Shown here: in pieces, positions 1-64,000 of the stretch | How the letters are laid out: the number at the start of each line of letters is the position of its first letter | How positions within the stretch are numbered: position 1 is the first letter of the stretch | Assembly (NCBI GenBank): GCA_963668625.2 | Contig: CAXXKA010000006.1 | Coordinates: forward strand, 352,001 to 416,000 | DNA length: 64,000 nucleotides | Source of the DNA: an uncultured candidate division Zixibacteria bacterium | Lineage (GTDB): Bacteria > Zixibacteria > MSB-5A5 > UBA10806 > 4484-95 | Direction: 5' to 3' | The notes under the pieces: model-generated | What the model saw: the letters and a program-made list of their open reading frames with translations, nothing else | Databases searched by the model: none | Told to the model about the DNA's origin: nothing | Program-made: the position numbers and the translations under genes

Positions 1-110
1 ATGAGGAGAATCAGGCTGGTATCGGCGATGTTGTAATGGTTATGGAGACTCGCCCGTTTTCTAAACTAAAAAGATGGCGTTTAACCAAAGTGCTGGAAAA
101 AGCCAAGTAG
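1..110 (+). CDS. rpsQ: 30S ribosomal protein S17 (3' part, truncated by window)
   Basis: Frame from nt 3 reads [35 protein letters not shown], the S17 C-terminus; lies immediately upstream of rplN. Confidence 0.93.
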
Positions 111-126
111 CAGGTAGGGTGCGGTT

Positions 127-495
127 ATGATTCAGGAATATTCAAAATTGACGATTTGCGATAACTCCGGGGCTAAAATAGCTCAGTGTTTTCGTATTTT
201 GGGCGGTACCCGCCATCGCTATGCGCGCATCGGTGATATTATCGTCGTGACGGTAAAAGATGCTATACCCGGCGGCGCAGTTAAGAAAAGTGATGTCGTG
301 AAAGCCGTGGTTGTCAGGACAAAAAAAGAAACCCGGCGCAAGGATGGTTCCTATATCAGGTTCTCCGATAACGCCGCTGTTATAATCAACGAACAGGGTG
401 AGCCCAGGGGAACTCGTATTTTCGGACCTGTGGCCAGAGAGCTTCGCGAGAAGAAATTCATGAAAATCGTCTCGCTGGCGCCTGAGGTTTGGTAA
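127..495 (+). CDS. rplN: 50S ribosomal protein L14
   Basis: [32 protein letters not shown] signature. Confidence 0.98.
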
Positions 496-516
496 ATCAC
501 CCCGGGAGGATTATAG

Positions 517-828
517 ATGAAAATTCGTAAAGGTGACACAGTAAAAGTAGTATCGGGCAACGATCGGGGTAAGATCGGGAAAGTGCTAAAAACGTTCCCC
601 GAATCCAATCGTGTCATTATCGAGAGCGTTAACCTGATCAAACGTCATACAAGGCCCAGCCAGAGTAACAGGAAGGGCGGTATTGTCGAAAAGGAAGGTT
701 CAGTGCATGTCTCCAATGTCATGCTGTTCGATAACCGGACAAGCGCTCCTGCCCGAATCGGTTATAAATTACTAAATGATGGTACTAAAGTTCGGATTAA
801 TAAAAAATCCGGGGAGATTATTGAATAG
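517..828 (+). CDS. rplX: 50S ribosomal protein L24
   Basis: KOW motif [21 protein letters not shown]; spc operon order. Confidence 0.97.
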
Positions 829-830
829 CT

Positions 831-1373
831 ATGGCCAGGTTAAAAGATCAGTACTTTAAAGAAGTCCGGCCCGAGTTGATGAAAAGGCTTGGTTATAAAA
901 ATATTAACCAGGTGCCCAGGCTTAAAGCCATCGTCGTTAATTCGGGAGTCGGAGAGGCTATCGGCGATCATAAAAAACTTGAGGCCGCCGCCGGCGATCT
1001 GAGTATTATCACCGGCCAGAAACCCTCTATCAGACGAGCCAGAAAATCGATCTCGAATTTCAAACTGCGCGAGGGTAACCCCATCGGCGTGACAGTCACG
1101 CTGCGCAGTTACATGATGTACGAGTTCCTGGATCGACTGGTGAATATCGCGATACCCAGAATCAGGGATTTCCGTGGTATCCCATCGAAGTCATTCGATG
1201 GTCGCGGAAACTACACGCTCGGTGTTACCGAGCAAATCATTTTTCCCGAAATCGATTACGATAAAGTGGATAAAATTCGTGGAATGAATATAACCTTCGT
1301 GACGACTGCCAATACGGATTCCGAAGCTTTCGAGCTTTTAAAATCGTTTGGTATGCCGTTTAAGAAAAATTAA
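831..1373 (+). CDS. rplE: 50S ribosomal protein L5
   Basis: [28 protein letters not shown]. Confidence 0.98.
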
Positions 1374-1384
1374 TAGGAGTTGGT

Positions 1385-1570
1385 GTGGCCAAGAAATGTA
1401 AAATAGCTGCCAGCTTGAAAAAACCTAAATTCAAGGTTCGCCAGTCTAATCGTTGTAAGAGATGCGGCCGCCCGCGCGCTTATATGAGGCGCTTTGGACT
1501 CTGCAGAATTTGCTTCCGAGAGCTGGCGCTTAACGGCGAAATACCCGGCGTGGTAAAAGCAAGCTGGTAG
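1385..1570 (+). CDS. rpsN: 30S ribosomal protein S14, zinc-binding (type Z)
   Basis: 61 aa with CKRCGR..CRIC; GTG start after AGGAG. Confidence 0.97.
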
Positions 1571-1583
1571 GAGGAATGATAAG

Positions 1584-1982
1584 ATGACTATGACTGATCC
1601 GATTGCTGATTTTATCACCCGAATCAGAAATGCCAGCAGGGCTTCGATCCGGCGGCTCGATGTCCCGGCGTCTAACGCTAAAAAAAGAATCGCCGAGATA
1701 CTCCTGGAGAATAATTTCCTCAGGTCGGTTGATTATATCGAAGATGATAAACAGGGGATACTTCGCATCCGTTTACGTTATACCCGCGAGGGCAAAAGTA
1801 CCATTAAGGGTATACTCAGGATGTCGAAACCCGGCTTAAGAGTTTATATGGGTAAAAAAGAACTCCACAGGGGTTCCAGAAGACCCGGTGTTGTGGTACT
1901 AACCACCTCCTCAGGCGTGATGACCAGTACGGACGCGGTGGTTAAAGGTGTTGGCGGCGAAGCTTTGTTCAGGATATGGTAG
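1584..1982 (+). CDS. rpsH: 30S ribosomal protein S8
   Basis: TDPIADFITRIRNA..SKPGLRVY..GGE. Confidence 0.97.
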   Translation: MTMTDPIADFITRIRNASRASIRRLDVPASNAKKRIAEILLENNFLRSVDYIEDDKQGILRIRLRYTREGKSTIKGILRMSKPGLRVYMGKKELHRGSRRPGVVVLTTSSGVMTSTDAVVKGVGGEALFRIW

Positions 1983-1994
1983 GAGGTATCTAAG

Positions 1995-2534
1995 ATGTCA
2001 CGAATAGGTAAACTACCGATAAAGATTCCTGCCGGAGTGAAAGTCTCCATGGACGGTACTCGTTGTCACGTGGAGGGACCGAAAGGCAAGCTTTTCGAAA
2101 ACATCCACGGCGATATTATCGTAGATATCGGCCAGGAGGAAATCAACGTCAAGCGCCCGACCGATGCCAAGTATCACAGAGCGCTTCACGGTCTTTCACG
2201 CGCGTTGATTAATAATATGGTGGTTGGCGTAACTGACGGATTCAAGATCAATCTCGAAATTATCGGTGTCGGTTATCGTGCCGAGAAAACCGGTAAGTCC
2301 GTTACCTTCCATCTCGGCTATTCGCACCCGATTACGCTGGTGCCCCCGCCGGAAGTTACAGTTGAAGTTGAGGGAAATAACAAAGTCAGTGTTATTGGCA
2401 TTAACAAGCAAATTGTCGGCCAGATCGCCTCTGAGATCAGGGGATTCAGGCCGCCCGAGCCGTACAAAGGCAAAGGTGTCAAGTACGCTGATGAACAAAT
2501 CAGAAGAAAAGCTGGTAAGACGGCAGGTGCGTAA
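1995..2534 (+). CDS. rplF: 50S ribosomal protein L6
   Basis: MSRIGKLPI..RPPEPYKGKGVKY. Confidence 0.98.
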   Translation: MSRIGKLPIKIPAGVKVSMDGTRCHVEGPKGKLFENIHGDIIVDIGQEEINVKRPTDAKYHRALHGLSRALINNMVVGVTDGFKINLEIIGVGYRAEKTGKSVTFHLGYSHPITLVPPPEVTVEVEGNNKVSVIGINKQIVGQIASEIRGFRPPEPYKGKGVKYADEQIRRKAGKTAGA

Positions 2535-2536
2535 TT

Positions 2537-2902
2537 ATGTCTAATCAACAGATAACAAAGAGAAAATCTCATTTAAAGCGTAAACTCCGCACCAAGAAAA
2601 AATTAGTGGGTAGCGCGGAGCGTCCCCGGATGACCGTTTATAAATCACTGAATCATATCTATGTTCAGTTGGTTGATGATCTCGGTCAGAAATGCCTGTG
2701 TGGAGTTTCCTCACTGACTAAAGAGCTTTCCGGGGAGAAAGTGAATAAAACCGAGAAAGCCACTAAGGTCGGGGAAATGATGGGTAAAATAGCTACCGAA
2801 AAAGGTATCCAGTCCATCATCTTCGACAGGTCAGGGTATCAATATCACGGCCGCGTTAAAGCCGTAGCCGAGGGTGCCCGTAAAGGCGGATTAAAATTTT
2901 AA
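2537..2902 (+). CDS. rplR: 50S ribosomal protein L18
   Basis: [35 protein letters not shown]. Confidence 0.97.
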
Positions 2903-2926
2903 TTATCAATAAACGGAGAGGTTTCT

Positions 2927-3418
2927 TTGGCATATTTTGATAACTCGGAATCAGAATTCGAAGAGAAGGTAGTGAATGTAAACCGTGTCGCCAAAGTCGT
3001 AAAAGGCGGACGCCGTTTTAAATTCACCGCGCTTGTAGCCGCCGGCGATAAAAAAGGAAAAGTCGGTATTGGGCATGGTAAAGCCTCCGAGGTGGTCGAT
3101 GCTATCCGTAAAGCCAGCGAGGCCGCTCGTAAGGATATGATCGACGTCAACCTTATCGAGGGTACCATCTCTCACGAAGTGACTGGTCGATTCGGCGCTG
3201 CCAGCGTTCTCTTGAAACCGGCCTCCGCCGGTACCGGTGTAATAGCCGGTGGTCCGGTCAGGGCGGTATTAGAGTCCTGCGGTGTGCAGGATGTACTGAC
3301 CAAGTCGTTGGGTTCACCGAACCCTTACAACGTCATCAAAGCCACCATGAACGGCTTGCAACAGTTGATCGAGATCGAAGGTTTGATCGAAGCTCGCAAA
3401 AACGTGGAGAAGAGCTGA
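2927..3418 (+). CDS. rpsE: 30S ribosomal protein S5
   Basis: [24 protein letters not shown]; TTG start. Confidence 0.97.
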
Positions 3419-3600
3419 TGGCAAATCAAATCAAAATTCAACAAGTTAAAGGTGTCGCGGGCACCTCGCAGCATCAAAGAAGGGTGCTGGAATCCCTGGG
3501 ACTTCGTCATAGAGAGCATATCGTCACTCATGATGATACCCCACAGATTCGCGGAATGGTCAACAAAGTTTTTCATCTGGTAAAAGTACTGGATAACTAA
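3418..3600 (+). CDS. rpmD: 50S ribosomal protein L30
   Basis: 60 aa with LGLR..DTPQIRGMVNKVFHLV; operon position. Confidence 0.95.
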   Translation: MANQIKIQQVKGVAGTSQHQRRVLESLGLRHREHIVTHDDTPQIRGMVNKVFHLVKVLDN

Positions 3601-3611
3601 GAAGGGTTATT

Positions 3612-4055
3612 ATGGATCTGAATAGTTTAAAACCGGCACCCGGCGCAAAACGAGAGCGTAAGCGAGTCGGGCGTGGTCCAGGTTCCGGGACAGGTTCGCA
3701 AAGCGGTAAGGGTCATAAAGGACAAAAAGCGAGATCCGGCTACAAGAGCAAAGCCTGGAACGAGGGCGGCCAGATGCCGATTGCGCGTCGCTTACCTAAA
3801 CGCGGTTTCACCAATATCTTCAAAAAAGAATGGCAGATTGTCAATCTCGGCGCTCTCGGTAAACTCGGTTTGGACTTAATCGATAAAGATATTTTACTCA
3901 AAAATAGAACTCTCAAAAGCCGTCGCTTGCCTTTCAAAGTGCTCGGTAACGGCGAAATCGAAAAACCGATTACTATCAAGGCGGATGCGTTTTCCAAAAC
4001 GGCAATCGAGAAAATAGAGAAGGCGGGCGGAAAGGCTGAGGTGATAAAGTGCTAG
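3612..4055 (+). CDS. rplO: 50S ribosomal protein L15
   Basis: RVGRGPGSG..GHKGQKARSG..EGGQMPIARRLPKRGF. Confidence 0.98.
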   Translation: MDLNSLKPAPGAKRERKRVGRGPGSGTGSQSGKGHKGQKARSGYKSKAWNEGGQMPIARRLPKRGFTNIFKKEWQIVNLGALGKLGLDLIDKDILLKNRTLKSRRLPFKVLGNGEIEKPITIKADAFSKTAIEKIEKAGGKAEVIKC

Positions 4056-5362
4056 ATAGTTTTAAAAATATCTTCAAAATTCACGAACTTCGTCAGCGCG
4101 TGCTTTTCACCCTTGGTATTTTTATTGTCTATCGTATCGGTGGCCATATTCCTACTCCCGGCGTTGACGCTCAGGCGTTAGGCGAATTTTTCCAGCAGGC
4201 CTCCGGTTCACTTTTCGGGATGTACGATCTTTTCGTCGGCGGAGCGTTCTCCAAAGCAACGATATTCTCGCTGGGTATCATGCCATATATCTCCGCTTCG
4301 ATTATTTTCCAGCTCTTAGGCGCGGTGATCCCGTTCCTTCAACGCCTCCAGAAAGAGGGCGAAGAAGGCCGCCGGAAGATCACCCAGTATACCAGGTATG
4401 GAACCGTTGTCATCGCCATGCTACAGTCATTCGGTACGGCGGTATTTCTGGAGTCCATTACCACGAGTACCGGTAAAGCGGTCGTTCCGATTCCCGGTAT
4501 CGGCTTCAAGTTCTTGACGATTATTACGTTCACATGCGGTACCATCTTTATCATGTGGCTGGGTGAAAAAATCACCGAGCGCGGTATCGGTAATGGTATC
4601 TCATTGATCATTTTCATAGGTATTATAGCGAGATTCCCTACATCGGTAATAGACGAGGTAAGGTTGATCTTTGCCGGCCAGCGTTCGATAATAACCGAGT
4701 TGATTATCATAGCCATGATGCTCCTGGTAATTGCCTCGATTATCCTGGTCACGCGAGCTCAACGGAAGGTGCCGGTACAATATGCCAAGCGGGTTGTCGG
4801 ACGAAAAATGTACGGCGGTATGAGTACTCATATTCCACTGTCTGTCAACACTGCTGGTGTTATCCCGATCATCTTTGCTCAGTCGATCATGTTCGCGCCT
4901 TCGACATTAACATCGTTTTTCCCGAATTCGGAGGCAATGCAGACAGTTGCCTCGTGGTTTAATCCCGGCGCGTTCCTATATTCGATCGTCTACGGCTTGC
5001 TTATCGTATTCTTCGCTTATTTCTATACAGCTATTGTTTTCAATCCGATTGATCTTGCGGACAACATGAAAAAGCAGGGTGGTTTTATCCCTGGTATTCG
5101 CCCCGGACAGAAAACCGCTGAATACATAGACTACATCCTTACCCGTATCACCTTGCCGGGCGCTATCTTCTTCGCTTTAATAGCGATACTGCCATACATC
5201 CTGATTGCCCAGGCAAACGTGACATTCTATTTCGGCGGTACGGGCTTGCTGATCATCGTTGGCGTGGCGCTCGATACGTTGCAACAAATCGAGTCACATC
5301 TGCTTATGCGCCACTATGATGGTTTCATGAAAAAAGGTAAAATGAAAGGCAGGTATTCCTGA
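4049..5362 (+). CDS. secY: Preprotein translocase subunit SecY
   Basis: SLGIMPYISASII..WLGEKITERGIGNGISL..GGTGLLIIVGV. Confidence 0.98.
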   Translation: MLDSFKNIFKIHELRQRVLFTLGIFIVYRIGGHIPTPGVDAQALGEFFQQASGSLFGMYDLFVGGAFSKATIFSLGIMPYISASIIFQLLGAVIPFLQRLQKEGEEGRRKITQYTRYGTVVIAMLQSFGTAVFLESITTSTGKAVVPIPGIGFKFLTIITFTCGTIFIMWLGEKITERGIGNGISLIIFIGIIARFPTSVIDEVRLIFAGQRSIITELIIIAMMLLVIASIILVTRAQRKVPVQYAKRVVGRKMYGGMSTHIPLSVNTAGVIPIIFAQSIMFAPSTLTSFFPNSEAMQTVASWFNPGAFLYSIVYGLLIVFFAYFYTAIVFNPIDLADNMKKQGGFIPGIRPGQKTAEYIDYILTRITLPGAIFFALIAILPYILIAQANVTFYFGGTGLLIIVGVALDTLQQIESHLLMRHYDGFMKKGKMKGRYS

Positions 5363-5997
5363 TGCGTTTGGTGTTTTTAGGCCCTCCCGGATCTGGAAAA
5401 GGCACGCAGGCCAAGATCCTGGCTGAAAAAAGAGGAATGAAACATATATCAACCGGTGATGTTTTGAGGGATGCTGTGAAAAACGGCACCGATCTGGGCA
5501 CCAAAGCTAAACAATTCATGGATGCCGGCGATCTCGTTCCTGATGATGTAATTCTCGGAATGATAAAAGAAATATTGCAAATTACGAAAGATAACTTTAT
5601 ATTTGATGGTTTTCCGCGAACAGCGGCTCAGGCCGATGGTCTGGATAAGTTAATGGATGAGTTAAACATCCAGATTGATGCCGCGATTAATCTGGCGGTC
5701 TCCGATGATGAAGTGCTTAAACGTTTGACTGGCAGATTCTTCTGCTCTAATTGCGGTTCGGACTTCAATGTAAACACCAGGCCTCCCCAGAAGGAAGGCG
5801 TTTGTGATAAATGCGGCGGCCAGCTAAAACAGCGGGATGACGATAAAACCGAGGTGATTTCCAACAGGCTTCAGGTTTACCGCGATAAAACGAAACCGGT
5901 AGAGGACTATTATCGTTCTCGTAGCGTGTTAAAGGAAGTTGACGGAGCCCAGGATTTCGGCCAGGTAACCGCCTCGATTGTTGAGGTCGTAGGTTAA
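5362..5997 (+). CDS. adk: Adenylate kinase (zinc-lid type)
   Basis: P-loop GPPGSGKGTQ, DGFPRT, CxxC..CxxC lid. Confidence 0.97.
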   Translation: MRLVFLGPPGSGKGTQAKILAEKRGMKHISTGDVLRDAVKNGTDLGTKAKQFMDAGDLVPDDVILGMIKEILQITKDNFIFDGFPRTAAQADGLDKLMDELNIQIDAAINLAVSDDEVLKRLTGRFFCSNCGSDFNVNTRPPQKEGVCDKCGGQLKQRDDDKTEVISNRLQVYRDKTKPVEDYYRSRSVLKEVDGAQDFGQVTASIVEVVG

Positions 5998-5998
5998 T

Positions 5999-6742
5999 AT
6001 GATTATTTACAAGTCGCCAAAAGAAATCGAGAAAATTCGGGCGGCTGGAGCTATTGTCAGAAAAACTCTGAACTTGCTCTCTGAAAATATAAAACCTGGA
6101 ATTACCACCGGGGAGCTCGACGAGATGGCGGAGGAGCTTATTCGCTCGCATGACGCCGTGCCGTCGTTTAAAGGCTACAATGGCTTTCCCGGCAGTATCT
6201 GTGCCTCTATTGATGATGAGGTCGTGCATGGTATTCCCGGCTCGCGGAAACTTATCGAGGGCCAGATAATCGGTGTGGATGTGGGCGCCTACAAGGATGG
6301 TTACCACGGTGACGCCGCCTGGACTTTCGCGGTCGGGGAAATCGATGATGAGACGAAGAAAATAATGGAGGTCGGCGAGGAGTGCTTAAGGCGAGGAATC
6401 GATCAAGCCAGAGCGGGCAACCATCTGGGGGATATCGGTCACGCCATTCAGGAATACGCAGAATCGCATGATTACTCGGTGGTAAGGGATCTGGTCGGTC
6501 ATGGAATCGGCAGGAAACTACACGAGGAACCGCAGGTTCCGCATTATGGCAAGGCCGGCACCGGTGTTCTGCTGAAACCGGGATTGGTAATCGCTATCGA
6601 GCCGATGATAAACGTTGGCGTGTTTCAGGTAAACGTGAAGAAAGATAACTGGACAATCGTCACTGCCGACGGCAAGCGATCAGTCCACTTCGAGAACACG
6701 ATAGCCGTCACCGAAAACGGTCCGGTTATTTTAACGAAGTAG
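5999..6742 (+). CDS. map: Methionine aminopeptidase type I
   Basis: VVHGIP, DGYHGD, GHGIG..HEEP, IEPM. Confidence 0.97.
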   Translation: MIIYKSPKEIEKIRAAGAIVRKTLNLLSENIKPGITTGELDEMAEELIRSHDAVPSFKGYNGFPGSICASIDDEVVHGIPGSRKLIEGQIIGVDVGAYKDGYHGDAAWTFAVGEIDDETKKIMEVGEECLRRGIDQARAGNHLGDIGHAIQEYAESHDYSVVRDLVGHGIGRKLHEEPQVPHYGKAGTGVLLKPGLVIAIEPMINVGVFQVNVKKDNWTIVTADGKRSVHFENTIAVTENGPVILTK

Positions 6743-6756
6743 TATTACGAGGGTAG

Positions 6757-6975
6757 ATGGCTAAGGAAGATGTAATAGAGGTTGAAGGCAGAGTGATAGA
6801 ACCGTTGCCGAACGCCATGTTTCGCGTGGAATTGGATAATGGTCATCAGGTGCTGGCCCATATCTCGGGTAAGATGAGAATGCATTTTATAAAGATTCTT
6901 CCCGGGGATAAGGTGACATTAGAGCTTTCACCTTATGATTTAAACCGTGGCCGGATAACCTACAGACATAAATAA
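6757..6975 (+). CDS. infA: Translation initiation factor IF-1
   Basis: [32 protein letters not shown]. Confidence 0.98.
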
Positions 6976-6997
6976 CTCTGTAAAGAGGAGCGTAGTC

Positions 6998-7111
6998 GTG
7001 AAAGTACGGTCGTCTGTAAAAGTGCGTTGTGAAAAATGTAAAATAATAAGACGTAAAGGCGTTGTAAGGGTTATTTGCACTAATCCCAAACATAAGCAGC
7101 GTCAGGGCTAA
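6998..7111 (+). CDS. rpmJ: 50S ribosomal protein L36 (not in ORF track, 37 aa)
   Basis: GTG start after GAGGAG; [37 protein letters not shown]. Confidence 0.96.
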
Positions 7112-7124
7112 AAGGAGGTCTCGA

Positions 7125-7496
7125 TTGGCTCGTATAGCGGGTGTAGATTTGCCGCGTAACAAAAGGATTGAGGTCGCTTTAACTTATATTTTCGGTATCG
7201 GGCATACCACTGCGAGAAAAATTATCGAGACCAGTGGAATCAACGCTGATATCAGGGTAAACAAGTTATCAGATGATGACGTCAATAAACTGAGAAATGT
7301 AATCGAACAGGATTACAAAGTAGAGGGTTCGCTTCGTACCGAAATCAACATGAATATCAAACGCTTGATTGATATCGGTTCGTATCGCGGGCTTCGCCAC
7401 CGTCGAGGCTTGCCTTTAAACGGCCAGCGTACCAAGACGAATGCCCGTACCCGAAAAGGTCCGAAAAAGACCATAGGTAGGAAAAAGAAATCTTAA
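7125..7496 (+). CDS. rpsM: 30S ribosomal protein S13
   Basis: [34 protein letters not shown]; TTG start. Confidence 0.98.
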
Positions 7497-7513
7497 TATA
7501 AACGGAGGAAAGA

Positions 7514-7909
7514 TTGGCTGAGTCTTCTAAAAGAAGAAGAACCAAGAAAAAAGCGAAAAAAGTAGATGCTCGTGGAGTGGTGTATATTAAAGCATCATTT
7601 AACAACACGATTATTACTATTACCGATATGAAAGGTAACGTGATAAGCTGGGGTACCGCGGGTAAAGCCGGTTTTAAAGGCTCGAAAAAGTCTACGCCGT
7701 TCGCTGCCCAGGTCGCCGCTCAAGCTTGCGCTAAAGAGGCGATGGATATGGGCCTGAGAAAGGTTGAAGTTAAGGTGAAAGGTCCCGGCTCGGGACGTGA
7801 GGCGACGATCAGGTCGATACAGGCCGCCGGACTGGAAATCACCGCTATCAGGGATGTCACGCCGATTCCTCATAATGGCTGCCGTCCGCCTAAGAAGAGA
7901 AGGGTTTAA
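7514..7909 (+). CDS. rpsK: 30S ribosomal protein S11
   Basis: [35 protein letters not shown]. Confidence 0.98.
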
Positions 7910-7912
7910 TGT

Positions 7913-8542
7913 ATGGCCAGGTATCGTGATGCCAACTGTAAGCTCTGCCGCCGCGAGGGCATGAAGCTGTTTTTAAAGGGCACTCGCTGCTTATCTGAAA
8001 AATGCGCTTTCGATCGCCGTGGATATGCTCCCGGTCAGCATGGTCAGCGCGGAAGACGCAAAGGCTCAGAATACGGATTACAGCTCCGCGAAAAGCAGAA
8101 AGTCCGTCGTATTTACGGCGTTCTGGAAAAACAATTCCGTAACTATTTCAAAAAAGCCGCCCGGAAAAAAGGCGTAACCGGTGAAATCCTCCTGCAGCTT
8201 CTAGAAAGCAGGCTGGATAACCTGGTTTACCGCCTCGGATTCGCACCGTCAAGAAAAACTGCCAGACAATTGGTCAGGCACAGTCATTTCATGGTTGATG
8301 GCAAGAAGGTTAACATTCCGTCCTTCGAGGTCAAACCGGGTAACGTTATAAGCGTTAACGAAAAAAGCCGCAATCTTGATATAATTCACGCCGCTTTGAA
8401 AGAATCGGCTAAAGCTGTCGATATCGACTGGCTGAAAATCGATAAAGTCAAGATGGAAGGCGAGCTATTAGAGGTGCCGGAACGCACTCAGATTCCTGTA
8501 CTGGTACAGGAGCAGATGATAGTGGAGTTGTATTCTAAGTAG
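7913..8542 (+). CDS. rpsD: 30S ribosomal protein S4
   Basis: [28 protein letters not shown]. Confidence 0.98.
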
Positions 8543-8585
8543 TCGATAAATTTACGAATTTTGGATTTGTGGAGGCTAACTGCCT

Positions 8586-9581
8586 ATGAAATGGAAAAGC
8601 ATACAAATGCCCAAGGAGTTAGTGGTTGAAGAGGAGTCCTCTGATCATACATATGGCAGGTTTGTTATTGAGCCACTTGAACGTGGTTTCGGCCAAACCA
8701 TAGGCAATGCTATGAGACGAGTTTTACTCTCCTCTATTCAGGGCGCCGCCTTTACCTCGATGCGTATCGATGGTGTCTTGCATGAATTTACCACTATTCC
8801 GGGCGTATATGAGAACATTACCGATATTGTTTTGAATATTAAACAGATAAATTTGAAACTTGTCGGAGATGCCCCTAAAATAGTTACTCTGAATATTAAA
8901 GAGAAAGGCGATTACAAGGCGGCCAATCTCGAGCATGATGCCGATCTGGAGATATTGAATCCCGATCAGCATATCCTGACACTCACCGATGATACGGTGT
9001 TTAAGATGGAACTCGAAGTCGGTAGCGGTCGCGGTTTCGTTACCTCGGATGGTAACAAAAAACCCGATCAGCCGCTCGGTATTGTTCCGCTCGATTCGCA
9101 ATTCTCACCGATCACGAAAGTCAATTTCGAGGTCGAGAACACACGTGTCGGCCAGCGCACCGATTTCGACAAGCTGATTATTCATATCTGGACTACCGGC
9201 GCTGTCACTCCGGATGAATCGCTCTCGTTTGCCGCGAAACTGCTGAAAGACCATCTCAACGTATTCGGCCACGCCGAACAGGAGATGGAAATCGCCGAGG
9301 AAGAGAAAGTCGACGAGGAAATCTTGCGCATCCGTAACCTTCTGAAAATGCGGGTTGATGAGCTGGAGTTGTCCGTTCGCTCATCCAATTGCCTCCACGC
9401 CGCAAACATCGTTACATTGGAAGACCTGGTGCACAAGACCGAAAGCGAGATGCTTCGCTATCGTAATTTCGGCAGAAAGTCGCTGAATGAGCTTAATAAT
9501 ATCTTAAGCGAACTCGGCCTTTCGTTTGGTATGGATGTTGATAAATTTAAAGAAGATAGTGCAAAAGTTAAGGCTAGTTAA
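8586..9581 (+). CDS. rpoA: RNA polymerase alpha subunit
   Basis: EPLERGFGQTIGNAMRRVLLSS..ELSVRSSNCL..NFGRKSLNE. Confidence 0.98.
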   Translation: MKWKSIQMPKELVVEEESSDHTYGRFVIEPLERGFGQTIGNAMRRVLLSSIQGAAFTSMRIDGVLHEFTTIPGVYENITDIVLNIKQINLKLVGDAPKIVTLNIKEKGDYKAANLEHDADLEILNPDQHILTLTDDTVFKMELEVGSGRGFVTSDGNKKPDQPLGIVPLDSQFSPITKVNFEVENTRVGQRTDFDKLIIHIWTTGAVTPDESLSFAAKLLKDHLNVFGHAEQEMEIAEEEKVDEEILRIRNLLKMRVDELELSVRSSNCLHAANIVTLEDLVHKTESEMLRYRNFGRKSLNELNNILSELGLSFGMDVDKFKEDSAKVKAS

Positions 9582-9583
9582 AA

Positions 9584-10051
9584 ATGCGTCATAGAAGATC
9601 AATACCCAAACTTGGAGTTAAGACAGCTCATCGCAAAGCTATCCTCTCCAACATGGCGATGTCGCTTATAGATCATGGCCAGATTCAGACTACCGTTTCA
9701 AGAGCTAAGGCTTTAGTCCCGGTTGTCTCAAAACTGATAACTATGGCTAAAAGGGATGATGTTCACTCTCGTCGCCTGGCCGCCACGACTATAAAGAAGA
9801 AAGAACTCCTCAAGAAACTCTTTGAGGAGGTCGCCCCGGAATTTAAAGATCGCCCCGGTGGTTACACAAGGGTTATTCGCTCCGGTTTCAGGAAAGGCGA
9901 TGGCGCATCATTGGCCGTCGTTCAGCTTCTTGTAGAAAAGAAAGTCGAGGAGGAAGAGTCGGAGAAAAAAGGTAAAGGCGAAAAGAAAAAAGCCAAAGCC
10001 AAAGCTACCTCCAAGAAAGTTAGCAAGAAGAAAGAAGCAAAAGCTCAATAG
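9584..10051 (+). CDS. rplQ: 50S ribosomal protein L17 with Lys/Glu-rich C-terminal tail
   Basis: MRHRR..HRKAIL.N..RPGGYTRV..RKGD. Confidence 0.96.
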   Translation: MRHRRSIPKLGVKTAHRKAILSNMAMSLIDHGQIQTTVSRAKALVPVVSKLITMAKRDDVHSRRLAATTIKKKELLKKLFEEVAPEFKDRPGGYTRVIRSGFRKGDGASLAVVQLLVEKKVEEEESEKKGKGEKKKAKAKATSKKVSKKKEAKAQ

Positions 10052-10088
10052 AGATAAAACTTTTGCTTGTGATATTTGCGATAAGATT

Positions 10089-10119
10089 AAGGCGGACACC
10101 AGTTCCGCCTTTATTTTTT
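10089..10119 (+). terminator. Intrinsic terminator ending the ribosomal cluster
   Basis: Stem AAGGCGGA / TCCGCCTT followed by TATTTTTT. Confidence 0.7.
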
Positions 10120-10159
10120 AAGCTTTACTTTTAACCTTAAAACAGTTAGTTTTTTTATT

Positions 10160-11341
10160 ATGCGTAAATTTAGAAGAGTTTGTTTACTTATCCTGGATGC
10201 CTGTGGGGCGGGCGAGCTGCCAGATGCCTCCGAGTATGGTGATACCGGTTCGAACACTTTCGGCAATATTGCAAAGCATATGGGTGGACTCGATATGCCT
10301 AATATGGGTGAATTCGGTCTGGGAAATATCATCGATATAAAAGGTGTTCCACCTGTTGAGAAACCGAAAGCTTATCATGGTAAAATGGCCGAGATTTCCA
10401 AAGGCAAAGACTCGACGATAGGGCACTGGGAAATAGCCGGGCTGGTCAGCCGGGAATCGTTTCCCGTATACCCCGACGGTTTCCCGGATGAAGTGATCGA
10501 TAGATTCAAGCGGTTGACCGGTCGCGGAGTGCTGGGCAATAAACCGGCTTCGGGAACCGAGATAATCGCCGAACTTGGCGAGCAGCACATGAAAACCAGT
10601 GATCTGATAGTTTACACCTCGGCCGATTCCGTATTTCAAATCGCGGCTCATACCGATATCATCCCGTTGCAGGAGTTGTATCGATACTGTGAACTGGCGC
10701 GCGAGATGCTTCAAGGACGGCATGGTGTGTCGAGGGTTATCGCCCGACCTTTTATCGGTAAACCCGGTAATTTCACCCGAACTCCCGATCGCAAGGACTT
10801 CTCGCTGGTGCCACCACAAAATACCATTCTGGATATTCTTAAAGACAGAGGCATGGAGGTAATCACCGTCGGTAAAGTGGACTATCTGTTCGCCGAACGC
10901 GGTGTGACAAAAACGAATCACACCAAATCGAATCAACATGGCATAGATACTACTATTGAGCTTTTATCCAAGGAAAAATTCGAGGGTTTGCTGTTTGTCA
11001 ACCTGGTCGATTTCGATATGCTCTGGGGACATCGCAATAATGTCGAGGAGTTCGCTGAAGGGCTGGAGTATTTCGACAGCCGTCTACCTGAGATAGTAAA
11101 TTCGCTCAATGATGATGATCTGTTGATTATAACCGCCGACCACGGCTGCGACCCGACGACGATCTCAACTGATCACTCCCGTGAATATGTTCCTTTGATA
11201 GTCTTTTCCAGCAAGTTTGACGGTCACGGCGGCGATCTCGGGATAAGATCGACTTTTGCCGATGTCGCGGCGACTATCGCCGATATATTCGAAGTTGATG
11301 GTATTGAAGTTGGAACGAGTTTTAACGGGGAGTTGAAATGA
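10160..11341 (+). CDS. deoB: Phosphopentomutase
   Basis: [43 protein letters not shown]. Confidence 0.95.
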
Positions 11342-11727
11342 GTGATGTCGAGTTAATAGAGGCGGCCCGTCAGGCACAGAAAAAAGCCTACGCGCCATAC
11401 TCCGAGTTTAAAGTCGGCGCTGCGCTGCTTGGTAGTGATGGTATTATTTATACCGGGGTGAATGTCGAAAACGGTTCGTACGGCTTGACCGTATGTGCCG
11501 AGCGAAACGCGATCGGCAGCGCTGTGGTAAACGGTTGTACGAACTTTGCGAAAATAGTCGTATTCTCGAATGCAGCGCCACCGGCCACGCCCTGCGGAGC
11601 CTGCCGCCAGGTGCTAAGCGAGTTCTCGCCGGATATGCAGGTGATCTGTGTGAACAACCAGAATGAGATCAATCGCTATGGTTTAGATGAACTCCTGCCG
11701 CAGTCATTCGATTTTAAAAAAGAATAG
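11338..11727 (+). CDS. cdd: Cytidine deaminase (homotetrameric type)
   Basis: [29 protein letters not shown]. Confidence 0.95.
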
Positions 11728-11790
11728 TATGAACCTGAAGCTGAAAAGCTTCGGATGTTATAATCGCTAATTATAATGGACGAGGAATAG

Positions 11791-13092
11791 ATGAACGCTG
11801 TCGAGATAATCGCAAAAAAACGTGATGGCAAAGAACTTAGCTCTGATGAGATTGATTACTTTATAGATAATTTCACGAGTGGGAATATCCCCGATTACCA
11901 GATGTCGGCCTTTTTGATGTCCGTTTATTTTAAATCGATGACCTCGACGGAAACAGCCGCTTTGACCCGTGCGATGCTCGATTCCGGCGATAAAGTCATA
12001 TTCGATCCACTGAACAGGGCCTATGTCGATAAGCACTCATCCGGGGGCATTGGCGATAAGGTATCTATAATACTGGCCCCGCTGATGGCGGCATGCGGGC
12101 TGAAAGTGCCCATGCTATCCGGGCGTGGCCTGGGGCATACAGGCGGTACGCTTGATAAGCTCGAATCGATACCCGGATTTCGCACCGATCTGTCCATCGA
12201 GGAGTACAAACGCGGGGTAGAGCAGGTTGGCTGTATCATTACCGGCCAGACGCCCAGGATCGCTCCGGCTGATAGGTTGATGTATGCGTTGCGTGATGTC
12301 ACCGGCACGGTAGAGTCGATTCCTCTTATTTGTGGCTCGATTCTTTCCAAGAAATTCGCCGCCGGGCCTAATTCCATAGTATTCGATATAAAATGTGGCA
12401 ATGGCGCTTTCATGAAAACGATCGAGGATGCCGAGAATTTGGGGCGTAATCTTTGTGAAATATGCCATGTAATGGGTAAAGGCTCGTCCTATCTTATCAC
12501 CGATATGAACCAGCCGCTGGGTAACGCCGCCGGCAACGCCCTGGAAATCGATGAGTGCGTGCTTGCCTTAAAAGGAGATGGCCCCGAGGATTTGATGCAG
12601 ATAACCTACAGCCTGGGTGAAGCTATGCTCGATTTGGGCGGTATCGCCTCAGGTAATGAGGCGGTTCTTTTGCAGATGGAGAATATCAATAACGGCCGGG
12701 CTTTTGAGATATTCCTCGATATGGTAAAATATCAGGGTGGCGATATTTCCGGGCTTCAAAGTGCTAGTCGGCTATTGCCTGCGAAAATCGTATTCGAGGT
12801 GCAGGCTAAAGGTGAGGGATATATATCGGCTATCGATACTTACAAGATCGGGCGTTTGATAATCGAGCTGGGCGGAGGCAGAACAAAAGTAGGGCAGCCT
12901 ATCGATCACGCTGTTGGTATTGTCATGAAAAAGAAAATCGGCGATAAGGTTTCTAAAAACGATGTGCTGTTAGAGGTTCATTCATCAGGCAAACACGGCG
13001 AGGATTATTTGCGTGAGTCGTTCTTGAACACTCTGACATTAACAGATCAGATCATTTCCAAGCCACAGATAATCATTAAGAAAGCAAACTAA
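11791..13092 (+). CDS. pdp: Pyrimidine-nucleoside/thymidine phosphorylase
   Basis: DKHSSGGIGDK..SGRGLGHTGGTLDKLESIPG. Confidence 0.9.
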   Translation: MNAVEIIAKKRDGKELSSDEIDYFIDNFTSGNIPDYQMSAFLMSVYFKSMTSTETAALTRAMLDSGDKVIFDPLNRAYVDKHSSGGIGDKVSIILAPLMAACGLKVPMLSGRGLGHTGGTLDKLESIPGFRTDLSIEEYKRGVEQVGCIITGQTPRIAPADRLMYALRDVTGTVESIPLICGSILSKKFAAGPNSIVFDIKCGNGAFMKTIEDAENLGRNLCEICHVMGKGSSYLITDMNQPLGNAAGNALEIDECVLALKGDGPEDLMQITYSLGEAMLDLGGIASGNEAVLLQMENINNGRAFEIFLDMVKYQGGDISGLQSASRLLPAKIVFEVQAKGEGYISAIDTYKIGRLIIELGGGRTKVGQPIDHAVGIVMKKKIGDKVSKNDVLLEVHSSGKHGEDYLRESFLNTLTLTDQIISKPQIIIKKAN

Positions 13093-13220
13093 CCGACCGC
13101 GTTAAACTCAAGCGACATAATAATATATATGATGCTTCTTAAGTGATATATAAGGAGCGATCGCATCTTCATAGAGCCAACTCTCTGTTGCTATATATAT
13201 ATATTGATGATATTAAAGCG

Positions 13221-15374
13221 TTAGAATCTTTTACTATTATTATTTTCCTGAACCTTGAATCGTTCCTCGTTATCACGTTTGGAGCTGTCTCCCAGATGTT
13301 TCAAGGTACATTCTGTTTTCGGAAGCGTAACATCGGTGAAAATATCCGTAATTACCCGGCTGCATTTCGGAGTGGCGAGTTTTCCCGAATCGAGGCAGAT
13401 AGTGGCGGTATGGATTCCCGGCGGAACCGAGAACTCTTTCATTGGTAGTTCCTGATGAGCCGCTTTCATGTACTCTGTCCATATCGGTAAGGCGGTTGTT
13501 GCGCCTACCTCGCCCCGGTTGACACCAATCTGCGTGTAGTCGGAGAAACCGACCCAGACACAGGTAGTCATATGAACGGTATAACCATCAAACCAGTTGT
13601 TGGTAAAATCGTTGGTAGTGCCTGTTTTGCCGCCGGCTGGATGTTTGAACCCCATACGTCTGGCTCCGAACCCGGTGCCATTGTTCACCACCGATTCCAT
13701 CATGTTGACCATGATGTAGGCAGTTTGCTGAGACAGCACCTCCTCCTGGTCGGCTTTCTCGCGTTTCTCCAGTACATTGCCATTGCGATCGCGAATCTCT
13801 TTGATAAACCAGGGTTCTTTCTTGATACCGCCGTTGGGGAAAACCGAGTAAGCAGTGACCATCTCCCACAGGGTAACATCCCCGGCGCCGCCGATTGCCA
13901 GAGTGGGGTACGGTTTTAATGATGAATGTATCCCCATCCTTTTAGCGTATGATATCACCTGCTGCGGTGTTACCAGCGGATTCATGATCAGCTTGATCGA
14001 TATCAGGTTGCGTGATCTGCGCAGACCTTCACGTAATGTCATTTCGCCGTCGAAGGTCTCATCGAAATTCTTGGGACGCCACTCCTCGCCGCCCGATTGT
14101 AACACGATGGGTGAATCGATAAGCTTATCCGAGGGGCTAAAGCCGTTATCTATGGCGGTAGTGTAGACTATGGGCTTGATAGAGCTGCCCGGCTGACGTT
14201 TGGCCTGTACCGCGTGATTGAACTTATTCTTGGTGTAATCCTTGCCTCCGACGAATGCCAGTATCGCACCTGTGGCGTTATCTACACTGATCAAGGCGCT
14301 CTGCAACTGTTTGGTTACCTTGATAGTCGTATCCGAACCCTCTATGGTATCCGGTATCTCAATCGTATAATTATCGTATTTCTCGTTTTCCGGTGTGAGA
14401 ATCGAATCCATCTCGGCCTGTAATTGTTCGAGTTTCATTTTCACGGCGTTCTCGGCAAAATGCTGATAGTTGAGATCGATCGTAGTGGTCACATGCAATC
14501 CCGAATTGTACAGTGCGGTCTCACCGTATTTATCCCGAAGATATTGTCTTACCATCTCGGTGAAATATGGCGCCTCACCGACTTTCTCCTGTAGCGGATC
14601 GATAACCAGCGGTATTTTCTTCAGGCTGTCCGCCGTTTGCTGGCTGATACTACCGAATTCCGCCAGGGCATTATACACTACGTTACGACGTCTTTCCGCA
14701 CGTGCGGGATGATCGATTGGATTATACGGGTTAGGCGATTTCAACAAACCTATAAGCGTCGCCGATTCCGGCAATGTCAGCTCCCAGGCATTCTTGGAAT
14801 AATATAATTGTGCCGCTGCCTGAATGCCGTAAGCGCCTTTGCCCAGATAATGCTGATTGAGATACATCTCCAGTATCTGATCTTTGGAGTATGTCTGTTC
14901 GATTCGTATGGAGGTTAAAGCCTCGCGGATTTTTCGGGTATATGTCTGGCGTGCTGTCAAAAACAGGTTGCGGGCTAACTGCTGAGTCAGGGTGGATGCG
15001 CCCTGGGCTTTCAAATCGAAACTCTTGATATTATGGGCGAACGCTCCCGCGATACGTCGAATATCCACACCCCAGTGATCGTAAAAACGACGATCCTCGA
15101 CTGCCAGAAGGCAATCGATCAAGTAGGGAGGGATTTTATTATAAGGTACCAGCATACGCCGCTGATTATAGAACTCTTTTAGTAGATTCCCATCTTTGTC
15201 GTACACGCGGGTGATAAGACTTGGCTCGATATTATGCAATTGTGCCAGCGAGGGTAAGTCGGCTCGGAAATACATGTACATGCTCAGGCCGATAATCATC
15301 GCCAGTAGAGCCAGCCCGAATCCAGCCAGTATGAATGGTTTGTTGCTGTTTTTTTCTTTGTACACTATTGCCAT
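13221..15374 (-). CDS. Penicillin-binding protein 1A family (transglycosylase/transpeptidase)
   Basis: N-terminal TM, EDRRFYDHWG, QGASTLTQQLARN, SSIK (SxxK), SRN, KTGT. Confidence 0.93.
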   Translation of the reverse strand: MAIVYKEKNSNKPFILAGFGLALLAMIIGLSMYMYFRADLPSLAQLHNIEPSLITRVYDKDGNLLKEFYNQRRMLVPYNKIPPYLIDCLLAVEDRRFYDHWGVDIRRIAGAFAHNIKSFDLKAQGASTLTQQLARNLFLTARQTYTRKIREALTSIRIEQTYSKDQILEMYLNQHYLGKGAYGIQAAAQLYYSKNAWELTLPESATLIGLLKSPNPYNPIDHPARAERRRNVVYNALAEFGSISQQTADSLKKIPLVIDPLQEKVGEAPYFTEMVRQYLRDKYGETALYNSGLHVTTTIDLNYQHFAENAVKMKLEQLQAEMDSILTPENEKYDNYTIEIPDTIEGSDTTIKVTKQLQSALISVDNATGAILAFVGGKDYTKNKFNHAVQAKRQPGSSIKPIVYTTAIDNGFSPSDKLIDSPIVLQSGGEEWRPKNFDETFDGEMTLREGLRRSRNLISIKLIMNPLVTPQQVISYAKRMGIHSSLKPYPTLAIGGAGDVTLWEMVTAYSVFPNGGIKKEPWFIKEIRDRNGNVLEKREKADQEEVLSQQTAYIMVNMMESVVNNGTGFGARRMGFKHPAGGKTGTTNDFTNNWFDGYTVHMTTCVWVGFSDYTQIGVNRGEVGATTALPIWTEYMKAAHQELPMKEFSVPPGIHTATICLDSGKLATPKCSRVITDIFTDVTLPKTECTLKHLGDSSKRDNEERFKVQENNNSKRF

Positions 15375-15485
15375 ACCCGTGTTATCTATACTCTTTCTTA
15401 TTAATAGTCAAGAGAAATTAGACTTAACCCTTGCCCTGTTTGTTCGATTATATATATTACATCCATCATTGAGAAAGGTTTCGAC

Positions 15486-16706
15486 ATGAAAGAAGAAATC
15501 CAGCGACAATATTCTGAAATCTCTCGCGGTTGCGAGGAGATAATTCAGGAAGAGGAACTTAAAAAGCAAATAGAATGGTCTTTAACCAATAAAAAGCCGC
15601 TTATTATAAAACAGGGATTCGATCCGACTGCTCCCGATATTCATATCGGCCACATGGTTACGATCAGGAAGCTACGGATATTCCAGCAATTGGGACATCA
15701 GGTTGTCTTCCTCATTGGCGATTATACCGGGCTTGTAGGCGATCCCTCCGGCAGGAACTCCGCTCGCAAGAAAATGACCGAGGAAGAGGTTCTCGCCAAT
15801 GCCGAAACATATAAGACTCAAATATTCAAAGTGCTCGATCCGGGAAAAACCGATATCAGGTTTAACTCCGAATGGTTCAAGCAGATGAGTTTCGCCGGCG
15901 TACTCGAGTTGACCTCGCATTACACGGTCGCCAGAATACTCGAGCGTGATGATTTCGAGAAACGCTACAAAGCCGGTAATCCTATTTCGATAATGGAATT
16001 TTTATATCCCCTGATGCAAGGTTACGATTCTGTCGCGCTCCAATCGGATGTCGAAATCGGCGGAACCGATCAAAAATTCAACCTTCTGGTTGGCCGGGCT
16101 CTTCAGGAGCGATATGGCCAGAAACCGCAGATCGTCTTGACCCACCCGCTTTTAGTTGGCACTGATGGCGTGGAGAAGATGTCCAAATCGCTGGGCAACT
16201 ATATCGGCATTAACGAGCCGCCCACGGAGATATTCGGCAAGGCAATGTCTATCCCCGATAGCCAGATAGTTAACTATTTCACCCTGGCTACCGAGGTGGG
16301 CTCCGATCATATCGCCGATATTGATAAGCAGTTGAAAAGCGACAATATCAATCCGATGGTGTTCAAAAAAGAGCTGGCGCGAGAATTGGTTAAGATGTAT
16401 CACGATGAGGCCTCCGCGGTAAAAGCCCAGGAGGATTTCGAAATGAAGTTCTCCAAAAAGGAAATCCCCGATGATATCCCGGAACTGGCGATATCGAGCG
16501 AGGAGCCACTGATATGGATCGTAAATTTGATCGTCCAATCGGGAGTGGCCCAATCGAATAGCCAGGCGATGAGATTGGTAAAAGGCGGGGGAGTGCAGGT
16601 TAATGGAACAAAAGTAACCGATAAAGATTTCAAGGTAATGTTAGCTGAGGAAAATACCGTTAAAATCGGGAAGAAAAACTTTTTCAAGATTGTGTGGAAT
16701 AAGTAA
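15486..16706 (+). CDS. tyrS: Tyrosine--tRNA ligase
   Basis: [13 protein letters not shown] (HIGH), KMSKS, C-terminal S4 domain. Confidence 0.96.
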
Positions 16707-17808
16707 ATGGCTAATCAAATAGATATAAATTTCGACGAGTTACAAGAGCGCCTTCTCAAGCTGCGGGGGTATCTTTGACATCGATATCCTTACAGAAGAT
16801 ATAGCGAAACTGGAAAAGCTCAGTCAGGCCGATGGTTTCTGGAACGATAACCTCAAAGCCCGCGATATCTTAAAAGAGCTTGATCGTAAAAAGAACACGG
16901 TTAATACCTGGACAAAACTTCATAATGATTTAAGCGATCTGCAGGAACTCTCCGAGTTGGCCCGGATCGATAATGATCAGGAGACGCTGCAGGCGGTAAT
17001 CGGTCAGGCGGATGGCTTGATCGCTACTCTCGATAAGTTCGAGTTCAAATCGCTGCTTTCGGGGGAGGATGACGATAAAAACGCCATCCTCGAAATTCAC
17101 CCCGGTGCGGGTGGTACCGAATCACAGGACTGGGCGGAAATGCTTTTACGTATGTACCTTCGTTACGCCGAACAGAGCGGTTTCCAGGCAGAGACGCTCG
17201 ATTATCTTGGCGGTGATGAGGCCGGTATCAAATCGGCTACGATCGAGGTGAAAGGCGATTACGCCTATGGCTATTTGAAAGCCGAATCGGGCGTGCATCG
17301 CCTGGTGCGAATCTCGCCGTTCGATTTCAACAGCCGCCGTCATACTTCGTTTGCCTCGGTGTTCGTAATACCGGAGGTGGATGACAGTATCACTGTCGAA
17401 ATTAACGATGATGATTTGCGTATCGACACCTACCGAGCCTCCGGAGCGGGTGGCCAGCATGTCAATAAAACCTCCTCTGCGGTGCGGATAACTCATATCC
17501 CGACGAATATCGTAGTCCAGTGTCAGACTGAACGTTCGCAGCATAAAAACAAAGACTCAGCTATGAAAATTCTTCGTTCCCGGCTATACCATCACTACCT
17601 GGAGATCGAAAAAGCCAAGCAGGCCAATCGCGAGCCGGATAAAAAGAAAATCGAATGGGGAAGTCAAATACGCTCGTATGTTTTTCATCCTTACAACATG
17701 GTGAAAGACCATCGTACCGATATCGAGACCTCGAATACACAGGCTGTAATGGATGGCGCGATTGATATGTTCATTAACGGCTACCTTTCACATAAAGACA
17801 GCAAGTAA
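16707..17808 (+). CDS. prfB: Peptide chain release factor 2, expressed through a programmed +1 frameshift at 16773-16779
   Basis: ATG 16707 opens 23 codons ending ..LRGYL at CGGGGG TAT CTT TGA C; the +1 frame continues DIDIL..FWND into the ORF with SPF and GGQ motifs. Confidence 0.95.
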
Positions 17809-17975
17809 GAGTATAACGCACCCGGTAGAAGATGATTATTCAAAAGGATTCGTGGATAATTAATAATATCCGGTAACAAATCGAATTATTCACCGTTAAT
17901 TTAATTGGAAAATCGCTTTAAATTCACGGAGAATTATCCTACAATACCCTGGTATAATCTTTCCGGGAGGACTAG

Positions 17976-18818
17976 ATGAAAAGATATTGTAAGAATTGTC
18001 AAAAGATATCGGAAGCCGAACAGGAGTTGAAATTCTGTTCTCATTGCGGAACGCCTTTCGAGCCAATTGGCGAACCTGAGGATAAGCCGGTTTCGAATAT
18101 GCCGCCGGTGATACCTATGGCACAGGCTCAGAGTGCGGGTGGAACCGCTCGGGAGGAAAAGTATTGCGCCTGGGAGGATAAAGCTCATCTCGGATTTTTC
18201 GGCGCCCTGTATGAGACATGGAGGGAGTCGTTGTTCAATACGACCAGGTTCTTCCGCAGGATGCCAACAACGGCAGGAATCGGAAACCCTCTTTTTTACG
18301 CGATTATCCTGGGTATGGTTGGCGTCGTGTTTTCAATAATGTACCAACAATTCTGGGGCAATTTACTCAATATGGCCGACTGGTATGAGGAATTCGGTTA
18401 CGCCATGGACCCGGATTTGTACGATCTCTCGCAGTTTTCCTCACAGATGCAGTCTGCCAGCATGTTGTTTAAACTGGTGCTCTCACCGGTTTTTATCATT
18501 ATTACACTCTTTATCACCGCCGGAATTGCTCATTTGGTTTTGTTAATATTCGGCTGGTCTAAAACAGGTTTTGAGGGCACTTTCAGGGTGTTCGGCTATA
18601 GCTATAGCGCCGTCTTTTTTGAAATCATACCGTTGTTTGGCGGTCTGGTTACATTAGTATGGTCTATCATAATGTATGTAATCGGGCTTAGAGAAATTCA
18701 CCGGATATCCACGGGGAAAGCGATACTGGTAGTTATTGTCCCGATTACCCTGGTTTGTTTATGCTGTTGCGGGCTAGTGATTTCGATTATGAGTATGGCA
18801 GGATTTTCTAATTTCTGA
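17976..18818 (+). CDS. Yip1-family membrane protein with N-terminal zinc ribbon
   Basis: CxxC..CxxCG N-terminus; 'FF+RMP..G..PL.YA', 'TFRV.GYS' and multiple TM segments. Confidence 0.7.
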   Translation: MKRYCKNCQKISEAEQELKFCSHCGTPFEPIGEPEDKPVSNMPPVIPMAQAQSAGGTAREEKYCAWEDKAHLGFFGALYETWRESLFNTTRFFRRMPTTAGIGNPLFYAIILGMVGVVFSIMYQQFWGNLLNMADWYEEFGYAMDPDLYDLSQFSSQMQSASMLFKLVLSPVFIIITLFITAGIAHLVLLIFGWSKTGFEGTFRVFGYSYSAVFFEIIPLFGGLVTLVWSIIMYVIGLREIHRISTGKAILVVIVPITLVCLCCCGLVISIMSMAGFSNF

Positions 18819-19210
18819 TGAAATTCAAACTGGTTAGAGGAAAACATCCTCTTTCGATACACTTTGTCTGGATGTTTATCCTGATCGGTCTTTTAGGAAT
18901 TACTCGTTTTATACCTCTTAATAAATGTCCTTTTCATGCGATAACCGGTTATCCTTGTTTAAGTTGCGGGGCCACAAGGGCGGCAGAGGCGTTTTTAGCA
19001 GGTGATTTTATTGGCATGATTGCATTTAATCCTCTCATCGTGCTGTTTTGTATAGGTTTGTTTTTTTTCTCGCTTTTTAAACTCGTGGAGTTTATATTTC
19101 AGTTTCGCATTATTATGCGAATGAGTAGTAATTACGCGTTGGCGGTAAGATTACTGGCTGTGATTGCCGTGATCGCCAACTGGGCTTTTCTTATTGTGAT
19201 GGAACGATGA
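18818..19210 (+). CDS. DUF2752-family membrane protein
   Basis: CPFHAITGYPCLSCGATRA..A..FNP motif. Confidence 0.75.
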   Translation: MKFKLVRGKHPLSIHFVWMFILIGLLGITRFIPLNKCPFHAITGYPCLSCGATRAAEAFLAGDFIGMIAFNPLIVLFCIGLFFFSLFKLVEFIFQFRIIMRMSSNYALAVRLLAVIAVIANWAFLIVMER

Positions 19211-19659
19211 AAGTATTTCTTGCCGGGATTATTCAGGGATCGAAAAAAAGCGAGACCGTTCATTCCCAAAATTACAGACCGAGATTAAAATCCCTTCTTA
19301 AATCAAAATACGATGGTATCGAGTTGGTCGATCCTGTCGATGGTCATGAACAATCGATCGATTATGATGATGCTATGGCCGCCAAAGTGTTCTGGGGCCA
19401 TATCGATTTGATTGCCTCCTGTGATTTGCTGATCGCGTTTTTGCCGGAGGCTTCGATGGGGACTGCGGTCGAAATGACCGAGGCGTACCAGAGAAAAATT
19501 CCCATAATTACCGTTTCCCCGATGTCGATAAACTGGGTGATTCGCCTCCTCTCCTGGAAAAATTTTGAAACTGTCGAGGAATTCGAGAAGTTTTTGGAAA
19601 ATAACGACATTGAAGAAATAGTCTCTGAATATAGAGTCAGTGTAGAGGAGAAGGTTTAA
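19207..19659 (+). CDS. Nucleoside 2-deoxyribosyltransferase-like protein
   Basis: KVFLAG..CDLLIAFLPEASMGTAVEM. Confidence 0.6.
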   Translation: MKVFLAGIIQGSKKSETVHSQNYRPRLKSLLKSKYDGIELVDPVDGHEQSIDYDDAMAAKVFWGHIDLIASCDLLIAFLPEASMGTAVEMTEAYQRKIPIITVSPMSINWVIRLLSWKNFETVEEFEKFLENNDIEEIVSEYRVSVEEKV

Positions 19660-19958
19660 TGCCTACTTATCAATATAGATGCGAAAAATGCGGCTACGAA
19701 TTCGAGGAGTTCCAGTCGATGAGCGATGAACCTATCGATAAGTGCCCCGAATGCAGCGGACATGTTAAAAGACTGATATCAGGGGGGGCAGGATTCCTGT
19801 TTAAAGGTTCGGGTTTCTATGCCACCGACTATCGCTCTGACAGCTACAAGAAAGCTGCCGAGATGGATAAACCCTCACCGGTTTCATCGAGTAAATCATC
19901 GAGCGATAAAAAGAGCGACTCGAAACCTAAAAAGGATAACGTCAAAAAATCCGCCTGA
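19659..19958 (+). CDS. FmdB-family zinc-ribbon protein
   Basis: MPTYQYRCEKCG..CPEC..FKGSGFYATDY. Confidence 0.85.
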   Translation: MPTYQYRCEKCGYEFEEFQSMSDEPIDKCPECSGHVKRLISGGAGFLFKGSGFYATDYRSDSYKKAAEMDKPSPVSSSKSSSDKKSDSKPKKDNVKKSA

Positions 19959-19981
19959 TTACAATCGAGAATTTCGGAAAT

Positions 19982-20024
19982 AAAAAAGCCAGGTATCGCA
20001 AAGATATCTGGCTTTAAGCTTTTT
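19982..20024. terminator. Bidirectional intrinsic terminator between convergent genes
   Basis: AAAAAAGCCAGGTATC-GCAAA-GATATCTGGCTTT hairpin. Confidence 0.65.
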
Positions 20025-20036
20025 ATGGCAATCGTT

Positions 20037-20588
20037 TTATTTCTTGATCGTGATTTTCGATCCTATGAATTCCGAGTCGACCTCCTGGCCGTTCTGATCC
20101 CACATCGAGAATACGAAACTGATATGCGGATGGGGTATCATGCCGCGAGTCAATTCAACAACGCCTTCGGGACAATCCTTGGGAGCGGTGAAGAACAATG
20201 TAGCTAACAGGCCATCACCCGGCAACAACGGATCGACATACACATCCGGGTCGATCGTGGCTATAAAAGCGAAATACGCTACCTTGTCGTCTTTCTCGGT
20301 TTGGGGAAGTTTGATATCGTCGAAACCGAAATATTCCATGCGGCTGTCGGCAAACGAGATCGAATCACACCAGAGATCGATGTTCTCATGACGGAAAAAG
20401 ATCGGTACCTGACAACCCGCCAGCGAATCGACCGAGAATACTTTTACTTTTACGGCAAAATGATCGCCGGGCTTGGCGGTAACTTCATCGACATAAACCG
20501 TATTGGTTTCGAATTTGGGATCGTCAGCCAGTGCAGATGCTGAAAAAAATAAGCAAGTAAACAGGCAGAAAAGTACTATGTTTCTCAC
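20037..20588 (-). CDS. Secreted cohesin-like beta-sandwich protein
   Basis: GTG 20588 after GGAGG; signal peptide; pattern V.v..V.a.PG..f.V.V..G.g.la.L.F resembles cohesin domains. Confidence 0.55.
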   Translation of the reverse strand: MRNIVLFCLFTCLFFSASALADDPKFETNTVYVDEVTAKPGDHFAVKVKVFSVDSLAGCQVPIFFRHENIDLWCDSISFADSRMEYFGFDDIKLPQTEKDDKVAYFAFIATIDPDVYVDPLLPGDGLLATLFFTAPKDCPEGVVELTRGMIPHPHISFVFSMWDQNGQEVDSEFIGSKITIKK

Positions 20589-20716
20589 AAAACCTCCTTT
20601 GGTAGATGCCATCATGAGATTTAACATCCACAGCTAGTCTTTGTTCCAGTATTTATAAGATATTATCGGATATCGAGAATGCAAGTATAATTTTGTAAAT
20701 ATAATATTGAAATAGC

Positions 20717-21769
20717 TCACCGCACTTGTTTTATTCTGCTGCCTGCAAGCTGACCGCAGGCGGCGGCTATATCAACACCTTTGGATTTACGCACGGTTAC
20801 CGCCGGAGTTCTGGGGTAGAGATAGTCGCGAAATGATTCCACCACCCTGTCTCCGGGACGGCGGTAGGGTATACCCTTAACGGGATTATAAACGATCAGG
20901 TTTATCTTGCAGGGAATACCGCGAACGTAGTCGGCGAGCGCTTTAGCATCACCGATACCATCATTAATGCCATCAATGAGCAGGTATTCGAAAGTTACCC
21001 TGTTATCGGAGGCTTTCGCGAAATGTATTGCCGCTTGTTTAAGCTTATCGAGAGGATATTTTGCGGCTATCGGTATGAGCTTCCGCCGTTTGCCATCGAT
21101 TGCCGAATGTAGCGAGATCGCCAGGTTCACTCGCGGGTTGTCCTCGGCCAGACGATAAATACCGTTTACCAGGCCGACTGTCGAGATCGTTATCTTGCGT
21201 GCCGCCACTCCTGCGCCCAGTTGATTGGTCAGAATATCGGTGGCGTCTAGCAGGTTATCATAATTCAAAAACGGCTCTCCCATGCCCATGAATACGATAT
21301 TCGTGATTCGTTTGTTTTCAGGCAAACTCAATGCGCTCAGAAGGTACTGGTCGTAAATCTCACCGGGATTCAGGTGACGATTAAACCCCATCTTGCCGGT
21401 AGCGCAAAAACTACAGCCTAATGGACAACCTGCCTGCGAGGACATGCATAATGTCAACCGGCCGTCATCGGGGATTAGCACTGACTCGATGAATAAACCA
21501 TCATGGGTTTGCCAGAGCGATTTCACGGTGCCGTCCCGTGATGACACTCGCTCAGCCTCGATGAGTTTACCTATCACACATCTGGATTCGAGCAGGGCGC
21601 GAAAATCCTTGGCTAAATCAGTCATATTGGCAAAGTTATCGCAGCCGTGACGGAACACCCATTTATACAATTGACGACCGCTAAATGGTTTTTTGCCCAG
21701 ATTCACCGCGAGTTCTTCCATCCCGGCAAGTGGCAGGTTTTTCAGATTGATTTTATTATCAGCTTTCAT
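20717..21769 (-). CDS. rlmN: Dual-specificity rRNA/tRNA m2A methyltransferase RlmN
   Basis: Radical SAM motif CPLGCSFC, FMGMGEP, DIAAACGQL; likely start ATG 21769. Confidence 0.93.
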   Translation of the reverse strand: MKADNKINLKNLPLAGMEELAVNLGKKPFSGRQLYKWVFRHGCDNFANMTDLAKDFRALLESRCVIGKLIEAERVSSRDGTVKSLWQTHDGLFIESVLIPDDGRLTLCMSSQAGCPLGCSFCATGKMGFNRHLNPGEIYDQYLLSALSLPENKRITNIVFMGMGEPFLNYDNLLDATDILTNQLGAGVAARKITISTVGLVNGIYRLAEDNPRVNLAISLHSAIDGKRRKLIPIAAKYPLDKLKQAAIHFAKASDNRVTFEYLLIDGINDGIGDAKALADYVRGIPCKINLIVYNPVKGIPYRRPGDRVVESFRDYLYPRTPAVTVRKSKGVDIAAACGQLAGSRIKQVR

Positions 21770-21934
21770 GATATGACAATATACCCGGCGAGTTAAAACA
21801 ATCAACATGAAAAAGTAAAACGGTTAAGGTGAAAAAATAATCTGCGGTCTGCCGCATTCCTCAGGATAGAAGGAACCTCATCCTGAAGCTAAAATATCAC
21901 TTGCAATAAAAAATAAAACTTGCTAACCTGAAAT

Positions 21935-22732
21935 ATGCTAGTTAGTTTCGTACAGTTACGCCCGGAGTTTGGCAACAAACCCGCTAATATCGATAAAGCC
22001 ATCTCGCTGATGGAGTCCAAACCGGCCGAGTTATACGTATTGCCGGAATTGTTCAATTCAGGCTATGTTTTCACCTCCGCCGAGGAACTCGATAATCTGG
22101 CCGAAACCGCCGGGGACGGCGTTACATTCAAGATTATAAGGGATTTCGCCCAAAAGCATAAATGTGCGGTTATTTACGGTTTCCCGGAAAAGGCGGCCGA
22201 GGGCAATTACAACTCCTCGATATTCATCGATTACCATGGAAAGTTTCGAGTCTATCGGAAATTGCATCTTTTTTACGAGGAAAACCTGTATTTCAAACCG
22301 GGTAATTTTCAACTTGAAACAGTCGATTACAACGGCGCAAAATTGGGTATGATGATCTGCTATGATTGGATTTACCCGGAGGTCGCCAGGATTTTGGCAT
22401 TAAAAGGCGCGCAAATCATATGTCACTGTGTTAATTTAGTCATGCCCTACTGTCAGGAGGCAATGAAAACCAGATCAATAGAGAACCGGGTTTTCACCAT
22501 AACCGCCAACCGGATAGGCGAGGAAAAGCGCGGTGAAAAGGGTTTTACGTTCACCGGGCAAAGCCAGATCACCGATTGTGCGGGAAATGTTCTATATCGT
22601 GCAGATGTGAATAAAGAAGAAATATTCGTTGCCGATATAAACATTGAGGATGCAAAAGACAAAAAGGTGAATAACTTTAACAGCTTATGGGATGACCGAC
22701 GTACCGAGTATTACAAGCGTCTGGGGGAATAG
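21935..22732 (+). CDS. Carbon-nitrogen hydrolase (nitrilase superfamily)
   Basis: LPELFNSGY, YRKLHL, ICYDW (E-K-C triad). Confidence 0.88.
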   Translation: MLVSFVQLRPEFGNKPANIDKAISLMESKPAELYVLPELFNSGYVFTSAEELDNLAETAGDGVTFKIIRDFAQKHKCAVIYGFPEKAAEGNYNSSIFIDYHGKFRVYRKLHLFYEENLYFKPGNFQLETVDYNGAKLGMMICYDWIYPEVARILALKGAQIICHCVNLVMPYCQEAMKTRSIENRVFTITANRIGEEKRGEKGFTFTGQSQITDCAGNVLYRADVNKEEIFVADINIEDAKDKKVNNFNSLWDDRRTEYYKRLGE

Positions 22733-23116
22733 ATGCCAATATCGAATAAAGTTTTAGTAATTGATGATGAACCTGAGATAACCGAAATCATCCAGGCTTT
22801 TCTCTCCAATGCCGGCTATCAGGTTGAGATCGAAAACTCATCCGTTGAGGGCCTGGCCAAAGCGAAGGTATTTGGGCCGGATGTTATTCTTCTGGATATT
22901 ATGATGCCGGTTATGGACGGTTACGAAGTTTGCGCGCAATTGAAAAAAGATCCGCAGACGGCGCAGATACCGGTACTATTTCTAACCGGTAAGGATGCCA
23001 AAGATGATGCCGGGATGTCATTCCAATCCGGCGGCGATTTGTTCATCAAGAAGCCGTTTTCCTGCGAACGTTTGCTCAACATGGTGAAGATGGTTTTAAT
23101 CTCGATCAACAAATAG
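22733..23116 (+). CDS. Single-domain response regulator receiver
   Basis: VIDDE..LLDIMMPVMDG..FLTG..KPF. Confidence 0.9.
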   Translation: MPISNKVLVIDDEPEITEIIQAFLSNAGYQVEIENSSVEGLAKAKVFGPDVILLDIMMPVMDGYEVCAQLKKDPQTAQIPVLFLTGKDAKDDAGMSFQSGGDLFIKKPFSCERLLNMVKMVLISINK

Positions 23117-23141
23117 TACTGTATATCGATAAGAAAATTTT

Positions 23142-23167
23142 AAGCTCGCCAATGGCGGGCTTTTTTT
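23142..23167 (+). terminator. Intrinsic terminator
   Basis: AAGCTCGCC-AAT-GGCGGGCTT followed by a T run. Confidence 0.75.
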
Positions 23168-23463
23168 ATGCCTGAAATGGGGGGCCGTAGGTCAGGAGCC
23201 GTGGATCCTGACAAAGGGGAAAGGACCATAAATACAATATGATAGATTACCCATCGTTACGAAGAGCCGCTTCGTGACGATGTTCAATCGCGGTAGTATT
23301 GTTTAATCGGATTACTATATGCCGGCAAGGTTACTAAATATTTGTTGCTAATGACTTACAGATTGCTTTGTCCGCTTCACTACCTCGCAATGACATCAAT
23401 AATGACTTTTTCAACAATCCCAGCGCTTAATAACCAGGGTAATATATCGATACCCCACCCAAC

Positions 23464-23570
23464 AGGGTTGTTGAAAAAGTCCAAATTAAGTAGTTGCGGT
23501 GTCAGGAATCTTTTCCTGACACCTGTTACATGCGGGATGTCGCCGGGAAGGGATTCCCAGCGACACATGA
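23464..23570 (+). repeat. MITE-like dispersed repeat, copy A (right end missing)
   Basis: GGGTTGTTGAAAAAG end, hairpin GGTGTCAGGAA..TTCCTGACACC, core TGTCGCCGGG..CCCAGCGACA. Confidence 0.7.
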
Positions 23571-23702
23571 AATTAACTCCACAATGCTATATGATGATCT
23601 TAATATTCGGTAGCATTGGGTGGTGAATCTCTCCCGCTCCACTCCCCGGGCGTATGTCGATACGCCCCTACGGCCAGTATTCTAACAGTCTCTCACCTGT
23701 TA

Positions 23703-23850
23703 GGGGTTGTTGAAAAAGTCATCGTTTTATACCTGAGGTGTTAGGAGTTTTTTCCTGACACCTGATTTCATGTGGGATGTCGCCGGGAGAGGATGAACAA
23801 AGGACTTCGTATGCCCAGCGACGCGTGGAATAGATTTTTTAAACAATCCC
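23703..23850 (+). mobile_element. MITE-like dispersed repeat, copy B (both ends present)
   Basis: Terminal inverted repeats GGGGTTGTTGAAAAA / TTTTTAAACAATCCC, flanked by TA on both sides; shared core. Confidence 0.72.
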
Positions 23851-23905
23851 TAACATGCGGGTAAATTAACAACCAGGGGGCTCCCGGACTTTTTTTTATT
23901 ACCGC

Positions 23906-23934
23906 TTGACCTTATCACGACCTGTCATTATAAT
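23906..23934 (+). promoter_or_regulatory. Sigma70-type promoter positioned for a leaderless transcript
   Basis: TTGACC-17 nt-TATAAT, 7 nt before ATG 23942; no Shine-Dalgarno. Confidence 0.7.
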
Positions 23935-23941
23935 CGTTGCG

Positions 23942-24685
23942 ATGAAAAAGACATTTGTACTCGCCTTCATTCTTATAAGTCTTTGCACATTCGCACTTGC
24001 CGATGATTTGCCCCGACCTGTCGGCTATGTCAACGATTTCGCCGGTATCATAAAATCCAACTACAAACAACAGATCGAATCGGCCTGTGCCTCGATCGAG
24101 CGCAGTACCGGTGTCGAGATATCGGTAATCACCATAAAAAATCTGGATGGATCCACAGTCGAGGATAAAGCTATGCAATTTCTCACCGGCTGGGGAGTCG
24201 GTAAAAGCGGCAAGGATAACGGCGTAGTTGTACTCGTAGCCTACGAGGAGCGGAGAATGAGAATAGAGACCGGTTACGGCATGGAGGGCGATTTGCCCGA
24301 TGGTTTAGCCGGTGAGATTATTCGTTACGATATAGTGCCCCGGTTCAAACAGGATGACTACGGTGGCGGTTTGCTTGCGGCCGTTTATAAAATCGGCAAA
24401 ATAGCCGGTGGCGATATTGTCGCCTATCCCAAATCGAGGCGTAGAAAACCTACCGGCAGTAACGGTATATTCATCGTTTTCATGATTATATTTTTTGTTT
24501 TATCGATGTTTGGCCGTCGCAGAGGTGGTGGCGGCGCTTTAGGCCTTCTGTGGCTTATAACCGGCATGAGTATAGGGCGATCCTCGCGCGGCGGATTTTC
24601 CGGTGGAAGTTCCGGTGGTTTCGGCGGTTTCGGTGGATTTGGCGGCGGCATGGGCGGTGGCGGTGGCGCCTCCGGTGGCTGGTAG
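23942..24685 (+). CDS. TPM-domain (YgcG/DUF477) membrane protein
   Basis: Signal peptide, YVNDFAG, WGVGK.GKDNGV, IETGYGMEGDLPD, Gly-rich tail GGGGASGGW. Confidence 0.88.
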   Translation: MKKTFVLAFILISLCTFALADDLPRPVGYVNDFAGIIKSNYKQQIESACASIERSTGVEISVITIKNLDGSTVEDKAMQFLTGWGVGKSGKDNGVVVLVAYEERRMRIETGYGMEGDLPDGLAGEIIRYDIVPRFKQDDYGGGLLAAVYKIGKIAGGDIVAYPKSRRRKPTGSNGIFIVFMIIFFVLSMFGRRRGGGGALGLLWLITGMSIGRSSRGGFSGGSSGGFGGFGGFGGGMGGGGGASGGW

Positions 24686-24755
24686 AAAATAAATCAAAAT
24701 TTTTTGCAACTTTTATGGTGCATTGCACGATAATATACTTAAGGAGAGCAATGCG

Positions 24756-25343
24756 GTGAAATTAATCAAGCGATATAAAAACAGGCGATTGTACGATACC
24801 GACCTGAAAAAGACTATCAAACTGGAGGATGTGAGAAGGTATGTCGATGACGGCGTTGAGGTGAAAGTTATAGATAACACTACAGGCAGGGATATCACCG
24901 TGCAAACGCTGGTAACAGTGCTTTCCACCACGACCTCAGATAAACAATCACTGGATAGAAATAAAAGTATATTACAACAATTAATAGATGAGAGAGGAGC
25001 CGGGGTTATGGATGCTATGAAAAAACTTATGCTGGCCGGTATAGGCGCGATTAATCTTTCGCGCGAGAAAGCCGAGGAGATTTTCGATGAGCTGGTTAAA
25101 AAAGGCGAGATGACCAGCGACGAGAAATCGGCGGCTATGAAGAAGATGGCCGATAAGATAGACGAGAAAACGGACAGGTTTAAAGAGAAAACCGACAAGT
25201 TCAAAAACAAAGTCGAAACTAAAGTCTCCGAGACTATCGAGAAAGTCAATGTCAGCGGCCGGGTGGATGAGCTAAATCGCAAAGTCGATGAGCTATCGGC
25301 TAAGCTGGAAGAGCTAACGCGAAAGCTGGCCGAGAAAGAATAG
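24756..25343 (+). CDS. PhaR-type DNA-binding domain fused to a phasin-family domain
   Basis: N-terminal LIKRYKNRRLYDT..VIDNTTGRDIT; C-terminal KKLMLAGIGA..EKAEEIFDELVKKGE coiled coil; GTG after AAGGAG. Confidence 0.75.
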   Translation: MKLIKRYKNRRLYDTDLKKTIKLEDVRRYVDDGVEVKVIDNTTGRDITVQTLVTVLSTTTSDKQSLDRNKSILQQLIDERGAGVMDAMKKLMLAGIGAINLSREKAEEIFDELVKKGEMTSDEKSAAMKKMADKIDEKTDRFKEKTDKFKNKVETKVSETIEKVNVSGRVDELNRKVDELSAKLEELTRKLAEKE

Positions 25344-25386
25344 ACACATCCCGAAAGCTATAAAACATTCTGTTATTCCTACGAAA

Positions 25387-25524
25387 GGAATTGTTGAAAA
25401 AGCCTGCTGTTGTGGCAGAAATCCATTCTTGCCATCTGAATTCATGCAGTATGTCGCCGGGAAAGGATGAACAAAGGACTCCGTCCGCCCAGTGATTCGT
25501 GATGCGGTTTTTTTCAGCAAAACC
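25387..25524 (+). mobile_element. MITE-like dispersed repeat, copy C, with 5-bp target duplication
   Basis: Ends GGAATTGTTGAAAAA / TTTTTCAGCAAAACC; CGAAA repeated at 25382-86 and 25525-29; shared core. Confidence 0.75.
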
Positions 25525-26013
25525 CGAAAGTAGGAATCTCGAATAATTACTAGACAGGCTACCAGGTCCTCGTTTTTACGGGTATGATAATGCCTTTACC
25601 GCCGTTTCGTAAAGCGCCCGGTAATCGAAGAAAGACCGACAAGGAGGAACCCTCAATATCCATTCAAGATAATATTTCACTACTGTCCGGTCTTTTCATC
25701 TCGTTGCGAAGCGCTGCTTCGCAACGTGGCTTGTTTGCCGGCAGAATGCGCATTCTACATGATTCAAGAAGGTTTCCAAGCAGCGCTTGGAAACCAGAAA
25801 ACCAAGCCTAACATCGGCAGGATATGTCAGGATGAATGATACGCTGAATAAAATAATTATATCGGAAAATATTTTTCATTAACAATTCCAAGGAGAAATT
25901 TAAAATTTAACGAAAAACACCGGACACTAGTGATAATATTGTATTGATAATTCCTCGAACTTTTCGATAATATTAGTATATCAATTATTAAATTAACCTT
26001 TTGCTTTGGATGA

Positions 26014-27696
26014 GTGTCCATGATAATTCCGAGACCGGATAAAAGCTTTCAAAATCTCAAACGCTACCATCAAATTGCCACAGTATTAATGAAATACGGT
26101 TTCGGAGAGCTGGTTCACCGGATGAACCTGGGCACGCAGTTTTTGCCCACAAGAAGCAAAAAGCCATCGCAATCCGTATCGAGTTACAGTACCGCTCAAC
26201 GTGTCCGTATGGCGCTGGAAGAGCTGGGCCCGACATATGTGAAATTAGGCCAGGTGCTCTCGACTCGTCCCTTTTTATTACCGGCCGAATATATCATAGA
26301 GCTGTCCAAACTTCAGGATCAGGTAGAACCGATGCCCTGGTCGGTAGCCTCGCTGTTATTGATTCGTGAATTAAAGAAGCCTATCAATGAGTGTTTCGAT
26401 TCATTCAACACCGAGCCGCTGGCCTCCGCCTCGCTCTCGCAGGTACATGAGGCCATACTTAAGGATGGCACACCGGTAGTAGTGAAAATACAGCGTCAGG
26501 GCATTAAGAAAATCATCGATTCGGATATGCAGATATTGAACGATATCGCCAGGCTACTCGAAAGTAACGTACCTGAAAGCCGCCAGTTCGACCCGACCGG
26601 AATTATCGAGGAGTTAGCCAAGTCGACCCAGAAAGAGATCAATTTCTTGAACGAGGCGAGGAACGTTGAGATTTTCGCCAATAATTTCAAGGATGAGCCG
26701 GGCATAAAAATACCGAAAATATATCGAGAATTCACGACCTCGAAAATACTTACGCTGGAGAAAATCGAGGGCATAAAGATATCCAATCTCGACGAGCTGA
26801 ACAGCAAAGGCTATGATACCAGGGAGATTTGTGAAAATGGAACCCGTCTCGTATTGAAAATGATATTCGAGGATGGTTTTTTCCATGCCGACCCGCATCC
26901 CGGTAACTTGTTTGTATGCGAAAACAATATCATAGCCCCGGTTGATTTCGGCATGATGGGAACGCTATCGCAATGGCAGATGGATTTTCTCGGCGATATG
27001 GTTATCGCTGTGATGTCCAAAGATACCGGCGATATGCTTCGCGTATTACAAAACACTGACATTATCCCTCCCGATACGAACTTGCGGGAACTCGAGCAGG
27101 ACTTGAGCGAACTGATCGTGAAATACTATAAGATGTCCTTGAAACAAATCGATATGACCACTGCTATCGATGATTTCTTCACGTTCGCTCAGGCGCATAA
27201 TATCAGATTCCAGTCGGAGTTTATGCTATTGGGAAAAGCCTTGATGACTTACGAGGAGGTTGCACGAATACTCTATCCCGAATACGATTTCGTTGGTGCA
27301 ATCGGGCCTTACCTGAAAAAAATCGCCGGCAGGAAGTATAACAAATCGAAGCTTTTCAAAGATTTAATCAGGGCTGTCGATGAGTTGCGCTGGTTTTTCA
27401 TCGAATCCCCGCGTGAGTGGCGGCGTATTGCCGATAAATTGAGTCATGGAGAGTTAACTGTCCAGATGCAACATAAGGGGCTGAACAACCTGATCAGAGA
27501 GTTGGATCGTTCCTCCAACAGGATTTCGATCTCCTTGCTTATAGCGGCTCTTATAGTAGGTTCCTCCATGATTATGACGATCAAGGAGGGTATGATGATT
27601 TTCGATTTACCCCTGTTAGGTTTGATCGGCTATTTATTCGCGGCCGTGCTGGGCATATTCCTCGTCATATCCATTTTGCGTTCAGGTAAACTCTGA
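26014..27696 (+). CDS. AarF/ABC1/UbiB-family atypical kinase
   Basis: LGPTYVKLGQVLSTR, ASASLSQVH, VVVKIQR, FFHADPHPGN, DFGMMG. Confidence 0.92.
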   Translation: MSMIIPRPDKSFQNLKRYHQIATVLMKYGFGELVHRMNLGTQFLPTRSKKPSQSVSSYSTAQRVRMALEELGPTYVKLGQVLSTRPFLLPAEYIIELSKLQDQVEPMPWSVASLLLIRELKKPINECFDSFNTEPLASASLSQVHEAILKDGTPVVVKIQRQGIKKIIDSDMQILNDIARLLESNVPESRQFDPTGIIEELAKSTQKEINFLNEARNVEIFANNFKDEPGIKIPKIYREFTTSKILTLEKIEGIKISNLDELNSKGYDTREICENGTRLVLKMIFEDGFFHADPHPGNLFVCENNIIAPVDFGMMGTLSQWQMDFLGDMVIAVMSKDTGDMLRVLQNTDIIPPDTNLRELEQDLSELIVKYYKMSLKQIDMTTAIDDFFTFAQAHNIRFQSEFMLLGKALMTYEEVARILYPEYDFVGAIGPYLKKIAGRKYNKSKLFKDLIRAVDELRWFFIESPREWRRIADKLSHGELTVQMQHKGLNNLIRELDRSSNRISISLLIAALIVGSSMIMTIKEGMMIFDLPLLGLIGYLFAAVLGIFLVISILRSGKL

Positions 27697-27803
27697 TAAG
27701 TTTTCGTTTAAAGCGAACATTACTCGATAAGAATCAGTAACTATAGATAAAGATATTGCCTTATGGGCGATAATCGATTAATTTTATCTCTTGGGTGAAT
27801 ATT

Positions 27804-28847
27804 ATGGCATTTGATGATTTAAGTGATCGCGAACGACGGATTCTAAAGGCGCTGATTGATCATTATATCAATACCGCCGAGCCGGTGGGATCGCGCACGC
27901 TTTCGAAAAAACACGATATAGGCTTATCCTCAGCCAGCATACGCAACACTATGAAAGACCTGGAGGAGATGGGCTTTATCAGCCAGCCGCATACCTCTGC
28001 CGGTCGTATACCCACCAATCAGGGCTATCGCTCGTATGTCGATTTCCTGCTTACTCCGGAAAATCTTGATGAAAACGAAAAGAATATCCTTCGGCGGAAC
28101 ATGAAAACCGAATATACCGAGATAGATGTGATTCTGGAGCAGACCTCACGGGTTATTAGTAACCTCTCCCAACAACTCGGCGTTACCCTGACACCGAAAT
28201 TCGAGTCGGCGATATTAACCAAGCTGGAGATGATCCCGGTTGCCGAGAACAGACTGATGGTAGTGCTTGTGGTTCGTTCCGGACTGGTAAAATCGATTTT
28301 AATCGAGGTCGAGGCCAATTTGCCTAACCTGGCGATAAACGAAACCGTCAGTGTCTTGAACGAGCGGTTATGCGGGCTGTCGTTAAGCGATATCAAACGT
28401 ACTATTAAAGAGCGCGTGAAAAATGTCAATACCGGAGATCCCAAGCTAATCAAATTGTTCGTCGAAAGCCATGAGGATATCTGGGATTTTACGGGCACCC
28501 CCAGGGTTCACATCGATGGCGCATCGAAACTTCTCAAGCAACCAGAGTTTCAAACCCCCGAGAATGTCGCCAAAGTAATCGAGCTGATAGAGGACCGAAC
28601 CTCTATACAGCAGATTATTTCAGAAACCGGTATCGAGGAGGGTATAACGATCACAATTGGTCACAAGAACAAAGCAGGTGAGGATGAACCCCTGTCATTG
28701 TTAACATCCACTTACGATATGGATGGTGTAAAAGGTGTTGTCGGTATTATCGGCCCGACCCGCATGAATTATTCGAGGCTGGTCAGCCTGGTCGATTACA
28801 CCTCGAAGATGTTATCCAATATTTTATCCGATAAATCAAAAGGTTAA
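27804..28847 (+). CDS. hrcA: Heat-inducible transcription repressor HrcA
   Basis: PVGSRTL..SSASIRN..QPHTSAGRIPT..GYR; IIGPTRMNY. Confidence 0.95.
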   Translation: MAFDDLSDRERRILKALIDHYINTAEPVGSRTLSKKHDIGLSSASIRNTMKDLEEMGFISQPHTSAGRIPTNQGYRSYVDFLLTPENLDENEKNILRRNMKTEYTEIDVILEQTSRVISNLSQQLGVTLTPKFESAILTKLEMIPVAENRLMVVLVVRSGLVKSILIEVEANLPNLAINETVSVLNERLCGLSLSDIKRTIKERVKNVNTGDPKLIKLFVESHEDIWDFTGTPRVHIDGASKLLKQPEFQTPENVAKVIELIEDRTSIQQIISETGIEEGITITIGHKNKAGEDEPLSLLTSTYDMDGVKGVVGIIGPTRMNYSRLVSLVDYTSKMLSNILSDKSKG

Positions 28848-28883
28848 ACTCTAAACACTTATTTCCAGAGGGCAGTTAACGCG

Positions 28884-29477
28884 ATGAGCAAAGAAAAAGA
28901 GTTATCCCCCGACGAGAATACTCAAGGCAAAATTGATATTGAGATTTCGGACGATATTGATCAAGGAGAGAAAAAGGATTCCGGGGAGAAGCAGGACACT
29001 GAAAATACGATAGATATTAAACAAACAACGGAATACAAAGATTTGAATGATAAATATGTCAGACTGGTAGCCGAATTCGATAATTTCAAGAAACGTTCGG
29101 CCAGGGAATATAACCGCCTGGTGGAAACCGCCGAGAGCAATCTTATTTTAGACCTTCTGCATGTCGTCGATGATTTCTCGCGTGCTATTAATCACGATAC
29201 CGAGGATTTCGAAACGTATAAGCAGGGTATCGAGATGATCAATAGTAAGCTGAACGAAACCCTAAAACGTCGAGGGTTGCAGCATATGAGAGTAGTCGAT
29301 GAGGAGTTCGATCCGAATTTTCATGAGGCGGTAATGCAACTGGAGGTTGATGACAAAGAAGATGGTATCATAATAGAGGAAGTACAGGCAGGATATTATT
29401 TGAATGATAAAGTGATCAGACCGGCTAAAGTCGTTGTAGCCAAACGTAAAGAGGACGAATCTGAGAAGGATGATTAG
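28884..29477 (+). CDS. grpE: Nucleotide exchange factor GrpE
   Basis: RLVAEFDNFKKR..FDPNFHEAV..GYYLNDKVIRPAKVVV. Confidence 0.95.
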   Translation: MSKEKELSPDENTQGKIDIEISDDIDQGEKKDSGEKQDTENTIDIKQTTEYKDLNDKYVRLVAEFDNFKKRSAREYNRLVETAESNLILDLLHVVDDFSRAINHDTEDFETYKQGIEMINSKLNETLKRRGLQHMRVVDEEFDPNFHEAVMQLEVDDKEDGIIIEEVQAGYYLNDKVIRPAKVVVAKRKEDESEKDD

Positions 29478-29832
29478 CATTTTACTAATGATTTTGTTAA
29501 TCTCCAATTGATATCCATGTAATTAGTTACGATTTTTTTGTTTTTCACGATAGAAATAGCTTGCAATAGTCTGAAATGCTCATTATAAATCAAGCCGTGT
29601 TTCTTCTAAGCCTTTTAATATGGTCTGGGCAACCATCTGATTGGTAGAAATGTGATAATCGAATTTTTAGGGCGACCTTACCGGTTATTCTATATGATGA
29701 TGATAAGGTATCCGGCTCTTTGACATATCTTTCGGAATGCAATCGATTTCAAAGCTTACGGGCGTTGGTTAGTTGTATGTAATGTGACTATTCCTAATGT
29801 TTGCTTAGGGGCAGCCGTTGAAGGAGAGGCTT

Positions 29833-30738
29833 ATGACGAGGATTATTGGAGTTGTAAATCTTAAAGGTGGGGTTGGTAAAACAACCACTTGTGTTAATCT
29901 GGGCGCGGCCCTTGCTCTATACGGCTTTAAGGTATTACTGGTTGATCTTGATCCGCAGAAAAGCCTGACAAGCTGGGCGGCTATCGAACAATGGCCAACT
30001 ATCTGCAATGTTTTAACCGGCGAGGTCGATCCCTACAAAGCCATAACCCGCTGGGACAAAGCCAAATGCTGGGTTATGCCTGCCGGGCGAGAGCTGCGGC
30101 GAGTAGAGACCCAATTACTTACCATGACCGACAGGGAATATGTTCTGCGACACAAACTCAATCGTTTTTTCGATTTTGATTTCATCCTGATAGATACCGC
30201 GCCATCCTCGGGTCTGTTGACAATAAACTCGATTTGCGCCGCCCAGGAACTGGTGATTCCACTTCAAACCGAAATTCTTGCTTTAGAAAGTACCATTCCG
30301 TTTTTCGAAACGCTCGGCGATATCAAGAAACATTTTCACCCCGATTTGAAAATCGCCGGCATACTACCCAATATGTATGATTCCCGTACCAACCTGTCCA
30401 AATCGATTCTGGATCAGATGCGCGCCTCGGAACATCTAGGGCCGTTGATGTTTAAAACAACTATTCGCAAAAACGTAAAACTTGCCGAAACCCCCTCACT
30501 GGGCTGCGCCGTGACCCGATATTCGGCCTCATATGGCTCCGAGGATTTTAAACTTCTTGCCGAGGAAATCCTCAATGAAACCGACCGGGTGAAAATTGAG
30601 ACTTTACAACAGTCCAGGAAGACACCGGGCATGCAATCGCTGGGATTGGATGAAACCCAGGAGGTTGATAATGAGTTCATCGGTGATGAGGAGGGGGAGG
30701 TTGCGTTAACATCAGGGGAAACCGATAACGAGGATTGA
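29833..30738 (+). CDS. ParA/Soj-family ATPase (no adjacent parB)
   Basis: Deviant Walker A KGGVGKTT, DLDPQ, IDTAP, IRKNVKLAETP. Confidence 0.88.
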   Translation: MTRIIGVVNLKGGVGKTTTCVNLGAALALYGFKVLLVDLDPQKSLTSWAAIEQWPTICNVLTGEVDPYKAITRWDKAKCWVMPAGRELRRVETQLLTMTDREYVLRHKLNRFFDFDFILIDTAPSSGLLTINSICAAQELVIPLQTEILALESTIPFFETLGDIKKHFHPDLKIAGILPNMYDSRTNLSKSILDQMRASEHLGPLMFKTTIRKNVKLAETPSLGCAVTRYSASYGSEDFKLLAEEILNETDRVKIETLQQSRKTPGMQSLGLDETQEVDNEFIGDEEGEVALTSGETDNED

Positions 30739-30743
30739 TGATT

Positions 30744-30974
30744 ATGGCTGATAAATTTAAAGTATCGATTGAATACTGCATCGCTTGAAATTACGACCCC
30801 CAGGCGGCCAGTTTGGCTAAAGCTTTAAAAGAGCGTTACGGGATAAAAGCGAAACTCATCAAATCAAGTGGCGGAGTATTCGAAGTTGTCAAGGATGGAC
30901 AACTGCTTTTCTCCAAGATGGCTAAAGGGCGATTTCCTAATCATCAGGAAATATTCGATAAAATAGATAGCTAG
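30744..30974 (+). CDS. Rdx-family (SelT/SelW/SelH-like) selenoprotein; TGA 30786-30788 read as Sec
   Basis: MADKFKVSIEYCIAUNYDPQAASLAKAL..SSGGVFEV..LLFSK..GRFP; CxxU motif, with family motifs continuing in frame past TGA; missed by the ORF track. Confidence 0.88.
30800..30816 (+). promoter_or_regulatory. Candidate bacterial SECIS hairpin
   Basis: CCAGGC-GGCCA-GTTTGG stem-loop (two G-U pairs); G-led loop about 17 nt 3' of the UGA. Confidence 0.5.
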
Positions 30975-31209
30975 ACTATTAGGTGTCAGTATACCATTTT
31001 TCAGTTAGGTTCGTTCCAATAAGAAATAACCTGTACCGATACGAAACAGAAGTCGCATATTATTTAGCGGAGTAAGGAAATAATTCCTTGCATCAACTAT
31101 ACCCACTCTTTATATTCATCCCGCAAATGGGTAAATGCAAATCATCAACATTGAACTACCGGTATATCCAAGCTAAGTCAATGATACTAATAAATAATAG
31201 AGTTCAGGG

Positions 31210-32022
31210 ATGGGGGTGGAAATGTTTACTTTACTAAAACATGCACTTTCAATTGTTATCTGGGCGGTAGTAGCGGCTGCCTTTTTAATAGCCGGAAGCC
31301 CTGAATTATTCGCTTTCTGGGTTTTACTGGGAGTAGTTTTACTGTTTGCCTGGGTGGTCAAATTTATCTGGAAATGGATAGTGGGGATATTTTTACCGAC
31401 TGTCTCGGCCCGGGCGTATTTTTTGTTTATCGTAATAGTATTAGCATTAGGTTTAGGTTTTTATCAGGTCGCAATCGTGCCTGTTTTTAATTATTGGGGC
31501 ACTACTAAATCGGAGATTACCGATCAGTATCCTATCGATGAGTTTTTATCGGATGGCAAAACGGTAGCCTACAGGGCTATCACCATAAACGCGCCCATTG
31601 GCGAGGTCTATCCGCTTATTAAACGGCTGTCAACGAGTGGAGTGCTTAATTTTAAAGTGAATGTTATAGATATGATAAAAAACGAGCCGGCGAAATTCGT
31701 CCTGAAGGATATCCCCACCAATGTGAAGATCGGCGACCGTTTCTTGATCGGTGAGGTAGTGCAGAGCGTACCTAACAGAAGTCTTACGCTCGAGCTTGAC
31801 AGGAACAGGTTTCCCTGGAGCAAGTTCGAAAAGATTTACGCCGGGTATTATCTAACTCCGGTAGATGGCAACAAGACTCGTATAGTCATGAAAATTAAAG
31901 CCAACTACAGCGGGTTTTTAGCCTGGATCTCGGCCAAGTACTTGATCGAGCTGGGTGATTATTGGGTCTCCAGCTATCAATTGAGCTCGATAAAAAGTTT
32001 AGCCGAGCAAAGCGACGGTTAG
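31210..32022 (+). CDS. Membrane protein with three N-terminal TMs and a possible SRPBCC/START-like domain
   Basis: Hydrophobic N-terminus; RAITINAP..VYP and LTPVDGNKTRI motifs. Confidence 0.5.
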   Translation: MGVEMFTLLKHALSIVIWAVVAAAFLIAGSPELFAFWVLLGVVLLFAWVVKFIWKWIVGIFLPTVSARAYFLFIVIVLALGLGFYQVAIVPVFNYWGTTKSEITDQYPIDEFLSDGKTVAYRAITINAPIGEVYPLIKRLSTSGVLNFKVNVIDMIKNEPAKFVLKDIPTNVKIGDRFLIGEVVQSVPNRSLTLELDRNRFPWSKFEKIYAGYYLTPVDGNKTRIVMKIKANYSGFLAWISAKYLIELGDYWVSSYQLSSIKSLAEQSDG

Positions 32023-32070
32023 ATACGGATTTTATCTTATGATTTTTAAGATGCAGTAAGGATTGTTACG

Positions 32071-33276
32071 ATGTTTTCGGTAGTATATTTTATCGCCGGC
32101 CTTGTAGTTGGTGTTGTTCTGGTTATGATTATAAACTCCCGCCGCAATCGCGATATAAAAGCGCTGGCGCAGGAGATGGTTTCTCGAGCCGATGCCGAGA
32201 AGCTTCAAAACCTGGAGCAGTTCATACAGCGTATCAAGGAATCGTTCAATTCCATCTCGATGGAGGCGTTGGATAAATCCTTAAAGCAGAATCTCGAGGC
32301 AGCCAAGAGCGCGTTATCCGAGCAATCCTCGGTAAGCGCCAAGGATATCGATGGTAAAAAAGAGCTGATTTTCAAAACCTACGATTCGATGAAATCCGAG
32401 CTCGAAAAAGTCAATAAGCTGATCAAAGAATTCGAGGGCGACCGCCAGAAAAAATTCGGCGAACTATCGAGCCTTCTGAGCAATACCGGCAGGGAGTTAA
32501 ACCGTCTACAGGATACCACCACCAAACTGACAACGGCGCTCGTGCGTTCGCGCGTTCGCGGCAACTGGGGTGAGCGCATGGCCGAGGATATACTGAGATT
32601 GGCGGGATTCATTCAGGGAGTCAACTATTTCAAACAAAAAACACTGAGCAACTCGGCCCAGAGACCGGATTTTACGTTCATCCTGCCTAACGATCAGAAG
32701 ATCAATATGGATGTTAAATTTCCATTCAACAATTATTGGCTTTATCTCGAAAGTGAAAATGAATCCCAGAAGGATGGCTATAAGAAGGCTTTCCTTAAGG
32801 ATGTTAAATCACATATAAAAACTCTGAGCAGCCGAGACTATATCAATCCCGATGATAACACCGTTGATATCGTGATTATGTTTATTCCCAATGAGCAGGT
32901 CTATTCGTTTATCAACGAGAATGACCGCACTATACTCGACGAGGCCATCACTAACAAGGTGGCGTTATGTTCGCCGCTTACACTATTCGCCATTCTTGCC
33001 GTGATTCGTCAAGCCGTGGATAATTTCAATCTCGAGCGCACAGCCAATCAAATCCTTCAATTGATGGGTGGATTTAACAAGCAATGGAGCATGTATATCG
33101 ATGTGCAGGATAAGATGGGCAAACGCATTGAGGATACCCAGAAAGAATACAACAAACTAATCACTACCCGCCGCAATCAACTGGAGCGAATTCTAGATAA
33201 AATAGAGGATTTGCGAAACCAGAAGAATCTTCCGGTTGATGATATAGTAAAGCCTCCGCAGATTTCCGAAAATTAG
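32071..33276 (+). CDS. rmuC: DNA recombination protein RmuC
   Basis: N-terminal TM, coiled coil, RGNWGE, RPD..LP..DVKFP, MFIPNE. Confidence 0.9.
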   Translation: MFSVVYFIAGLVVGVVLVMIINSRRNRDIKALAQEMVSRADAEKLQNLEQFIQRIKESFNSISMEALDKSLKQNLEAAKSALSEQSSVSAKDIDGKKELIFKTYDSMKSELEKVNKLIKEFEGDRQKKFGELSSLLSNTGRELNRLQDTTTKLTTALVRSRVRGNWGERMAEDILRLAGFIQGVNYFKQKTLSNSAQRPDFTFILPNDQKINMDVKFPFNNYWLYLESENESQKDGYKKAFLKDVKSHIKTLSSRDYINPDDNTVDIVIMFIPNEQVYSFINENDRTILDEAITNKVALCSPLTLFAILAVIRQAVDNFNLERTANQILQLMGGFNKQWSMYIDVQDKMGKRIEDTQKEYNKLITTRRNQLERILDKIEDLRNQKNLPVDDIVKPPQISEN

Positions 33277-33716
33277 AAATCGAAAAAATATAATACCTGT
33301 CGTTGCCGAATCAGTCATGTATTTCGGGGAAATAGCTATCGTATTATTGCAGGCATGATTTAACCCGGAGACTCCCAATAAGAGTATATCTCTTACATCT
33401 TTTTAGGAAAGCTCGAGTATTGTGATTGGATTTGATTACGCTCTTAGGCGAATTCACCTCACATTAGCTGAGGCAGGGTGGTTTAGATGCCTGATATACG
33501 ATGAACTATCGAGTTCTCATCCCCGTATAGCTTCCGGATCAAGTCCTAAATGGCAATTGTAAAGCCTTTTGAGGCAAGTAATCCCATATATTCATGCCAT
33601 ATTCCCCTTGCAACCAAACGCCAAAAACTCCGTAAATCTCCTGTTGATTTAAAGAATCGGAGCCTTTATATTAGGCGGAAATTTGAATAACCAAACGATA
33701 ATAGGTGGAGGAATAA

Positions 33717-34640
33717 ATGTCTAGTGTTAAAAAACGTGATTTCGTAGCGATCACCGAATTCACCGAGTCCGAAATCCGCGAGTCGATCAAGCTGGCTATC
33801 GATGTTAAAAAGAAAGGCCAGATGCTGGATGTCTTGAAAGGCAAAACCGTGGGTTGTATTTTTCATAAAGCCTCTCTCAGAACCCGTATTTCATTCGAGG
33901 TTGGTGTTTACGAATTAGGTGGTTACTCGTTATATATCACCGAGAAAGAGATCGAACTCGGCAAACGTGAATCTATCTATGATGCCGCCAAAGTACTGTC
34001 CCGCTACCTGGGAATGATCGAGATTCGGACATTCGCGCACAATGATGTCGAACAGTTGGCCAAACACGCCGATATCCCGGTGATTAACGGCCTTACCGAT
34101 CTTCTGCACCCCTGCCAGGTAATGTCCGACCTTCAGACTATAGCCGAGCATAAAGGAAAAATCGATAATATGAAAATCGCCTATCTCGGTGATGGTAATA
34201 ACATGGCCAATAGCTGGCTGAAAGCCGCCACCCGTCTACCGCTGGATTTACGTATCGGCACCCATGCCTCCACCCAGCCAGATCAGCAGGTTCTGGATGA
34301 GGCGAAAGCCGCCGGTAAATCGAAAATCACGATTACAGATGATCCCGATGAAGCGGTTGTCAACGCTGATGTCATTTATACCGATGTCTGGGCCTCTATG
34401 GGCGAAAAACATCTGCAGGAAGAACGCCAGAAACTTCTTTCGGCGTACCAGGTTAACTCGAAACTCCTGAATAAAGCCGGCGATGAGGTAATTGTCATGC
34501 ACTGCTTGCCGGCGATTCGCGGCCAGGAGATAACGGATGAGGTTATAGACGGCCCGCATTCTGTAGTATTCGATCAGGCCGAAAACCGTCTCCACATGCA
34601 AAAAGCGATAATGATCAAACTCGCCCGGGAAAGTTTCTAA
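33717..34640 (+). CDS. argF: Ornithine carbamoyltransferase
   Basis: S.RTRISFE, HPCQ, YTDVWASMG, HCLP, QAENRLH. Confidence 0.88.
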   Translation: MSSVKKRDFVAITEFTESEIRESIKLAIDVKKKGQMLDVLKGKTVGCIFHKASLRTRISFEVGVYELGGYSLYITEKEIELGKRESIYDAAKVLSRYLGMIEIRTFAHNDVEQLAKHADIPVINGLTDLLHPCQVMSDLQTIAEHKGKIDNMKIAYLGDGNNMANSWLKAATRLPLDLRIGTHASTQPDQQVLDEAKAAGKSKITITDDPDEAVVNADVIYTDVWASMGEKHLQEERQKLLSAYQVNSKLLNKAGDEVIVMHCLPAIRGQEITDEVIDGPHSVVFDQAENRLHMQKAIMIKLARESF

Positions 34641-34685
34641 GCGATATTGAGTTAAACTAATTTCACGTTAAAATTGACTAATCCG

Positions 34686-34718
34686 TAAGGCCGTTCGATC
34701 GAACGGCCTTACTTTTTA
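34686..34718 (+). terminator. Intrinsic terminator
   Basis: Perfect palindrome GTAAGGCCGTTCGATCGAACGGCCTTAC followed by TTTTT. Confidence 0.75.
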
Positions 34719-35046
34719 GTATCAGGATATCGTAATTATACTCGTCTTTGTAGTCTGCCTGATATCTATAGTGCCACATCGGTGAGTTACCAATGACTTA
34801 ATTGAGTCAATGAAATTGTAAGGCTAATCGCATTTTATATCTATGAATATCATTTCCTTTAGCCATACTATGCATCGCTTTGCGTATTGACGTATCGAGG
34901 CATACACTATCGATTAATTATATTTTATCCAGCAAATGGTAAGTTATTATTTATTATTGGATTCGGTGATTAGAATATAGTGCTGTTCTGTTAGGCCTTT
35001 CAGGCATGTACTTTGCTTTTATAGTCTCAAAACGAGGAGGCTTGAA

Positions 35047-35517
35047 ATGAAATGTTATTTCCACGGATCGGTAAACGGCGATGATCAACTGGCGAATCAA
35101 TTAGGCACGGTAAGTTTTGCCATACCCGATATCGGAGTAATATTTAGGAGCCGCTGGACTGGCAATTTGATAGAGTGCCAGTATGCCGCCTTATTATCTT
35201 TACTACAATTTATCGAAAACAATAAAAAAGCTTTTAATAGTAAAGAGATCAGGATTCTTTCGGATGCCTCCGTTGTCGTTTATCAACTTACGAAGGATTC
35301 TTTTATTTTAAAGAGTATCGAGCCATATTATAGAATGGTTCAGACCTATAAAAATAAATTCTCTTTCGATCTCAGGTGGATACCGGAGAAAGAGAACACC
35401 GCCTTGAATGGTATGATCGATACACCGCCGATGAAACCGAGTATCGAGATCAAATTCGACATGAAGAAAGATCCTGGTAACGGCAATCGCCCCGGTGGAT
35501 ATCTTCCCCTCGAATAA
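35047..35517 (+). CDS. RNase HI-like fold protein with apparently degenerate active site
   Basis: YFHG, CQYAALL, ILSDASVVVYQL, WIPEKEN line up by eye with RNase HI motifs. Confidence 0.6.
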   Translation: MKCYFHGSVNGDDQLANQLGTVSFAIPDIGVIFRSRWTGNLIECQYAALLSLLQFIENNKKAFNSKEIRILSDASVVVYQLTKDSFILKSIEPYYRMVQTYKNKFSFDLRWIPEKENTALNGMIDTPPMKPSIEIKFDMKKDPGNGNRPGGYLPLE

Positions 35518-35600
35518 TTTACTTGCATTAATTGCAACTTGATGTAAATTATTACTGTATATAATGCTGAGGGGCATTCATCAATAATATAGGAGGTTTA

Positions 35601-38180
35601 ATGAGATATGCAGCATCCATAGCTTTGATGTTTCTGCTTATGGTAGGAATTACCGAGGCATCCGATGCCCCTGTGGAACTCGTGCTGAATCGCAGTGAGA
35701 TGACTGTCCGACAAAGTCTGGATCAAACGTTGAAATTCGCTGATGAAAACGGCGCTACCAGGGCCTGGGTATTTTTTACCGATAAAGGTTTTTCCTCGGA
35801 TGATATTTATTACGACAAATTAAACGAGGTAGAAAACAGTCTTACTGAAAAAGCTAAAACCAGAAGAATGAAAACGCGCGATCGTTTCGACCTGGTTGAT
35901 TATTACGATATTCCCGTGTACGAACCATATATCGAGCAGGTGCTTGCGACAGGCGTCAAGGTCAGGCGTGTACTGAAATGGTTTAACGCCGTCACTATCG
36001 AGGGCGATGCCGATCAGCTTAACGATATCGCGGCTATGCCTTTCGTGTGCCGATTCAAGCATATAGTAAGTCGCTCTTTGCCCGATGGTTTCGACCGGAC
36101 CATGAATGAAAGTACCGAGCGGCCATTGTTAAGCTCTACTCTCGATTACGGCGCTTCGCAATGGCAGAACGACCAGATCAACTCGGTGGTAGCTCATGAA
36201 CTCGGGATAACCGGACAGAATGTATTGATTTGTATGATGGACACCGGCTACCGTCAGGGACATATTGCTTTTCAGGATGCCATCAATGAGGGCAGACTAA
36301 TCACTCAGTACGATTTTATCAACGATGATGATAATACCGATTACGATCCCGAGCAGGACGAAGAAAATCAGATTCGTCACGGCACCTTGACCTGGTCTAC
36401 CCTGGGCGGGCAGTCCTCGGGCAATTTGTACGGCCCGGCTTATGGCGCTAATTTCGTGCTGGCCAAAACCGAGGATATCACGGGCGAGTATCACGGTGAA
36501 GAGGACAATTGGGCCGCCGCCGCCGAATGGTGCGATTCACTGGGTGTGGATGTCATTTCGGCCTCGTTGGGTTACCGTTACCGGTTCGATCCTCCCGATG
36601 ATGACTATCCCTACGAGTGGATGAACGGTGATTCGACCATAGTCTCGATTGCCGCCGATTTAGCCGCGGCTCGCGGTATCACTATCGCCACGGCGCAGGG
36701 CAATGACGGCAGTGAAGGGGACGGTTCGCTTATCGCGCCGGCCGATTGCGATTCGGTTTTAGCTGTTGGCGCGGTGGATTACAATGATGAAATAGCAAGT
36801 TTCTCTGGATTAGGACCAACTTTCGATGGTCGTACCAAACCCGAGGTTTGCGCATTAGGCAGCGGTACGGTTTGCGCCGATCCCGCTGATTTAAACGATT
36901 TCGCCACCAGTTCAGGAACATCGCTTTCTACACCTCTCGTAGGCGGAGCATGTGGCATTTTGCTCTCGGCGCATCCCAATTGGTCTCCTATGATGGTCAG
37001 GGAGGCGTTAATGATGACCGCCACCAATCCCGAGGATCCGTGCAATGTCTATGGAACGGGTATCATCGATGTTGGCAAGGCATTGTTCTACCATCCCGAG
37101 GGTGACATGATTATAGAACATCAACCGATTATCTATTTCCCGCCGGGACTGGATAATATAACCGCCGATGTTACCATAACCGGCGGCGCGGGCGTGAGCC
37201 ATGCCTATTTTCATATGCGCCTCGATGAGCAGGATGATTTCGAAGCGACCGAGATGTATGGCAGCAATGATATCTACGAGGGAATCATACCCGGTCTTGA
37301 TGACGGTTACGTTCAGTATTACTTTAGCGTTGAAGATAATAACGGGATCACTATCACGTATCCTTACAACGCTTCGGAAAATTATTTCACGGTATATGTC
37401 GACAGCACCGCCTTTAATGATTCATTCGAGAACGGCCTGTACTACTGGAAAACCGAAGGCACCAACGGTAACTGGACTATATGCTCGGAACGAACTCATA
37501 CGGGTACCATAGCTCTTACCGATAGCCCATACCGTGATTACCGCGACAATGCCGAGTACATAATTACCAGTAATTTCGAGATTAACTTATATGACGCCCG
37601 GTCGGCTACCGCGAGTTTTTATGCTCGTCATATACTCCAGTCGAATATGGATTACGTATATTTCGAGGTTTCCACCGATGGCGGCGAACACTGGAATATG
37701 CCAGGACCACTCATGACCGGCTCCCAGATGAATTTCCTTCAGACCACGGTTGATCTTTCTGATTATATCGACAATAGCGTGATGTTCAGGTTCAGGATGG
37801 TGACGGATGGTTCCACGGTAAGGGATGGCGTTTACATAGACGATTTCGAAATCGTCTGGGATACTCAAACGGACATCCAGGATGATGGCAATCAATTGCC
37901 GAGCGAGTTCTCGCTGGCACAGAACTATCCGAACCCGTTCAATCCGACGACTATGATCAAATTCGAGATACCTCGAACCTCCGAGGTCGAGTTGGTCGTA
38001 TATGATATTCTCGGCCAAAAAGTACAGACCGTAGTTTCCGAAACCATGGAGGCCGGTACGCACGAGGCAATATGGAATGGCGCGGATGATAACGGCAATG
38101 AGGTAGCCAGCGGTATGTATTTTTACAAACTAACCGCCGGTGATCATACCCAATTGAAACGGATGACTTTAATCAGATAA
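35601..38180 (+). CDS. Secreted S8 (subtilisin-like) serine peptidase with T9SS-type/FlgD C-terminal domain
   Basis: Signal peptide; MMDTG, HGT, GTSLSTP triad; LAQNYPNPFNP CTD. Confidence 0.9.
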   Translation: MRYAASIALMFLLMVGITEASDAPVELVLNRSEMTVRQSLDQTLKFADENGATRAWVFFTDKGFSSDDIYYDKLNEVENSLTEKAKTRRMKTRDRFDLVDYYDIPVYEPYIEQVLATGVKVRRVLKWFNAVTIEGDADQLNDIAAMPFVCRFKHIVSRSLPDGFDRTMNESTERPLLSSTLDYGASQWQNDQINSVVAHELGITGQNVLICMMDTGYRQGHIAFQDAINEGRLITQYDFINDDDNTDYDPEQDEENQIRHGTLTWSTLGGQSSGNLYGPAYGANFVLAKTEDITGEYHGEEDNWAAAAEWCDSLGVDVISASLGYRYRFDPPDDDYPYEWMNGDSTIVSIAADLAAARGITIATAQGNDGSEGDGSLIAPADCDSVLAVGAVDYNDEIASFSGLGPTFDGRTKPEVCALGSGTVCADPADLNDFATSSGTSLSTPLVGGACGILLSAHPNWSPMMVREALMMTATNPEDPCNVYGTGIIDVGKALFYHPEGDMIIEHQPIIYFPPGLDNITADVTITGGAGVSHAYFHMRLDEQDDFEATEMYGSNDIYEGIIPGLDDGYVQYYFSVEDNNGITITYPYNASENYFTVYVDSTAFNDSFENGLYYWKTEGTNGNWTICSERTHTGTIALTDSPYRDYRDNAEYIITSNFEINLYDARSATASFYARHILQSNMDYVYFEVSTDGGEHWNMPGPLMTGSQMNFLQTTVDLSDYIDNSVMFRFRMVTDGSTVRDGVYIDDFEIVWDTQTDIQDDGNQLPSEFSLAQNYPNPFNPTTMIKFEIPRTSEVELVVYDILGQKVQTVVSETMEAGTHEAIWNGADDNGNEVASGMYFYKLTAGDHTQLKRMTLIR

Positions 38181-38204
38181 GATTGAATTTGCAGATAGAA
38201 GTAC

Positions 38205-38233
38205 AAAAGGCGTTCGTATGAGCGCCTTTTTTT
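38205..38233 (+). terminator. Intrinsic terminator
   Basis: AAAAGGCGTTC-GTAT-GAGCGCCTTTT followed by Ts. Confidence 0.75.
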
Positions 38234-38315
38234 ATATTGATCCTAAAAACCACCGGTTAATAACGACTGAGGTTTTCAATAGCAGCACTATCGTATATTT
38301 GTCACTATCGCGGAG

Positions 38316-38430
38316 GGGATAATTGAAAAAGTCTATTTCATGAGTCGTTGGGCGGACGGAGTCCTTCGTTCACCATTTCCCGGTGACATACTGTATGAAT
38401 ACAGCAGGAAGGAAAGGATTCCTTCAAGCA
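38316..38430 (-). repeat. MITE-like dispersed repeat, copy D (inverted, partial)
   Basis: ATTGAAAAAG end, then GTCGTTGGGCGGACGGAGTCCTTCGTTCACCATTTCCCGGTGACATACTGTATGAAT, the reverse complement of the copy C core. Confidence 0.7.
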
Positions 38431-38457
38431 AGTATCGAGAGAAGAACCAGATGATGC

Positions 38458-40581
38458 CTATTTCAAATACATTGCGGTTTTTACTTCGATCTGATTACCT
38501 GCAGATATCCTGAAAAAGTATAAACCGGAGGCCAGACTGTCGGCATCCCATTCCAACGAATACTTTCCCGTACCCTGTACGCCGTCGAACAATGTAGATA
38601 CTTTCTGCCCGAGTATATTGTAAACCTCGATAGTGGTATGGCTGGCTTTAAGCAGGTCGTACGAGAATGTTGTCGATGGATTGAATGGATTGGGATACAC
38701 CGAGGTAACCATAAACCGCGAGGGTTTTTCGGCAAGCTCGTTGATACCGGTGGTAGAGACATTCATTATCACATCCATGTCGGTTATGCCGTTGGATGGA
38801 TCGTTAGTGAGCAGCCTTATCACGCCGTTGTATATACCCGCGCTAAGGCCATCGGCATCGAAAGACATGTCGATATCGTAGTTGCTCTCAGGTTCTATAA
38901 AACCGCCCGTGGGATCGATTGCCATCCAGGTTTGCGGCGGCGCATAGTAAGGATCAAGATCGAACTGAACCGCTACCCCATCATCCGCGTAGGCAACATC
39001 GCGAGCCACCTGGCAACCGATAGAGCCGTCAGCGTTCTCTATTCCGATCGTGTTCTCGTTTAATCGCCCCGGCCCCATGCTCTGGTATTGATACTTGATT
39101 GTCGAGGGGGCGGCCAGGATGATCTGGAACGTGAATAAACCCTCCTGTCTCCAGTCAGGAACCTCGCTCCAGGTGATAATCGCGGTATCGGAATGATTCG
39201 TGTAGAAATAGCAGGCTCCGCCGTTCTCCAGGTTCATATCATCGAAAAACGCCGCCAGAAGATTATTGGGCGCTTCCTGATCGGGAATGCCGACATTGCC
39301 GAATTCGGTGGTATAGAAATCGGTAAACGAAGCCCAGCCATTGGCGCATACACAGATCGAATCGAATGAATTGCCGTAGTAGTTGAAATCGAATCCAATT
39401 GGCAATTTGCCCGAGTTGCCGTCATCGTAATCATATCCGAAACTAATCTCGGCGCCTGTCGAGGTGATATCTATCCAGTCATATTCGACATCATCGGGGC
39501 CGTTGTTATCGTACCAGTAATAACCGAAATCATCATATTGGGATGGACTTAACATCTCGAATGCGTAAATCAGGTCGCCGTCACCGCTATTGGAGATATT
39601 AAACTCGAGGCCTACTTCGCCGTTTAACGGCACATCGATTTCGATCGGCTGATCGGCGAAATTGGCGGCTGGTATACCCTCGTAAGTATATATAGGCCGT
39701 TGCGCATTATGGCCGATTCCGGCGCTGCCGTATTTTATATAGAAGAAGCCATCATCGCCCCAGCCGGGCCCCCAACTGTTTTTAACTATCCAGGCGCCTT
39801 CGCCCTCGCATTCGTTATCATCCCAGCCAACGATCAATACGGCGTGGTTCAAGTCCTCGGTGTCGGCATGTTCGTAGCAACCTCCGTTATACGAATCGAA
39901 ATCGTTATAGGCCGTCATTGTTGTCGAGACCGGTCCGGAGAGTAGCGCATTTTTTATGAAAGGCACGTTAGTCGGAATATCCACGAAATCGAGAAGGTTC
40001 GCCAGTACTTCGCACTGATCTTGCGTGCAGGGTTCTGTGTCATCCGCGTGATAAGGCATGCAATCCTCGCCCACAGCGCCATAATCGATAAACAGGTTAT
40101 ACGCATCTCCCATCCAGCCGCCGCCGCAGTCCGATTCGCCGGTGTTACAGGAGAGAACCTGTTGTTCGGAGAGATCGTAAGTAATACCATCATGTATCAG
40201 TATGGAGGATTCGAACGCGGCGGTGGCGGAGAAATCCCAACATGAACCGCAACCGAGCTGATTGGTAATCGGTGTGACTCCGTTCATCAAACGCCAGTCG
40301 AAAACATCCTGGGTATCCAGTAGAACCGGGGGCTGACTGTTGTTCCTGTTCAGCTCCTCGAATCTCAGCCGAACAGATTCCGGTATCTTTAATCCTCGCA
40401 GGCTTTGACGTTCCTCGGGCGATAGCGCTGTCACTGAATTTTCACCGGCCACCCAGTGAAGTCCTTTTTGTTTTATCATCTCCTGGATTTGTTCGACTTC
40501 CTCGGATACCTCTGCTCGCGAGCTGAACAGCGGGATTAACAATAAACATGATATTATCGATAATATTAGTCTAGCTTTCAT
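38458..40581 (-). CDS. Secreted C1A (papain-family) cysteine peptidase with accessory domains and T9SS-type CTD
   Basis: ATG 40581 after GGAGG; signal peptide; NQLGCGSCW, NHAV, KNSWG; VYPNPFNP CTD. Confidence 0.9.
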   Translation of the reverse strand: MKARLILSIISCLLLIPLFSSRAEVSEEVEQIQEMIKQKGLHWVAGENSVTALSPEERQSLRGLKIPESVRLRFEELNRNNSQPPVLLDTQDVFDWRLMNGVTPITNQLGCGSCWDFSATAAFESSILIHDGITYDLSEQQVLSCNTGESDCGGGWMGDAYNLFIDYGAVGEDCMPYHADDTEPCTQDQCEVLANLLDFVDIPTNVPFIKNALLSGPVSTTMTAYNDFDSYNGGCYEHADTEDLNHAVLIVGWDDNECEGEGAWIVKNSWGPGWGDDGFFYIKYGSAGIGHNAQRPIYTYEGIPAANFADQPIEIDVPLNGEVGLEFNISNSGDGDLIYAFEMLSPSQYDDFGYYWYDNNGPDDVEYDWIDITSTGAEISFGYDYDDGNSGKLPIGFDFNYYGNSFDSICVCANGWASFTDFYTTEFGNVGIPDQEAPNNLLAAFFDDMNLENGGACYFYTNHSDTAIITWSEVPDWRQEGLFTFQIILAAPSTIKYQYQSMGPGRLNENTIGIENADGSIGCQVARDVAYADDGVAVQFDLDPYYAPPQTWMAIDPTGGFIEPESNYDIDMSFDADGLSAGIYNGVIRLLTNDPSNGITDMDVIMNVSTTGINELAEKPSRFMVTSVYPNPFNPSTTFSYDLLKASHTTIEVYNILGQKVSTLFDGVQGTGKYSLEWDADSLASGLYFFRISAGNQIEVKTAMYLK

Positions 40582-40674
40582 TATTCCTCCTAATGGTGGC
40601 ACGATAGGCAATTTATGTAAATTTACGATATTATAAGGATTAGTCAACGAAAAAAGCAGTCATAGCCGACTCTG

Positions 40675-41968
40675 ATCTTATCAAGGGAATTGTGTAAATT
40701 TGTAATGATTTTCAGATTTTCGGTTATCCAGCACATAAGCGACTATTCCATAAACGATTCGATCAACACTTTTGGCATTAACAAATTTCCTGAACGGTTT
40801 TATCCTCCTTTGCAATTCCTCCAGATATCGCTCCAGAGGATTATTGGTCTTTATTTGAGTTCTTTCAGGTTCAGCATATTCTCGATAAATCAGTGTTCGA
40901 TCAAAGCCGCGAATAAATGATCGAACAGCTTTAGGTTCTTTCAATCGCCATTTGGCCTTGAAAGCTTTCAATCGTGCCTTCAACTCTTTCTCCGTCTCGG
41001 CCTGATAGACCGCAGCAGCATCCCTGGTGATTCGGCTGCGGTTTTTACGTTCATCCAGATTCTGGCTGATATTCGACAGCTTGTGGAAGACACATTGCTG
41101 TGATTTCACCCGCGGATATAACCCGGCCAGAGCTTTAATCAGCCCCTTACCACCATCGTGAACAACAACCTCCAACAAATGACCGCGCAGACCTCGCTGC
41201 TTGAGATCCGACAGAAAGCCCCACCAGTAGGCCTCGCTCTCAGAGCCAGCCAGCATGAAGTCGATAAGCTCACGGCTGCCATCGTGACGGACACCGTAGG
41301 CCACAAGCAACACCTTCTTCACCTTAACCGGAGAGGTTATCTTCACCCATAAACCATCCAGATGAATAAAACGATAATCATCGCCCAAAGCCCGACAGTG
41401 GAAGCTGCCAACCTCATCGTTTAATGCCTTAACTACGTTCGAGACAGCCTGGGCGCTGATGCTTTCACCATAGGCCCGCTTGAACATCCGTGCTGTCTTG
41501 CGGGTAGAATGACCAAGCAGAAAGCCCTCTAAAATCAGCCGATCCAATAGCTGCGAACGCCGTTTGTGCTTCCGCAAGACACTCGACTCAAAGCTGCCAT
41601 AACGCAGCCGGGGAACCTTTACCTCCTCTAACCAGCCGTATAAACTCAGCAAACCCCGACGGTAATAACCATTCCGATAATCCGCCCGCTCCTCACTCCG
41701 CTCATACTTTCCGCAGCCAACCGCTATCCTAAACTCAACATTCAACATCCGTTCCAAATGACGGCGAGCATGCTTCAACACCACACCCCGAACATCCTCC
41801 TCCCAATAACTCTTGACTCCGGCAAATACATAACCTACATTTTCATCAGCAAACCTAAGTGGTTTCACGGGTATATCCTCCTTGAAGATTAGCGTTTTCT
41901 GCTGGATATACCCGTAATTCTTTAATACATCAATAAATACAAATTTACACAATTGAATTTACACTAAT
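40675..41968 (-). mobile_element. IS256-family insertion sequence (~1.29 kb)
   Basis: Inverted repeats sharing AATTGTGTAAATTTGTA at both ends; direct repeat CCGACTCTG at 40666-74 and 41969-77. Confidence 0.9.
40681..41868 (-). CDS. IS256-family (mutator-type) transposase
   Basis: YRNGYY..VPRLR, HLDG, ESE..W, VHDG.KGL, QQCVFHK, TNN.LER; GTG after GGAGG. Confidence 0.93.
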   Translation of the reverse strand: MKPLRFADENVGYVFAGVKSYWEEDVRGVVLKHARRHLERMLNVEFRIAVGCGKYERSEERADYRNGYYRRGLLSLYGWLEEVKVPRLRYGSFESSVLRKHKRRSQLLDRLILEGFLLGHSTRKTARMFKRAYGESISAQAVSNVVKALNDEVGSFHCRALGDDYRFIHLDGLWVKITSPVKVKKVLLVAYGVRHDGSRELIDFMLAGSESEAYWWGFLSDLKQRGLRGHLLEVVVHDGGKGLIKALAGLYPRVKSQQCVFHKLSNISQNLDERKNRSRITRDAAAVYQAETEKELKARLKAFKAKWRLKEPKAVRSFIRGFDRTLIYREYAEPERTQIKTNNPLERYLEELQRRIKPFRKFVNAKSVDRIVYGIVAYVLDNRKSENHYKFTQFP

Positions 41969-42040
41969 CCGACTCTGCTTGCGGAATGATTTGTCGATAT
42001 TTTCCAACAGTATTTACCACTGGTATCCTGCCTGCTCAAT

Positions 42041-42071
42041 TAAAAAAACCCCATCACGATTGCGATGGGGG
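42041..42071 (-). terminator. Intrinsic terminator downstream of the 42096-44315 gene
   Basis: CCCCATC..GATGGGG stem with an A run on the + strand (T run on -). Confidence 0.65.
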
Positions 42072-42095
42072 AATATAAGTAAATTCGATAATATT

Positions 42096-44315
42096 CTATT
42101 TAACCAACATCATCTTTCTGGTTTCAACCAGGTCGCCGGCGGTTAGTTTGTAGAAATAAACACCGGAGCTGATCTCGGAGGCGTCATACCTGATAGCATG
42201 CGAACCTGTGGGTAATTCGCCTTTGTCTATCGAGGTAACTTTCTGCCCCATGATATTGTAAATGTCCAGTACGACATCCGACTGTTGAGGTAAGTCAAAT
42301 CGAATTATTGTATTCGCATTAAATGGATTGGGATAGTTCTGGGCTAAACTGAATTTCTGGGGAAGTGGCGCATCATTCTCCTCGATGTCTACCATATCCC
42401 TGACCATATTCAAGGCGTTATAGGTGATCTGCATCATGTCACCGCTACACTCCCTGGCATCGCCGATATAACCGTTTATCGCCACTACATCATGGTCTGG
42501 ATTATAGGCAACGAACGGCGTGCTGTTATCCCATGAGGCTACCGTCACGCCATCGTTTTCGACAGTAATATCCGAGGTGTAATAGTCAGTTGCTTCTGAT
42601 ACCCCTAACATCAACGGATGATCTGCATTGTACCAACCGAGACTGTGGTTTTCAAAGTACGAGGCGCCCGTACCAAACGGAGAATAGCTGTCCGCGAGCC
42701 TGCCTTCCAGCATATAGTATTCCGCATCAACAAAGCAGAATTGTTGAAGAACGACACCACCGCCCATATCGACATAGTCGGCCAGCCTGTTGCCTAATAA
42801 CGTACCGTTATCCAGCATATAATTCGACCATACTACGACGGCTTCGTACATGTTCAGGTATTCTAATGTCGGCGTACCATCCATAACATTGTAGTAATGA
42901 ACGCTTGAGATATTAGGCATTTGCATGAGATCGTGTTCCGCTAAAGCATGGCCATAATCCGCCGCTAAAAACAATATATCGGGCTGGTTTTTGGTGGAAA
43001 ATATTATGGCATTATGAACCATATTATTAACATCCCCGGTAAACATCTGATCGTTGCCTACAAAAACGTTCAGGGCTACGAGGTTATTGTCGGGATTGTA
43101 AGCCGCCAGGGGAGTACCATCATCGAAAGAGGCTACAAGCACCGGGTCATGCTGCAATGTTATCTCGGCCGAGTAATATTCAGTCACAGAATCAACATTC
43201 ATCATGATATAGTGGCCTGAATCGTATTCTCCCAAAGACTTGGTCGTATATGAGCCGATTCCAACCGTAAACGGGCAATACTCGGTCATTAATCTTCCCG
43301 CCATATTCCAATCGGTATTGAAATCGAATACGAGTAAGGTAACCGCGCCACCGTTATCCTCGTAGTCGGCCAAAACATTACCGATCGCAGTATTATCGTA
43401 AAAAGGAGAATTCGACCAGACTACGACGGCATCGTATTGCTCGAGTAATCCCATTCCGGGAGTTCCTGTGGCTGCATCGAAAAAATCCACATCAGCGATA
43501 TCTCCATAGGCTTCCAGGTCAGTTATGAATGTCGAAGCCGCATCACTGGCAACAACCAGTACATCTTTTTGACCGTAGTCGGGAGGCGTGTGAGAAAACA
43601 GTATTGATGTGCCTGTTTCATCTCTGGTGGTGTCGAATACGTACTCCAGACCGTGATTGCCGGTCTGGTTCTCGATACCGATCGTGTGAGAATTCAGTAT
43701 TCCGGTTAGCGATTGATATTGGTAGAGTATGTTACCATCGGAAGTTATGATAGCCTGAAACGAGTATTCGCCGTCGTCCGAGTAGCGCTGGAAATTATGC
43801 CAGGATACGATTAGCGTATCGACATTGTTGGTGTAATAGTACGCCTGCCCGGTATCTCTGGGGTGAAGGTCATCCCAGTATACTGCCAGCAAATCATTGG
43901 GCTCATCCTCGGTGGGGATGGTTCGATTGGTGACCCCGGTTGAAGCAGAGGAAAAAGTTATGAAACCGTTGGAACAGGCGCGGAACGAGATGAAATCGAC
44001 ATTGTAAAAATTGAACGTGAAACCGATAGGGAAGGGGCCGATGTTTTGATCGTCATTCACTATTTCCATATTGGTTCCATAGCCTGATATATCGATCCAT
44101 TCGTACTCCGGGGAGTTGAAAGCTATATCCTCGGAGTCGTAATAATAATAACCGTAAGCATCGGGGCCGCCGCTATCGAGAATTACCGGGTGATCAACCG
44201 ATTTTTCCCCGGTTATCGATCCCTGATGAATCCGGCTGTTACCGGCGACAGCCGTCCCGGCAAGGAAAGCGATTAAAATAAAAATAACCGCATAATACGT
44301 TATAAATTTCTTCAT
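42096..44315 (-). CDS. Secreted protein: GGPDxxGY (nidogen/NIDO-like) domain, two ~195-aa tandem repeats, T9SS-type CTD
   Basis: Signal peptide; repeats YDAVVVWSN..GNVLADY / YEAVVVWSN..GNRLADY; LAQNYPNPFNA CTD. Confidence 0.75.
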   Translation of the reverse strand: MKKFITYYAVIFILIAFLAGTAVAGNSRIHQGSITGEKSVDHPVILDSGGPDAYGYYYYDSEDIAFNSPEYEWIDISGYGTNMEIVNDDQNIGPFPIGFTFNFYNVDFISFRACSNGFITFSSASTGVTNRTIPTEDEPNDLLAVYWDDLHPRDTGQAYYYTNNVDTLIVSWHNFQRYSDDGEYSFQAIITSDGNILYQYQSLTGILNSHTIGIENQTGNHGLEYVFDTTRDETGTSILFSHTPPDYGQKDVLVVASDAASTFITDLEAYGDIADVDFFDAATGTPGMGLLEQYDAVVVWSNSPFYDNTAIGNVLADYEDNGGAVTLLVFDFNTDWNMAGRLMTEYCPFTVGIGSYTTKSLGEYDSGHYIMMNVDSVTEYYSAEITLQHDPVLVASFDDGTPLAAYNPDNNLVALNVFVGNDQMFTGDVNNMVHNAIIFSTKNQPDILFLAADYGHALAEHDLMQMPNISSVHYYNVMDGTPTLEYLNMYEAVVVWSNYMLDNGTLLGNRLADYVDMGGGVVLQQFCFVDAEYYMLEGRLADSYSPFGTGASYFENHSLGWYNADHPLMLGVSEATDYYTSDITVENDGVTVASWDNSTPFVAYNPDHDVVAINGYIGDARECSGDMMQITYNALNMVRDMVDIEENDAPLPQKFSLAQNYPNPFNANTIIRFDLPQQSDVVLDIYNIMGQKVTSIDKGELPTGSHAIRYDASEISSGVYFYKLTAGDLVETRKMMLVK

Positions 44316-44689
44316 GTTAATCTCCGTTTTTGAAGTATTTCTCAGCCCTCTGGTAAAATTATATCCCCCTTTGCGCCACCTCCTTTTTAGCGGTTAATAA
44401 CTTTAGTAAAAACGTTATGGTAGAATTCAAAACGTACGTTGGTTGGTTTGCCCACTATAAAATATGATGCCGATGACCTTTTGATGCTTTTGTGCTATTT
44501 TATAGCAGTATGCCTCGCTATATATCTAATATTATTAATTTTTGGATTTTGTCAATAGCCAATGTGTATTTATTTACAGGCTGTTTTGATTCTTTAGATT
44601 AATCGCAAAAAGGGTAGTATTGAATTTGTTGTAAATATAAAAGACAGGCGATTACTCTATAGATAATGTCATTAGCTTTTTCGATTTAA

Positions 44690-45348
44690 TTATGACTTTC
44701 TTACTTCCCCAGTCATAGCATCTATATTGCATTGCCAATGATTAATAGCAATTTGCCATGCCAGGTAATAACTTCCATCATCACCTTTGAGAATAATTAA
44801 TTGCCTATTTTTATTTACATTTGGATCGGCTATTTTTTTTGAGCGACGTAAGCATCTATGGCAATTTGAATCGTCTCATCCTCAGATATAGCTGGAGATG
44901 AACTTGATTTCTTTACATCTGTTGCAATTTCGCCGCTGAAACTAGTTAATGTTGTTTTATCATGAATTGTAAAAGCAAGCTTGATTCTATGATGGCTTAC
45001 TTGAATTCCATCATAAAACTGGCGAAACTTATAACCTAGAAATTGCCAGTTAACAGAAATTACCTTTAATTCTTCTCTAGGATTATCAAGGCCAAATAAA
45101 TCTTTGTGCAGCTTAAAAAATTCATAGCACCTATCAACCAAATCTACAGCAGTTATTTCTTTATCCAATTTGCCATTAAGTGTTTTTACCGATCCGTTTT
45201 CAGCATCAATAACACCCGTAACATTTCCTTCTCCAAATTCTTCCTCAATCGCTCCGGTTGGATTATGAATGTATTCGCCTGAAGTTTGAGCAATTGCTGT
45301 CATAATGGAAATAGTTTAAATTAAAGCAATTTGGTTTATTGTTTTCAT
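44690..45348 (-). pseudogene. Disrupted FTP/PepSY propeptide-like secreted protein
   Basis: ATG 45348 signal peptide has an in-frame TAA at codon 11; FRQFYDGIQV (FTP-like); frameshift at an A8 run (44833-40) continues to YYLAWQI..IDAMTGEV* (PepSY). Confidence 0.7.
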
Positions 45349-45681
45349 GGTACTCTCCAGTAATCATGATATTGTCAAAATCGCTACTAAAAATAACATA
45401 TTTAAAACAGATGGATAAAATATTTAGATATAACTCAAACGGTAAGCTATAATAAGTCAAACGATAATAGAATCGAATACTCTGATTGTCATTATCTCGT
45501 GTCATAGAATAGGTATACATTTAGAGCTTAATAATCGATAACAACTAAACTTCCCCGGAACGTAAACCCGCCCAAAAGCGTATTAATCACAGGCAGATTT
45601 CGGTTTCGGGCCGTATAAGGCCTTGACACAAAATCAACTCTGAAATAGAATGTTTTTCAAAAACCGAAAAAGGAGATCTCT

Positions 45682-46410
45682 TTGAATCAAACAATGCTTT
45701 TGCTTCTATTGCCCGATCCGGTAGCCGGGAAAAAGCTCACCGACCTGATAATGGAATCCTCGGTATTCGCCAAGATTATCCTGTTCGTGCTGGTGGCATT
45801 CTCGATTGTCTCCTGGGCGGTGATAATTTATAAGTTCTTCCAATACAAGCGCGTTACCGGAGAGTCCGAGGTATTCTTAAAGGATTTCCGCCGTCGCCGC
45901 TCCCTGGAGAAAAGTTTCTCCGTGCTGAGCAAAATGAACGGTACCCCGCTGGCGGCGATTTTCGGCGCGGCTTTCATCGAGCTGGAATCTTTAGTATCAG
46001 GCAGGAGAGGCTCTGACGAGCCCGTAACTATCGATGATGACGCACTGGAGCTGGTAAGTGAGGCTATCGATCGTACCGGCGTATCGGAGATCAGCAAGCT
46101 CGAAAAGAACGTGGTGTTTTTAGCGACTACCGCTAACGCCTCGCCGTTTTTAGGCCTTCTGGGTACGGTCTGGGGCATCATGGAATCGTTCGCGCAAATC
46201 GGCGTGATGGGAACCGCTACCTTAGCCGTGGTGGCGCCGGGTATCGCCGAGGCGCTTATCGCCACCGTGGCCGGACTGGCGGCCGCTATACCGGCGGTTA
46301 TCGCTTATAACTATTATACCAACAAGCTACGATTCATCGCCACCGAGATTGACAATTTCAAGTCCGAGCTGTTCTCGGCTATCAAGAAGGAGTTGGCCAA
46401 AGGTGCGTAA
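45682..46410 (+). CDS. tolQ: TolQ/ExbB proton-channel protein
   Basis: SIVSWAVI..SPFLGLLGTVWGIM..VAPGIAEALIATVAGL.AAIPAV..YN. Confidence 0.85.
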   Translation: MNQTMLLLLLPDPVAGKKLTDLIMESSVFAKIILFVLVAFSIVSWAVIIYKFFQYKRVTGESEVFLKDFRRRRSLEKSFSVLSKMNGTPLAAIFGAAFIELESLVSGRRGSDEPVTIDDDALELVSEAIDRTGVSEISKLEKNVVFLATTANASPFLGLLGTVWGIMESFAQIGVMGTATLAVVAPGIAEALIATVAGLAAAIPAVIAYNYYTNKLRFIATEIDNFKSELFSAIKKELAKGA

Positions 46411-46810
46411 ATTCAAATATGATTACCATCCGATGGCCGAGATTAATGTCACCAACCTGGTGGATGTCGTATTGGTGCTTTTGATCATCTTCATGATTAC
46501 CGCGCCCATGATGCAGGCCGGCGTCGATATCAAGCTACCCAAGGCCGCCGAGGCGCCGCGGGATGTCTCGACCGGTATCGTGGTTTCCATCGATAAGGAT
46601 CAGGTTATTTATATCGATAAATACAAAATCCCGATGGACCAATTCGAGACGCGCCTGAAAACTATCCGCGAGGTGAAGAAATTCCGGCCGGTTTACATTC
46701 GCGCCGATGAGCGCGTGCCATACGGTGTGGTGATGAGTATCATGAGCCGTATCAAAAAACTCGGTATCGATAATGTAGGCCTGGTGACCGAACCGGAGAG
46801 CAAGCTTTGA
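46403..46810 (+). CDS. TolR/ExbD protein
   Basis: EINVTNLVDVVLVLLIIFMITAP..IRADERVPYG. Confidence 0.88.
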   Translation: MRKFKYDYHPMAEINVTNLVDVVLVLLIIFMITAPMMQAGVDIKLPKAAEAPRDVSTGIVVSIDKDQVIYIDKYKIPMDQFETRLKTIREVKKFRPVYIRADERVPYGVVMSIMSRIKKLGIDNVGLVTEPESKL

Positions 46811-47523
46811 ACTATGCCATCATAATATCGCTGGTTCTTCACCTTGGTATTTTCGCGTACCTGATGATAGGCGAGAAACGCCCCAGCCAGAACGCTTACC
46901 CGAAAATCATGAATGTCGACCTGGTGTCATTGCCGCCGATATCGAAAGGCACACCCGCCGGATCGGAGACGCCGGGGCAGACACGGGCCGAGGCAGTAAA
47001 ACCCAAAGCCCAGACAAAAGTCGAGACTAAACCGACTACGACTCATATGGCGGAGATCGAAAAAAATAAACGTCAAAACACGAAGAAAAAGCCCAAACCG
47101 AAACCGCAGACAAAAGCCGAAAAAGCCGATAGCGAGAAACCGAAAGACAACGACGCTCAACCCGGGGATGCACCGGAACGTATCGGCCTTCCCGAGGGGG
47201 TAGAGACCGGCAGCGAATTCGGCGGAGTACGTCTGGATGGAGCGAATTTCGAGACGCCGACATATATTAATATCCTGTTCGCGAAAATTAAAAATCGCTG
47301 GAATAATCCATTCCAGGGAACCGATAAAACCAACGCCATAATTTACTTCACTATTCTCAGAAACGGCACTGTCGTCGATCCGATCGTGGAGAAATCATCG
47401 GGAGCGCCATCGTTCGATCAATCGGCTCTGCGGGCGGTGATCGAGTCCAAACCACCGCCGTTACCGCTCGAATACACCGGCAATCAGCTGGGGATTCACC
47501 TTGAATTTCAATACGTGCCGTAA
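46807..47523 (+). CDS. TonB/TolA-family energy transducer
   Basis: N-terminal TM SLVLH, Lys/Pro-rich linker, IKNRW..SSG..FDQSALRAV..PPLP. Confidence 0.85.
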   Translation: MNYAIIISLVLHLGIFAYLMIGEKRPSQNAYPKIMNVDLVSLPPISKGTPAGSETPGQTRAEAVKPKAQTKVETKPTTTHMAEIEKNKRQNTKKKPKPKPQTKAEKADSEKPKDNDAQPGDAPERIGLPEGVETGSEFGGVRLDGANFETPTYINILFAKIKNRWNNPFQGTDKTNAIIYFTILRNGTVVDPIVEKSSGAPSFDQSALRAVIESKPPPLPLEYTGNQLGIHLEFQYVP

Positions 47524-47697
47524 TTACTTGCAATAACTCGCCATATCATATATTTTCAGGCATTATCTTTGCGCTATATATAGGTTGAATAAAGCGAAAT
47601 ACAGGGCCTTACTTGATGGCTGATAACGGATTACTAAATCAGAGCATCACCCTGGATGTGCAAGATAATGCAAAAGATGTAAAACGAGGTGAGACTT

Positions 47698-48189
47698 ATG
47701 GCAGGTTATGGAAACGGAAGATCGAACAGAAGCGACATGGTGGTTACCATATTCGCAATATTCGCGATATTGCTGGCCGGAGGCATTTCCGTTGCCACTA
47801 TCTCAACCGACAAAAACTCCGATATAGGGGCGATTAATACAGTCATGGACGCCCAACCCTTAGCCCGTGCCGAACAGGCCGCTATGGCCGGCGTAAGCGC
47901 CGTAAAAGGCCATATAGAGTGCCACGGTATTACCGAAAGCGGCGGATTGCCCGATCAGTATTATGCCAACGGCGCAAGGTTCAACGCGCTCTGGGATGAG
48001 ATTAACCTGGCCGATTCGACCGTGAAAATTATCTCTACCGGCTACTGCCTGGATGACGACGGGCTGGAATATTCGACCGAGTACGAATCGATTATTAAAG
48101 TTGATTTACTGGCCAGCCATGATCACCCGATTCTTCAGGACTACTACAATAACGGCCGTCAGAGCGTTTTGATTAATTCTCCCGAGTAA
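47698..48189 (+). CDS. Hypothetical protein with PilX-like N-terminal TM segment
   Basis: Single TM followed by 'AEQAAMAGV' and later 'VKIISTG'. Confidence 0.4.
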   Translation: MAGYGNGRSNRSDMVVTIFAIFAILLAGGISVATISTDKNSDIGAINTVMDAQPLARAEQAAMAGVSAVKGHIECHGITESGGLPDQYYANGARFNALWDEINLADSTVKIISTGYCLDDDGLEYSTEYESIIKVDLLASHDHPILQDYYNNGRQSVLINSPE

Positions 48190-48303
48190 TATAAACAATC
48201 CTGCTTTTTAACCGTTAAAGTAAACATGAATAATATTCTCTGTTTGACAGCAGCCGGAGTTGTTTTATATTAAGTTAAGGTCATAATGATGAGGGAGAGT
48301 ATA

Positions 48304-49431
48304 ATGAATAAACGGGCTATTTTCGCGATGATAATATCACTGTTCTGCGTATATCCGGCTTTGTCCCAACAACTATCAAATACATATCTTAACGGCGTAT
48401 ATTATAACGATCAAGGGCAACCTGAATTGCCCGCATTTTTGAGCACCAGCGATACCAGTTTCTTGATGTTTAACATGCCGGAGGCGTTTTACTGGCCTAC
48501 CGGTCTGACAAAAGAAAGCGAAAATTTTTACTGGCTGGCAGACTACAATCCCGGTCAAAGTAAACTTCGCAAGGTGTTTTACCGCATGGACGATCAATAC
48601 GCCTCGGTACTTAACTCATATGATTCGCCTTTATTAGGCTATGCAGGGCTCACTTATGACGGCGAGGATCTGTGGGCGGTATATGAAAATCAGTACAGGC
48701 TTTATCGCATAGATAATCTCACCGGTGTGACTATCGATTCATTCGCGTTACCGCTTCCCGATTCGCTAAATCCCGACCGTCACGCCTGGGGTATTGCCTA
48801 TGATGGCGAGTATCTCTGGCATAGTCAGTACGGTGAAAACTCTATTATCTATAAACTCGATCCCTCCAACGCCGCCATAGTAGATTCGATTATACCGACC
48901 GCCGCAATGCTTCTAGGATTAGCCTATGAAAATCCGTTCCTCTATGGCATAGATATTCAAAACGGTTTGATTTACAGGTTCAATCCCCAAACATTATCCG
49001 AGGTAGACAATTACGACTGGGATATTGGTTATCCGCTGGGTTTGCATTATGATTCGGAAGCCGGCAATTTTATCAATGTAAGCGGTAAGACAGATTACGG
49101 TGGGGATGAAGCGGTTTACATGGTAGGCATCACTGTGGGCATTGATGAACCATACAGTGCTGTGCCATCCTCGGTGGAGTTGCTTTCAGCTTACCCCAAC
49201 CCGTTTAACGCTACCACCAGCATATCATTCACGCTAATCCAGCCCTCGCAGGTAACGCTGGATATTTACGATATCCTTGGCCGCCGGGCTGAGAGCCTTG
49301 TAGATGAGTTCCTTCCCGCCGGTAACCACTCGGTGTTATGGCAGGCAGGGGAGATGACCTCGGGGATATATTTCTATCGTCTGACAGCAGGAGAGTATCA
49401 GGATTCGCGAAAGATTACGCTGTTGAAGTAG
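48304..49431 (+). CDS. Secreted beta-propeller protein (glutamine cyclotransferase/YncE-like repeats) with T9SS-type CTD
   Basis: Repeats GLTYDGEDLW / GIAYDGEYLW / GLAYENPFL; AYPNPFNA..RKITLLK CTD. Confidence 0.72.
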   Translation: MNKRAIFAMIISLFCVYPALSQQLSNTYLNGVYYNDQGQPELPAFLSTSDTSFLMFNMPEAFYWPTGLTKESENFYWLADYNPGQSKLRKVFYRMDDQYASVLNSYDSPLLGYAGLTYDGEDLWAVYENQYRLYRIDNLTGVTIDSFALPLPDSLNPDRHAWGIAYDGEYLWHSQYGENSIIYKLDPSNAAIVDSIIPTAAMLLGLAYENPFLYGIDIQNGLIYRFNPQTLSEVDNYDWDIGYPLGLHYDSEAGNFINVSGKTDYGGDEAVYMVGITVGIDEPYSAVPSSVELLSAYPNPFNATTSISFTLIQPSQVTLDIYDILGRRAESLVDEFLPAGNHSVLWQAGEMTSGIYFYRLTAGEYQDSRKITLLK

Positions 49432-49625
49432 TACTGTTACAATCGAATTCCAAATAAACATTGACAATTAGATTATTTATTGTATTATACAGATGAATAT
49501 CTGAATATTTATTTTTTGACATTATAATATTGGGGGAATGGCATTGTGCAAGGGTATCTATTATTTAATTTGAATAAATGGATTATCTTAATCCTTATAA
49601 TAATGAATCGGGGGGGGTAGAAGTC
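49189..49625 (+). repeat. Array repeat R1: CTD-coding segment plus downstream promoter region
   Basis: Nearly identical to 52291-52733; CTD part recurs at ~54921 and 58926-59166. Confidence 0.9.
49461..49488 (+). promoter_or_regulatory. Sigma70-type promoter inside the array repeat (second copy at 52568-52595)
   Basis: TTGACA-16 nt-TATTAT. Confidence 0.55.
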
Positions 49626-49707
49626 CACCTTTCTTTCAAATGAACATCAGTTTTTTGTAAAAGTTTTTGGTCAAGAATATTATTATTACTCAAGGAAGGA
49701 ATTAGTA

Positions 49708-50181
49708 ATGAAATGTTTTAAAAATATAGCAATAATGCTTTGCTTAATAATATTGATGGGGGCAGTAACGGTTAATTTAGTAAAGGCGGCGGATAAATGC
49801 ACAGCAAGTGCGACAATAACTGCAAGTGATGATTGCGGCTCCAATCCGTTAGCGCAGAAAATATATGATCCCTGTGACGCAAGCAGTTACTCGATCTATT
49901 ACCATATTGAGTTTGATAGAACACTAAGGCAACAACCTAGTTATTCATCAACGATTCGGATTAGGATAGTCGACACAGGAGCTGCAACGGACGTATTTTT
50001 CCGCGATATACATTCTTGGAATTACTCTGCCGGCTCGACAGATAATGTTGTTGATGGTTTAGTACCAGTATGGGGAACCAGTAATTCTCACACATTCAAA
50101 ATAGAAAGAGTTTTGGGCGATACACAAATGTTTGAAAACATTCAAGCTGATGTCGACTATAGAATTGGTACTCCGGACTAA
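49708..50181 (+). CDS. Small secreted Cys-containing protein of unknown family (array unit 1)
   Basis: AAGGA RBS, signal peptide; paralog of 56345-56755. Confidence 0.8.
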   Translation: MKCFKNIAIMLCLIILMGAVTVNLVKAADKCTASATITASDDCGSNPLAQKIYDPCDASSYSIYYHIEFDRTLRQQPSYSSTIRIRIVDTGAATDVFFRDIHSWNYSAGSTDNVVDGLVPVWGTSNSHTFKIERVLGDTQMFENIQADVDYRIGTPD

Positions 50182-50244
50182 TATCAATCAATTAACATCC
50201 TCCTGCAGTTTTGTTACTGTGGGGGGATTCGATAGGATTTTACT

Positions 50245-52538
50245 ATGAATAGATTTAGCATATTTATACTATTTTTTAGCATGATTTGCCTAGCTAATTT
50301 TGCTTGGTCCAACGAAAACGAATGGACTACTAATGGTCCTTATGGAGGCACGGTTAAAACCATAGAAATTAATCAACACAATCGGAATACTATTTATATA
50401 GGCACGATTACGAATGGAATGTATCAAACTGTGGATGCCGGGGAGCATTGGAGTCATATCGATAACGATGGTTTATTCATGACAATGCGCGATATCTCTA
50501 TTCATCCATTAAGCCCTGATACTGTATTTATTGCTACTGTTAGCGGACTGTTTAAAAGCACGAATAGTTGCAGTACCTGGAGCTTTATCGCTGGATCTAA
50601 TAGTGAGTTCGAGGTAATTAAATATCATCCTCAAAATCCGCATCTATTATTCGCAGGCGGGCCTACGAGAACCTGGAAATCGCTTGATGGCGGTAATACT
50701 TGGGTGGGCTTGGATGTTCCCAGTTCCACGGGAATGATCGATATCTGCTTTAATCCCCAGAATCCTAATTCGGTATATTTTATCGGGACGTCAATGGTTA
50801 CCGAACGAGGAGTATGGAAAAGTAGTGATATGGGTGAAACCTGGGAAAATATTCAAAATAATATAATACCTTATGGCTCCGGTACGCATATCGAGATTGA
50901 TCCGGTTGATACTAACAATATTTACATTTCTGTAGATAATTACACTATGCAGGATTATCCCTGTATATATAAATCTACCGATGGAGGAAACAACTGGTTG
51001 GATATTAGCCCTGAGTTCCTTTATGTCCCCTACGTTTTATCCATAGTTGTTTCACCAAACAATAATGAAGTACTTTACGCCGCGACTTTTGATAATGGAG
51101 TAATCATGAGTGAGGATTCAGGCGATTCATGGAGTGAAATAAACGATGGATTAAGTGATCATCATGTTGCAGCTATCGAAATTGATCCGGTTTTACAGGT
51201 TATATATATTGGCACGATCTATGATGGATTTTATAAAAAAACAATTGCCAACAGTCGCTGGGATAAATTTAGCAACGACATTAATATCGCGCATTGTTTT
51301 CATATTGATGTAAGCGCTGAGAACTCTGCGAAAGCTTTTGTTGCAGCAGCAAACGGCGTTTTCTTTACAGAAAATTCAGGCGAATTATGGTCATGTATCG
51401 AAATAGATGTCCAGGAGGGAAATCAGCTTTGGGATGGTATATTCGATGTATATTTACCTCAGAGATATTATGCATGCTCAGGTCTATCAACAATCTCACA
51501 GGTATCCTTATCGCCTAAGGGATTTTATCGCTCTGATGACGCCGGTGTAAGTTGGGAATTTTACAATGATGGCTTGCCTGAATACCTCTCTTATAACTTG
51601 ATTACTGTTTCATATAATTATCCCGATTCGAGAAGAATTTTTATGACTTCAACAGCAGGCTTATATAAATCAGATGATGATGGCGAATCTTGGGAGTTAT
51701 GTGATAATGGTATTCCGACGAATGATTATTTCGAAGATATAGAAATTTCGCCATCAAACCAACAAGTAATAGGTCTAGCATATTATCCGGGCAATAAGTT
51801 GTTTATTTCTTATGATAGAGGTGATTCCTGGGTTGAGTCCGGCCAACTTCCCCAGGCTGCAGATGCCCATACTATTGAGCTTGCTTTTAATCCTTTAAAC
51901 TCTTCACATATCTATATAAGCATTGCAAGATTAGGAATATATGAATCGCTTGATAGTGGCCAAACCTGGCAAAGCTTAGTAAACGATTTACCTTTAGATG
52001 GTCATTTCAACTATGTATCAGGGATTACGATAAATCCTTACAACCCTGACAATATTTTCGTATCAACATTTGGCCATGGTATTTACCAAAGCCATAACGG
52101 TGGTTTGCATTGGGAATCGTTCAATGCGGGTATGGATACGACCGGCGTTTTTAATGAGATGATGTTTGCTCCAGGGGACACCACGATTTTATACTTAGCG
52201 CGCGGTAATCGTTCCGTCTGGTCAATCAATCGCACGCCTGTCGGAATCGAGAACGAAGAGGTAACCCTCCCTACGCAGTACAGCCTTTCGGCCTACCCCA
52301 ACCCGTTCAACGCTACCACCAGCATATCATTCACGTTAATCCAGCCCTCGCAGGTAACGCTGGATATCTACGATATCCTCGGCCGTCGGGCTGAGAGCCT
52401 TGTAGATGAGTTCCTTCCCGCCGGGAATCACTCGGTGTTATGGCAGGCGGGGGAGATGCCCTCGGGGATATATTTCTATCGCATTGACTGACTGCAGGAG
52501 AGTATCGGGATTCGCGGAAGATTACGCTGTTGAAGTAG
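50245..52538 (+). CDS. Secreted BNR/Asp-box (Vps10/sortilin-, YCF48-like) beta-propeller with T9SS-type CTD; frameshift near 52485 (ORF stops at 52491)
   Basis: Many S.D.G.[TS]W repeats; final CTD residues TAGEYRDSRKITLLK* lie in another frame ending at 52538. Confidence 0.8.
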
Positions 52539-52733
52539 TACTGTTACAATCGAATTCCAAATAAACATTGACAATTAGATTATTTATTGTATTATACAGA
52601 TGAATATCTGAATATTTATTTTTTGAAATTATAATATTGGGGGAATGGCATTGTGCAAGGGCATCTATTATTTAATCTGAATAAATGGATTATCTTAATC
52701 CTTATAATAATGAATCGGGGGGGGGTAGAAGTC
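52291..52733 (+). repeat. Array repeat R2
   Basis: Near-identical to R1, including promoter and poly-G tract. Confidence 0.9.
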
Positions 52734-55700
52734 ATTTAGGAATATTGAACCAGTATAGAACAAGTTGTGGAACGTTGATTTTCGGTTAATTAATTATGAA
52801 TAGCATTCAGGGGGGCTTTTAGGAGAAAAATGAACGCGCATTGGTATTATGCATCTATATGTCGTGTTTGCTATTGTATCAAACGCTGATGATGGAACTT
52901 GGTAACAAATTGTGGAACGGTAAAAGATTGTAGCGCATCCCGTAGATAGCGAATACAATCTATGCAGGCACCATAGCAAATGGAATTTATAAATCCATTG
53001 ATGGTGGTAACTGGAATCATTTATCTGATGTGCTTTATCACAATTCGTGAAATTGGAATTCAATCCTGGTTTACACGATGTACGCTGCTGCTGCTGGTGG
53101 ATAATGTAACAATTCAGGTGAGACATGGATGAAAGATTTATATCCTCCGGGAAATGTGGATGGTATTTATGAGGCAATTCTTGTACATTCTGTAGAGCCA
53201 AATTTTGTGGCTGGTGGAGTTTGCCACTTGGAAGTCTATTGATGGTTCAGATACATGGCTAAGAAATGGATTTGCCGTATGGTTAGGTACAACTGCTTTT
53301 GCCATCGATAATAATAATGTTATTTATATTAGGCACAGTACTAGAACATATTTGGTTATGGAAGTTGGAAATTCGAAGATATGGGGCAATCCTGGTTAGA
53401 ATAATTCAAAATAACATTGATACCGTTGGATATGGGGCAGATATTGAAGTTGATCCCCAGAATTCAGATATGCTCGTATCTAGGTAGATTTATACTGGAA
53501 ACAAACGCGCTATTCAGCGTGTGTATTTAGCATCTACTAATGGAGGTGTATCTTGCTATTGATATCAAACCGGAACTCAGATATATCATCATGACTTTAA
53601 CAAATTTCGCCAATTAATAGTCATATTATTTATCTTGGTACCAAGGAAGATGGTATTTTTAAAAGATTGATTTGTATTCATACCGATAAATAATGGACTG
53701 AGAGTACAATCAAATAGCAGGCACCATAGCAAATCGACTCTCTCAGTAATATCCATTTATGGTTGAACTGGAACATTTCATGATGGTGCTTTACAAGAGT
53801 GTAAACGAGGGCGAATCCTGGGAAAAAATAAGCGATAATCATTCCTTTTGCGTTGAGACACGATGATGCTGTCTGGTGAATTATTTTAATGAAGGTGAAG
53901 CAATTCAGGTGCGGCAAGAAATGGTTTATTGCCACATCTGATATGGAAAGTCATGGGAAATCGTTGATATAGAATTACCGATGTACCATGAGGTATCTTC
54001 AATTAATTCGATTTATTCGATAGTGAAATTATTGTACGCTTCAACTTCAGTTAACGATGGAGCTATTACAATCCATCACTGCAGGGAAGTCTTCATTTGA
54101 TGGCGGACAAGACATGGCATTTCAGCGATACATGGGTTACCTGATGATATCAGTTGTAAGGTACAACTGCTATTTGCATATAGATAGGAATAATAATTTT
54201 CTTGGGATCAACTAGGCCTATTAGATGACATGGAAGTACTTTCATATTTGGAATATTATGGGGATGGGAGAATAGTCTTCCAGAAACAATATTGATGCAT
54301 TGGATATGGGGCAGATATTGATGTTGATCCCAATGGGACATTCAGATAAAATGTATCTTGGTAGGTTTGTCCTGGTATTCAGTATTTCTATCAAATAATA
54401 GAGGTGAACATTGGCAGGAGGTGTCCAGATTCCAACACCCGAGGTAGAATCAGATAACCGATCATGCATTGACTTTAAAAATTTCATCCTACAAATAGTC
54501 AAATTATTTATATGTTTGCTACCTAGGACGTATGGTAGTGTTCAAATCAATCAATGGCTGGGACAAGATTGGGAGAACGATTAGTAATAATTTACCCTTT
54601 GAGAGTAGCGCGTCGATTTGAAATCTGGCTCTGGCAATCAGTTTATATAACCCCGATAATATTTGGGAATATGTTCTAATAACTGTGGTATTTATCAAGT
54701 CGTATAATGAGTGGCGAAAGTCCTGGGAATCTTTTAATATTGGAATGCGATACTATTCCACGGACGTTGAGCCAAATGATACTTCGCTTATGATGATACA
54801 ACTATTATGTATTATGCCTCATCTAAAAGCTCCGTCTGGTCAATCACACGCACACGGTTTATTCGTGGGCATTGATGATGGAAAGTCATGGTAACCCTCC
54901 CTACGCAGTACAGCCTTACCGGCCTACCCCAAGGTATCGTTCAACGCCACCACCAGTGATATCATTCACGCTAATCCAGCCCTCGCAGTTAACGCTGGAT
55001 ATTTACGATATCCTTGGCCGCCGGGCTGAGAGCCTTGTAGATGAGTTGATGCCCGCCGGGAATCACTCGGTGTTATGGCAGGCGATACAGGAGCTGTACC
55101 TCGATGATATCATTTCTATCGTATTGTGCCGGGGAGTATCATGATTCGCGAAAGATTACGCTGAATGAAGTAGTACTGTTACAATCGGATTCCAAATCAA
55201 GGCCTATTGACAATTAGATGGGTATTTATTGTAATATACAGATGAATAGTCTCCAGAAACAATAATATGCATTTTTTGAAATGGGACAACAATATAATAG
55301 TTGTTGGCGGAATGGCATTGTGCAAGGGTATCTATTATTTAATTAGATAAACATTGGCAGGATTATCTTAACACCTTAGGTAATAATGATCGGGGGGGTG
55401 CAAGTCCACCTTGCTTTCAAATGAACATCAGTTTGTTGTAATAGTTTTTGGTCGTTATAATGGATGTTCAAATCAATTAATTTGACAAGGATTACATTAG
55501 TAATAATATCGTTTTGACAGTATTGCGCAGTCGATTTGTTCTGGCCTGCTTTAACCCCGATAATTATTTTTAGGGGCTGGGTTTTGTAATCAACTGTGGT
55601 ATTTATGGACAATCGTCATAATGGTGGCAGTAAGTTATCTCTGCTGATGATGATTGGTGGCATACCCACTTGCACAGACTTGGCCAGTAACTATGACTCC

Positions 55701-56340
55701 GCTGTAATGAGATACAATATGTATTGGGTTTGGAATTCGATAGAACAAGCGAGACATCGGGGCATGCTATTGGGCATTAAGTATAGAATAATGGATGGTA
55801 ACCCTCCCTACAGCAGGTACAGTCTGTTTTTCAGATTCGCCACCACCAGCATAATTATTGCTTATACACAGCCAAACTCTATCAGGTAACGCTTGATATC
55901 TGTAGGATCAAGTTCCAGTCATGTCGCATCGCTTTTAATAGTAGCTGGAAGCCCAGGGTATTTCGAAGATAGTTCCTGGCATCACAGCTAATTATCGTGC
56001 AGGCGGCGCTAAGCTGTCCTCGGGGATATATTAACTATTGTTTTACTGCCGGGCATTATTTATGATTCGCAGATCGCGATTATCGCTGATCTGGATAGTA
56101 AAATGAAATGCTACAATATAGAAAATTGCTTTCAAAAAGGATTAATATGGCAAGTTACATTATTTATTGTATTATCACAGATGAATATTTTTACATATTT
56201 CAATTGTTCTTGAAATTTTGGTATTGCTGTTGCTCAGGAAAATACCTGGCATTGTACAAATGGCATCTGATGGTGGAAGCGTTGAATACAATGGAGTTAT
56301 CATCCCAATAATCATGATATATTTTTTATTGGTACTGTTC
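52734..56340 (+). other. Scrambled array unit(s): broken propeller gene, repeat R3 (~54921-55460) and a garbled duplicate of 56341-57040; probable assembly consensus artefact
   Basis: No long ORF; recognisable propeller fragments (e.g. IQNNIDTVGYGADIEVDPQN); dense indels; two sequences interleaved. Confidence 0.7.
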
Positions 56341-56344
56341 AGTT

Positions 56345-56755
56345 TTGTTCTGCTTTGTAAATGGGGCTGGGTTTTGTAATCAAGTTTATGGACAATGTCA
56401 AAGCAGTAACTATATCTCTGCTGATGATGATTATGGTGGCAACCCACTTGCACAGAGCAGTAACTATGATCCGTGTAATAGTAATGTGTATTGGGTTGTG
56501 GAATTCGATAGAACAAGCGAGACATCGGGGCATGCTATTATTAAGTATAGAATAATGGATGGTGTTACAGAGGTGTTGTCTGTTTTGATAGATTCCGATA
56601 ATTATGGTGCTTATACACACCAAACTCTATCAGGTCTTGAATCTGTAGGATCAAGTTCCAGTCATGTCGCATCGCTTTTAATAGTAGCTGGAAGCCCAGG
56701 GTATTTCGAAGATATTGAGGCAACAGCTAATTATCGTGCAGGCGGCGCTAATTAG
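56345..56755 (+). CDS. Small secreted Cys-containing protein (last array unit); true start lost in the scrambled region
   Basis: Shares DD.G.NPLAQ, YDPC, EFDRT, FE.I.A...YR.G with 49708-50181. Confidence 0.75.
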   Translation: MFCFVNGAGFCNQVYGQCQSSNYISADDDYGGNPLAQSSNYDPCNSNVYWVVEFDRTSETSGHAIIKYRIMDGVTEVLSVLIDSDNYGAYTHQTLSGLESVGSSSSHVASLLIVAGSPGYFEDIEATANYRAGGAN

Positions 56756-56826
56756 ATATATTAACTTTGTTTTAAAGCATTATTTATATCCAGATCGCGA
56801 TTATCGTGATCTGGATATAAAATGAA

Positions 56827-59166
56827 ATGCTACAATATAGAAAATTGCTTTCAAAAAGGATTAATATGGCAAGTTACATTGTTATGATCAAGAGAATAAT
56901 TTTTACAATTTCAATTGTTCTTAATTTTGGTATTGCTGTTGCTCAGGAAAATACCTGGCATACAAATGGACCTGATGGTGGAAGCGTTGTTACAATGGAG
57001 TTTCATCCCAATAATCATGATATATTTTTTATTGGTACTGTTCAAAATGGGATGTATAAAACAACTAATGGCGGGCAAAGCTGGCAACATATTGAGAATA
57101 ATGGCCTTTTCTCATGTATGCGTGATATTGCAATACACCCGAATTCACCTGATACTATTTTTGTAAGTACGACTACTGGCATTTATAGGTCAAATAACGG
57201 TGGAGTTGATTGGGAATTCGTGGAGTTGCCTGAATTTTCGTCAAATGAAATAAAGGTTATTAAATACCATCCCGAGAATCGCCAAATAATATTTGCTGGT
57301 GGTCCTATTAATACTTGGAAATCTCTTGATGGAGGGAATTCATGGGAATCTCTAACTGTACCGGTTTGGACAGGCATGGATGAAATAGAGATAAATCCTC
57401 AAAATAATGATGTTATTTATTTTATAGGTTCATCAATGGCGACTGGTAGAGGTGTATGGAAGAGCATAGATAGGGGAGCAACCTGGCTAAATATTCAAAA
57501 TAATATCGATAGTACTGGTGCACCTACTGATTTAACTCTTAATCCTGCCGATACGAGTATGTTAATGATATCTATGAATAATGTAGTAAATCCTGGCAAC
57601 CCATCGTTATATAGATCTACTAATTCAGGCGAGAGCTGGGTGGGTGTAGGTCCAGAGTCTTTATCCATTACCTATGCCACTAATGTAATGTTTTCTCCGC
57701 TTGAAACGAATACTGTTTATTTAGTATCAAAAGAGGATGGCGTTTTTAAAAGCGAGGATTTAGGAAATACCTGGAATAGTTATAGTGATGGGCTTAAGTT
57801 TAATCGAAATGCTACGATTGAAATAGATGAATCCAATTCTATTTTATATTTGGGAACATACTATGATGGAATATACAAGAGGCTTATTAATGAAGGTGGA
57901 TGGATAAAAATAAGTAAAAATATTAATGCCGCATCATGTATTCAACTAGATATTTGTAGCCTTGATGACAACTCAGGCTACGTTTCAGCCACGAATGGAT
58001 TGTTTAAAACAAATGACATGGGAGAGACATGGCTATTTTTAGATATTGGTATGTCGATTTATACTGGAAATAGTGGTATTGCTATTGATAAATATCAGAA
58101 CAATATAATATATGTATCATCATCGCATAGATCATTGTACCCTATTGAAGACGCAGGATTTTATATTTCTGAGGATTCCGGATCAACATGGAACTTTTAT
58201 AATTCTGGTTTGCCTGGAAATATTTCTTATAGAGATATATGTATATCATACCTGTCTGAGAATGAAAAAAGAATATTCCTCATTTCCTCAGAGGGATTAT
58301 ACTATTCTGATGACTTGGGTCGAAATTGGCAGTTAAATATTAGCTTGCCGACGAGTATTTATTTAGAAGTAATTGATATAGCTACTTCAAACTCGAATTG
58401 TATTGCTGTTGGTGATCATGATAATAATGTTTATATATCGGAGGATTTAGGCGATACTTGGAATCAAACTGGAGAGCTGCCCGATTTTGAGCACCATGAG
58501 TATATAATTGATATCGAGTTTGATCCGATTGATGAAAATCATATATTTGTTGCTAGTTGTTATTTAGGTTTATTTGAATCGACTAATGGAGGTGAGGAAT
58601 GGCGTAATATTAATAATAATGTGCCATTAGACCCAGCAATTAGTATAATATCTGGAATTGTGATTAATCCCAATAATTTACAAAATATTTTTGTAGCCTC
58701 AAATCACTATGGTATTTACCGAAGCTTTAATGGAGGACAGAATTGGGAGTCTTTTAATAATGGGATGGATACAACTGATGGTGTTGGTGAAATGATTCTC
58801 ATTCCGGGTGACACAACTAAGTTTTACTTTGCATCATCGCAAAGATCAATTTGGACTTTTAAACAAACTTCCACTGATATCATTGTTAACAATGCAATTC
58901 TCCCCACGCAGTACAACCTCTCAACTTACCCCAACCCGTTTAACGCCTCAACAAACATATCATTCACACTGATCCAGCCCTCGCAGGTTACGCTTGATAT
59001 CTACGATATACTCGGCCGACGGGCGGAGAGCCTGGTTGACTGGTACCTGCCCGCCGGTAACCACTCGGTGTTATGGCAGGCGGGGGAGCTGCCCTCGGGG
59101 ATATATTTCTATCGTATTACTGCCGGGGAGTATCATGATTCGCGAAAGATTACGCTGCTGAAGTGA
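56827..59166 (+). CDS. Secreted BNR/Asp-box beta-propeller with T9SS-type CTD (likely start 56884)
   Basis: Collinear paralog of 50245-52538 (WxTNGPxGG.., S.D.G.TW repeats); TYPNPFNA..RKITLLK. Confidence 0.85.
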   Translation: MLQYRKLLSKRINMASYIVMIKRIIFTISIVLNFGIAVAQENTWHTNGPDGGSVVTMEFHPNNHDIFFIGTVQNGMYKTTNGGQSWQHIENNGLFSCMRDIAIHPNSPDTIFVSTTTGIYRSNNGGVDWEFVELPEFSSNEIKVIKYHPENRQIIFAGGPINTWKSLDGGNSWESLTVPVWTGMDEIEINPQNNDVIYFIGSSMATGRGVWKSIDRGATWLNIQNNIDSTGAPTDLTLNPADTSMLMISMNNVVNPGNPSLYRSTNSGESWVGVGPESLSITYATNVMFSPLETNTVYLVSKEDGVFKSEDLGNTWNSYSDGLKFNRNATIEIDESNSILYLGTYYDGIYKRLINEGGWIKISKNINAASCIQLDICSLDDNSGYVSATNGLFKTNDMGETWLFLDIGMSIYTGNSGIAIDKYQNNIIYVSSSHRSLYPIEDAGFYISEDSGSTWNFYNSGLPGNISYRDICISYLSENEKRIFLISSEGLYYSDDLGRNWQLNISLPTSIYLEVIDIATSNSNCIAVGDHDNNVYISEDLGDTWNQTGELPDFEHHEYIIDIEFDPIDENHIFVASCYLGLFESTNGGEEWRNINNNVPLDPAISIISGIVINPNNLQNIFVASNHYGIYRSFNGGQNWESFNNGMDTTDGVGEMILIPGDTTKFYFASSQRSIWTFKQTSTDIIVNNAILPTQYNLSTYPNPFNASTNISFTLIQPSQVTLDIYDILGRRAESLVDWYLPAGNHSVLWQAGELPSGIYFYRITAGEYHDSRKITLLK
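58926..59166 (+). repeat. Array repeat R4 (CTD segment only)
   Basis: Highly similar to the CTD part of R1/R2, but the downstream sequence is unrelated. Confidence 0.85.
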
Positions 59167-59287
59167 TATTCGATAGTAGAGGTAAATCGCCACGCCCATC
59201 CCCCTGGATTCCGGGTCAAGCCCGGAATGATATACTTTGACGACCGGTATGATTATACTTCTATATCAATTGTAAGCGCTATCTAGA

Positions 59288-60274
59288 TCAGTACTTTCTT
59301 CGGCGTTCCACCATATAGTTGGAGCCGGCCTTGGTCTTGGTGAACTTCTTCAAGTCGGCCATCATGTGGCTCATCTCGGCGATATGCTTGAACGCTTTGC
59401 GCTGATTGGGTATCACCGCGATTGAGATAGTCATCAGCGGGAATTTCTCCAGCACACCGCGACGGTCGGGTACCTCTATCCAGCCTCGGTCGCGGTCCTC
59501 CTGAAGGTAACGAATCGGGATCATTTTATCGAATGTCGAGATGATGTTCTTGCAAACTATATCGACTTTATCCAGCGGTATTACGAATATGAAATCATCC
59601 CCGCCAATATGCCCGACGAAACCGTTGTAGACCAGGTCATGAACCGTTGTTTTTATGATATGCGAGGTCATCAGGATGATTTTATCACCGTAGACATAAC
59701 CGTAATAATCGTTGTATGCTTTGAAATTATCGAGATCGCCATAGCACACTGCTACCTTTTCGCCGCTGTTTAACCTGATATTCGTTTCGTTTTCGATAGC
59801 CGCCGGGCCGGGAAGTTTGGTCGTTGGGTTTACGCTTAAATCCCGGATCGACCGCGAGATCAACATCTGCATTTTGGCGGTAACGAGTTCATAGTCCCAG
59901 AAATTCGTGATTACATCATCCACGCCGTTATTGAATGCCTCGATGATTAGTTTCTTTTCCGGCGAGGGATGGAAGAAAACCACCGGTATGAACTGAAGAG
60001 TCGAGTCGCGTTTAATATGAGGGAGAAGCTCCATCATCCAATTAGCCTGAGAGTTGCCGGCAATAACTATCATCTCGAGCATAGTCCGCTGGCAGATCGT
60101 GTATAGTTCGTCGAAATTACTAAAAGGATGTATGATAACCTCGTATTTACGAATACTACGAATTATACGATCCTCAACAGCGGTTCCACGCTGCATTAAA
60201 GCGCAATGGAAAGTAGGGCTATGTTTTTTCTGGGGCTGTATCGATGACTGTTTTTTCGCTACTAGATTTTCCAT
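59288..60274 (-). CDS. GGDEF-domain protein with receiver-like N-terminal domain
   Basis: NPTTKLPG, DLDNFKAYNDYYG..GD, HIGGDDF. Confidence 0.85.
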   Translation of the reverse strand: MENLVAKKQSSIQPQKKHSPTFHCALMQRGTAVEDRIIRSIRKYEVIIHPFSNFDELYTICQRTMLEMIVIAGNSQANWMMELLPHIKRDSTLQFIPVVFFHPSPEKKLIIEAFNNGVDDVITNFWDYELVTAKMQMLISRSIRDLSVNPTTKLPGPAAIENETNIRLNSGEKVAVCYGDLDNFKAYNDYYGYVYGDKIILMTSHIIKTTVHDLVYNGFVGHIGGDDFIFVIPLDKVDIVCKNIISTFDKMIPIRYLQEDRDRGWIEVPDRRGVLEKFPLMTISIAVIPNQRKAFKHIAEMSHMMADLKKFTKTKAGSNYMVERRRKY

Positions 60275-61152
60275 TTTTCCCTCGGATGAAACTCCTTATG
60301 CTCGGCGATTATAAAATCCCGATCCAAATGAGTATATATTTCTGTAGTAGATATATCGGCATGACCGAGTAATTCCTGCACTGCAAGAAGGTCAGCGCCA
60401 CCCGCCAATAGATGCGATGCGAAACTATGACGTAACGTATGAGGGGAGACATCTTTGGATATATTCGCTAAAAGACAATATTTCTTTACAATCCGCCAGC
60501 CAGCCATTCTCTGGAGAGGATTTCCACGGTTGCCCAGAAAGATAAAATCGGCGCTTTTTGAATTGGATAATTGGGTTCTGGAATCTTTTATATAGTTGTT
60601 CAAACTGTTCCAACCGGCCTTACCAAGTGGTACGACACGTTCTTTTTTGCCTTTGCCATACAGTTTCACGAGCATCATTTCCGATATCAAGTCTGCCAAA
60701 TGGCAATTCAGGGCTTCGCTAATCCTGGCGCCGGTGCCGTATAGAAATTCCAATAAGGCTTTATCACGAAGGCCGAGTTTGGTACCGGTATCGGGAAGGG
60801 AAAGGATTTTCAGCACCTGCTCTATCGTTAGTGTTTCCGGGAGGTTACGATATAATTTCGGTCCGGCGATACCGGCGGCCGGGTTCGATTCGATTTTGCC
60901 GGTACGAAAAGCGTATTTGAAAAGCCCTTTCACGGCGCTTAAGTTCCTGGCAATAGAGCCTGAGGATAAGCCTTCTTTTTGGAGTTTTAGTAAATAGTCG
61001 GTGATATCCAACGAGGTGATTTCAGCCGGATGTTTATTATCAGAGTATGTGGCAAATTTGGATAAATCCCTACCGTAAGCCTCTACGCTGTTAATTGAGG
61101 CGGCTCTTTCCAGCCTCAGGCTCTCCAGATACAATTCGATTAATTCATTCAT
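60262..61152 (-). CDS. xerD: Site-specific tyrosine recombinase XerD
   Basis: YGTGARISE, GKGKKERVVP, SPHTLRHSFASHLL.GGADL..VQELLGHADISTTEIYTH..HPR. Confidence 0.85.
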   Translation of the reverse strand: MNELIELYLESLRLERAASINSVEAYGRDLSKFATYSDNKHPAEITSLDITDYLLKLQKEGLSSGSIARNLSAVKGLFKYAFRTGKIESNPAAGIAGPKLYRNLPETLTIEQVLKILSLPDTGTKLGLRDKALLEFLYGTGARISEALNCHLADLISEMMLVKLYGKGKKERVVPLGKAGWNSLNNYIKDSRTQLSNSKSADFIFLGNRGNPLQRMAGWRIVKKYCLLANISKDVSPHTLRHSFASHLLAGGADLLAVQELLGHADISTTEIYTHLDRDFIIAEHKEFHPREKWKI

Positions 61153-61215
61153 CACGATAGATTATATAAAACAAAGATGGCTATAGTCAATTACAGATAA
61201 AAATCCCTTGCTGGA

Positions 61216-61330
61216 GGTACTGTTGAAAAAGTTGTTTGCACAAGTCGTTGAGCGGACGAAGTCCTTAGTTCATCCTTTGCCGACGACATACTGCATGTAT
61301 GCAGCAGGAAGAAAAGGATTCCTTCCTGCT
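61216..61330 (-). repeat. MITE-like dispersed repeat, copy E (inverted, partial)
   Basis: TGTTGAAAAAG end, GTCGTTGAGCGGACGAAGTCCTTAGTTCATCCTTTGCCGACGACATACTGCATG core, GCAGGAAG..CTTCCTGC hairpin. Confidence 0.72.
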
Positions 61331-61345
61331 CACTGGATTACGGAT

Positions 61346-61374
61346 AAAAAAAGCCCCCTGCAATACAGGGGGCT
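61346..61374 (-). terminator. Intrinsic terminator downstream of the 61403 gene
   Basis: AGCCCCCTG-CAATA-CAGGGGGCT with an A7 run on the + strand. Confidence 0.75.
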
Positions 61375-61402
61375 AAGATACAATGGAATTTGTCGCCTAA
61401 AT

Positions 61403-64000
61403 TTATTTCAATAAAGTCATCTCTTGTATCTCAGTGTATTCACCGGCGGCAATCTTATAGAAATACACACCGGAGGAAACATCCGAGGCATCCCAAACAA
61501 CCGAGTGCATACCCGTTCCAAGATGCTCGTTAACCAGTGTAGCTACTTTCTGGCCGAGCATGTTGTAAACCGTAAGCTCGACATCAGCAGGCTCCGGTAA
61601 CGCGAACTCGATCGAGGTCTTGGCGTTGAATGGATTCGGATAGTTCTGCGACAGGGCATAAGATTCCGGCAATACGGCCTGATCTTCTATGCCGGTAACG
61701 ACATCCAGAGTAACCGGGACGTCCATATCGGGCATCTGATGGTTGACATCATAGCAGCCGATAGACAAATTACCCTGATAAATGCCTATATCGAGATCGG
61801 AGGCATCCATCATGACATCAACAGTTACCGAGCCGCCGGCAGGTACAACACCCGAAGGCGGATTAACCGACAGCCAGCTACCCATAAACATGATCGCCAG
61901 GTCATTATGTACATAAGCCTGATCGAAAGCTACCTGTAAGCCAACATCGCCGGCGCCATTCTGAATACCAATCGTACAGTATTCGAGCGGATCATTAAGA
62001 TCAAGGTACTGGAATTTAATCTTGCCGTTAGGGTAAAGGATTACCTGGAATGTTTCGGGGCCGACACCATGATCCCAATCGTATGCAGGAACATCAACCC
62101 AAGAAATAACGGTCATATCGTCATCCGTATAGAATGTAATGATACCACTCGTTGAAGGATTCAAGTCCTCCCAGAACGGCGCAATCAGATTAAGCGGCCC
62201 ATCAGGATTGGGAAGCTCAGTGTTCGTATAAGCGGTAAGGCCGCTGGAAAATGATATGAAACCATTAGAACAGATATTCACGGTATTGAATACCTCGCCG
62301 TAGAACGGGAATCCAAACGCCAACCCGAACGGACCCTGGTTATCATCATCACCGAATGGATACTGTTCATGGCTACTGGGATCTATCCAGTTGAATTCCG
62401 GTCCGTTTGGCTCATCCGAATCAATCCACTTGTATCCGAAGGCATCAGGGCCGCCGGAATCAAGCAGCAATGGCGGATTGTAATCGCTGACCTGGAATGT
62501 TTTCTCACCCTCATATTTCGTCGAGGAGAACGCAGCCTGGCTGCTGTATGGATTGTAGGGTGTTTCACCCTGGACGTATACATTATCGTTGGTGGTGCAA
62601 CTGATGTCGAAATAAACATCCAAACCACCGCTATTGGCTAGTTCGAGTTCTACCGAGCCCGCCTGACCGAGAGGACAGTTGAACGTAATGTCATCAGGAT
62701 CGACTGATAACTCACCCGGGGCAGCCGGTATGCCCATAGCCTCGTTAGAGGGGCCAGATTCGATCTCATCATCATACATGGCCGTTGCGACATAGTAATA
62801 GGTCGTCCCATTTTCTACGCCGTAATCGTCATACGAGGTTTCCTCGAGATCAGAGGCAATCAAATTATCAGGGGTAACTTCGACATTCGGCGCGGTGCTT
62901 CTATACAGGTTATAACCTGAAAGCTCCTGGGTGTCGAGAATTACATCATCCATGGTAGGATTGTTACCGGAAAGGGTAAGGGCTACTCCCGAAGACCTGA
63001 TGCTTGCGCGAATCATTCTGTCGCCATCATACAGGCTTTCGTTTGTCCATACTCCGCCATTTCTGACCCAGTGATACTGTGGATAATCTGAGACAGCATC
63101 CAGGCCTAGACCATCATAAGGGTCGGCATCGTTTACATTGTTGAAAGCTACCCAGAACATGTCGGTATTACAGACAATCGGGGGATCGATAGCTATGGCA
63201 ATATCCATACCTAATTCAGCAGTAGCCGTGAACTCACCTAGCATATCGCCGGGTGTGCCGTCGCCGGCGTCATCAAAGATTTTCAACTGAACAGGTTCAT
63301 GGGTGCCGTCGGGCCATGGCCAGTACTCATCACCTTGGGTAAGGACATGCACGAAAACGCTGCAAATCTGTACCGGGGCAACAGCCACGAACGCGTTAGC
63401 GATCAGATTATCGGACGCGTAATAATAGAACGCGTTGCCGAGTACGCCATCATCGTACTGCAAAAGCTCGCATGGCGGCAGGCCTGGCTCGAACCAGGAT
63501 AACGGAACGACGCCGTCCTGATCGTCGGTAGCGCTTAATCCTGAAGGCGGCAATATCTCCGGTTGGGCATTGAAATCCGCCGTTATTACGTCGTTACCAG
63601 GTACATCATCTCCGGAAAGCATAGCAGTGGCGGTTAAAATGTAATCGCCGGCTTCGGCCGGAGTAAATTCGGCAAACGTAACATCAGCCGTTTCACCGAA
63701 CTCCAGATCTTCTACCGATCCGGATTCCTCGTATACGTTCGAACCGTCGTATTCGATAACGAGGCTGACGTCGAAAGTAGCTGTCATCGAGCCGTAGTTA
63801 GCGAAAGTCACGATCGGAGTTTCCGGTTGACCTTGCTGACCGTTTGATCCGGGTTGCACGAATGCAACGGCGGCAGCATCGTATAATGGCGGTTCTCCGA
63901 TATTCACCGAATAATCCTCGGTCTCGCCATAGGTTGTAGAATGGTTGCCTTGTCCATCACAAGCGCCATCATCACCGGGATCCGTATTATACTGTTCAAT
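61403..64000 (-). CDS. Large secreted multidomain protein (GEVED-like, Ig/CARDB-like, Fn3-like and GGPDxxGY domains, T9SS-type CTD); 5' end outside the window
   Basis: Frame open to the window edge with TYGETEDYSVNI; YNLYRS..YYYVATA Fn3-like; LSQNYPNPFNA CTD. Confidence 0.8.
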   Translation of the reverse strand: MEQYNTDPGDDGACDGQGNHSTTYGETEDYSVNIGEPPLYDAAAVAFVQPGSNGQQGQPETPIVTFANYGSMTATFDVSLVIEYDGSNVYEESGSVEDLEFGETADVTFAEFTPAEAGDYILTATAMLSGDDVPGNDVITADFNAQPEILPPSGLSATDDQDGVVPLSWFEPGLPPCELLQYDDGVLGNAFYYYASDNLIANAFVAVAPVQICSVFVHVLTQGDEYWPWPDGTHEPVQLKIFDDAGDGTPGDMLGEFTATAELGMDIAIAIDPPIVCNTDMFWVAFNNVNDADPYDGLGLDAVSDYPQYHWVRNGGVWTNESLYDGDRMIRASIRSSGVALTLSGNNPTMDDVILDTQELSGYNLYRSTAPNVEVTPDNLIASDLEETSYDDYGVENGTTYYYVATAMYDDEIESGPSNEAMGIPAAPGELSVDPDDITFNCPLGQAGSVELELANSGGLDVYFDISCTTNDNVYVQGETPYNPYSSQAAFSSTKYEGEKTFQVSDYNPPLLLDSGGPDAFGYKWIDSDEPNGPEFNWIDPSSHEQYPFGDDDNQGPFGLAFGFPFYGEVFNTVNICSNGFISFSSGLTAYTNTELPNPDGPLNLIAPFWEDLNPSTSGIITFYTDDDMTVISWVDVPAYDWDHGVGPETFQVILYPNGKIKFQYLDLNDPLEYCTIGIQNGAGDVGLQVAFDQAYVHNDLAIMFMGSWLSVNPPSGVVPAGGSVTVDVMMDASDLDIGIYQGNLSIGCYDVNHQMPDMDVPVTLDVVTGIEDQAVLPESYALSQNYPNPFNAKTSIEFALPEPADVELTVYNMLGQKVATLVNEHLGTGMHSVVWDASDVSSGVYFYKIAAGEYTEIQEMTLLK

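Follow-up and report, generated by a model that had tools for sequence, protein, structure and literature searches.

In Tannerella forsythia, a small ORF stands in front of each cargo gene of the KLIKK protease arrays (Ksiazek et al., 2015, PMC4404884), and the small-ORF proteins, the potempins, are described as binding and inhibiting their own downstream peptidase (PMC9890683). The KLIKK arrays are the closest known case to the locus analysed here, which lies in a 64,000-nucleotide stretch of DNA (the window) from the genome of an uncultured candidate division Zixibacteria bacterium (G000). In both systems the T9SS cargo genes lie in clusters and have CTDs that are almost the same, and a small partner ORF lies upstream of the cargo, here an ORF of 136-157 aa upstream of all eight intact propeller genes of the family in the genome; for one pair a model predicts binding between the small protein and the cargo encoded downstream. 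In contrast to KLIKK, GH74-like double propellers take the place of peptidases as cargo, the C-terminus reads ...KITLLK and not KLIKK, the small proteins form one homologous family whereas potempins are lipoproteins without mutual similarity, the promoter/leader is homogenised as well, the modules are dispersed over five loci, and the organism belongs to a different phylum. Domain rearrangement and allelic exchange have been reported for RgpA, Kgp and HagA of Porphyromonas gingivalis (Dashper et al., 2017, PMC5266723). As described there, the likeness lies in conserved C-terminal parts of T9SS cargo and in variation via homologous recombination or gene conversion, and the difference is that adhesin modules are swapped between strains of a naturally competent pathogen (PMC5266723), whereas the exchanged block here is the sorting domain, among old paralogs of one genome. 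The locus (Table 1) is likely a tandem array of a conserved module with old, co-diverging bodies, whose ends have been homogenised by ordinary recombination or gene conversion; the array would be a clear example of a known evolutionary route for surface-protein families.

Table 1. Features of the array and its flanks, in window coordinates.
Feature	Position	Strand	Details
Conserved 166-aa gene	47689..48189	+	left flank of the variable site
Gene A	48286..49431	+	DUF6923-like passenger 48286-49182; propeller-family T9SS CTD R1 49183-49431
Leader 1	49435..49707	+	promoter-like site 49461-49488; G8 tract 49610-49617; conserved block after the tract; Shine-Dalgarno
Small secreted protein 1 (157 aa)	49708..50181	+	signal peptide and 8-stranded beta-sandwich
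Hairpin between small gene and propeller gene	50197..50228	+	-22.2 kcal/mol, z -4.1
Propeller 1	50245..52536	+	GH74-like double propeller; CTD R2 52285-52536
Leader 2	52542..52725	+	broken just past its G9 tract
Unit 3	52734..55171	+	full-length propeller, family-colinear, shifting frames; ends in R3 (54897-55171)
Leader 3	55178..55457	+	G7 tract 55392-55398
Degenerate copy of small gene 4 and propeller 5' end	55458..56339	+	probably an assembly artefact
Small secreted protein of the last unit	56345..56755	+	136 aa as called
Hairpin between small gene and propeller gene, last unit	56783..56821	+	19-nt arms, 95% complementary; -30.1 kcal/mol, z -7.7
Propeller 2 (779 aa)	56827..59166	+	complete CTD R4 58918-59166
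Terminator-like hairpin	59206..59230	+	closes the array
GGDEF-domain gene	59288..60274	-	right flank of the variable site; convergent to the array
XerD-type tyrosine recombinase gene	60262..61155	-	conserved neighbour of the GGDEF gene

A first-pass annotation, made from the sequence alone, had described four genes ending in the same CTD-coding DNA, and self-BLAST of the window found the repeats where it had put them: R1 (49183-49625) matched R2 (52285-52733) at 94.7% over 449 nt, R3 (54938-55453) at 82.5% over 519 nt and R4 (58918-59164) at 86.6% over 247 nt, and R2 matched R4 at 84.4% over 270 nt. The tail copies are all direct repeats on the + strand, with no inverted copy of the kind that a shufflon or invertible segment has. 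The CTD-coding DNA is 82-95% identical overall, and the gene bodies are unrelated or about 40-70% identical. Also as annotated, the N-terminal parts are unrelated or diverged, since the DUF6923-like gene at 48286 (gene A) has zero similarity to the propellers and the two intact array propellers match each other only in patches of ~68%. In sliding windows along codon alignments, the higher identity that had been claimed for the CTD DNA was borne out: nucleotide identity was 40-70% in the passenger and 77-91% in the CTD for W_P1/W_P2, 33-64% and 84-98% for W_P2/C6b, and 30-68% and 98% for C5a/C5b. The pair C1a/C1b showed the reverse pattern, with body tracts 100% identical and one tail segment at 70-79%. 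The CTD DNA is indeed GC-richer than the AT-rich passenger DNA (GC 0.53-0.56 vs 0.35-0.45; GC3 0.62-0.71 vs 0.27-0.49; background GC3 of ORFs of at least 300 aa, 0.52). At the extreme C-terminus the profile of the T9SS type A sorting domain matches above its curated cutoff: Por_Secre_tail (PF18962) scored 30.5 bits in gene A, 28.3 in propeller 1 and 32.5 in propeller 2 (cutoff 27), and TIGR04183 scored 40.4 and 40.3 bits at array tails (cutoff 23).

The annotation had also R1-R3, and not R4, continuing into a common promoter-containing spacer. This holds: the spacer common to R1, R2 and R3 carries a TTGACA-16-TATTAT promoter-like site (11 of 12 positions matching in a promoter scan), and R4 runs into the terminator-like hairpin. 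An alignment of nine leaders indicated that the promoter/leader is a second homogenised block, which the annotation had missed. The units stand head-to-tail, the stop codon of each tail being followed directly by the next leader, and a solo unit at a second C6 locus begins at the leader's first bases. At a GC of about 0.27-0.32 the leader is AT-rich although homogenised, which is at odds with simple GC-biased conversion as a reading of the GC-rich tails. Homopolymeric G tracts mark the contingency loci of Neisseria, Haemophilus and Campylobacter. Their likeness here is a G7-G12 tract ~90-105 nt upstream of the first gene in seven of the genome's eight modules, differing in length even between otherwise near-identical leaders, homopolymer lengths being unreliable in the assembly and paralogous leaders overlaying one another in contigs; unlike in those loci, the tract stands in the leader, neither between the promoter hexamers nor in a coding frame.

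The unit is in fact a family dispersed over the genome, a further point that the first-pass annotation had missed. The two-gene module is present in at least nine copies at five loci, the paralogous ones being on C1 (two in tandem), C10 (one), the second C6 locus (one) and C5 (two), and the tail family of the array is found on three other contigs. Genome-wide there are 214 ORFs with CTD-like tails, which suggests a working T9SS; 206 of these carry a YPNPFN motif, and among them are 15 clusters whose tail DNA agrees to 80% or more, in several of which the passengers are unrelated or 28-54% identical. The window's other four CTD genes fall in none of the 15 clusters, in line with the annotation's view that they do not share this tail DNA.

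Between 52.73 and 56.34 kb the window is probably a poor, noisy consensus, which also went unseen in the first-pass annotation. The read-side check used Logan contigs of ~2x depth, in which no rearrangement at strain or read level was seen. These short-read contigs agree letter for letter with 49997-52177 and, apart from six gap letters near the start, with 56340-59055; within 52.73-56.34 kb the differences are mostly insertions. A 5-nt insertion at ~52483, which makes the ORF of propeller 1 stop at 52491 and truncates its tail, is absent from the six other copies that were aligned and from one of the short-read contigs; over 82 nt of unit 3, a contig is short of 12 letters that the window has; and a short-read contig joins 55457 to 56340, skipping 882 nt. 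The skipped copy (55458-56339) differs from 56345-57044 by 15 substitutions, with 51 insertion events (115 nt) in the former and 6 in the latter. Unit 3 has no small gene, and tblastn recovers it in pieces that stay colinear over query residues 47-740 and lie in three frames; it is probably a noisy consensus rather than a proven pseudogene. Because the consensus is noisy here, the labels pseudogene, partial duplicate and truncated tail are unreliable, and the number and integrity of the mid-array units are uncertain. The proposed repeating layout of promoter, small gene, propeller and CTD is thus exact for the first and last units only, the middle being frame-broken or incomplete (the R3 gene, the insertion in R2, the missing small gene of unit 3 and the partial duplicate).

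The histories of bodies and tails were compared in trees of few rows, drawn from relatives that are not independent of one another (17 rows for passengers and 18 for CTD DNA). In the passenger tree the G000 copies fall into at least three old clades common to other genera: C5a is sister to G009 (SH-aLRT 98), and C5b, C10 and C6b, with G004_b and G011_9, fall on the far side of the deepest split. In the CTD tree copies cluster by genome and locus; seven G000 tails, that of gene A included, form one clade (95/99), and C5a pairs with C5b (100/100), G004_a with G004_b (100/99) and G019_22a with G019_22b (99/99). An AU test rejected the grouping of C5a with G009 for the tails (p 7e-8), the tested group having been picked after the passenger tree was seen. 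Identical residues used the same codon at a fraction of 0.36-0.50 in passengers (0.91 in the near-identical pair C1a/C1b) and up to 0.79-0.93 in CTDs. Over 136 pairs, the identity of small proteins followed that of passengers (r 0.85; none of 5000 Mantel permutations as high; 0.75 without C1a), while r was 0.12 between small protein and CTD and 0.18 between passenger and CTD. The bodies thus appear to be old paralogs in which small gene and passenger diverge together. That the tail has a history of its own and has been exchanged between genes, as the annotation had supposed, is borne out by the conflicting trees, the homogenised synonymous sites and the tail of gene A. Gene A, which matches DUF6923 and Por_Secre_tail in Pfam, ends in the tail of the propeller family, beginning with the YPNPFN motif; this tail shares 62 of 65 and 71 of 79 residues with propeller tails and 37 of 79 with an ortholog's tail, the orthologs in G001 and G006 having tails of their own.

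The site itself varies between relatives. The GGDEF gene has orthologs in all 41 genomes searched, G000 included, and in 6 of 11 relatives' loci a homolog of the 166-aa gene adjoins it with no gene A between. In G006 the stop of gene A abuts that of the GGDEF gene, and the site in G001 holds gene A and an unrelated 493-aa CTD gene. The empty site that the annotation had predicted therefore exists in a relative. From these comparisons the array appears to be a lineage-specific insertion, relatives having an empty site or other content. The module family had no member in two same-genus genomes, whose assemblies are fragmented (420 and 310 contigs), and two scans of metagenomes did not turn up a relative.

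As we would reconstruct it, the array built up at a variable site flanked by gene A, which encodes an unrelated T9SS cargo, and by the convergent GGDEF gene. Its module would consist of a sigma-70-like promoter with a G-tract leader of ~210 nt, a small Sec-exported beta-sandwich protein, a hairpin and a GH74-like propeller with a type A T9SS CTD. Both module ends, the promoter/leader and the ~240 nt of tail DNA, would have been repeatedly homogenised among within-genome copies through ordinary homologous recombination or gene conversion, a case of concerted evolution, and the same process would have overwritten gene A's own tail from the conserved YPNPFN-coding motif. The family tail shares exact identities of at least 20 nt with only 4 of the other 207 CTD ORFs and of 15-19 nt with 16; with identity so short, the first capture of the tail by gene A would have needed more than classical long-homology recombination. 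What we infer from these data is the recombination pathway, the pairing of small protein with propeller and whatever part the array plays in varying the surface. Leader and tail might instead have served as homology arms by which small-plus-propeller bodies from foreign DNA or other strains replaced residents through double crossover. The homogenised ends around an old, diverged middle, the AT-rich passengers (GC3 0.27-0.40 vs the background of 0.52) and the C5a body, whose nearest relative belongs to another genus, speak for such import. Yet GC3 is low at all family loci and in the G019 and G009 copies, and may be a family property rather than a mark of import, and the passenger tree is also compatible with old vertical paralogs; we regard import as unlikely. 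Cassette exchange of this kind by allelic replacement is compatible with within-genome gene conversion and would complement it.

Integrons excise, insert and reorder cassettes at attC sites, and the first-pass annotation had seen in the locus a candidate cassette-like system. A site-specific recombinase acting on a core site in or at the tail end could reorder units in this way; head-to-tail units with a common short conserved 3' element, the solo unit that starts exactly at a leader and a tyrosine recombinase gene ~1 kb from the array end would suit it. That recombinase, however, is a XerD equivalog (TIGR02225, 330.2 bits, cutoff 329.6), a model that outscores the integron models, and relatives that have no array carry it in the same place beside the GGDEF gene; among the ORFs scanned from 29.8 to 64 kb, neither an integron integrase nor a further recombinase or reverse transcriptase was found, one Mutator-family transposase (40681-41952) aside. 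The inverted repeats of the array are only short, weak pairs, 71-95% complementary, none of them attC-like or at unit ends, each unit has its own promoter, and conversion tracts are mosaic with differing ends, with no single break site and no defined core site found. A dedicated system is therefore very improbable, and this part of the annotation did not stand. Also very improbable is a history without recombination, in which recent duplicates had bodies evolving fast under diversifying selection and tails held by purifying selection. The tail is a functional secretion signal with a near-universal motif, as this would have it, but bodies cluster with other genera and tails by genome, synonymous sites in the tails are alike, an unrelated gene has the same tail DNA and downstream spacer, and C1a/C1b show the reverse pattern; the tree conflict and the synonymous-site homogenisation already contradict it. 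We give equally little credence to collapse or chimeric joining of paralogs during assembly: the poor mid-array consensus, where contigs disagree with the window, and the spurious-looking insertion in R2 speak for it, but the differences among R1, R2 and R4 are substitutions (17 and 30), indels being few, the tail family recurs on three other contigs, short-read contigs reproduce stretches of the first and last units, and tandem copies in other genera, assembled independently, have homogenised tails too.

Regarding the gene products, small protein 1 had no Pfam or NCBIfam match, and 1.84 billion proteins yielded 91 representatives of its family; its model has a pLDDT of 89.5, and the family's signals are of the signal-peptidase-I type, with no lipobox seen by eye. 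Propeller 1 matches Sortilin-Vps10/BNR and Por_Secre_tail in Pfam. Propeller 2 scored 184 bits against the NCBIfam F510_1955 glycosylhydrolase model (cutoff 175) and matched a GH74 profile at E 6.5e-38, colinear over positions 128-663; its predicted fold is GH74 (Foldseek E 1e-29, TM 0.60), the best 24 ranks all being GH74, with an ancestral reconstruction among them (E 1e-29 to 1e-25, TM 0.57-0.60). Like the GH74 xyloglucanases (PDB 5fkq, 6p2l and 2cn3), it is thus predicted to have two tandem seven-bladed beta-propellers; identity to them is 15-19%, and the T9SS tail and dedicated small partner are foreign to the solved enzymes listed. A complex of propeller 2 with its small protein was predicted at ipSAE 0.92, the best of three controls reaching 0.01; among solved complexes 58 of 80 reach the mark used, as do 2 of 110 mismatched pairs, counts that are rough for this pair, for which our own alignments were used. 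Runs agreed in at least 93% of contacts, with partner pLDDT of at least 86, and the predicted complex places the small protein at the blade loops of its own propeller, with which it probably acts as a cognate pair. A strong hairpin separates small gene and propeller gene in five of six units folded, different in sequence each time, and the paralogous C10 locus has two copies of the 23-nt core of the hairpin closing the array.

Self-comparison over 47-60.5 kb of the window recovered all four direct copies of the tail-coding DNA (CTD) claimed by the first-pass annotation: R1, which ends gene A; R2, which ends propeller 1; R3, which ends unit 3; and R4, which ends propeller 2. R1 (49183-49625) was 94.7% identical to R2 (52285-52733) over 449 nt, 82.5% to R3 over 519 nt and 86.6% to R4 over 247 nt, and R2 was 84.4% identical to R4 over 270 nt. 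Three intact genes carry a C-terminal Por_Secre_tail domain. Between propellers 1 and 2 the self-comparison found only patches of ~68% match, and in a codon alignment their passengers (the non-tail parts) were 40-70% identical while their tails were 77-91% identical. Three further claims were borne out: a common spacer, holding a TTGACA-16-TATTAT site, follows R1, R2 and R3 but not R4, which leads into a terminator-like hairpin; GC content is higher in tails than in passengers (0.53-0.56 vs. 0.35-0.45, with GC3 at 0.62-0.71 vs. 0.27-0.49); and the window's four other CTD genes do not share this tail DNA, none of them belonging to any cluster of similar tails. An ORF of 136-157 aa with a signal peptide lies upstream of each propeller gene; together with the leader and the tailed propeller gene it makes up a module that recurs at four further loci of the source genome, G000. 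Upstream of the module on contig C10, a 49-nt remnant of a tail 3′ end with a terminator hairpin suggests that a neighboring unit has been lost. Elsewhere in the window, a Mutator-family (IS256-like) transposase gene (40681-41952, minus strand) sits between two T9SS cargo genes.

Table. Positions of genes, modules, tail clusters and repeated elements in the window (plain numbers), on contigs of the source genome (C) and in extracted loci (L).
Feature	Position	Remarks
Gene A	48286-49431	DUF6923-like + Por_Secre_tail (Pfam)
Propeller 1	50245-52491	Sortilin-Vps10/BNR + Por_Secre_tail (Pfam)
Propeller 2	56827-59166	Sortilin-Vps10/BNR + Por_Secre_tail (Pfam)
C1 locus	C1:10223-16172	two modules in tandem (C1a, C1b)
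C10 locus	C10:222441-226480	one module; IS110-family transposase gene inserted between its small and propeller genes (C10:224756-225838 = L049:2756-3838, minus strand)
Second C6 locus	C6:567139-570216	one module
C5 locus	C5:238497-244316	two modules (C5a, C5b) with a tail type of their own
Example tail cluster	C6:472223-478769	tails 92-99% alike
Further tail clusters	C1:523738-529874, C6:626249-634159, C8:474980-484093	
Leader G tracts, window	49610-49617, 52717-52725, 55392-55398	
Leader G tracts, elsewhere	C1:10123, C1:13240, C5:241346, C5:244405, C6:567313, C10:226564	
Intergenic hairpins	50197-50228, 56783-56821, L048:1688-1754, L050:1841-1945, L051:2762-2827	
Copies of ~100-nt repeat, window	38323-38425, 61223-61325, 25417-25502	

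The assembly cannot be trusted in the middle of the array, where 52734-56339 is probably long-read consensus left unpolished. Segment 55536-56341 repeats 56345-57044, and between the two there are 15 substitutions along with 51 insertion events (115 nt) in the former and 6 in the latter. R3 with its spacer differs from R2 with its spacer by 36 substitutions and 19 insertion events, with 3 in the opposite direction, against 30 substitutions and 2 indel events (R4/R1) or 17 and 3 (R2/R1) in the clean pairs. Poor long-read consensus typically shows such a surplus of insertions, and real bacterial pseudogenes show the opposite, a deletion bias. Logan short-read contigs were taken from the likely source sample, a single one at a depth of ~2, in which each observation is one contig and the absence of cover at 52792-54727 and 55696-56179 is uninformative in itself. 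One contig joins 55457 straight to 56340, skipping 882 nt; one is without 12 of the window's letters within 54833-54914 and then runs into an R1-like tail; and one is without 5 letters at 52483. The tail of propeller 1 is truncated because of a 5-nt insertion in R2 (ATTGA), which is missing from all six other aligned copies, and unit 3 (52734-55171) has shifting frames, yet it is colinear with the family's propellers over residues 47-740. Given the insertion excess and the contradicting contigs, artefacts probably account for the pseudogene, the partial duplicate and the truncated tail of R2, and it is uncertain whether the array holds three or four units and whether unit 3 has a small gene. 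Two contig records were rejected as junctions: 49281 to 58926, a joint that is out of tail register and has a shorter side of only 25 letters, and 58947 to 52353, which carries 38 foreign letters. A G tract 1 nt shorter at 49610 in one contig was unusable since paralogous leaders overlay the same place. Near-identical tails break assemblies, as in the window.

The histories of tails and bodies were compared using a passenger tree of 17 family members (eight from G000 and nine from four other genera) and a tail DNA tree of 18 rows. In the passenger tree, the G000 copies fall into at least three old clades: C5a is sister to the copy of the related genome G009 (SH-aLRT 98), and C5b, the C10 copy and the second C6 copy group with G004_b and G011_9 across the deepest split. 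The tail DNA tree is instead grouped by genome and locus, with one clade of seven G000 tails that includes that of gene A (95/99), and with C5a joined to C5b (100/100), G004_a to G004_b (100/99) and G019_22a to G019_22b (99/99). Grouping C5a with G009 was rejected for the tails by an AU test (p 7e-8), the group having been picked after viewing the passenger tree. Selection on the protein would also keep tails alike; however, identical residues use the same codon at a fraction of 0.36-0.50 in passengers and of 0.79-0.81 (window copies vs. second C6 copy) or 0.93 (C5a/C5b) in tails, so that protein-level selection alone cannot explain the likeness. Across 136 pairs, small-protein identity follows passenger identity (r 0.85, or 0.75 without C1a; Mantel test, 0 of 5000 permutations as high), whereas tail identity tracks neither small protein nor passenger (r 0.12 and 0.18). 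The passenger of gene A has 130 of 285 residues identical to its ortholog in G001, a genome of the same genus; its tail shares 37 of 79 with that ortholog's tail, and 62 of 65 and 71 of 79 with the tails of the neighboring propellers. Its likeness to the propeller tails begins at the YPNPFN-coding motif, which is also the site of the longest exact matches between R1 and unrelated CTD genes: 32 of the 46 exact matches to R1 of at least 14 nt start within its first 20 nt, and only 4 of 207 CTD ORFs have one of at least 20 nt. C1a and C1b form the reverse mosaic, with body tracts 100% identical and a tail segment at 70-79%, so that conversion tracts are patchy and have no single boundary.

The leaders behave like the tails. 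Their alignment shows two TTGACA boxes, a block TTGGGGGAATGG, a G7-G12 tract followed by AGTCCACCTT, and a Shine-Dalgarno sequence, and the window leader DNA is 85% identical to the leaders of the C10 and second C6 loci, where the small proteins are only 17-45% identical. With leader and tail alike and the small proteins and passengers diverged, both ends of the module have been homogenised and its middle has not. Rfam gave no match on the leaders other than a sub-threshold miRNA model on an intercistronic palindrome, and RNAalifold on seven leaders gave no support for a conserved structure (covariation term +0.88), the helices returned being a G-tract/UCCACC hairpin that never varies and a Shine-Dalgarno-covering helix that is broken in the two C5 copies. 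Strong hairpins occur in five of six intergenic regions between small and propeller genes (-22 to -30 kcal/mol, z -3.1 to -7.7); since their structure is kept while their sequences are unrelated between units, they may determine the relative amounts of the two products. No inverted repeats of note were found.

Tail sharing extends beyond this family. An HMM built for the analysis identified 214 ORFs with CTD-like tails in G000, 49 of which fall into 15 clusters, mostly of tandem neighbors, with tail DNA at least 80% alike; in several clusters the passengers are 28-54% identical or have no relation to each other. Different cargo genes share tails in the related genome G019 as well, where CTD genes of 417 and 700 aa on contig C22 (L069 1603-2856 and 6422-8524) flank a family module and have 46 of their last 48 residues identical. 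A dispersed ~100-nt repeat, present in the genome in more than 60 copies that are 71-88% identical and unmatched in Rfam, occurs immediately downstream of two CTD genes on the minus strand of the window. Tail GC3 exceeded passenger GC3 by 0.15-0.41 in all 12 family members with homogenised tails (eight from G000, two from G004 and two from G019), by 0.01-0.04 in four members whose tail pairs with no other in the tail DNA tree, and by 0.14 in one further copy, that of G009. Genome-wide, GC3 was 0.588 in clustered tails vs. 0.410 in their passengers, a contrast whose p value is overstated since cluster members are not independent, and 0.501 in unclustered tails vs. 0.480 in theirs. The tail excess is compatible with GC-biased gene conversion, but the AT-rich homogenised leader does not fit. 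GC-biased gene conversion in bacteria is debated (PMC4450053), and these GC3 values provide a small natural data set on the question.

The flanks of the array site are conserved in relatives, and the empty site that had been predicted is present in G006, of another genus, where gene A has its own tail and its stop lies 2 nt from that of the GGDEF gene. In G001 gene A is followed by an unrelated 493-aa CTD gene; in six genomes (G003, G004, G005, G007, G008, and G019) the 166-aa left-flank gene adjoins the GGDEF gene and gene A is absent; in G009 the left-flank gene is unmatched within the locus; and the contigs of G002 stop at the site. T9SS cargo genes were gained stepwise here, and the array is lineage-specific. 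The first-pass annotation had proposed a cassette-like system recombining within the tails. The recombination part of that proposal is well supported, but there is no sign of a dedicated cassette machine; the tyrosine recombinase beside the GGDEF gene is a XerD equivalog that keeps the same position in relatives. We consider it quite probable that the sequence observation, which holds, reflects ordinary concerted evolution of a surface-protein family; none of the findings establishes a new mechanism. Several independent tests show that unrelated cargo genes of one genome can share a secretion signal which evolves apart from them as a recombining block, and this holds at 15 places in the genome and in tandem copies of other genera. 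Near-identical tails accordingly mislead orthology calls, and tail phylogenies are silent on cargo history. In the literature we found no account of T9SS tail homogenisation as such, nor of G-tract control of T9SS cargo, although supplements could hold relevant tables. In an empty-site search for the second C6 locus, its upstream flank genes were not near purL in the loci of nine relatives. A contig search with one propeller protein found no relative, and a first metagenome scan with leader patterns gave 0 matches; the 17 matches of a second scan were dismissed as chance, none having a small-protein or propeller gene by tblastn.

The propeller matches the NCBIfam F510_1955 glycosylhydrolase model (184 bits, cutoff 175). 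Its predicted structure (pLDDT 82.7) matches GH74 xyloglucanases (E 1e-29, TM 0.60) and its profile matches GH74 chains (E 6.5e-38), so that by modeled fold and profile it is GH74-like. The small protein has no Pfam or NCBIfam match, and its family comprises 91 representatives among 1.84 billion proteins; a word-indexed protein search gave 5 matches, 4 of them apparently from the same genome. It is modeled as an 8-stranded beta-sandwich (pLDDT 89.5), for which a fold search returned only generic beta-sandwich/jelly-roll matches (TM at most 0.49), from which no function follows. The propeller 2 passenger and its own small protein gave a predicted complex with an ipSAE of 0.92, the best of three controls reaching 0.01; the ipSAE mark is reached by 58 of 80 solved complexes and 2 of 110 mismatched pairs, figures that hold only roughly here because our own alignments were used. 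At least 93% of contacts agree between runs, with partner pLDDT of at least 86. Over the full length of the propeller chain, predicted contact residues recur at intervals of ~20-25 residues, a spacing which suggests that the small protein would lie against the blade loops lining the cleft between the two propellers. The predicted complex and the co-divergence of small protein and passenger suggest cognate pairs, and the small proteins make up a new uncharacterised family whose binding to GH74-like blade loops is predicted with high confidence and clean controls. Potempins pair with KLIKK peptidases (PMC9890683), and the pairs described here, whose binding is predicted, would resemble them. The array belongs to a known kind, KLIKK-like arrays and recombining T9SS cargo genes, and stands apart by its cargo, its new partner family and its homogenised leaders.

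Every leader of the module family contains the G7-G12 tract, which in seven of eight units lies ~91-102 nt upstream of the small-gene start. The genome has 23 G/C tracts that reach 8 nt or more, 7 of them in these leaders; tract length differs among otherwise near-identical leaders (e.g., G11 and G7 in the two tandem C1 modules), and 8 of 10 relatives' leaders examined have a run of 7 or more G or C. The tract may be a slipped-strand switch, but homopolymer lengths in the assembly are unreliable. A broader reading, which we regard as improbable, would see the T9SS tail and the leader, whose G tract would be hypermutable, as one portable frame serving expression and export; co-evolving propeller/small-protein pairs would be swapped in and out of it by recombination at the two conserved ends, units would be switched independently by G-tract slippage, and GC-biased conversion would leave its mark in tail GC3. 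If true, this would be a contingency-locus system varying the surface glycan-binding/hydrolase repertoire in an uncultured phylum, in which the small protein would plug the cleft of its GH74-like propeller. A G8 tract also stands straight after a TATAAT box in two near-identical copies at C6:628098 and C6:630532, within another tandem array of CTD genes.
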